A DNA stretch of 32,000 nucleotides, taken from NCBI GenBank assembly GCA_963704755.1, contig OY969938.1, positions 960,001 to 992,000 on the forward strand, given 5' to 3'. Positions 1 through 32,000 of the stretch are shown here, piece by piece (within the stretch, counting starts at the first letter, position 1; the number at the start of each line of letters is the position of its first letter). Both the position numbers and the translations under genes were made by a program. The notes beneath the pieces are model-generated. The model saw nothing but the letters and a program-made list of their open reading frames with translations, was not told where the DNA came from and ran no database searches. The DNA is from an uncultured Chloroflexia bacterium (GTDB lineage Bacteria > Chloroflexota > Anaerolineae > Anaerolineales > Anaerolineaceae).

Positions 1-20
1 GGAGATGAATCGAACACAAC

Positions 21-1232
21 ATGGCTAACCCGGTTGAGGGAAAACGTATTCTTTTGGGGGTCACCGGCTCGATCGCGGCCTATAAGGCTGTTGAAATTGC
101 TTCCCATCTGGCTCAATGGGGTGCTCAGGTGGACACGGTCCTGACCGAAAGCGCCCAGAAATTTGTCACCCCACTTACTTTCCAATCCGTCACCGGCCGA
201 AAAGCCTATACCGACGCTGATTTGTGGGGCGGCGAAGGCCACGTGACTCATGTCGGTCTGGGCCGCTCGGCCGACTTGCTCGTCATCGCCCCGGCTTCGG
301 CCAACACGCTGGCCAAACTGGCCCATGGCCTGGGGGATAACCTGCTTGCGCTGACCGCACTGGCCTGCCACTGCCCTATCCTGGCCGCACCGGCTATGGA
401 CGCGGGCATGTTCGAACACCCGGCCACGCAGACTAACGTGGAGATTTTGGCCAAACGCGGGGTCGATATCATCGGCCCGGCCGAGGGCCATCTGGCCTCC
501 GGGTTGACCGGCCGCGGCCGGATGGTCGAACCGCTGAGCGTCGTCGCACGAGTGCGCTACTTGCTCTCGCGCAGCGGTCCGCTGGCCGGCAAAAAAGTCG
601 TCATTTCCGCCGGTGGCACCCAGGAGGCCATCGATCCGGTCCGGATGATTACCAACCGATCTTCCGGAAAACAAGGTTTCGCCCTTGCCCAGGCAGCCCT
701 GGACGCAGGCGCGGACGTCACCCTGGTCACCACCACGCTGGCACCTGGGGCTCCAGACGCAGCGGAAGTCATTCAGGTGAAATCGGCCGCCGAAATGCTT
801 TCCGCCATCCTGGAATCGGTCCCCGGCGCCGACCTGCTGGTCATGGCCGCGGCCGTCGCCGATTTCCGCCCGGTGCATACGGCCACGGACAAAATCAAAA
901 AACGCGACGGCATCCACGCGATCGAGCTCGAGCCGACCACCGACATCCTCAAGGCGGTCGCCGCGCAAAGAAACAGCAGCGGGTTCCCGCGTTTCACCAT
1001 CGGCTTTGCCGCCGAAAGTAAGGATTTGCTGGATAATGCCAGGGTCAAACTAACCGAAAAACGCCTGGATTTGATTGTCGCCAATGATATATCCGGCCCC
1101 GAAGCCGGCTTCGAGGTCGATAACAACCGGGTCGCGTTGATTTTCCCGGATGGTACCATCGAGCGTCTGGATTTGATGGCCAAGGACGCCGTTGCTGAAA
1201 TCATCCTGCAACGCGCAGCGACATGGTTCTAG
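21..1232 (+). CDS. coaBC: Bifunctional phosphopantothenoylcysteine decarboxylase / phosphopantothenate-cysteine ligase (CoaBC, Dfp)
   Basis: 403-aa ORF. N-terminal flavoprotein half (ILLGVTGSIAAYK, PASANTLAK) and C-terminal CoaB half (ISAGGTQEAIDPVRMITNRSSGK, AAAVADF, DKIKK). Typical length for the fused enzyme. Confidence 0.9.
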   Translation: MANPVEGKRILLGVTGSIAAYKAVEIASHLAQWGAQVDTVLTESAQKFVTPLTFQSVTGRKAYTDADLWGGEGHVTHVGLGRSADLLVIAPASANTLAKLAHGLGDNLLALTALACHCPILAAPAMDAGMFEHPATQTNVEILAKRGVDIIGPAEGHLASGLTGRGRMVEPLSVVARVRYLLSRSGPLAGKKVVISAGGTQEAIDPVRMITNRSSGKQGFALAQAALDAGADVTLVTTTLAPGAPDAAEVIQVKSAAEMLSAILESVPGADLLVMAAAVADFRPVHTATDKIKKRDGIHAIELEPTTDILKAVAAQRNSSGFPRFTIGFAAESKDLLDNARVKLTEKRLDLIVANDISGPEAGFEVDNNRVALIFPDGTIERLDLMAKDAVAEIILQRAATWF

Positions 1233-1391
1233 AGATTATCCTAAATGTGGGGTGTGCCGGCCGGCTCACTCCAATTGGGGGTCCATCCCAATTCGCATCG
1301 CTTTGACACTCCATTTATAATAATGGTATGGGATTTATAGTTGCTCAAGTCCCTCGATAAAAGTCTTGAGCAGCAACTGGGATTTTTGACT

Positions 1392-2117
1392 ATGACAATT
1401 TTGATCATTTCCGATATCCATGCGAATAAAGAAGCGCTGGACGCCGTTTTAGCCGATGCCGGTGATTACGATGAGGTATGGTGCCTGGGCGACCTGGTCG
1501 ATTATGGCCCCAACCCGAACGAATGTATCGAGACGATCCAGGATTTGCCAAACCTGACCTGCCTGATGGGCAACCATGACGCCGCGGTTCTGGGTAAGCT
1601 GGACCTATCCACTTTCAACCGCGAAGCCTTTACCTCGGTTGCCTGGACCAAAGAGCAAATCACCCCCGGTAATCTGGCCTTCCTGGATAAGCTGCACGAA
1701 CGGGTCAATTTCGGGCAGGTGACGCTCAGTCATGGCAGCCCGCGGAACCCCATCTGGGAATATTTATTGGATATCAACACCGTATTGGCCAATTTCGCCT
1801 TCTTTACCACCCCGTATTGTTTCGTCGGCCACACCCATATTCCGATCCATTACATCTACAACGGCAACGGCCACGTCGATTGGGCCGTACCTTCGCCCCG
1901 CAAAAGTTTTGTCATCAACAGCCATTCCATCCTCAACCCAGGCTCGGTCGGCCAACCGCGTGACCGCGATCCACGCGCGGCGTATGCCCTTTATTACCCG
2001 GATATGGGTAGTTGGGAAGCGCGCCGGGTGAATTACAACATCAAAGCCGTTCAGAGGAAGATATTGAAAGCCGGCCTGCCGCAAAGGCACGCATTGCGCC
2101 TGGAAGAAGGCTGGTAA
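1392..2117 (+). CDS. Calcineurin-like metallophosphoesterase (YfcE/MPP family)
   Basis: MPP motifs in order: ISDIHAN, GDLVDYGP, GNHD, SHGSP, GHTH. The track ORF starts at TTG 1341; the ATG at 1392 (MTILIISDIH) gives the usual N-terminus, with the first metal motif a few residues from the start. Confidence 0.8.
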   Translation: MTILIISDIHANKEALDAVLADAGDYDEVWCLGDLVDYGPNPNECIETIQDLPNLTCLMGNHDAAVLGKLDLSTFNREAFTSVAWTKEQITPGNLAFLDKLHERVNFGQVTLSHGSPRNPIWEYLLDINTVLANFAFFTTPYCFVGHTHIPIHYIYNGNGHVDWAVPSPRKSFVINSHSILNPGSVGQPRDRDPRAAYALYYPDMGSWEARRVNYNIKAVQRKILKAGLPQRHALRLEEGW

Positions 2118-2171
2118 GCGGAACCAATTCCGTAACACTGCCGTCTATTATGCAAACACCGAGGAGGAGAA

Positions 2172-3143
2172 ATGATGAAACGCAGCCTGGCAGTTACACT
2201 TGGATTGATTCTATTGGTCATGCTTGGGGCATGCAGCGCGGCGGCCGCCACGCCGGCCGTAAATAGCACATTCGGCAGTTACAGTGATAAAGGTGCACCA
2301 CCGACGATGGCACCCGCAATCGCCGAGGCAGTACCGGCTGAAGCGCCATCGGCCGGTTCGGATACTACCAACCAGTTCAACTCTGAAGTCAATCAGCCGG
2401 ACCGGATCGTCATCCGCAACGCTGATCTGACCATCGTGGTGGATAAACCGACCGACGCCCTGGACAACATCCTGAAAATGGCAGATACCATGGGCGGCTA
2501 CGTGGTCAGTTCACAGCAGTACCAACGCAGCACATCCTCTGGCAACCAGGTTACCGAGGCTTCGGTCACCATCCGCGTCCCGGCCAGTAAGCTGGATACT
2601 GCCCTGGACCAGATCAAAGGGCTGGTCAAAGACGCCGATATCGATGTGATCAACGAGACCATCACCGGCCAGGACGTGACCAAGGACTACACCGATTTAC
2701 AGTCGCGCCTGCGCAACCTCCAGGCTGCTTCCGATCAATTGACCGCCATGATGGCCAAAGCCACCAAGCCCGCGGATGTGCTCTCCATCTTCGACGAGCT
2801 CAAACAGGTCAACGAACAGATCGAGGTGATCAAGGGCCAGATCCAGTACTACGAAGAATCGGCCGCCATGTCGGCCATCAGCGTGACTATCCAGGCTACC
2901 GCCTCGATCGCCCCGGTGACCATCGCCGGCTGGGAGCCGAAAGGCGTCGCCCGGGATGCGCTGCAAACTCTGGTCAAAGCCTACCAGGTACTGGCGAACG
3001 TGTTGATCTGGTCGGTCATCTTCTGCCTGCCGATCCTCATTCCGATCGGCCTGGTGCTGTTCTTCCTCATCAAAGGCATCCAGCGCTACCGCCGCAACCG
3101 CAAGGTCAAAGCCGCTGCGACACAGCCGCCGGTCGAAAAGTAA
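2172..3143 (+). CDS. DUF4349-like lipoprotein with C-terminal transmembrane anchor
   Basis: GAGGAGGAG RBS just upstream. Signal peptide with lipobox LGAC (MMKRSLAVTLGLILLVMLGAC). Central coiled-coil-like region (DYTDLQSRLRNLQ...QIQYYEE). C-terminal hydrophobic helix plus basic tail. This is the layout I recall for DUF4349. Confidence 0.7.
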   Translation: MMKRSLAVTLGLILLVMLGACSAAAATPAVNSTFGSYSDKGAPPTMAPAIAEAVPAEAPSAGSDTTNQFNSEVNQPDRIVIRNADLTIVVDKPTDALDNILKMADTMGGYVVSSQQYQRSTSSGNQVTEASVTIRVPASKLDTALDQIKGLVKDADIDVINETITGQDVTKDYTDLQSRLRNLQAASDQLTAMMAKATKPADVLSIFDELKQVNEQIEVIKGQIQYYEESAAMSAISVTIQATASIAPVTIAGWEPKGVARDALQTLVKAYQVLANVLIWSVIFCLPILIPIGLVLFFLIKGIQRYRRNRKVKAAATQPPVEK

Positions 3144-3152
3144 GCAGTATTT

Positions 3153-3195
3153 CAGGTGTTGTTTTTGGCAGAAAAACCGCCAAAAACAACACCTG
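3153..3195. repeat. Perfect inverted repeat, 17-bp arms, 9-nt loop (CAGGTGTTGTTTTTGGC ... GCCAAAAACAACACCTG)
   Basis: Read directly. Starts 10 nt after the stop of the DUF4349 gene. No T-tract immediately after the stem. Confidence 0.9.
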
Positions 3196-3215
3196 GGTTC
3201 TAACCTGCTTTTTGT

Positions 3216-3253
3216 GGCCCACGCTTCTCACGCCGGGAAGTATGGGCCTTTTT
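3216..3253 (+). terminator. Candidate intrinsic terminator
   Basis: GGCCCA (3216-3221) pairs with TGGGCC (3243-3248). Inner CTTC/GAAG pairing. Followed by TTTTT (3249-3253). Confidence 0.45.
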
Positions 3254-3517
3254 ATTTATCCTATCCGTTTCCGCCAGAATTCACCACAAATTCAACTAAA
3301 ATACTCTATAATTTACTGGATCAGTAATTTACCCAGGCTGCTACCTGCTCACCCCACCCCGGGAGATGGGTTCACATGCAAGGCAGCCACTTGAGCTAAT
3401 TTAATAAAAAATATAAGGTTACTATTCGGCAACCGCAAAAAGGCCAAACCAGCCTGAATAGTAACAATACAATCGGATTAACCCCACGGATTTAGCCTCT
3501 CGAGAAAGGAATGAACC

Positions 3518-3910
3518 ATGGATGAGACGAAAAGCCAATTCACCAATATCGATGAATACATCGCGATGTTCCCAGCAGATGTGCAACTGCTGATGCAAAA
3601 AATCCGGGCCGTGGTCCACGAGGCCGCCCCGGAGGCCGAGGAACGGATCAGCTACGCGATGCCGGCATTCTATATGAACGGTAACCTGGTCTATTTCGGT
3701 GGTTTCAAGAACCACATTGGTTTTTTTCCCACCAGCTCTGGGATTAATGCCTTCCATAACGAGTTTACGGACTACAAGTGGTCCAAAGGCACGGTCCAAT
3801 TCCCGCTGGACAAGCCCATCCCCTATGATTTGATCCGCAGAATCGTCCAATTCCGGGTCGCCGAAATCGAGAAAAAACGGCCTTCGGCCAAAAAGGCGGT
3901 TGGGAAATAA
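3518..3910 (+). CDS. DUF1801 (YdhG-like) domain protein
   Basis: 130 aa. AAAGGA RBS. Sequence pattern IDEYIAMFP...ISYAMPAF...GNLVYFGGFKNHIGFFP...KGTVQFPLDKPIPYDLIRRIVQFRV matches my recollection of the DUF1801 family. Confidence 0.8.
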   Translation: MDETKSQFTNIDEYIAMFPADVQLLMQKIRAVVHEAAPEAEERISYAMPAFYMNGNLVYFGGFKNHIGFFPTSSGINAFHNEFTDYKWSKGTVQFPLDKPIPYDLIRRIVQFRVAEIEKKRPSAKKAVGK

Positions 3911-3943
3911 CTTATCCAGGCATACCTTCTTAAGATGTGCAAA

Positions 3944-4008
3944 AGAGAAGGGTGTTTTGTTATTTTTGGCATGCTGCGCATGCCAAAAATAACAAAACAC
4001 CCTTCTCT
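3944..4008. repeat. Perfect inverted repeat, 31-bp arms, 3-nt spacer
   Basis: AGAGAAGGGTGTTTTGTTATTTTTGGCATGC (3944-3974) / TGC / GCATGCCAAAAATAACAAAACACCCTTCTCT (3978-4008). Lies between convergent genes (DUF1801 + strand, GH36 - strand). Confidence 0.95.
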
Positions 4009-4050
4009 CCTATGACGACTGATTAATTTGGAAATATATTCTTCCAAGCG

Positions 4051-4093
4051 TTCGGCCCGGTCTCCAGACCGAGGCCGCTCTTCATCTCCGGAC
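4051..4093. repeat. 43-nt dispersed repeat, copy 1 (hairpin core CGGTCTCCAGACCG)
   Basis: 36/43 identical, by hand alignment, to 23989-24031: TTCGGCCCGGTCTCCAGACCGAGGCCGCTCTTCATCTCCGGAC vs TTCAGGCCGGTCTCCTGACCGAGCCCGTTCTTCAACGCCGGAC. Confidence 0.8.
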
Positions 4094-4240
4094 GGTGAAA
4101 AAATGAATTTACCTATATAACCCTGGCGTAGGTCGGGTTAGGGCTCGTTAATTGCAATTGAGGATGGCATAGCGTGCGGTTTACTCGGATCTTGCCCGTA
4201 ACCCGACAATAGAACGCAATTTTTCCGGATGTACCTGCAA

Positions 4241-6589
4241 TCAAACCAGCGAGATGCACACATCCAGCGGATCGTCGAAGGCCACCGAAAAGTGGTAGAA
4301 ATTATTCCCGGCCGGCTGCCAGTTGAGCGGCTGCTCGCCGCCCACAGCATACATCGGCGGCGCCGGCAACCAAAGCGAAAACCAGCCATTCGCCTCCCGG
4401 CCCAATTCCAGCCTCAGCCGGATATCCTCGGCGGTCACCTTGAACGACTTCAGCTCCACACCCTGGCTGAAATGCAGGTTGCTGCCGGCAAAAGCAGCCG
4501 CTCCGCTGGGGTCAGGATAAACCGCCAGCAATGCACAGCCATGCGGCGCCAGAAGCGGCATCGCCGGACCAGTCGCACTTTCGACCATCCTTTGGACGCC
4601 ATCCCAGAACGAACTGACCAGGTATCGCCCATCCGGCAAATTGAAATCCGCAGGGCGGAATTGCCAGGCCAGCGGTTTATCCTGGCTGTTGAAGCGCGCC
4701 AGCACGTGCCAGTCGCCGGTCGGGCCATGCATGTCCAACCGCAGATGCTCCGGGGTGGTGCGTTCGAACAAGTCCAATACCTCGGCTCGCCGGCCGAGCA
4801 CCGGCATCAGCACCCGGGCGATATCCAGGCGCTCTTGCGGCAGCCCGGGCAGGTCGTCCGAGAGCAGCAGCGACCCACCGGTCATCGCGATGGCGCTGGC
4901 GAGGGTCTGTACCTCAGCCAGGCTGAGATGGGTATCCGGTCGGACCAGCAGGCAGTCCGGGTCATTGACCCACCAGCGCCCGTGCATGGGGCTGCGGGCC
5001 AGGATATTCTGGATGGAATTACGCGCACAGGGCATGTGCGGCTCATTTTTGAACGGGAAGGTGAGGTTGAAGTAGCGCGGCGTCCAATCCCCGCTGACAT
5101 CAGCGCCGATGCGATTGGCCTCGACCAGTCCCAGCACCGAGCCCAACGGAGCGCCACAGCCCAGCAGGAAGGTATCCGGGCCGGCTGCCTCGCGCACAGC
5201 CTGCATGCCCATGCGCAGCACCTGAGCCCGTGTGCGGGTGGCATCGTAATACACACCCGGCAGAGCGGCCGCGTAGAGAAAGTCGAGCTTCAAATAGGGA
5301 TAGCCCCATTCGTGGGCCGCGGTCGCAATGACCTGGCGGCTATAATCCAGCGCCTCGGGAACGGTCAGGTCGAGTGCCTGGCCAAAGGCGTTCCAGACAA
5401 AACCGGCATTGGCCGGCCGGCCATGCCGGTCGCGCAGCAGGTAATCCGGGTGCTGGTGGGCCAGATGCGACTTTGGATGGACGATAAAAGGCGCCAGCCA
5501 CAGCCCGGGTGTAAGGCCGGCCTGCTTGATTTCAGCCGCCAGCGGAGCCACGCCTTCCGGAAAAGTCGGCTTGAACGAGAACCAGTCCCCCACCTGTGAT
5601 TCGAAACCGTCATCGATCTGCACCAGCGGCAGCGGCAGGTTCTTTTGTTGCGCCGCCAGGACCTTGAGGTTGTCCTGGATATTCTCGGCGCTCAAATGGG
5701 TATAAAAATGGTACCAGGAGCACCAGCCGGAGGGGACCAACTCGGGCAGGTGGACCTCATTTTCACGCGCGGCTGTATCCAGGTAGATACCCAGGGGATC
5801 TTCCAGGCTGCTATCGAAGAGCAGCGCCACTGCCCAATCGGTGCTGATCTGGCAGCCGGGGTCCAGGCGGGCGGAATCACCATTGGCCCACAGGTGCAAA
5901 CTGGGCCGGTCGTACAGCACAGCCTCCAGGCAACCGAAGTGTTGTTTTTGGGAGAGGAAACCTAATAACAACCCGCTGCGGCTGGCAGGGTGCGAAATCA
6001 CCCCGAAGAAATCCGAGCTGAAATAGCCGCGTGAGCGCAAGGCCGGGGTGCCGGCGTTGATGACCATCGGCTCCTGAAATGGCCCCAAGCGCGAGCGCAG
6101 CATGGCAGCCCGGGCCGGGTACGCCCCGCTATGTGACCAGGACTGCCAGCCGTTCTTGAAAAATGTCAGCTCCGACAATTCAATGTTACCAAGCTCGAAG
6201 GTACCCCGCTCGGGTTGGCCTCCTGCCTGCAGCAAGTCGATCCGGTCAATGGCCAGAGGCTGGCCGCCCTGGTTGGTCAGCTCCATGCGCCAGATCAACA
6301 GGGGTGAGCCGGGCAAAGTCGTAAATTCGACCCGTACGGCCAGGCCATAAGTATCCGCTGGGGCGCGATACTCCAGTCGCTCGGGCCCTCCGGACAGACC
6401 GGTAAACTTGAATTCCCCACCCGGCGCAAGCGGGCGGCTGATTTTAGCCGTTCCGTCCTCCGGGTGATACTGTACGCCCAGGTGCGCATTTTGAATATTC
6501 GGCAAGTTTGCCCGGATGCCAGACAGGCTGAAACGAACCAGGCTGTCGTCCATCTGGAAATGGAGAAAAGGAGTATTGATTTCTATCAT
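4241..6589 (-). CDS. Glycoside hydrolase family 36-type alpha-galactosidase (melibiase-like)
   Basis: Motifs GWCSWYHFY, LVQIDDGF, YLKLDFLY, WVNDPDCLLVR are typical of GH36/GH27-clan alpha-galactosidases. The track start (6772) adds 61 low-quality residues that run through the 6616-6664 palindrome. I use the internal ATG at 6589 (MIEINTPFLHF...). No clear RBS, so the start is uncertain. Confidence 0.8.
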   Translation of the reverse strand: MIEINTPFLHFQMDDSLVRFSLSGIRANLPNIQNAHLGVQYHPEDGTAKISRPLAPGGEFKFTGLSGGPERLEYRAPADTYGLAVRVEFTTLPGSPLLIWRMELTNQGGQPLAIDRIDLLQAGGQPERGTFELGNIELSELTFFKNGWQSWSHSGAYPARAAMLRSRLGPFQEPMVINAGTPALRSRGYFSSDFFGVISHPASRSGLLLGFLSQKQHFGCLEAVLYDRPSLHLWANGDSARLDPGCQISTDWAVALLFDSSLEDPLGIYLDTAARENEVHLPELVPSGWCSWYHFYTHLSAENIQDNLKVLAAQQKNLPLPLVQIDDGFESQVGDWFSFKPTFPEGVAPLAAEIKQAGLTPGLWLAPFIVHPKSHLAHQHPDYLLRDRHGRPANAGFVWNAFGQALDLTVPEALDYSRQVIATAAHEWGYPYLKLDFLYAAALPGVYYDATRTRAQVLRMGMQAVREAAGPDTFLLGCGAPLGSVLGLVEANRIGADVSGDWTPRYFNLTFPFKNEPHMPCARNSIQNILARSPMHGRWWVNDPDCLLVRPDTHLSLAEVQTLASAIAMTGGSLLLSDDLPGLPQERLDIARVLMPVLGRRAEVLDLFERTTPEHLRLDMHGPTGDWHVLARFNSQDKPLAWQFRPADFNLPDGRYLVSSFWDGVQRMVESATGPAMPLLAPHGCALLAVYPDPSGAAAFAGSNLHFSQGVELKSFKVTAEDIRLRLELGREANGWFSLWLPAPPMYAVGGEQPLNWQPAGNNFYHFSVAFDDPLDVCISLV

Positions 6590-6615
6590 GAAGGCTGTGA
6601 CCGTGGTTGAAAGAT

Positions 6616-6664
6616 TTTGAGTGTTTGTTGCGAATGACTTCGTCATTCGCAACAAACACTCAAA
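6616..6664. repeat. Perfect inverted repeat, 23-bp arms, 3-nt spacer
   Basis: TTTGAGTGTTTGTTGCGAATGAC / TTC / GTCATTCGCAACAAACACTCAAA. Located in the divergent 5' region between the GH36 gene (-) and the esterase gene (+). Confidence 0.95.
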
Positions 6665-6780
6665 CATAGTTATTATAACCGGGCTATTTAATTCGGCCGG
6701 TGTTACAATGAACATCAGTAAGATTACACTTATACTCTTCTTTGAAGAGTTATCTTCACTAAAGCAATCCATCGATCAAC

Positions 6781-7458
6781 ATGAGACCTGAAATTCAAAA
6801 ATTCCAAACCGTCATCCCCAGGTCGTATGTTCTCCCCACCCTGCTCTTTCTGCCCCAAGGGTACGAGCGCAATTCCAGCCAGCGCTGGCCGCTGCTCTTG
6901 TATCTGCACGGTTCAGGGTACCGGGGGGATGACCCGAACCTGGTGCTCTCCTCGGGCCTGCCAAACATCGTTCACCTGGAACGGGACGATTTTCCCTTTA
7001 TCCTGGTCTGCCCGCAGTGCCCGGCGGACACCTGGTGGTCCGACCATATCCCAGCCCTGGACATCCTGCTCAAAGACATCTCCGACCGCTACGCGGTTGA
7101 CCCTCATCAGGTATCGGTGACCGGCTCATCTATGGGCGGATTCGGCGTCTGGCACCTGGGAGTAAGCTACCCGGAGCGTTTTGCCGCTTTAGTCCCGTTG
7201 TGCGGGGGCGGTTCCTGGTTCTATGGCTTTCCCGAGCGGGTGCGCTCGCTTAAAACCACCCCGGTTTGGGCATTCCATGGAGAGGATGATGTGATCGTGC
7301 CGCCGCGTGAATCGGCCGTCCTGGTGTATGAGCTCAATCAGGCCGGCGGACAGGCCCGACTGGACATTCTGCCGCGGGCCGGGCATGACGTCTGGCGCCA
7401 GGTTTATCGCCGGCAGGACCTGTGGGAATGGATGCTGGCCCAACGCCAGGCAGACTGA
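6781..7458 (+). CDS. Alpha/beta hydrolase, esterase (dienelactone hydrolase / PHB-depolymerase-like family)
   Basis: 225 aa. Oxyanion region LYLHGSG, nucleophile elbow GSSMGG, acid HGEDDVIVP, His in GHDVW. Confidence 0.8.
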   Translation: MRPEIQKFQTVIPRSYVLPTLLFLPQGYERNSSQRWPLLLYLHGSGYRGDDPNLVLSSGLPNIVHLERDDFPFILVCPQCPADTWWSDHIPALDILLKDISDRYAVDPHQVSVTGSSMGGFGVWHLGVSYPERFAALVPLCGGGSWFYGFPERVRSLKTTPVWAFHGEDDVIVPPRESAVLVYELNQAGGQARLDILPRAGHDVWRQVYRRQDLWEWMLAQRQAD

Positions 7459-7462
7459 TCGA

Positions 7463-8017
7463 CTAGAGACGCGGCAGCAATATACCCTGTTGGTGTTGGT
7501 ATTTGCCTTTTTTATCTGCATAGGAAATATCGCAGGGCTCGTCCCCTTCGAAGAACAGCACCTGGGCGATGCCTTCGTTCGAATAGATCTTGGCCGGTAA
7601 GGGGGTAGTGTTGGAGATTTCCAGGGTCACGTAGCCCTCCCATTCGGGCTCGAAGGGCGTGACGTTGACAATAATTCCGCAGCGCGCGTAGGTGCTCTTG
7701 CCCAAACAAATCGTCAGGGTGGAGCGCGGGATGCGGAAATACTCGATCGTGCGGGCCAGGGCAAACGAATTGGGCGGGATGATGCAGACTTCCCCCTTGA
7801 AATCAATCATCGAATTCGGGTTGAAGTGCTTCGGGTCCACAACCGCCGAAAATACATTGGTAAAAATTTTGTATTCATCGGCTACACGAATATCATATCC
7901 ATAAGAAGACAGGCCATAAGAGATCGCTCCGTCCCGTTCCTGGTGGTCCACGAACGGCTCGATCATGCCCTGTTCCAACGCCATTTTTTTGATCCAATGA
8001 TCTGGTTTAATGCCCAT
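7463..8017 (-). CDS. dcd: dCTP deaminase
   Basis: [22 protein letters not shown]..., SSYGYDIR, and a typical ~184-aa length from the ATG at 8017. The track starts at TTG 8038, 7 codons upstream. Confidence 0.9.
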
Positions 8018-8188
8018 GGGATGGTTGGTCCTTTTCAACTGGTGTGGAGGTTGGATTGGCTATCTGGTTGTTGCCCGGCCTGCACCCGGCAGACAGAATA
8101 GCTGCTTGAATTGTAATAGCTAAAAATGTATTTGACCACAAATGCATGCCGATACACACGGGTGCTTTTTAAACTACCCGGACTCTGT

Positions 8189-8242
8189 CCCGAAATTGAG
8201 GTGTTTGCAGGGTCATGACCCTGCAAACACCTCAATTTCGGG
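8189..8242. repeat. 54-bp perfect palindrome (27-bp arms, no spacer)
   Basis: CCCGAAATTGAGGTGTTTGCAGGGTCA|TGACCCTGCAAACACCTCAATTTCGGG. Lies between the ftcD stop (8280, -) and the dcd start (-). Confidence 0.95.
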
Positions 8243-8279
8243 TTCTTCACCATCCATGCCCATCCGTGGCCAAATCCAG

Positions 8280-9815
8280 CTAGAAGCTGATTTTGCCGCG
8301 CTCGGCCAGCACCTCGCGCAGATCGTACTCCAATTCCAGCGACCTGGCTTCCAGGTCGGAAATCCGGGCGGTCATCTTCTCGGCTTCGGCTTTGTCGTCC
8401 AGCCCGTTCAGGTTGATGCGCACGTTGAAGGCCGCACATTCCAGCGCCGCCCGCGCCAGGGTGACCGCCGAGCCGGCGTCGCTGATCGCGTTGGTGTTGC
8501 CGATGCGGGCAACATCCAGGGCCAATACCTGCAAATCCAGCATCCGCGCAGCGCCTGCCAGCGGCACGCGGGCGGCCTCCAGGGTCGCCGCCTGAATGGC
8601 CACAGCCCGCACCTGGGACTGTTCAGGGGTGTCTTTGGGCAGCTTGAAGGCCGCCATGACCGCTTCGAAGGCCTGCGAGTCCTCCTGAATGCCCTGTAGA
8701 AACTCCAACCGCATGGCCTCGGCCTTCTCTAAGATGCCTTTGGCCTCCTCGGCCACGTTTTCGTATTTCTTTTTGCCAATCGTCAGGCGCGCCACCATGC
8801 TGACCAACGCGGCCGCCACCGCGGCCGTATGGGCCGCGGCCGAGCCCCCACCGGGAGTGGGACTGGCGCTGGCCAGCGCGTCCATGAAATCGGGTTCCGC
8901 CTGGGGCGCCTGGTCGCGCATTAATTCCATCAGGCGTGATTCGAGCACCTGGTCAGGCGCAAACTGATCCAATTGCAGGTACCAGACGGCCGCCTCCGTG
9001 AGGGCCTCCTGCGGGATCAGTCCAACCAGCTCGGAATGATGAATGGCAGTCCCATAGCGCTGGGCTTCGCGCCTTACAAGCTCGACCACCCGGGCAATCG
9101 GTGTCTGGCGATAATTGGTCAGGTTCATCGACACCTGCGCCAGGCCGTCCACCAGCACCCCCATGGCCTTGACGTAGTGCATCCCGCCGGACGAGTTGCG
9201 GATGGCCTTGGCGATTTTCTGGGCAATGGCCGTGTCGGAGGTGGTCAAATAGACGTTAAACGCGATCAAAGGCTGGCGGGCGCCGATCACGGTCGCGCCG
9301 GCCGGACCAACTTTCGCCGGGCCAAAATCCGGGTCGCGCTCCGGGATGACCCCCAGCTCTTCCTTGAGAGCTTCGTATTGTCCGCGGCGAATATTCTCCA
9401 GATTGTGCCGTTCGGGCCGGGTAGCAGCTTCTTCGTACAGGTAGACCGGGATCGCCAGGGTATCCCCTACTCGTTGACCCAGGCGTTGGGCCATTTGGAT
9501 GCACTCGGCCATGCTGACTTCGCTGATCGGCACAAAGGGCACCACGTCGGTGGCGCCGATACGCGGATGTGCGCCCGTGTGCCGGTCCAGGTCGATCAAT
9601 TCGGCTGCTTTGGCAATCGCCTGATAGGCGGCTTCTTCAGCAGCGGCCGGCGGACCGACAAAGGTGATCACCGTGCGATTGTGGTCCAGGTCCGAATGGC
9701 GATCGAGGATGTGAATTTGGGGTACGGCTTGGATGGCCGCTAAAATCGCCTCGACTACTTCGGGGCGGCGAGCTTCCGAAAAATTGGGGATACATTCCAC
9801 TAACGGTGCAGGCAT
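8280..9815 (-). CDS. ftcD: Glutamate formimidoyltransferase fused to formimidoyl-THF cyclodeaminase (FtcD-like)
   Basis: N-terminal LVECIPNFSEARR... and HPRIGATDVVPFVP are typical of the formiminotransferase domain. The C-terminal ~200 aa is helical and cyclodeaminase-like (PTPGGGSAAAHTAAVAAALVSMVARLT). ATG 9815 is preceded by GAGG; the track uses GTG 9821. Confidence 0.85.
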   Translation of the reverse strand: MPAPLVECIPNFSEARRPEVVEAILAAIQAVPQIHILDRHSDLDHNRTVITFVGPPAAAEEAAYQAIAKAAELIDLDRHTGAHPRIGATDVVPFVPISEVSMAECIQMAQRLGQRVGDTLAIPVYLYEEAATRPERHNLENIRRGQYEALKEELGVIPERDPDFGPAKVGPAGATVIGARQPLIAFNVYLTTSDTAIAQKIAKAIRNSSGGMHYVKAMGVLVDGLAQVSMNLTNYRQTPIARVVELVRREAQRYGTAIHHSELVGLIPQEALTEAAVWYLQLDQFAPDQVLESRLMELMRDQAPQAEPDFMDALASASPTPGGGSAAAHTAAVAAALVSMVARLTIGKKKYENVAEEAKGILEKAEAMRLEFLQGIQEDSQAFEAVMAAFKLPKDTPEQSQVRAVAIQAATLEAARVPLAGAARMLDLQVLALDVARIGNTNAISDAGSAVTLARAALECAAFNVRINLNGLDDKAEAEKMTARISDLEARSLELEYDLREVLAERGKISF

Positions 9816-9948
9816 AGTCACCTCATCATCATGAGATTGGGTTGCCTGCGCTCCAATCCACCGGGAAGGCCAGGCGTCCGCCTGAAATTATCCGGTTGAG
9901 CCGGGCAACCAGGGTAAATTATAATCATAAGCGAGGCTGCTGAAAAAG

Positions 9949-10003
9949 CTCAATTTTGAGTTGGTCGCGGAAGACAGGCCTCCGCGACCAACTCAAAATT
10001 GAG
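9949..10003. repeat. Perfect inverted repeat, 23-bp arms, 9-nt loop
   Basis: CTCAATTTTGAGTTGGTCGCGGA ... TCCGCGACCAACTCAAAATTGAG. Sits in the divergent region between ftcD (-) and the SRAP gene (+). Followed by the 12-bp palindrome CTGCCCGGGCAG (10006-10017). Confidence 0.95.
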
Positions 10004-10073
10004 ACCTGCCCGGGCAGACTTTATTCGAAAATAATTATCGCATGGCTCTACAATGAGCCAGAGGAGCGTATTT

Positions 10074-10742
10074 ATGTGTGGACGATTTACGATCATGATG
10101 ATGCCCAACGAGCTGATCGAGGCATTCGACCTGGAGAATATTTCGACCGAGTGGGTACCGCGCTATAACGTGGCGCCATCCCAACCGGTCATGGTGATTA
10201 CCGATCCGCGCACCCGCAGCCTGGACTATATGCTGTGGGGACTGGTACCCTCCTGGGCCAGGGATATTTCCATCGGCAGCCGGCTGATCAATGCCCGCGC
10301 CGAAACGATCACCGAAAAGCCCTCCTTTCGCACCGCTTTTCGCCGGCGGCGCTGTCTGATCCTGGCCGACGGCTTTTACGAATGGAACAAGGCCAACAAA
10401 GCCAGGGGCATCAGTGCCCAACCTTTCTATTTTCAGGTCAACGGCGGCAAACCCTTCGCCTTCGCCGGCCTGTGGGAAATTTGGGAATCCCCCGAAGGGG
10501 ACGTGCTGAAATCCTGCACGATCATCACCACCCAGGCCAACGAACTGGTGGCGCCGGTGCATGAGCGCATGCCGGTGATTCTCACCCCCGAGACGGCCTG
10601 GGCCTGGCTGGAAGACCGGCCAGCGGCGCAGTTGCTGGAAATGCTCAAGCCCTTCCCAGCAGAGAAAATGAACGCTCACCCGGTCAGCCCGCTGGTCAAT
10701 GATTCCCGCCGCGAGGACCCGGCCATGGTCTTGCCGGTATAA
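10074..10742 (+). CDS. SOS response-associated peptidase (SRAP/YedK family, abasic-site DNA-protein crosslink)
   Basis: MCGRF N-terminus. In this family the catalytic Cys must be residue 2, so the ATG at 10074 (GAGGAG RBS 7 nt upstream) is preferred over the track start 10053. Further family-like motifs: YNVAPSQ, INARAET, RCLILADGFYEW. Confidence 0.9.
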   Translation: MCGRFTIMMMPNELIEAFDLENISTEWVPRYNVAPSQPVMVITDPRTRSLDYMLWGLVPSWARDISIGSRLINARAETITEKPSFRTAFRRRRCLILADGFYEWNKANKARGISAQPFYFQVNGGKPFAFAGLWEIWESPEGDVLKSCTIITTQANELVAPVHERMPVILTPETAWAWLEDRPAAQLLEMLKPFPAEKMNAHPVSPLVNDSRREDPAMVLPV

Positions 10743-10817
10743 GCCCTATCGATTCCTCCGGGGATGCCGGGCGGGTGCCGTCTTTAATGAAATTTAGGCC
10801 AGATTTACCCATTTGCA

Positions 10818-10846
10818 TTGACAAACCCCTTTTTCACGCATAGAAT
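10818..10846 (+). promoter_or_regulatory. Sigma70-like promoter (TTGACA - 17 nt - TAGAAT)
   Basis: TTGACA 10818-10823, 17-nt spacer, TAGAAT 10841-10846. Upstream of the hisD leader. Confidence 0.55.
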
Positions 10847-10855
10847 AATTTCATC

Positions 10856-10924
10856 ATGTTCTTGACTTGCTTGCACCATTATCATCGTCTTATTGCAAAC
10901 CTCCTCGGACGGGTGGTGTCTTAA
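10856..10924 (+). CDS. Candidate His-rich leader peptide (22 aa, MFLTCLHHYHRLIANLLGRVVS)
   Basis: ATG 10856 to TAA 10922-10924. His codons at positions 7, 8 and 10 (CAC CAT TAT CAT). Lies between the promoter and the terminator that precedes hisD. No RBS, and the ATG is only ~2-4 nt from the predicted transcription start. Confidence 0.35.
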   Translation: MFLTCLHHYHRLIANLLGRVVS

Positions 10925-10953
10925 GCTATTGAACAACCGTAGCATAATGAACT

Positions 10954-10984
10954 AAAAGCCCCCGGCCACGGGGGCTTTTTCTTT
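10954..10984 (+). terminator. Intrinsic terminator (attenuator) immediately upstream of hisD
   Basis: AAAAGCCCCCG (10954-10964) / GCCA / CGGGGGCTTTT (10969-10979), then TCTTT. Located 29 nt before the hisD ATG. Confidence 0.75.
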
Positions 10985-11012
10985 ATCCAAATTCCACCAA
11001 TTGAAGGCGATC

Positions 11013-12338
11013 ATGTTAAATATTTACGATCTCGATACTGCCCGCCAGACCATCCTCAAACGACAGCCTCCCGATGAATTCCCGGTTTCGCCGGCCGTCC
11101 TGGATGGGATCCAGCGAATGTTTGGTGAGCCGCTTACCCCCGAGCAAGCCGTCTCAGCCATCCTGAAAGATGTCCGCCAGCGCGGCGACAGCGCCTTGCA
11201 GGATTGGAGCCGCCGTCTGGACGGCTTCCAGGGCGAAACCTTCCGCGTGGCTAGTGGCGACCTGTCGGCCGCGCTGGCATCGATCCCCGCGGCCGAACGG
11301 GCCGCCCTGGAGATCAGTATCGAGCGGGTGCGCACCTTCTACAATCACCAGCCGCTCACGTCCTGGATCATACAGCAAGGCGACGGCAGCCTGGGCCAGC
11401 TCGTGCGTCCCATTCGCCGGGTGGGACTATACGTGCCGGGCGGCACCGCCCCCTTGCCTTCCACGGTGATCATGTCGGCCGTGCCTGCCCAGGTCGCCGG
11501 CGTCAAGGAGATCGTGGTGGCCGTACCGCCGCAGCGTACGACCGGCAAAGTAGCGCCGATCACCCTGGCCGCCTGCGCGCTGCTCGGCCTGGAGGAGGTC
11601 TATTCCCTGGGCGGAGCCCAGGCCATTGCGGCCCTGGCCTACGGCAGTCCATCGATCCGCCCGGTGGACAAGATCTTCGGCCCCGGCAACCTGTTCGTGA
11701 CCCTGGCCAAGCGCCAGGTCTTCGGTGTGGTCGGCATCGATGGGTTGGCCGGCCCAACTGAAACGATGGTCATTGCCGACGATACGGCCAACCCGGCCTG
11801 GGTGGCCGCCGATCTGCTGGCCCAGGCCGAACACGACGTACTCGCATCGGCCATCCTGGTGACCAATTCACCCGCCCTGGCCGAGGCCGTCCAGGTCGAG
11901 GTCGCCCGGCGGATCGAAGACCTGCCCCGGGCGGAAATCCTGGCCCAATCGCTGGCCAACCGCAGCGGCGCGGTGCTCACCCGTGACCTGGCCGAAGCCG
12001 TGGCGGTCGCCAATGCCTACGCACCCGAGCACCTGTGCCTTTCGGTCGCCGATCCGTGGCGCTGGGCAGAAAAAGTCGAGGCCGCCGGGGGCGTCTTCCT
12101 GGGCGAGTCCTCCTTCGAGGTGCTGGGCGACTACGTGGCCGGCCCCAGCCACGTGATGCCCACCAACGGCACCGCCCGCTTCGCCTCCCCGATCAACGTG
12201 TGGGACTTCGTCCACCTGATCAGCCTGATCGCGCTGGCGCCCGAGCCGGCCGCCCAGCTAAGCCGGCAGGCCGCCATCCTGGCGCGCACCGAGGGTCTGG
12301 AAGCCCACGCCCGCGCCGCCGACGCCCGGACTTTGTAG
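11013..12338 (+). CDS. hisD: Histidinol dehydrogenase
   Basis: ~441 aa. Motifs [47 protein letters not shown] 11013 is preceded by GAAGG; the track uses TTG 11001. Confidence 0.9.
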
Positions 12339-12344
12339 ATTTTT

Positions 12345-12453
12345 GCCACAGATGGGCACGGATACAGACAGATACGGATTCGAGGTATTTGGGGCGAACG
12401 CCCCAAATACCTCGAATCCGAGAAAAAAATCTGTGTCCATCTGTGGCCTTTTT
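12345..12453 (+). terminator. Compound ~100-nt hairpin after hisD, ending in a T-run
   Basis: Outer stem GCCACAGATGG (12345-12355) / CCATCTGTGGC (12437-12447). Middle stem ACAGAT (12368-12373) / ATCTGT (12429-12434). Core perfect 22-bp arms 12375-12396 / 12399-12420 (CGGATTCGAGGTATTTGGGGCG). Followed by C+TTTTT (12449-12453). Confidence 0.55.
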
Positions 12454-12519
12454 CCTCAACCCCTCTGCGCCCCTACTAAAATGCAAACTGCGAATTTTAA
12501 TTTTGCCCGCCAAAACCCG

Positions 12520-12548
12520 TTGACTTTTGCCTCGGATGCTGGTATTAT
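12520..12548 (+). promoter_or_regulatory. Sigma70-like promoter (TTGACT - 17 nt - TATTAT) of the lys cluster leader
   Basis: TTGACT 12520-12525, 17-nt spacer, TATTAT 12543-12548. Confidence 0.55.
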
Positions 12549-12567
12549 CCTAGCTACCGGATCAATT

Positions 12568-12657
12568 ATGATAACTTTAGTTGAAATTCGCGCTCGTCGT
12601 AAGTTGGCTCCCACCTTCCGTTTGGGAGGGTCGGCTGGTCAACGTGTAGACGCGTAA
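12568..12657 (+). CDS. Candidate Arg/Lys-rich leader peptide (29 aa, MITLVEIRARRKLAPTFRLGGSAGQRVDA)
   Basis: ATG 12568 to TAA 12655-12657. Codons 8-12 are CGC GCT CGT CGT AAG (R A R R K, nt 12589-12603). Lies between the promoter and a strong terminator upstream of lysW. Weak RBS. Confidence 0.4.
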   Translation: MITLVEIRARRKLAPTFRLGGSAGQRVDA

Positions 12658-12701
12658 CCGGTTCGATCCGGGGCTTACCCCAGGATGTCGTTGGTAAAAC
12701 G

Positions 12702-12731
12702 AAGCTCTCCCAAATAGGGAGAGCTTTTTTT
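12702..12731 (+). terminator. Intrinsic terminator (attenuator) upstream of lysW
   Basis: AAGCTCTCCC (12702-12711) / AAATA / GGGAGAGCTT (12717-12726), with a run of 7 T (12725-12731). Located 32 nt before the lysW ATG. Confidence 0.8.
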
Positions 12732-12762
12732 ATTCATCTTTATCTAATAAGGAGATTTGATT

Positions 12763-12933
12763 ATGTCCCAAACCGCTACCTGCCCAGAATGTGAAGCTGA
12801 AATCGCACTGGATAACGTCGTACAAGGTGAAATCGTTGTCTGCCCGGATTGCGGTGTCGACCTGGAAGTAACCGCGATCGACCCGGTTGTCCTTGAGCTG
12901 GCCCCCATGGAAGAAGAGGATTGGGGTGAGTAA
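12763..12933 (+). CDS. lysW: Alpha-aminoadipate/glutamate amino-group carrier protein LysW
   Basis: Not in the ORF track (56 aa). AAGGAG RBS 12749-12754. Translation: [56 protein letters not shown]. Contains a CxxC...CxxC zinc ribbon and the conserved acidic C-terminal EDWGE tail characteristic of LysW. Confidence 0.9.
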
Positions 12934-12946
12934 CCCCGAAAAAGCT

Positions 12947-13837
12947 ATGAAAATTGGGGTTTTGCTTTCCCGCGTCCGGGTAGAAGAAAAGATGATCTTC
13001 GAGGCGTTGGAGAAACGCGGCGTCGATTACGATCACATCGATGACCGCCAGGCCATCCTGGACTTCGATGATGCCAACGGCTGGATGAAATATTCCGCCG
13101 TCCTCGAACGGAGTATGTCCTATGCCCACGGGCTGTACGCCACCCAGATCTTCAATGCCTGGGGGATCCCGACTGTCAATATGTCCCACGTGGCTGCCCT
13201 GTGCGGTGACAAGCTGGCCACTTCCGCCTTGTTGACCAAGATGGGTATTCCCCAACCGCACATCAAGGTGGCCTTCACCCCCGAATTGGCTCTGGAAGCC
13301 ATCGAGGAAATGGGTTATCCGGTGGTGCTCAAACCGGTGATCGGCTCCTGGGGCCGGCTGCTGGCCAAGGTCAATGACCGCGACGCCGCCGAAGCCATTC
13401 TGGAGCACAAGAGTACCCTGGGATCCTACCAGCACTCGACTATTTACATCCAGGAATACATCCACAAACCTGGCCGGGATATCCGCGTGGCTGTGATCAA
13501 CGGCGAGCCGGTCTGCGCCATCTACCGCTCCTCCTCGCACTGGATCACCAATACCGCCCGCGGCGGCGACGGCGACGTCTGCCCGATCACCCCAGACATG
13601 GAAGAGCTGTGCATCCGCACGGCCCAGGCGGTCGGCGGCGGCGTGCTGGCCATCGACCTGCTCGAGGATCCCGAACGTGGCTTACTGGTCAACGAGATCA
13701 ATCACACCATGGAGTTCCATACTCTGGCGCCGACCACCGGCGTGGACATTGGCGGCCTGATCGTGGATTACACCCTCAAAGTCGCCCGCGGCGAGATTAT
13801 TCCCCAGGGGTTCCACCCCATCCAGGAGGCTGCATGA
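12947..13837 (+). CDS. lysX: LysW--alpha-aminoadipate (or glutamate) ligase, RimK-type ATP-grasp
   Basis: [25 protein letters not shown]... with ATP-grasp motifs ([27 protein letters not shown]). The ATG at 12947 follows lysW by 13 nt. The track start 12887 overlaps lysW. Confidence 0.9.
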
Positions 13838-14871
13838 CTCTCACGGCCTCCATCGTAGGTGCATCCGGTTACGCCGGCGGCGAGGTTTTACGCCTGCTGC
13901 TCGGCCACCCGGATATCGAAGTAAAGCAGGCCACCTCTGAACGTCACCTGGGGGAATATGTGTACCAGCAGCACCCCAACCTGCGCAAACGCACCAACCT
14001 CAAGTTCACCTCGCGGGAAACGCTGGAACCCTGCGATGTCCTCTTCCTGGCCCTGCCTCACGGCGAGAGCCAGAAATCCATCGACACTTACGCGGCCATT
14101 GCCCCCAAAATCGTGGACCTGGCCGCGGACTTCCGCCTGCGCGATAACAAGCTCTACGAAGAATTCTATGGCGAACCTCACGCTGCCCCGGACTGGTTGA
14201 GCAAGTTCGTTTACGGCTTGCCCGAGCTGCACCGGTCAGAAATGGCTACCGCATCGTATGTAAGCGGAGTGGGCTGTAACGCCACCGCTTCCAACCTGGC
14301 CCTGCTGCCCCTGGTCAAGGCCGGGCTGTTGGACGAGAGCAAAGCGATTATCGTGGATATCAAAGTCGGCTCATCTGAAGCCGGCGCCAGCCCCAACCCG
14401 GGCTCGCACCATCCTGAACGCAGCGGCGTGGTGCGCACCTTTGCCGCTTATGGCCACCGCCACACCGCCGAGGTGATCCAGGAACTGGGCCTGACTAACG
14501 TGCACCTGACCATGACCTCGGTGGACCTGGTCCGTGGTGCGCTGGCCGCCGCGCATGCCTTCGTCAAACCGGGTGTGTCGGAAAAAGACCTGTGGAAGGC
14601 CTACCGCGGCTGGGCAGCCGACGAGCCCTTCGTGCGCCTGGTCAAGGACCGCCGCGGCATCTACCGCGTACCCGAGCCGAAAATCCTGGCCGGCAGCAAC
14701 TACGCGGACGTGGGCTTCGAGTTAGACCCCAACAGTGGGCACGTGGTGGCCATGGCCGCCATCGATAACCTGATGAAAGGCGCGGCCGGTTCGGCCGTCC
14801 AATCCATGAACTTAATCTGCGGGTTCGACGAAACCGCCGGGCTCGACTTCTGCGGACTACACCCCATCTAA
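13834..14871 (+). CDS. lysY: LysW-aminoadipyl-phosphate / N-acetyl-gamma-glutamyl-phosphate reductase
   Basis: [22 protein letters not shown]... (NAD-binding GxSGYxG), active-site [12 protein letters not shown] overlap with the lysX stop (13834-13837). The track start 13609 is an out-of-context extension inside lysX. Confidence 0.9.
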
Positions 14872-14884
14872 AAAGGAGCCGGGC

Positions 14885-15697
14885 ATGATTGTCATCAAAA
14901 TAGGCGGAGCCAGCGGGATCAACCTGGACGCGGTCTGCAAGGATGTGGCCGGGCTGGTGCAAAACGGCCAGCCGGTATTGATCGCCCACGGCGGCTCGGC
15001 CGAAACCAACGAAATCTCGACGCAACTGGGCCACCCCCCCCGCATGGTCACCTCGGTCTCCGGCTTTACCAGCCGCTACACCGACCGCACGACCATGGAA
15101 ATATTCGCCATGGTCACCAGCGGGAAAATCAATTCCCTGGTGGTCGAAAGGCTGCAGCAGGCCGGGGTAAACGCCTTTGGCCTTTCCGGCCTGGACGGGC
15201 GTGTGATGGTGGCCAGGCGCAAAGATGCCATCCGCATCGTCGAAAACGGCAAACAGCGCATCCTGCGCGACGATTTCACCGGCAAACTCGAATCGGTCAA
15301 CAGTGAGCTGCTGCAAACCCTGGTCAAAGCCGGGCTTACTCCGGTGGTCGCCCCGGTGGCAGTTTCCACCGAGGGTGAAATGCTCAACGTGGATGCCGAC
15401 CGGGCCGCCGCTTACCTGGCCGGTGGGGTTCAGGCGGACGTGCTGGTCATTTTAACCAACGTTCCGGGCCTGATGCGCAAGTTTCCGGACGAATCAACCC
15501 TGATTGCCCACATCCAGAAAAACCAGCTTGAAAAAGCGCTCGAATACGCCGAAGGACGCATGAAAAAGAAGGTCTTGGGCGCCACCGAAGCGCTCGACCT
15601 GGGCGTCCCACGAGTTATCTTTGCCGACGGCCGGGTAGAACACCCGATTGTAGACGCCCTAAATGGTAAAGGTACCGTAATATCTACGGAGAATTAA
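14885..15697 (+). CDS. lysZ: LysW-aminoadipate kinase / acetylglutamate kinase family
   Basis: 270 aa. IVIKIGGA..., LIAHGGS, LNVDADRAAA amino-acid-kinase motifs. AAGGAG RBS. Confidence 0.9.
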   Translation: MIVIKIGGASGINLDAVCKDVAGLVQNGQPVLIAHGGSAETNEISTQLGHPPRMVTSVSGFTSRYTDRTTMEIFAMVTSGKINSLVVERLQQAGVNAFGLSGLDGRVMVARRKDAIRIVENGKQRILRDDFTGKLESVNSELLQTLVKAGLTPVVAPVAVSTEGEMLNVDADRAAAYLAGGVQADVLVILTNVPGLMRKFPDESTLIAHIQKNQLEKALEYAEGRMKKKVLGATEALDLGVPRVIFADGRVEHPIVDALNGKGTVISTEN

Positions 15698-15699
15698 TC

Positions 15700-16893
15700 G
15701 TGGCCATAAAGCAAACCTTAACCGATACAAACCAAATCTTCGATATCGAAAATCAGCACACCAGCGGTGTGTATAGTAAACGCCCGGTCGCCATCGTGCG
15801 CGGAGAAGGCGCCCATATCTGGGATAGCGATGGCAACATGTACATCGACTGCGTCGGCGGCCAGGGTTCCGGCAACCTGGGACACGCCAATCTCAAGGTA
15901 GCCCAGGCCATCGCCGACCAGGCCGCCCGGATCATCTCTTGCCCGGAATTATTCTATAATCCTCAACGGGCCCTGGTCGAACAACGCTTGAGCGAACTGA
16001 CCGGTATGCCGCGGGTCTTTCTGTGCAATTCCGGCTCCGAAGCGGTCGAGGGGGCGATCAAGTTCGCCCGGCTGGCCAGCAAACGCACTGGTATCATCGC
16101 CACCATGCGCGGCTTTCACGGGCGCACCATGGGGGCCCTTTCTGCCACCTGGGAAAAGAAATACCGCGAGCCGTTCTATCCCCTGGTGCCGGACTACAGC
16201 CATATTGCCTACAACGACATGGCCGCCCTCGAAGCAGCCGTCAATGAAAGGACGGCCGCGGTGATTTTGGAAGTTGTCCAGGGCGAGGGCGGGGTCCGGC
16301 CCGGCGATCCCGAATTCCTGAGAGACGCCCAGGAAATCTGCCACGAACGCGGCGCTTTCCTGATCATCGACGAGGTCCAGACCGGCTTCGGGCGTACCGG
16401 CAAGATGTTCGCTCACCAGCATTACGACCTGAAACCCGACCTGCTCTGCCTGGCCAAATCGATCGCCGGCGGTATGCCCATGGGTGCGGTCATGATCGGC
16501 GAACGGGTTGGGGCCATTCCCCCGGCGACCCACGGCTCGACTTTCGGCGGGAACCCGCTTTCTTGCGCAGCCTCGCTGGCGGCTTTGGATGAGCTGGTCG
16601 ACAACCACCTGCCGGAACGGTCCGCGGAATTAGGCGCCTGGTTCCTGAACGAACTTCGCCAGATCCAGTCCCCTCTCATCCGCGAAGTTCGCGGGCTTGG
16701 ACTGATGGTCGGTATCGAATTGAAACAAAAAGTCACCCCCTACCTGCAAGCCTTGATGGGCAAAGGTGTGGTTGCCTTACCGGCCGGATTGACCGTAATG
16801 CGCTTCCTGCCGCCGCTGGTGATCAGCAAAGAAGATCTAACCCAGGTTGTCAGCGCCGTAAAGGAGGTCTTGACCAATGAACCAGCCCCTTGA
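15700..16893 (+). CDS. lysJ: LysW-gamma-L-lysine / acetylornithine aminotransferase (class III PLP)
   Basis: 397 aa, GTG start 2 nt after the lysZ stop. Motifs [41 protein letters not shown] (PLP Lys), [10 protein letters not shown]. Confidence 0.9.
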
Positions 16894-17935
16894 CCCCGTC
16901 GCCTTGCTGACCGGCCTGTTACAGCGTTACAGCCCCAGCGGGCAAGAAGAGGCCGCCTGCCGCTACCTGACCGCACAAATGCACAAACTGGGCTACAACG
17001 CCTGGGTGGATGGTGCCGGTAATGCCGTCGGTGAAATCGGCGAAGGCCCGAATGAAATCGTTTTATTGGGTCACATCGACACCGTGCCCGGCTATATCAA
17101 CGTCCACCAGGAAGACGATACCCTTTGGGGCCGCGGCTCGGTGGATGCCAAAGGTCCCCTGGCGGCTATGGTCGTCGCCGGCGCGGTCGCCGGCGCCAAA
17201 CCGGGCTGGAAAGTCTGCGTGATCGGCGCCGTGGGGGAAGAAGAAGACGGGCGTGGTGCCCGCTACCTGTGCAATCGCTATCACCCGCAGCACCTGATCA
17301 TCGGCGAACCCAGCCAGTGGAACCGCATTACCCTGGGCTACAAAGGCGACGCCCATTTCTGGTACATCGTCCGCCGGCCGGTCACCCACACAGCGGCCCA
17401 GATGGAAAGCGCCTGCGAGGCCGCGGTCATTTTCTGGAACAAAGTCCACGCCGAATTCGAAAAAATCAACCAGGACAAAAAGCGCACCTTCGACCTGGTG
17501 ATCCCCAGCCTGCGCAGCCTGTCTTCCAGCAGTGACGGCTTCAATGAGACCGCCCAGCTTGCCCTGGCCTTCCGCATGCCGCCCGGCCAGCAGGCCGAAG
17601 ACATCGAGACTGTCCTCAACGAGCTGGCCGGGGATGGAGTCGTTGACCTGGTCCGTGGAGAGCCGGCTTACAAAGCCGACAAGAACACTTCCCTGGTGCG
17701 GGCTTTCCTGTCCGCTATCCGCAACGAAGGCGGCGAACCTTCCTTTGCGCTCAAATCGGGCACATCCGATATGAACACGGTTGCGCCGGTCTGGCGCTGC
17801 CCCACGGTCGCCTACGGCCCGGGCGATTCACACCTGGACCACACTGCCGAGGAGCACACTTCCCTTTCCGATTATCAGAAAAGCATCCACATTCTGGCCG
17901 GCGTCTTGAGCAACCTGATGGTGGATGCCGGCTAA
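16877..17935 (+). CDS. lysK: LysW-lysine hydrolase / acetylornithine deacetylase (M20 peptidase family)
   Basis: 352 aa. AAGGAGG RBS. Overlaps the lysJ end by 17 nt. M20 motifs LLGHIDTVP, GRGSVDAKGP, GEEEDG. Last gene of the lysW-K order. Confidence 0.85.
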   Translation: MNQPLDPVALLTGLLQRYSPSGQEEAACRYLTAQMHKLGYNAWVDGAGNAVGEIGEGPNEIVLLGHIDTVPGYINVHQEDDTLWGRGSVDAKGPLAAMVVAGAVAGAKPGWKVCVIGAVGEEEDGRGARYLCNRYHPQHLIIGEPSQWNRITLGYKGDAHFWYIVRRPVTHTAAQMESACEAAVIFWNKVHAEFEKINQDKKRTFDLVIPSLRSLSSSSDGFNETAQLALAFRMPPGQQAEDIETVLNELAGDGVVDLVRGEPAYKADKNTSLVRAFLSAIRNEGGEPSFALKSGTSDMNTVAPVWRCPTVAYGPGDSHLDHTAEEHTSLSDYQKSIHILAGVLSNLMVDAG

Positions 17936-18759
17936 TTTGCCGCCGTAGAGACCCTGTGGGGGGCAGGGTTTTCTTGCGGCTGGGGTTTTCCGGCCACCAT
18001 AAAGCCAGAAAACATCAAAATTGCTGCGGCCAATTCACCGATGTACAGGTATTGGCCGTTGCCCAGGCGGGTCAAGGCACTGGCAAAGCCAATCGAAAGC
18101 GCCCCGGTGGCGATTAACAGGTTACCGATCACCCGGTTGGGCAGCACGCGTTTTCTCCAGAACAGGAAAGCTGAATAAATCGCGCCGCCTACCAGCGTCA
18201 GCAGGCCATAAATGTTGAAGAACGGGGTGGTCATCCGCACTGCAGCGCCCAACGGCAGCAAACCCCGCACGACCGTTTCTGACTGGCCGTTTACGGTTTC
18301 GGACGTGGTCAAAGCCCCGTCCGGCGCAGCCTGGCCGGCTTCCAGCGCCGATGACCCGTATTGTTCGCTGATCGGCTTGGAGGTGGTAAAGACGCTTTCG
18401 TCCAGGTTGGGCATGGCTTGCAGCATAAGATAACCGGCGAACAGGCTGCCCAGTACCAGCACAGCGGTCACAGCATGGACCCACTTTTTACGCGAAAGTA
18501 AATAAAGTGTCCCGTGTCCGATCCAGGCCGCGTTGAGTGCCGCTCCGAAGAGATACCAGGCGAAAAACACCCAGCGGTTCCAGTTCAGCGAAAGGAACGC
18601 CTCGGCGAAACTGCCGGTACCAAACATGGCCAGGCCAATCCCCCAGAACAGAAAATGCAACTTGCGCCGTACCACGAACCGCTGCAGAACGTAAATGGTA
18701 AAAATAAACATAGTGGCGGTTGACACGAACGGCAACACCTGATTCACGCTAATATTCAA
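17932..18759 (-). CDS. Polytopic membrane protein, unknown function
   Basis: 275 aa with about 7-8 hydrophobic helices and a central soluble loop. TTG start preceded by AGGAGGAGG. Begins 16 nt downstream of the 18776..18958 ORF. Confidence 0.6.
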   Translation of the reverse strand: MNISVNQVLPFVSTATMFIFTIYVLQRFVVRRKLHFLFWGIGLAMFGTGSFAEAFLSLNWNRWVFFAWYLFGAALNAAWIGHGTLYLLSRKKWVHAVTAVLVLGSLFAGYLMLQAMPNLDESVFTTSKPISEQYGSSALEAGQAAPDGALTTSETVNGQSETVVRGLLPLGAAVRMTTPFFNIYGLLTLVGGAIYSAFLFWRKRVLPNRVIGNLLIATGALSIGFASALTRLGNGQYLYIGELAAAILMFSGFMVAGKPQPQENPAPHRVSTAAN

Positions 18760-18775
18760 TTCCTCCTCCTACAAT

Positions 18776-18958
18776 CTAAAAATGGATCAATCCTAATAAG
18801 ACACCCGCAGCCAAGACCATCAACCCGAGCATAATTACCCCCAGGGCAATCAGGAGCATCGGGACGATTTTTTCATAGAACACGGAATTTGCAGGCATGC
18901 GGGATTTCTTGCGGACGGCAGTGAGGTTCCGATCTCGCTCTACATCGGCCATTTCCAC
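18776..18958 (-). CDS. Small single-pass membrane protein, unknown function
   Basis: 60 aa with a basic N-terminus and one C-terminal TM helix (IVPMLLIALGVIMLGLMVLAAGVLLGLI). Apparently in an operon with the next gene. Confidence 0.4.
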   Translation of the reverse strand: MEMADVERDRNLTAVRKKSRMPANSVFYEKIVPMLLIALGVIMLGLMVLAAGVLLGLIHF

Positions 18959-19125
18959 CTCGGATCAGGTTTTTCTCCTGCACCGGCCGGGCAGGATGCT
19001 CAACCGGTGGCAGGCAGGTACGACCTAAATTTTAGGTGCAACGGATGATCCCCGGATTAATCCCGGCTTAAAAATAGATGAGGTAATCCCCACCGGTGGA
19101 ATTCTGCCGGTCCAGTCCAAAGATT

Positions 19126-19183
19126 AGGGTTGTTTTATTTTTTTTTGCGTGGGAAGCGCGCGAAAAATAATAAAACCAACCCT
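19126..19183. repeat. Imperfect long hairpin (~22 paired positions, one bulge, one mismatch)
   Basis: AGGGTTGTTTTATTTTTTTTTGCG ... CGCGAAAAATAATAAAACCAACCCT, read directly. Confidence 0.8.
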
Positions 19184-19195
19184 CACTTATAATAA

Positions 19196-19222
19196 ATAGC
19201 CCGGCTTTGCAAGCCGGGCTAT
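19196..19222 (-). terminator. Intrinsic terminator of the GT39 gene
   Basis: ATAGCCCGGCT / TTGCA / AGCCGGGCTAT, 11-bp GC-rich stem beginning 11 nt after the stop. On the - strand it is followed by TTTATTAT. Confidence 0.7.
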
Positions 19223-19232
19223 GCCTATATTT

Positions 19233-21359
19233 CTAGAGGCCTGATGACCCACACTGGTACAGCGACCCGCCAAAACCACCGCGGAATGAATTGGTCAGAC
19301 CGGCGGTTGAATTCAGGTCACTGACCTGGGTGCAATTCGTCGTCACCCAGCTCTCCACGCTGGAACTGCCGTTGCGCCCGCCCATACCACCCAGCAGGAC
19401 GTAGCGCAGCCGGCCTTCCTGCACCAGCCTGGCGAAACCGGCCGCATCGATGACCGGGTCTGAGCCGGTAAACCCGCCCAGGTAGAAAACGGGCCGGCCG
19501 GTCGCCAGCACCAGCGGAGCCCCGGTCTGGGCGTTTTGGACCGCCACCATGAATTCAGTATCCTGGGTGTGCTGCTCCAGGTAATTGATCAGGTTCAGGT
19601 TAGCCCCATCCACCTCACCAGGTAGGCTGACGTTTTGGGCCCGCTGCCCGTCCGAGCCGCTGGCTCTTTGGGGGCTTTGGCCGGAGTAGGCCGCCGGCAG
19701 ATTCCCACCCAATGAGACGATGGAAACCGTGTCGTAGGTCCACAATGCAGGCACGACCAGCATAGCCAGCAGCGCCAACAGGTTGACGGCCCCGGCCATC
19801 ATGGGTTGTCCACTGCGCCAGAGCAGGCTGATCACCAGGGCCATCACGGCCACCCCTAAACCAACCAGGGCAATCCCAAACCAGATTGCATGGATATCGA
19901 AACTGCTCGCCAGGGTAATCTCGAAAAGCAGCGTCAGCCCGGCCATCGGGATGAGCAAAATGCCGGCCAGTAGATGGCTCTTTTGTCTGAGTTTAGCCAG
20001 GGCAGAAAAACCGGTGGCCACACTGGCGCCTAACGCCGGGGTGAGCAGCGCCAGGTAATAATTATGGAAGAAGCCGGCCATACTGAAGAACACCAGGCAG
20101 GTCATCAGCCAACCGCCCCACAGCAAAACACTCTTGTGTTCGGGCGAATCCAGCGGCAGGCGGATGATGGACGAAAAGATACCTAAAAGCAGCGCGAGCA
20201 GGGCAAAAGGCAGCAGCCAACTCATTTCCTTCGCCAACGGCGCCTGGAAGAAGCGCAGCAGCCCCGGCGTACCGGTCTCTTCGAACATACCGCCCCCACT
20301 GCGGGCGAACATTCCGCCCAGGAAACCGCCGGCGCCCGACCCGGTAATGGGGGGTTGTTGGATGCGTCCATTTCCCGGGGCACCCGGTCCGCCCGGTGCA
20401 GAGCCACCGTTCCGGGCGCCGCCCGGGTTGAAGGAATTCCCTCCATCCGCGGAACCAAACAGGCCGGTACTGCCGCCAAAACCATTGCGGCCCATTCCCA
20501 GCAGGCGCTCTACCCCGTTATAGCCAAAAATCAGGTCCATTTCCGAGTTGGTACTGCTGCTGCCGACGTACGGCCGCTGATCGGCCGGCACCGCATCGAC
20601 AATCACCGCCCAGGAAAAGGCTACGCCCAGCAAGAGGACCGAAGTAATCCCCAAATTGAGCAGCTTCCGGCCCCAACCGGTTTTCGAGCCGAACAAATAG
20701 AGCGCGTAAAAAGCCGGCAGCGGCAGAAATGCCTCCAGCATTTTGATGTTAAAGGCCAGTCCCACCAGCAGCCCGCCTAGCAGCAAATGTTTCAGCTTAC
20801 CGTTTTCGGTCGCGCGGATAAAAGCCCAGGCGGCCAGGAGCAGCGTGAAAATCAGCAGCGAATCGATCGTATTGTTGCGGTCGGTTGCCAGCGTCACCGG
20901 GGTAGTGGCCATCACAATCGCCGCCACCAGGCCTGGGCCGGTACCCAGGTATTTTTTCACCAGCCGGTACAATACCCAGATGCTGGCGATCCCGGCCAGG
21001 ATACTCGGCAGCGTGACCGTAAAACCGTTCACGCCCAGGACCAACCCAAACAGGGCCTGGATCCAGAACCCCAGCGGGGGTTTATCCACCGTCACCGAAC
21101 CGCCCGGCTCGGCCGCCACGAAGAAAAAGTTGTGCCAGGATTGCAGCATACTTTTGACGGCGGCCGTGTAATAGGCGTTGCCATTCCCAATCTCATCGAT
21201 CCGGTACAGGTGCAAGCCCAGCGACACCAACAGGATCAGGATCAGAATAATTGCAGCCGGGGTAAATTTCCAATACAGCTTGCGGTTCAACCAGGATTCC
21301 AGCGAAAAGCCGTTCCCGGGTTTTTCAACTTGTGTGTTTTCAACAGATAAATCAGTCAT
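19233..21359 (-). CDS. Glycosyltransferase family 39 (ArnT/PMT-like, polyprenyl-phosphate-sugar dependent) membrane protein
   Basis: 708 aa. N-terminal pattern GNGNAYYTAAVKSMLQSWHNFFFVAAEPGGSVTVDKPPLGFW typical of GT39/ArnT-like enzymes. Many TM helices. Internal Gly-rich low-complexity loop. C-terminal soluble domain. Confidence 0.8.
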   Translation of the reverse strand: MTDLSVENTQVEKPGNGFSLESWLNRKLYWKFTPAAIILILILLVSLGLHLYRIDEIGNGNAYYTAAVKSMLQSWHNFFFVAAEPGGSVTVDKPPLGFWIQALFGLVLGVNGFTVTLPSILAGIASIWVLYRLVKKYLGTGPGLVAAIVMATTPVTLATDRNNTIDSLLIFTLLLAAWAFIRATENGKLKHLLLGGLLVGLAFNIKMLEAFLPLPAFYALYLFGSKTGWGRKLLNLGITSVLLLGVAFSWAVIVDAVPADQRPYVGSSSTNSEMDLIFGYNGVERLLGMGRNGFGGSTGLFGSADGGNSFNPGGARNGGSAPGGPGAPGNGRIQQPPITGSGAGGFLGGMFARSGGGMFEETGTPGLLRFFQAPLAKEMSWLLPFALLALLLGIFSSIIRLPLDSPEHKSVLLWGGWLMTCLVFFSMAGFFHNYYLALLTPALGASVATGFSALAKLRQKSHLLAGILLIPMAGLTLLFEITLASSFDIHAIWFGIALVGLGVAVMALVISLLWRSGQPMMAGAVNLLALLAMLVVPALWTYDTVSIVSLGGNLPAAYSGQSPQRASGSDGQRAQNVSLPGEVDGANLNLINYLEQHTQDTEFMVAVQNAQTGAPLVLATGRPVFYLGGFTGSDPVIDAAGFARLVQEGRLRYVLLGGMGGRNGSSSVESWVTTNCTQVSDLNSTAGLTNSFRGGFGGSLYQCGSSGL

Positions 21360-21767
21360 GCAAATCCCTCAAAATTCCACTTCGCTCGAGCGGAAAAACT
21401 GGCGAGCATCTGCAGGGCGGATGCGCTCACTGGAGAACGTTTTATTCAGTCTGGGGATTATCATAATCCCATAAGATTAAGATTTGATTTACACCCGGTC
21501 TAATCCGGATAAATTTTTTAGGCATAAGCTCAACCGAATCTTCACCAAATCTAAATCTAAGCATGCTATTTTTATCCCGAAATGGCCATTGAATGATTTA
21601 GGAAACCAGAGCAAACCTGGCAAATACATTAACCACTATTCACCCTGGTTTACTCGAATTATCGTAAGCCAGTGCGAAAGATCTATAATAAAATGTACCT
21701 CACACCTCCTGTGCGGGGAATACCCCAAAAAGCAAGCCGGTGCGAATGGAGAAGGTAAGGGTTATCG

Positions 21768-22451
21768 ATGAAAACCATCCTCATCGTGGATGATAATTTC
21801 AGCGTCAGGCAGCTCCTTCAGGAATATCTGACCGAGCAGGGTTACCTTATCGTCTGTGCGGATAACGGCCAGAATGCGTTGTACACCGCCCGGCACGACC
21901 CGCCTGACCTGATCTTGCTGGACATTATGATGCCAAAAATGGACGGCTACCAGTTCCTGCGCCAGTACCGCCAGGAACGGGCCACCCCGGTGATCATCAT
22001 TACCGCCCGCCAGGACGAAACAGACGCCGTTTTAGGTCTGGAACTAGGCGCGGATGATTACGTCACCAAACCGTTCCGCATGCGCGAACTGGTCGCCCGG
22101 ATCCAGGCGGTGTTACGCCGGACCGATACGAATGCGATCGCGCCGGTGGTGTTACGGGCGGGTGACCTGGTTCTGGACGTGACCGCCCATACGGCCACCT
22201 TGAAAGGGAAATCGATTGCCTTGACCCCGATCGAATTCGACTTGCTGGAGGTCTTGATGAGCTCACCCGGGCAGGTCTTCACCCGCTCGCAACTGGTGGA
22301 CCACCTGGAAGAGAGCAATTTTACCGGCCTGGAAAGGACCCTCAACGTTCACATCCGTAACCTGCGAAAAAAAATAGAGGCTGACGAAGAACAGCCTGTT
22401 TATATCGAAACCGTTTTTGGGATTGGGTACCGGTTCAATAAAGCCTCATGA
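21768..22451 (+). CDS. OmpR/PhoB-family response regulator
   Basis: 227 aa. Receiver domain (ILIVDD, phospho-acceptor in LILLDIMMPKMDG, conserved Lys in DDYVTKPF) plus winged-helix C-terminus (LTPIEFDLLEVL, VFGIGYRF). Confidence 0.9.
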   Translation: MKTILIVDDNFSVRQLLQEYLTEQGYLIVCADNGQNALYTARHDPPDLILLDIMMPKMDGYQFLRQYRQERATPVIIITARQDETDAVLGLELGADDYVTKPFRMRELVARIQAVLRRTDTNAIAPVVLRAGDLVLDVTAHTATLKGKSIALTPIEFDLLEVLMSSPGQVFTRSQLVDHLEESNFTGLERTLNVHIRNLRKKIEADEEQPVYIETVFGIGYRFNKAS

Positions 22452-23923
22452 AAAGACTGAGCATTACGCTCCACCTGAAATTTACCCTGGCATTTTTACT
22501 GGTAGCCTTCACGACGGCCGGTTTGGTGGGGCTATTCATCCATCTGACCAGCGCGGACCGCTTCGCCCAGTTGGTCGTGTCTCAGCAGCGCAGCGATTTG
22601 GAGACAATCTTAAGCGATTTCTATACGTCCAACGGTTCCTGGCAAGGGATCGGTGATTATTGGCAAGAATTGATCAGCCAGAGCCAGCATGGACCCGGCC
22701 CGAGTAACAGAACGAATCAGCAACCGTTCAACCAGCGCCCACCCATTTTTGTCGACCGTCTGTCACTGTTTGCATTGGCCAATTCGTCCGGGACCATCAT
22801 CGTTGCCGCCCACCCAGATTTTTCCCTGGGCACGCAATTAACCCCGGCCCAGATCAAATCCGGTACCGCGATCTCAGTAAACGGTACGCGAGTGGGCACG
22901 ATTGTGACTGAAAAGCTGCCTACACCGCTCTCGCCGGAGGAAACCCAATTCCTCACCCGCACGAACCAGGCCTTACTGTTAGGGGGTATAGGTGCCATCC
23001 TGGTCGCCTTGTTGGTCGGCGTGATTCTGGCCCAGCAATTAACCCAGCCGTTGAAAGAGCTGACCGACGCCGCCGGAAAAATTGCCCAAGGTGACCTGGA
23101 ACAGAAGGTCGAGGTCCGCTCCCGGGATGAGATCGGCCAGTTAGCCCATTCATTTAATCAGATGAGCCAGGAGGTCGCCCGCGCCAACTTGATGCGCCGC
23201 CAGATGACGGCCGATATCGCCCACGATTTACGCACCCCCATGACGGTCATCTCGGGGTATATCGAAGCCATGCGCGACCAGATTCTCGCCCCCACCCCCG
23301 AACGCCTGACCCTGATCTACAACGAAATCGAACAGCTCCAGCGCCTGGTGGACGACTTACGGGTGCTTTCGCAGGTAGATGCCGGCGAGCTGCCGCTCAA
23401 CCGCCAGTGGCTCACCCCCGAGTATATTCTCGAGCGGGCGGCTGCCTTATATCAAGACCTGGCTAAGAATAAAGGCATCACCCTGGCCGTGCAAACAGAA
23501 GGCCAATTGCCCCAGCTTTACGTCGATGAGTCGCGCCTGTTGCAGGTGTTCGGCAACCTGCTGAGCAATTCCTTCCGCTACACTCCTGCCGGCGGCCAAA
23601 TTACCCTCTCCGCCGCTCTGAAAGGGAATGTGGTGCGGATGGCCGTCAGCGATACCGGCAGCGGCATCGACCCCCAGGACCTGCCGCACATCTTCGACCG
23701 GCTCTACCGCTCGGACACGTCCCGCGAGACCAACCATGGCGAGAGCGGGCTGGGACTGGCCATCGCCAAAGCTTTTGTGGAAGCTCACGGGGGAAAAATC
23801 GGGGCCGAATTGAAAGTGGACCAGGGCAGTACCGTTTGGATGGAATTGCCGGTGGGCGAGCAACCCGCCCTAAATGGGATGGAAGGAGAGAAACGCCCTC
23901 ACCGTTTAGAGGTTGGCGAATAA
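22448..23923 (+). CDS. Sensor histidine kinase (TM - periplasmic - TM - HAMP - HisKA - HATPase_c)
   Basis: ATGA overlap with the regulator stop. HAMP region (PLKELTDAAGKIAQGDL). H-box IAHDLRTPMT. N-box LLSNSFRYT. G-boxes DTGSGI and GLGLAIAK. Confidence 0.9.
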   Translation: MKRLSITLHLKFTLAFLLVAFTTAGLVGLFIHLTSADRFAQLVVSQQRSDLETILSDFYTSNGSWQGIGDYWQELISQSQHGPGPSNRTNQQPFNQRPPIFVDRLSLFALANSSGTIIVAAHPDFSLGTQLTPAQIKSGTAISVNGTRVGTIVTEKLPTPLSPEETQFLTRTNQALLLGGIGAILVALLVGVILAQQLTQPLKELTDAAGKIAQGDLEQKVEVRSRDEIGQLAHSFNQMSQEVARANLMRRQMTADIAHDLRTPMTVISGYIEAMRDQILAPTPERLTLIYNEIEQLQRLVDDLRVLSQVDAGELPLNRQWLTPEYILERAAALYQDLAKNKGITLAVQTEGQLPQLYVDESRLLQVFGNLLSNSFRYTPAGGQITLSAALKGNVVRMAVSDTGSGIDPQDLPHIFDRLYRSDTSRETNHGESGLGLAIAKAFVEAHGGKIGAELKVDQGSTVWMELPVGEQPALNGMEGEKRPHRLEVGE

Positions 23924-23988
23924 GACCGCCTCACAAGCGGCTACCGGGTGTACGCCTTCCTGGACGGTTTTTTCGAAAGCCAGGTCTG

Positions 23989-24031
23989 TTCAGGCCGGTC
24001 TCCTGACCGAGCCCGTTCTTCAACGCCGGAC
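23989..24031. repeat. 43-nt dispersed repeat, copy 2
   Basis: See 4051-4093. This copy sits at the GC-content break on the left side of the low-GC insert. Confidence 0.8.
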
Positions 24032-24193
24032 CATTTTGACAAACGCCATCACCACCATGTCGGCATGAAATGGTAAGAGATTAGTAAGTTGCAGATAAGC
24101 CAACCGTTGGTGGTTTCCAGGGTCATCAATCAGATCTCCACCCACCCTGAATATTGCACATCCAATTTCACTTCTATGTAACATCTTTTTCAT
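24020..24193 (-). CDS. Unlisted 57-aa ORF at the island's left edge (hypothetical; possibly a gene remnant)
   Basis: ATG 24193 to TGA 24020-24022: MKKMLHRSEIGCAIFRVGGDLIDDPGNHQRLAYLQLTNLLPFHADMVVMAFVKMVRR. Below the track's 60-aa cut-off. Weak RBS. Its composition changes from AT-rich (5') to GC-rich (3'). Confidence 0.25.
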   Translation of the reverse strand: MKKMLHRSEIGCAIFRVGGDLIDDPGNHQRLAYLQLTNLLPFHADMVVMAFVKMVRR

Positions 24194-24466
24194 ATCTTCG
24201 CTTGATCATAGTATCAATTCAGCAAAAAGATTGTTTCCTATATGACAATTTATCCAGTTTTCTTGAAATTATTTTATGCAACGAGATTAGTTTTCTCTTT
24301 GAAAAGGCACTTGAATGAAAACAACATAAAAATGGATTAGTACCAAAGCAAATAATTTGATCGCATAAGAACTGTCTTTCGTAACCAACTCTTCCCATCT
24401 GTTATAAATGTTTAATCTTTTTTTGCCTTCTCCAAATTAGCCATACAATTCCATCTCCTTCTCAGT

Positions 24467-24504
24467 AAAGAAAATGGCGCCCCGTATGAGACGCCATTTT
24501 CTTT
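24467..24504 (-). terminator. Candidate intrinsic terminator of the S8 protease gene
   Basis: AAAGAAAATGGCG (24467-24479) / 12-nt loop / CGCCATTTTCTTT (24492-24504), beginning 7 nt after the stop. On the - strand the 3' arm ends in TTTTCTTT. Confidence 0.6.
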
Positions 24505-24510
24505 ACACTT

Positions 24511-27090
24511 TTAGGCCGGCGTTATTACTTCTCTGACCTTGACTTTTTCAACGACTCTTTGATACACATTAATATCGTGTTCGGGTGCAATCTCAAAAGT
24601 GGCCAAGATCGCATACGGTATTGCATTACTAAAGTCATTGGCATCTGCTCGACAATTAACTTTTATGCCAAGAATATCATCCTCACCCCAGACAACTGCT
24701 CCGTCTCCAGCAAAGCGTTCATGCTGCAATGTTCCACGAGCAACTGCCTTATCATCGGCGTCTACCCTTGAAAGCCCGAGGTTTTTCCCGTACTCCTCAC
24801 ATGTGAACCACAGCTGTGCAGATCGATACTTTTGTGTTGTTGGTCGTATTGGAGTAAATGATGCCAAAGTAATGGTTAAGCATCTATACATCTGTTTCGC
24901 AGAGAAATTGAATGGTAATGGAAGCGTGTATAAGCAAGCCTTATCTTGAGATAGCTCTCCATAACCTATAAGTGTCACTCTGTTTTTTGCCCACTCTTTG
25001 ATTCGAGAAATATTTGGTATTCCATACCCTAACCATCTATGAATCTGATCTGCCCCGCGTCCTGGTAAACCGGTTTCACTACAAATAAGCTGTGCAACAG
25101 AATTCCATTCCGCACCATGAACAAGCATAGCTTTAAGAAGCAAGGCAGAATATTCTGGAGGTACATCTATTCCGATCTCATCATGAAAGACTTCATTTAA
25201 GGCATCGTAACAAGATGCCGCTTCATGAGAAATCAAAGCAGCGGCATCACTTGTTCCGAATGAATATCCGACGAAATTGGTCATACCTGCAAGGGCGCGT
25301 GGCTTAGCAGACAATATCCCAGGAGGATAAACGCTTGTTCCATCTCTCCACCTCGCGCTATTTGGAGTACCTAAATTTTCGAACAGCACGCTTCTTCCAC
25401 CAGAATATATAATATCTGGCTTGATTGAATTGTTAATGCCGCGTCCCATAGAGCTAATAGGGCTTGGCATCACGTTGGAACAGGGTAACAATTGCCTTGG
25501 ATTCTCTGCCCATACACTTTCATCTGTAAAAAGGGATCCAACTGTTAATGCGTTTATACTTTCAGCGGGGGATAACAACCTTAGGTTTCTCGTATTTTTA
25601 TTAAGAAGCCGAATCATCCTTGCATCTCTCTGCTCTATAGAAAGAGCTTTATAGGCGTCGAATGAGACACCGAGATCAATATCCTCAGGATGATTACCAG
25701 CACTTACAATAAACAATACGCTATATTTGAAACTTAACCAGTCCAGCAATTTTGCAAGAGGACTAATCATATTGTAATACATCCGCGCCCCGATGCCGAT
25801 TGAAAGATTTATCACGCGAACACTTGCTGCCACTTGACCAGCTTCCGATTCATACAATCGCCTAACAGCCTCATGAATTTTATCTACTAGGAGAATATCA
25901 TCTGGTATATACTCTCTTGTTCCTTGGAGGTTTGGATAGGGTTTCATAATCGGACGAACATATATTTTATGAGTAGGCAGCGATTCTATATCATCAGATA
26001 AATCTCCACGAGTAATCAATGAAGCCATTGATGTACCGTGCTGGCGATCGGTAATCTGATACGACGAAGTAAAATTATCAGGATCGTCTATTGTTAAAAG
26101 CCCATTTAATAATGGATGGCGTTCTTGTGGAAGTCCGTCAAAAAGCGCAATGATGGGCTCTTCGGCAATATTCTCTGGCTCACTAAAAGCTTTTTCATAA
26201 GGAAGGCCATCCTCAGTTCCAAAAACAATTGATTGACCTGTTGGTTTAAAAAACATAATCTGGTCTAACAAAACTAATTCAACATTTTCTTTTTGTATTA
26301 TTCTTTCAGCATATTGCCGAGGAATAGATGCTAGCAACGCATGATATCCAATTGTTTCAATACAAGATGACGTAATTACTCTTCCACCAATTCCCTGTAT
26401 ATATTCGATTATTCTGGTTTGAGATTGCGTTCGTTTCTCCGGAGATTGTCTAAAGAATAATTCAATCTCGCATTTTACGTCTGCAATTTCCGGACTACGT
26501 AGGTCTTCTTCCCATGTTCGGAGTATATCTGTTTCTTCCAGACGTTCTTTTACGCCCCAAAAATGGATATCTTTCAATGTTTTAAATACATTTCGCAAAC
26601 CGCCTTTGCCACGCGGGAAAGCACAATTCTCGTCCTGTTGAAACATTTGCCAGAGAGAAAGTATTTCTCCAAGTGCTCGCTGATTGGTTAGTATACAGAA
26701 ATACCTAAAGCTCATCGCTTTAGTGTTATCGCGTTCATTATTCTTGATACGATAAAAATCATCACTGTTTAGCACGTTGTCGTCAACAACTTCAAAGAGC
26801 CATTCAATGCTACCAGTATCTGCATTTAGATTTCTGACTGCCGTTTCAAAGCCACTTGGATCTTCAGCTACTTCAAGTACAAGTGTATACTCTGGTTCAA
26901 TACCATTAGGATTTTGCGCAATTCTGACTCTATTATTATCGAACGCTTGTTTTAGTATGTCAAATACGGGGGAAAGACGCTCTACCTGCCTTTGATGAGA
27001 TGGGTGATAAACCTCCTTGCGGCCACCATAGCGTCGCGCTTTGCTAACAGGAATTGGATCAGCAAAAAGGATTAAAGGGTTTTCAGCCAT
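24511..27090 (-). CDS. Cytoplasmic S8 (subtilase) family serine protease with large N- and C-terminal extensions (IetS-like by architecture)
   Basis: 859 aa. Catalytic motifs in subtilase order: D318 (IIALFDGLP), H351 (HGTSMASLI), N466 (VSAGN), S614 (FGTSDAAALISH). No signal peptide (MAENPLILFADPIP...). The ATG overlaps the ATPase stop by 8 nt. Confidence 0.85.
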   Translation of the reverse strand: MAENPLILFADPIPVSKARRYGGRKEVYHPSHQRQVERLSPVFDILKQAFDNNRVRIAQNPNGIEPEYTLVLEVAEDPSGFETAVRNLNADTGSIEWLFEVVDDNVLNSDDFYRIKNNERDNTKAMSFRYFCILTNQRALGEILSLWQMFQQDENCAFPRGKGGLRNVFKTLKDIHFWGVKERLEETDILRTWEEDLRSPEIADVKCEIELFFRQSPEKRTQSQTRIIEYIQGIGGRVITSSCIETIGYHALLASIPRQYAERIIQKENVELVLLDQIMFFKPTGQSIVFGTEDGLPYEKAFSEPENIAEEPIIALFDGLPQERHPLLNGLLTIDDPDNFTSSYQITDRQHGTSMASLITRGDLSDDIESLPTHKIYVRPIMKPYPNLQGTREYIPDDILLVDKIHEAVRRLYESEAGQVAASVRVINLSIGIGARMYYNMISPLAKLLDWLSFKYSVLFIVSAGNHPEDIDLGVSFDAYKALSIEQRDARMIRLLNKNTRNLRLLSPAESINALTVGSLFTDESVWAENPRQLLPCSNVMPSPISSMGRGINNSIKPDIIYSGGRSVLFENLGTPNSARWRDGTSVYPPGILSAKPRALAGMTNFVGYSFGTSDAAALISHEAASCYDALNEVFHDEIGIDVPPEYSALLLKAMLVHGAEWNSVAQLICSETGLPGRGADQIHRWLGYGIPNISRIKEWAKNRVTLIGYGELSQDKACLYTLPLPFNFSAKQMYRCLTITLASFTPIRPTTQKYRSAQLWFTCEEYGKNLGLSRVDADDKAVARGTLQHERFAGDGAVVWGEDDILGIKVNCRADANDFSNAIPYAILATFEIAPEHDINVYQRVVEKVKVREVITPA

Positions 27091-28096
27091 TATCTAATTC
27101 TGCCTCCTCAGAATTTGTTTCAGTGATTACTTGATGGGAATGTAATTTAAGCTGAGTTAATGTTATTGGTTTTGTACTCTCGCAAGGCGAGTGAAGAATA
27201 AACTGTCGATAAACTGATAGTGCAAATTCCTCAGCCTCGGCATAGCTCCTTCCAAGTAGCTTTTTGGCAAGAGTAGTAGATTCTAAACCAAATTTGAAGT
27301 TTGTTCGCTTTTCAAAATTAGAAAACCACAGTTCAAGATCTCGCCGACTAGGTCTGTCTAGCTCTAATTTGATTTGAAAACGTCTCCAGGCTGCTTGATC
27401 CAACAGAGTTTCATGGTTTGTTGCGGCAACCACAACGACGTAGCTTGGTAAAGCATCTATTTGTAATAAGAGCGAACTTACAACTCGCTTGATTTCACCT
27501 GTTTCATGTTGATCTCCACGTTCTTTTCCCAGCGTCTCGAATTCGTCAAAGAACAGTACACATTGCCTCGTTTTCACATATTCAAATAGTTTTGCAAGCT
27601 TTGAAGCGGTTTCTCCCAAATAGGCACCAATAATAGTCTCATATTTAACAACATATAGTGGTACCATAAGTGAAGTTGCAATAGCTTCTGCCAAAGACGT
27701 TTTACCATTCCCAGGGGGACCAACTAAGAGAATTTTGTTTCTTGGCTCAACACCATATGAACGCAACAGGTCAGCTCGCATTTGCTCTTCTATTAATTCA
27801 TTACACGACTGTTTGGTTACCTCGGATAAAAAGAGTTGATCAAGACGTCTTTCTGGAATCACTTTCTGAAATAGGTTCATTCCATTTCCATTAATGGAAA
27901 ACGTCTGTAAAGGCACCTCCCTTCGCTGCGCTTGATTATTCGTTGTACTAAGAATTTCTTCAATTTTCTTAGCCAACACTTCGTGTTGCTTAGCTCTTTC
28001 CTCAACACAAATTGCTTCAGCAGCTTTACGAAAGCCCTGATCATCACCTGTTGTACCACTTTTTATTAAATCACAAAGCAAATCGGCTCTTGCCAT
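27083..28096 (-). CDS. Classic-clade AAA+ ATPase (IetA-like by architecture)
   Basis: 337 aa. GGAGGAG RBS 6 nt upstream. Walker A GPPGNGKTS (aa 126-134), Walker B VLFFDEFE (180-187), second region of homology VVVAATNHETLLDQAAWRRF (sensor-1 N227, R238/R239). ~110-aa helical N-terminal domain. Confidence 0.9.
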   Translation of the reverse strand: MARADLLCDLIKSGTTGDDQGFRKAAEAICVEERAKQHEVLAKKIEEILSTTNNQAQRREVPLQTFSINGNGMNLFQKVIPERRLDQLFLSEVTKQSCNELIEEQMRADLLRSYGVEPRNKILLVGPPGNGKTSLAEAIATSLMVPLYVVKYETIIGAYLGETASKLAKLFEYVKTRQCVLFFDEFETLGKERGDQHETGEIKRVVSSLLLQIDALPSYVVVVAATNHETLLDQAAWRRFQIKLELDRPSRRDLELWFSNFEKRTNFKFGLESTTLAKKLLGRSYAEAEEFALSVYRQFILHSPCESTKPITLTQLKLHSHQVITETNSEEAELDNG

Positions 28097-28135
28097 AGTA
28101 ACTCCTCCAATTCTTTATTTGGCTTTATTGAGAAT

Positions 28136-28342
28136 TCAGAGGCGTTTAAGCACATCTTCATCAATAAAATTGCTTTCGCAAAAATCATAAAAAGTTTTCT
28201 GCGCAAGGTTGCTGGGAGTAACTTTCGAATTCTCCCATCGGTTTATAGTCGCAAAACTCACACTAAGAGCATTCGCGAGTTGTTTCTGGCTTAATCTCAA
28301 TTGCTCACGAACATATTTTAACTTGTTTTGCGAATTCCACAA
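28136..28342 (-). CDS. XRE-family helix-turn-helix transcriptional regulator
   Basis: KLKYVREQLRLSQKQLANALSVSFATINRWENSKVTPS is a canonical Cro/C1-type HTH. I place the start at TTG 28342 (GGAG 5 nt upstream, 68 aa), because the best promoter's -10 box overlaps the upstream ATG at 28375. The track start is TTG 28393. Confidence 0.7.
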   Translation of the reverse strand: MWNSQNKLKYVREQLRLSQKQLANALSVSFATINRWENSKVTPSNLAQKTFYDFCESNFIDEDVLKRL

Positions 28343-28370
28343 TCCTACTCCACATAACAAATGATATACA

Positions 28371-28398
28371 ATCATAGCACATGTTATATACAAGTCAA
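28371..28398 (-). promoter_or_regulatory. Sigma70-like promoter of the XRE/ATPase/protease operon (TTGACT - 16 nt - TATGAT) with flanking TTGTATAT direct repeats
   Basis: On the - strand: TTGACT (28398-28393), 16-nt spacer, TATGAT (28376-28371). The octamer TTGTATAT occurs at 28393-28386 and 28371-28364, 22 bp apart. Confidence 0.5.
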
Positions 28399-28655
28399 TG
28401 GATACGGTTAGGGAAAAAGGTAAATATGTTCTTCTACCACTGGCACAATTGTGGGTGCTCTCTGCACCATACTTACTACGCTTTCCGGAATGAAAGCGAC
28501 TGGCGCTAGATTTTGATCTTCGCTTTTAAAATTACAAAAAGCAGTTCATGTTTTCCCCAAAAGCGTCCTTGGTTGTGGCATTCCAAAACTTTAATTCAAG
28601 ATTGCTTATATGAAATTCTTTTTTTGTCGCTAATATAACGCCCTTCGTTTTTTTC

Positions 28656-28703
28656 GATTTTCATAAGCTCCTTTTCAATATGAAAAAGGAACTTATGAAA
28701 ATC
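28656..28703. repeat. Near-perfect inverted repeat (19 of 20 positions paired, 8-nt loop)
   Basis: GATTTTCATAAGCTCCTTTT ... AAAAGGAACTTATGAAAATC. Lies in the AT-rich right flank of the island. Confidence 0.85.
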
Positions 28704-28861
28704 AGGTAGCGAACCCTAATCATTGATTTATAGGGCTTTTCTGATTTGTCATAATAATTCTGTGTGGCAATACTGTACCATTCCATTTTTCTCGTTTACA
28801 TACTTTTTCTCCTCCTTATTTCCTCATTATCTGATCCACTATTCCCCCTTCCCCACCTTCC

Positions 28862-28890
28862 TTGACAAAAATCCGAAAAGCGCCTATTAT
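28862..28890 (+). promoter_or_regulatory. Sigma70-like promoter of the LacI-family gene (TTGACA - 17 nt - TATTAT)
   Basis: TTGACA 28862-28867, 17-nt spacer, TATTAT 28885-28890. Confidence 0.55.
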
Positions 28891-28904
28891 GTTCACGTGT
28901 GCAT
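28889..28904. promoter_or_regulatory. Candidate LacI-family operator (imperfect 16-bp palindrome ATGTTCACGTGTGCAT, central CG)
   Basis: Overlaps the -10 box and predicted transcription start of the LacI-family gene. Shares the 10-mer CACGTGTGCA with the palindrome at 30079-30092. Confidence 0.45.
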
Positions 28905-28933
28905 GAAAACTAGCCATTTTTCGGGCTGCTCCC

Positions 28934-29971
28934 ATGAATAAGTCCGTTTCGATCCAGGATATCGCCGAAATTGCCGGTGTTTCACATACCACCGTCTCAC
29001 GGGCATTGCACGATAGCAGCCTGATCAGCTCCGAAACCCGCGAGCAAATCAAGCAGATCGCCAGCGATATGGGCTACATTCCCAATGCACTGGCGCAATC
29101 GCTGCGCGGCCAGCGGACCAACACCATCGGCCTGGTGGTCACCACCATTGCCGATCCTTTCGTCGATCGCGTCGTGCGTGGGATCGAAGACATCGCCCAA
29201 AAGTTCAACCTGAACGTATTTTTGAGCGAATTGAAAAACGACCCGGAACACGAATTGAGCCTGATCGAAATGTTTCAACGCCGCCGGGTGGACGGCTTGA
29301 TTGTCGCGGCTGCCCGCCTGGATGCGAATTACGAAAAAAGGATCGCTCACGCCAACGTCCCCACGGTAATCATCAACCAGCAGGCCGAGTCCGGCTTGAA
29401 GCTGCTGCACACCGTTCAGATCGATGATTACTCAGGCGCCCACATGGCGGTCCAGCACTGCGTCGATTTGGGCCACAAGCGTATCGGCTACCTGGGCGCC
29501 GGCAACCGCCCGCGCTCGAACCGCATCCGCTTCCAGGCCTATCAAGACGTGCTGGCCAATGCGGGTATCCCTTACCGGGAAGAGTTTGTCCGCATCGCTC
29601 CACCCGAGCATAAATACCATTCCGACGATGTCACCGATGGTTATGCCCTGCTGCTCTCCTTGCTGGACGAAGAAGTCAGCGCAATATTCTGCTACAACGA
29701 TATGATCGCCATCGGAGCCCTGATGGCCAGCCGTTCGGCCGGCGTCCCCGTCCCCGAGCGTCTCAGCCTGGTCGGGTTCGACGATATCGAAATGGGCCAA
29801 TATGTAACACCATCCCTGACCACCGTACACCAGCCCAAGTTCCGCCTGGGCCAGGTGGCCATCGGGATGCTGATCGACTTATTGGAAAACCGACCGGTAA
29901 AAGATTCGATATTGCCCACCCAACTGATCCTCCGCGGAACCACCGCCCCCCTGGGAGGTGTACCGGCTTGA
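28934..29971 (+). CDS. LacI/GalR-family transcriptional repressor
   Basis: 345 aa. N-terminal HTH SIQDIAEIAGVSHTTVSRALH. Periplasmic-binding-protein-like sugar-binding core (GLVVTTIADPF, FCYNDMIAIGAL, VGFDD). Confidence 0.9.
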   Translation: MNKSVSIQDIAEIAGVSHTTVSRALHDSSLISSETREQIKQIASDMGYIPNALAQSLRGQRTNTIGLVVTTIADPFVDRVVRGIEDIAQKFNLNVFLSELKNDPEHELSLIEMFQRRRVDGLIVAAARLDANYEKRIAHANVPTVIINQQAESGLKLLHTVQIDDYSGAHMAVQHCVDLGHKRIGYLGAGNRPRSNRIRFQAYQDVLANAGIPYREEFVRIAPPEHKYHSDDVTDGYALLLSLLDEEVSAIFCYNDMIAIGALMASRSAGVPVPERLSLVGFDDIEMGQYVTPSLTTVHQPKFRLGQVAIGMLIDLLENRPVKDSILPTQLILRGTTAPLGGVPA

Positions 29972-30078
29972 ATCACATCAGCCAGCCCGAACGATCGATT
30001 TCGACAAACTAAAGCGAGATAGAACCTGGAATATTTCTTTTCCGGGGATTGTGTCTGCATGAGGATAGACACACTCAA

Positions 30079-30092
30079 TGCACACGTGTGCA
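30079..30092. promoter_or_regulatory. Candidate LacI-family operator (perfect 14-bp palindrome TGCACACGTGTGCA)
   Basis: Read directly. Central CG. Located 62 nt upstream of the ABC ATPase ATG. Confidence 0.5.
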
Positions 30093-30153
30093 GGATTGGA
30101 TTGAATTGAACCGCAGAACCGGAACCACCCCACTGGACGCCCCTACCCTTACC

Positions 30154-31794
30154 ATGGACGAAACCCAATTAACCAGCCCCGCCGGTGAAGACCCCACAAC
30201 CCTGGGCGAGCGCGATTTTTCATCTGCTCGGCAATCACCCGTGCTGCTGAAACTGAAAGGGATTTCCAAATCCTTCCCAGGGGTGCGTGCATTGAGCAAT
30301 GTCCACCTGGAAATCCGCCGGGGTGAGGTGCATGCGTTATTGGGCGAAAACGGCGCCGGTAAATCCACCCTGATGAAAATTTTAGCCGGGGCCTACAACC
30401 GCGACGACGGGCAAATCTACTGGGACGGGCAGCTTACCGAAATTCCCAATCCCAAAGCTGCGCAAGACCTGGGCATCGCCATTATTTACCAGGAATTCAA
30501 CCTGGTGCCCCAGCTCAGCATTGCCGAAAATGTATGGATTGGCCGCGAACGTTTCAGCCACAAGGCCCTGCGCCTGATTGACTGGCCGGCTACATACGAG
30601 CAGACCCAGAAACTGCTGGACGAACTCGACCTGGATTTGGACCCAAAGCGGCCTGTCTCAGGCCTGGGGGTCGCTATGCAGCAAATGGTCGAGATCGCCA
30701 AAGCCCTTTCCCTCAACGCCCGTCTGCTGATCATGGATGAACCCACCAGCGCGCTAGCCGATCACGAAATCGAGCAGTTATTTGCAATCATCCGCAAACT
30801 AAAAGCCCGCGGGGTTTCAGTCATCTTCATTTCGCACCACCTGGAAGAGGTCTTCCGGATTTGCGACCGGGGTACCGTGCTGCGCGACGGCGAATTTATA
30901 AAAACTGTCGATTTGGCCAACTCCAACCGTGAAGAATTGATCCAGCTCATGGTTGGCCGCAGCCTGGAGCAGCAATTTCCTAAAGTCCTCCCCAACCGGG
31001 GGCAAGAAGCCCTGCGAGTAGAAAACCTGAGCTGGCAGAACATCTTGCACGACATCAGCTTTTCGGCCTACACCGGTGAGATTTTGGGCTTCGCCGGCTT
31101 GATCGGCGCCGGCCGGACCGAGCTGATGAAAGCCATCTTTGGGGATTACCAGCCGGATTACGGGAAAATATTTATCTTCGGCCGCGAGACCAAAATCGGT
31201 TCGCCCGAAGCCGCGATCAAAGAAGGTATCGGTTTGCTGCCTGAAGACCGCAAACAGGAAGGCCTGGTCCTGCTCCTGTCCGTCCTGGAGAACATCAGCA
31301 TGGCCAGCCTGGGGCGTGTAAAAGGCAGAGGCGGCCTGCTCAATTTAAAAACCGAAAAAGTTGAAGTGGGCGACTATATCGACCGCCTGCGAATCAATAC
31401 CCCAGGAATTTATCAACAAGTGCAATATTTGAGCGGGGGCAATCAACAAAAAGTCGTTTTGGCCAAGTGGCTGGCCAGCCATTCACGTATTTTGATTTTC
31501 GACGAGCCGACCCGCGGGATCGATGTCGGCGCCAAAATAGAAGTCTATACCCTGATGAACAGCCTGGTCCAAAATGGTGTGGCAGTAATCATGGTTTCGT
31601 CTGAAATGCCAGAGGTCCTGGGCATGAGCGACCGGATCCTGGTCATGCACGAAGGCCGCCTCAGCGCGGAGTTTACCCGCGAAGAAGCGACTCAGGAAAA
31701 AGTTCTTGCAGCAGCAATGGGAGAAATTTTAAGATGGCCAGAATTCAAGCTACCATGGATGACGTCAAGTCCCGGCTACCTTTTTCAGGCATAG
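30154..31794 (+). CDS. Sugar ABC transporter ATP-binding protein, duplicated ABC domains (RbsA/MglA/XylG type)
   Basis: Two ABC cassettes. Walker A GENGAGKST. Walker B LLIMDEPTSAL and ILIFDEPTRGID. Signature LSGGNQQK in the second half. ATG 30154 is preferred over the track's TTG 30049. Confidence 0.9.
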   Translation: MDETQLTSPAGEDPTTLGERDFSSARQSPVLLKLKGISKSFPGVRALSNVHLEIRRGEVHALLGENGAGKSTLMKILAGAYNRDDGQIYWDGQLTEIPNPKAAQDLGIAIIYQEFNLVPQLSIAENVWIGRERFSHKALRLIDWPATYEQTQKLLDELDLDLDPKRPVSGLGVAMQQMVEIAKALSLNARLLIMDEPTSALADHEIEQLFAIIRKLKARGVSVIFISHHLEEVFRICDRGTVLRDGEFIKTVDLANSNREELIQLMVGRSLEQQFPKVLPNRGQEALRVENLSWQNILHDISFSAYTGEILGFAGLIGAGRTELMKAIFGDYQPDYGKIFIFGRETKIGSPEAAIKEGIGLLPEDRKQEGLVLLLSVLENISMASLGRVKGRGGLLNLKTEKVEVGDYIDRLRINTPGIYQQVQYLSGGNQQKVVLAKWLASHSRILIFDEPTRGIDVGAKIEVYTLMNSLVQNGVAVIMVSSEMPEVLGMSDRILVMHEGRLSAEFTREEATQEKVLAAAMGEILRWPEFKLPWMTSSPGYLFQA

Positions 31795-32000
31795 CCAGCC
31801 TGGGCAGTTTTATCGCCAGGTTTGGGGCGCTCTTTGGCTTGTTGATCCTGGTTGTATTTTTATCGATCAGTTCCAAGGTTTTCCTCACCTCGGATAACCT
31901 TTCCAACATTGTCCGCCAGGCAACTGTGAATGCCCTGTTGGCTGCCGGGATGTTGCTGACCATCATCACGGCCGGCATCGACCTGTCGGTTGGCTCGATC
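31734..32000 (+). CDS. Sugar ABC transporter permease (RbsC-like), 5' part; runs off the window
   Basis: Not in the track because it is open-ended. MARIQATMDDVKSRLPFSG...FLTSDNLSNIVRQATVNALLAAGMLLTIITAGIDLSVGSI matches the conserved N-terminal region of ribose-type permeases. Start could instead be ATG 31755. Confidence 0.8.
   Translation, partial: MARIQATMDDVKSRLPFSGIASLGSFIARFGALFGLLILVVFLSISSKVFLTSDNLSNIVRQATVNALLAAGMLLTIITAGIDLSVGSI

Follow-up and report, generated by a model that had tools for sequence, protein, structure and literature searches.

An apparently intact IetAS-type ATPase-protease cassette with a candidate XRE-family autorepressor in a Chloroflexota chromosome

INTRODUCTION

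IetAS prototypes were first found as plasmid or island stabilizers (PMC5006074, PMC13069673), and homologues defend their hosts from phages (Gao 2020, as cited in PMC13069673; bioRxiv 10.1101/2022.08.27.505566; bioRxiv 10.1101/2022.08.21.504612). In pTiC58 and SGI1, the toxin is the protease, and the ATPase serves as its antitoxin (PMC5006074). In Mycoplasma, loss of the ATPase alone is lethal (PMC8562856). For the ietHAS system of E. coli, cloning of an ietA mutant proved impossible, and defense needs the activity of the protease (PMC13069673). The IetAS of B. cereus is an abortive-infection system with YosG of SPbeta as its trigger (bioRxiv 10.1101/2022.08.27.505566). These functional phenotypes all come from homologues outside the locus and clade described here, which are 22–35% identical to it where compared.

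Here, we analyzed a 32,000-nucleotide stretch (the window; contig OY969938.1, positions 960,001 to 992,000) of the chromosome of an uncultured Chloroflexota bacterium and compared its IetAS-like cassette with these systems.

RESULTS

The operon is formed by three co-directional genes encoding a 68-aa XRE-family helix-turn-helix (HTH) protein, a 337-aa AAA+ ATPase, and an 859-aa S8 protease. See Table 1 for the coordinates of all features. ORF calls and homologue alignment confirmed the gene boundaries, HTH start, intergenic gap, ribosome-binding site, and gene overlap given in a preliminary description of the locus. The HTH ORF was called at 28136–28393(−), and alignment with homologues set its start to the TTG at 28342, with GGAG 5 nt upstream. 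A gap of 39 nt separates the HTH stop from the ietA ATG, which is preceded by GGAGGAG. The ietA stop and the ietS start share 8 nt (ATGGCTGA), and this overlap suggests that the two proteins are produced jointly.

Profile searches bore out the earlier suggestion of an IetAS-like identity, as the PADLOC IetA and IetS profiles both matched end to end. The NCBIfam equivalog models scored 225 for IteA (cut-off 510) and 99.8 for IteS (cut-off 900), neither reaching its threshold. Scores so far under the cut-offs of these E. coli-type models indicate a separate clade within the same family. The cassette is a complete IetAS and unremarkable within its already known family. The genes had been expected to co-occur in other genomes, and they do: of 94 related loci, 89 have IetA as the immediate upstream neighbor of IetS.

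Table 1. Features of the cassette and its surroundings (positions in the window).
Feature	Position	Strand	Basis or detail
−35 box TTGACT	28393..28398	-	Sequence scan
Extended −10 box TGcTATGAT	28371..28379	-	TATGAT 28376-28371; TG 28379-28378; 16-nt spacer to −35
Candidate operator O1 ATAACATGTGCTAT, palindromic, overlaps −10 box	28374..28387	-	Motif pattern and position in relatives
Candidate operator O2 ATATCATTTGTTAT, second copy, over expected transcription start	28354..28367	-	Motif pattern
XRE-family HTH gene, 68 aa, presumed autorepressor	28136..28342	-	Pfam HTH_3 E=1.8e-9
ietA, AAA+ ATPase, classical clade, presumed antitoxin/restrainer, 337 aa	27083..28096	-	PADLOC IetA PDLC04232 E=3.2e-144
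ietS, cytoplasmic S8 subtilase, presumed toxin/effector, 859 aa	24511..27090	-	PADLOC IetS PDLC04233 E=1.7e-282
Terminator hairpin, starts 4 nt past ietS stop	24465..24506	-	Perfect 15-bp arms 24465-24479, 24492-24506
Low-GC insert, ~4.9 kb	24050..28930	.	GC 0.31-0.48 within vs 0.52-0.63 beyond

The gene pair, its order and orientation, and the overlapping or abutting of the two genes are shared with ietAS as described by Gao et al. 2020 (PADLOC "ietAS", NCBIfam IteA/IteS), and the canonical annotated iteAS of a Dongshaea plasmid has the same 8-nt overlap. However, the annotated IteS matches the window IetS only over residues 338–684 (27%), canonical ietAS is without the XRE gene and operators, and the window IetS is ~100 aa longer. 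In the founding member, from pTiC58 of Agrobacterium, the gene order is shared, and IetA is 35% identical to ours over 254 aa, N-terminal domain included. The pTiC58 IetS is of similar length (836 vs 859 aa) but aligns only in the catalytic region (22% identity, E=5e-11), and the gene upstream encodes an AbiEi-like/DUF6088 protein rather than an XRE protein. SGI1 S026/S025 and Mycoplasma TA132/133, likened to the window by description, share the logic of an ATPase antitoxin and an S8 protease toxin (PMC5006074, PMC8562856); both consist of two genes, and no regulator has been described for either. Like ietHAS (Liu-DS4), in which the IetAS core has recruited a third gene that helps control toxicity (PMC13069673), the window cassette has a third gene that may do so. 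The ietHAS gene encodes a large SNF2 helicase required for defense, whereas the window gene encodes a 68-aa DNA-binding protein, and no helicase gene was found inside the insert. The best functional precedent for phage triggering is the IetAS of B. cereus m1293, which is of Bacillota origin and has an IetA N-terminus of like helical character; its active construct includes ~215 nt upstream of ietA and is without an HTH gene.

The HTH proteins form a family of at least 200 clusters, 66–81 aa in length and mostly 66–67 aa. The best NCBIfam matches of the window protein are MqsA- and NadS-type HTH domains, both below cut-off. The family was found upstream of the AAA+ and S8 pair in 14/14 sampled places, each with the full trio, and the trio is also present on three IMG/VR viral contigs. 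The HTH gene is dispensable to the family, as three relatives (L009, L018, and L022) have an intact IetAS without it. The preliminary description had supposed that such an XRE partner may be undescribed, and indeed it is absent from the system definitions and literature searched.

The TTGACT-16-TATGAT promoter proposed for the operon was found again in the sequence, and a TGnTATAAT arrangement occupies the matching position in relatives. DNA homology with the closest relatives starts exactly at the −35 box (28399), and the unit of homology spans exactly the promoter to the end of ietS. Promoter-like sites are not enriched in the window (11 observed vs 11.9 expected from shuffles). The promoter is credible because its position is conserved in relatives and the interlocked motif is expected 0.00 times by chance.

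The palindrome ATAnCATnTGnTAT occurs twice, over the −10 box and over the expected transcription start, an arrangement that suggests autorepression. The two candidate operators, O1 and O2, are 20 bp apart from center to center, and the operator pattern ATANCATNTGNTAT has three matches in the window against 0.00 expected. A strict-core match is present at the equivalent promoter position in 10 of 13 relatives, and L011, L017, and L038 carry related variants of the GCATATGC/GCAAATGC type. Seven relatives have two strict-core copies, spaced 20–22 bp apart in six (L001, L003, L007, L013, L016, and L020) and 33 bp apart in L023. The sequence pattern points to binding of O1 and O2 by the XRE protein, which would autorepress the operon.

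Promoter-bound repressors of defense and toxin-antitoxin operons include CapH of CBASS, BrxR of BREX, and the autoregulating type II antitoxins. In these, as in the window, a small DNA-binding protein is encoded first and palindromic operators lie over its own promoter, although the window XRE protein is not known to be homologous to any of these regulators. The XRE partner looks like a promoter-bound regulator, a frequent accessory in defense and toxin-antitoxin operons. Unlike a type II antitoxin, it probably does not neutralize the toxin, which would be the task of IetA.

The earlier proposal of a defense association is in line with the surroundings of relatives, which include integrases with an AEP primase, Abi_alpha, and Type I restriction-modification (R-M) genes, as well as Eco57I/ResIII R-M genes, a prophage lysis module with serine recombinases, and Schlafen-like and Fic genes. 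IetS relatives were also found on 23 IMG/VR viral contigs. With many relatives in mobile elements, 60 of 130 plasmid matches on conjugative plasmids, and prototypes on pTiC58 and SGI1 that are plasmid or island stabilizers (PMC5006074, PMC13069673), the cassette could be mainly a selfish addiction module acting by post-segregational killing, here a stranded passenger without an anti-phage role. Its own genome would agree, as no defense island surrounds it in the window, where the neighbors are housekeeping genes. We consider this possible but unlikely, since homologues do confer protection from phages (Gao 2020, as cited in PMC13069673; bioRxiv 10.1101/2022.08.27.505566; bioRxiv 10.1101/2022.08.21.504612), relatives adjoin R-M and Abi genes, and the cassette is chromosomal, with no mobile-element genes left beside it in the window to be stabilized. 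Furthermore, addiction and anti-phage roles are mutually compatible.

The cassette lies in an insert within a ~58% GC chromosome. At one end, the insert is bordered by a histidine-kinase gene, with a response regulator on that side too; a LacI-family gene borders the other end, where an ABC ATPase is also encoded. The low-GC insert of the preliminary description is present (40% GC vs 58% in the flanks), but the interval given was short, and the true insert extends ~0.5 kb further on each side. A window search found no tRNA at the insert, and no convincing direct repeats were found flanking it. Relatives of the host HisD are Chloroflexota/Anaerolineales, and the IetS finds its nearest relatives among Oscillospiraceae and other Bacillota. 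By sequence comparison, the cassette is a horizontal acquisition of this Chloroflexota chromosome from a low-GC, Bacillota-like source.

The undrifted base composition and a Bacillota-type sigma-70 promoter, which a Chloroflexota host may leave unused, would also suit an inert recent import that is silent or heading to decay. One relative, L027, has decayed in just this way: its HTH gene is a pseudogene, and its ietS is frameshifted. However, the window shows no damage to any of the three ORFs, the two predicted operators, the ribosome-binding sites, the terminator, or the catalytic residues, which makes an inert import improbable.

IetA (Pfam AAA, E=1.9e-29) has its motifs in place, including Walker A GPPGNGKT (nt 27698–27721), K132, D184/E185, N227, and R238/R239. 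These residues, from K132 onward, are conserved across 103 homologues, and R297 is replaced by K in one of the 103. G161 is the sole pore-loop residue that never varies among these homologues, with positions 159–160 being [Y/F]-[L/M]. An aromatic-hydrophobic-Gly pore loop together with all motor residues makes polypeptide threading probable. Such threading, and the complex suggested by translational coupling of ietA and ietS, might favor the earlier proposal, in which the AAA+ ring recognizes or unfolds a protein of phage or host and so licenses the protease, or a ClpXP-like variant in which the ring supplies the protease with substrates. Homologue genetics speak against this: four independent homologous systems have an ATPase that neutralizes the protease, and removing that ATPase either kills the cell or defeats cloning (PMC5006074, PMC8562856, PMC13069673). 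IetS also folds like a monomeric subtilase that bears accessory domains rather than like a chambered protease, and we regard either version as quite improbable.

IetS (Pfam Peptidase_S8, E=2.5e-17) has N-terminal alpha/beta domains (residues ~60–300), an S8 core (~309–700), and a C-terminal beta-sandwich (~707–835). Its large non-catalytic regions had been thought undescribed; in fact, the full-length PADLOC IetS profile already covers them. The catalytic residues are D318 (26137–26139), H351 (26038–26040), N466, and S614 (25249–25251), with no variation in this triad and oxyanion Asn across 74 homologues. The catalytic and motif residues previously listed for both enzymes were all verified, with their nucleotide positions. 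An AF2 model (pLDDT 85.5, pTM 0.89) matched pro-Tk-SP, PCSK9, site-1 protease, Kex2/furin, and CspA/C, the top matches being subtilases with a pro-domain, an S8 domain, and a C-terminal beta-domain. This resemblance to pro-domain processing proteases could suggest an ordinary secreted or maturation subtilase (a leader peptidase, or a germination or nutritional protease) with a chaperone ATPase, but that is effectively refuted by an N-terminus with neither signal peptide nor hydrophobic segment (maximum 19-residue Kyte-Doolittle mean 0.34 over the first 60 residues), the absence of a substrate or precursor gene inside the insert, the full-length IetS profile match, and strict pairing with IetA in mobile and defense contexts. 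The cytoplasmic location, missing substrate gene, and unrelated flanks agree with the preliminary description. So does the terminator hairpin past ietS, which folds as RNA at −31.5 kcal/mol (z=−8.3); a simple consensus scan missed it owing to the rules that the scan sets for loop and tail.

DISCUSSION

We conclude, with a probability of roughly 0.8, that the cassette is an apparently intact three-gene IetAS toxin-antitoxin or abortive-infection unit with its own XRE repressor, horizontally acquired from a Bacillota-like source. In such a unit, dimers of the 68-aa XRE protein on the two predicted palindromic operators would keep expression of the operon low and self-limited, as sequence and conservation suggest. 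By its sequence, the operon puts the HTH gene, ietA, and ietS on a single transcript, so that the protease is made with the ATPase.

By analogy with the genetics of homologues, IetS would be the toxic effector, and IetA, an active AAA+ motor to judge from its invariant Walker motifs, arginine fingers, and conserved aromatic pore loop, would spend ATP to keep IetS harmless. The structural model suggests that the N-terminal alpha/beta domains of IetS, which resemble retained subtilase pro-domains, may be the likeliest handle for inhibition by IetA. As in homologues, a phage-encoded protein would then break the restraint and free the protease in the cytoplasm, and the infected cell would halt growth or die ahead of phage release, that is, by abortive infection. 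Relative to the literature searched, the IetAS core is already known, and the new element is the XRE gene with its twin candidate operators.

Architecture of the cassette and its insert

The cassette is formed by three co-directional genes, and the junctions, promoter, hairpin, residues and coordinates proposed for it in the preliminary description were all verified in the sequence. See the table for positions. A GGAG motif lies 5 nt upstream of the TTG start of the XRE helix-turn-helix (HTH) gene at 28342, and GGAGGAG stands in the 39-nt gap that separates this gene from the ATPase gene. The ATPase and protease genes share 8 nt at their stop and start (ATGGCTGA), and a perfect 15-bp hairpin (fold of -31.5 kcal/mol, z = -8.3) lies 4 nt past the protease stop.

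Features of the IetAS cassette, in window positions
Feature	Position	Strand	Basis or remark
Promoter TTGACT-16-TATGAT with TG extended -10		-	Promoter scan
O1, putative operator, ATAnCATnTGnTAT copy	28374-28387	-	Overlaps extended -10 box
O2, putative operator, ATAnCATnTGnTAT copy	28354-28367	-	20 bp from O1; over expected transcription start
XRE HTH ORF, 68 aa, TTG start	28136-28342	-	ORF calling; start set by homologue alignment
ietA ORF, 337 aa	27083-28096	-	ORF calling
ietS ORF, 859 aa	24511-27090	-	ORF calling

The genes sit in a low-GC stretch running from ~24050 to 28930, with a GC content of 0.31-0.48 against 0.52-0.63 outside, in agreement with the insert first proposed. It is flanked on one side by a response-regulator/histidine-kinase pair and on the other by a LacI-family gene and an ABC ATPase. 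Besides the cassette genes, no ORF within the insert had a Pfam match. The low-GC DNA at either end (24050-24510 and 28400-28930, ~0.5 kb each) showed no homology to the collected relatives or to sequenced phages and may represent remnants of a donor element. We found no integration signature at the insert: no tRNA is present, and no direct repeats flank it convincingly. Near its ends lie two pairs of inverted repeats (I2 and I4) that lack collinearity and were judged chance matches in AT-rich DNA. Another inverted repeat, at 28656-28703 in the unmatched DNA upstream of the cassette, has 20-nt arms that are 95% complementary and an 8-nt loop; it is not a canonical terminator, because no T-run follows it on either strand.

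Elsewhere in the window, a gene cluster at 12887-17935 combines a LysX-type ATP-grasp gene with genes for a semialdehyde dehydrogenase, an M20 peptidase and a class-III aminotransferase. It resembles an amino-adipate (LysW-type) pathway for lysine or arginine, which fits a Chloroflexota host. Two long ORFs overlap on opposite strands, 4229-5599 (+) and 4241-6772 (-); a Melibiase domain is encoded by the minus-strand ORF (843 aa), and its plus-strand counterpart is probably a spurious, high-GC shadow ORF. An Rfam search of the window found no family.

The locus belongs to the IetAS family

Profile searches bore out the IetAS-like identity suggested in the preliminary description. The PADLOC profiles match end to end: IetA (PDLC04232, E = 3.2e-144) aligns residues 1-329 of 337 with profile positions 1-326 of 330, and IetS (PDLC04233, E = 1.7e-282) aligns residues 1-854 of 859 with profile positions 1-848 of 855. 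Pfam matches in the cassette are Peptidase_S8 (E = 2.5e-17), AAA and HTH_3. The gene order is also that of IetAS, as the two large genes are adjacent on the same strand, ietA first, and joined by the 8-nt overlap.

The NCBIfam equivalogs for the E. coli-type proteins were matched, but far below their cut-offs, at 225 vs 510 bits for IteA and 99.8 vs 900 bits for IteS. IetA of pTiC58, the Agrobacterium plasmid carrying the founding pair, is 35% identical to the window IetA over 254 aa (E = 3e-48), N-terminal domain included, whereas pTiC58 IetS aligns only in the catalytic region (residues 309-726, 22%, E = 5e-11). The PDLC04233 profile also extends to the C-terminal part of pTiC58 IetS. Together, the full-length PADLOC matches, the NCBIfam scores and the pTiC58 alignments place the pair within the IetAS family, in a clade apart from the Agrobacterium and E. 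coli prototypes. This clade is already represented in PADLOC, and a standard PADLOC run would label both large genes as IetAS. The assignment of the locus as an IetAS system is thus supported. The E. coli ietHAS operon differs in having an SNF2 helicase gene (ietH), which the window insert lacks.

Three other assignments were weighed. One was a type II toxin-antitoxin module with an XRE/MqsA-type antitoxin, in which the HTH protein would be the neutralizer; in IetAS homologues, that role falls to IetA, and the window HTH protein scored below cut-off against the curated antitoxin families (34.7 bits vs 61.8 for the MqsA family, with HipB, Y4mF and others also below). A secreted or maturation subtilase was rejected, as the first 60 residues of IetS reach a maximum hydropathy of only 0.34, consistent with the earlier claim that there is no signal peptide, and the small ORFs in the low-GC flanks have no family matches. 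A chambered AAA+ protease (ClpXP, Lon, FtsH, proteasome) is dismissed because the partner is an S8 subtilase and not of the ClpP, Lon, M41 or Ntn type.

Conservation and predicted structure of IetA and IetS

IetA is a member of the classical AAA clade. Among solved structures, p97/Cdc48 are its best relatives; among NCBIfam families, FtsH, Cdc48 and PAN come closest, with the likeness confined to the AAA module. Across 103 homologues, the pTiC58 and Dongshaea proteins among them, the Walker A lysine, the Walker B DE, the sensor-1 asparagine and the RR fingers are invariant, and the sensor-2 residue R297 is arginine in 102 and lysine in one. The pore loop reads [Y/F]-[L/M]-G, with only the glycine (G161) invariant. 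Conservation of the motifs and the pore loop argues for an active, polypeptide-threading motor, and the pore loop points to threading as part of the antitoxin activity. The IetS triad and oxyanion asparagine (D318, H351, N466 and S614) are invariant in 74 homologues. Both enzymes are therefore predicted to be catalytically competent, as originally proposed.

No solved structure of IetS was found by sequence search or by fold search. A confident AlphaFold model (pLDDT 85.5, pTM 0.89) predicts a long helix and alpha/beta domains at the N-terminus (roughly residues 60-300), a canonical subtilisin core in which D318 would end the first strand and H351 and S614 would sit at helix N-termini, and a C-terminal beta-sandwich (roughly residues 707-835). 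The top fold matches are pro-Tk-SP, PCSK9, site-1 protease, Kex2/furin and CspA/C, which are subtilases with a retained pro-domain and a C-terminal beta domain. Weaker ACT/ferredoxin-like matches span ~210-280 alignment columns and, we infer, fall on the N-terminal alpha/beta region. The modeled combination of a pro-domain-like region, an S8 core and a beta-sandwich suggests where IetA may act.

An apparently dedicated XRE regulator and a putative twin operator

The cassette promoter carries two palindromic copies of a putative operator, O1 and O2. In the window, the operator pattern matches three times, with 0.00 matches expected. The third, also exact (25895-25908, ATATCATCTGGTAT), lies inside ietS and falls on the codons of the conserved YIPDDI motif; we rejected it as functional, and it is probably a coding coincidence. 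A strict-core match occurs at the same promoter position in 10/13 relatives. Of these ten relative loci, seven have two copies, spaced 20-22 bp in L001, L003, L007, L013, L016 and L020 and 33 bp in L023, and L019, L021 and L036 have a single copy. The promoters of L011, L017 and L038 carry related GCATATGC/GCAAATGC-type variants. The HTH recognition helix (F/Y-x-T-I-N-R-W-E-N) is as conserved as the operators. The natural reading of the sequences is autorepression, in which two XRE dimers would bind on one face of the helix.

At the DNA level, the closest relatives align with the window between 28399, one base ahead of the -35 box, and 24548, which lies 37 nt before the ietS stop at 24511. The alignment does not reach into the flanking low-GC DNA, ~0.5 kb on each side. 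These limits define the portable unit as the promoter plus three genes.

The HTH homologue is restricted to the subclade nearest the window, with IetS identity of ~41% or more. Its members are mostly Bacillota (Oscillospiraceae, Lachnospiraceae, Sporomusa, Desulfosporosinus and Paenibacillus), and the HTH gene also occurs on three viral contigs. The HTH family comprises at least 200 sequence clusters. At 14/14 places drawn from three widespread clusters, an AAA gene (327-339 aa) and then an S8 gene (854-864 aa) come after the HTH gene, so the regulator appears dedicated to IetAS. The HTH gene is not a fixed part of the system, as IetAS is intact without it in L009, L018 and L022. The annotated Dongshaea iteAS likewise has no upstream regulator gene, and the experimentally active B. 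cereus construct includes only a ~215 nt leader. One Bacillota MAG locus with 70% IetS identity (L027, 4805-8564) is a decaying copy in which ietA is intact, ietS is split by a frameshift, and the HTH gene is a pseudogene with stop codons and a deletion.

Unrelated small DNA-binding genes directly precede ietA at a few distant loci: two XRE-like genes (L099, 6762-6974; L090, 4610-4936) and a ribbon-helix-helix-like gene (L117, 6796-7005). This suggests repeated, independent recruitment of regulators. Small upstream "ORFs" in high-GC relatives are mostly Arg/Pro-rich artefacts and were discarded. On pTiC58, a DUF6088 gene (97030-97623; L096, 131-724) precedes ietAS on the same strand. This gene has an AbiEi match (E = 3.6e-65), no AbiEii partner is visible, and it may be the regulator counterpart of the window XRE gene.

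Distribution and cross-phylum transfer

Full-length IetS relatives number in the hundreds, at 35-76% identity and across many phyla. IetAS gave at least 483 matches among GTDB species-representative genomes, and IetS relatives also occur on plasmids and on viral contigs (23 in IMG/VR). Scanning reference genomes with a single protein returned no confirmed relative; an alignment-based scan did yield relatives. The two genes consistently co-occur: in 89/94 collected loci, no more than a few tens of bases separate the end of an IetA homologue from the start of IetS. No DNA similarity to sequenced phages was found, and phage genomes gave only one weak protein match.

An association with defense was found for the relatives, whereas the cassette stands alone among housekeeping genes in its host genome. 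Neighbors in relatives include phage integrases, an AEP primase-helicase, an Abi_alpha gene, type I restriction-modification systems and an AAA_15/21 ATPase. Neighborhoods sampled through the HTH gene added an Eco57I/ResIII restriction-modification system with a DUF2726 helicase and TnpV, and tandem integrases with Fic. In a human-gut prophage (L130-L132, 1-9500), the trio comes straight after the holin and amidase genes of the lysis module and three genes for serine recombinases, and is itself followed by Schlafen-like (SLFN_AlbA_2) or DUF2971 genes. This is a typical prophage-end defense hotspot.

The named relatives of HisD in the flanking chromosome are Chloroflexota/Anaerolineales at ~69-71% identity, but the nearest relatives of the cassette are Bacillota, with identities reaching 76% for protein and 74% for DNA. 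Taken with the GC contrast, these affinities indicate that the cassette was acquired across phyla fairly recently. The locus is a clean example of such a transfer of a minimal defense cassette, which starts at the promoter and stops where ietS ends.

Discussion

According to PMC13069673, which cites Yamamoto 2009, IetAS was originally reported as a toxin-antitoxin system whose toxin is the protease and whose antitoxin is the ATPase. The same roles were found for the SGI1 homologue (PMC5006074). In Mycoplasma, deletion of the ATPase alone is lethal and deletion of the pair is not (PMC8562856). In E. coli ietHAS, construction of an ietA mutant proved impossible and defense requires protease activity, and its authors described the anti-phage mechanism as unknown in 2026 (PMC13069673). 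The B. cereus system acts by abortive infection and becomes toxic once the SPbeta protein YosG is expressed (bioRxiv 10.1101/2022.08.27.505566). By analogy with these homologues, the window cassette may have an anti-phage and/or toxin-antitoxin phenotype.

Combining the homologue genetics with the sequence evidence leads to a model. XRE would hold expression of the operon low, and IetA and IetS would be produced together. IetA would spend ATP to keep IetS inactive, plausibly by way of the N-terminal region that resembles a pro-domain. A phage product would then break this restraint, and the IetS protease would kill or arrest the cell. The preliminary description had instead proposed that the AAA+ ATPase licenses the protease, which is the less likely direction, since the ATPase is the antitoxin in homologues (PMC5006074, PMC8562856, PMC13069673).

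A role for XRE beyond holding the promoter down is conceivable, although we consider it improbable. XRE might be the switch of a three-component "IetRAS" system, in which its inactivation on infection would cause a transcription burst and lethal protease activity from a silent cassette. XRE could be inactivated if IetS cleaved it, IetA unfolded it or a phage factor titrated it. The recruitment of unrelated DNA-binding genes upstream (this XRE family, the L099 and L090 XREs, the L117 ribbon-helix-helix gene and the AbiEi-like gene of pTiC58) fits this reading. If true, it would add a feed-forward trigger at the level of transcription, which is missing from two-gene IetAS systems.

The XRE gene is a common accessory of one large IetAS subclade that had gone unremarked, which is useful but not surprising, and the locus adds no new principle. 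The suspicion that the XRE partner was undescribed held up, as a putative dedicated XRE repressor with a twin operator goes beyond existing IetAS descriptions within the literature we searched. IetAS is a widespread defense and addiction system, and its three-gene form is well defined and very common. With a predicted repressor and a mapped twin operator, this form would offer native on/off control for a toxic, hard-to-clone system.
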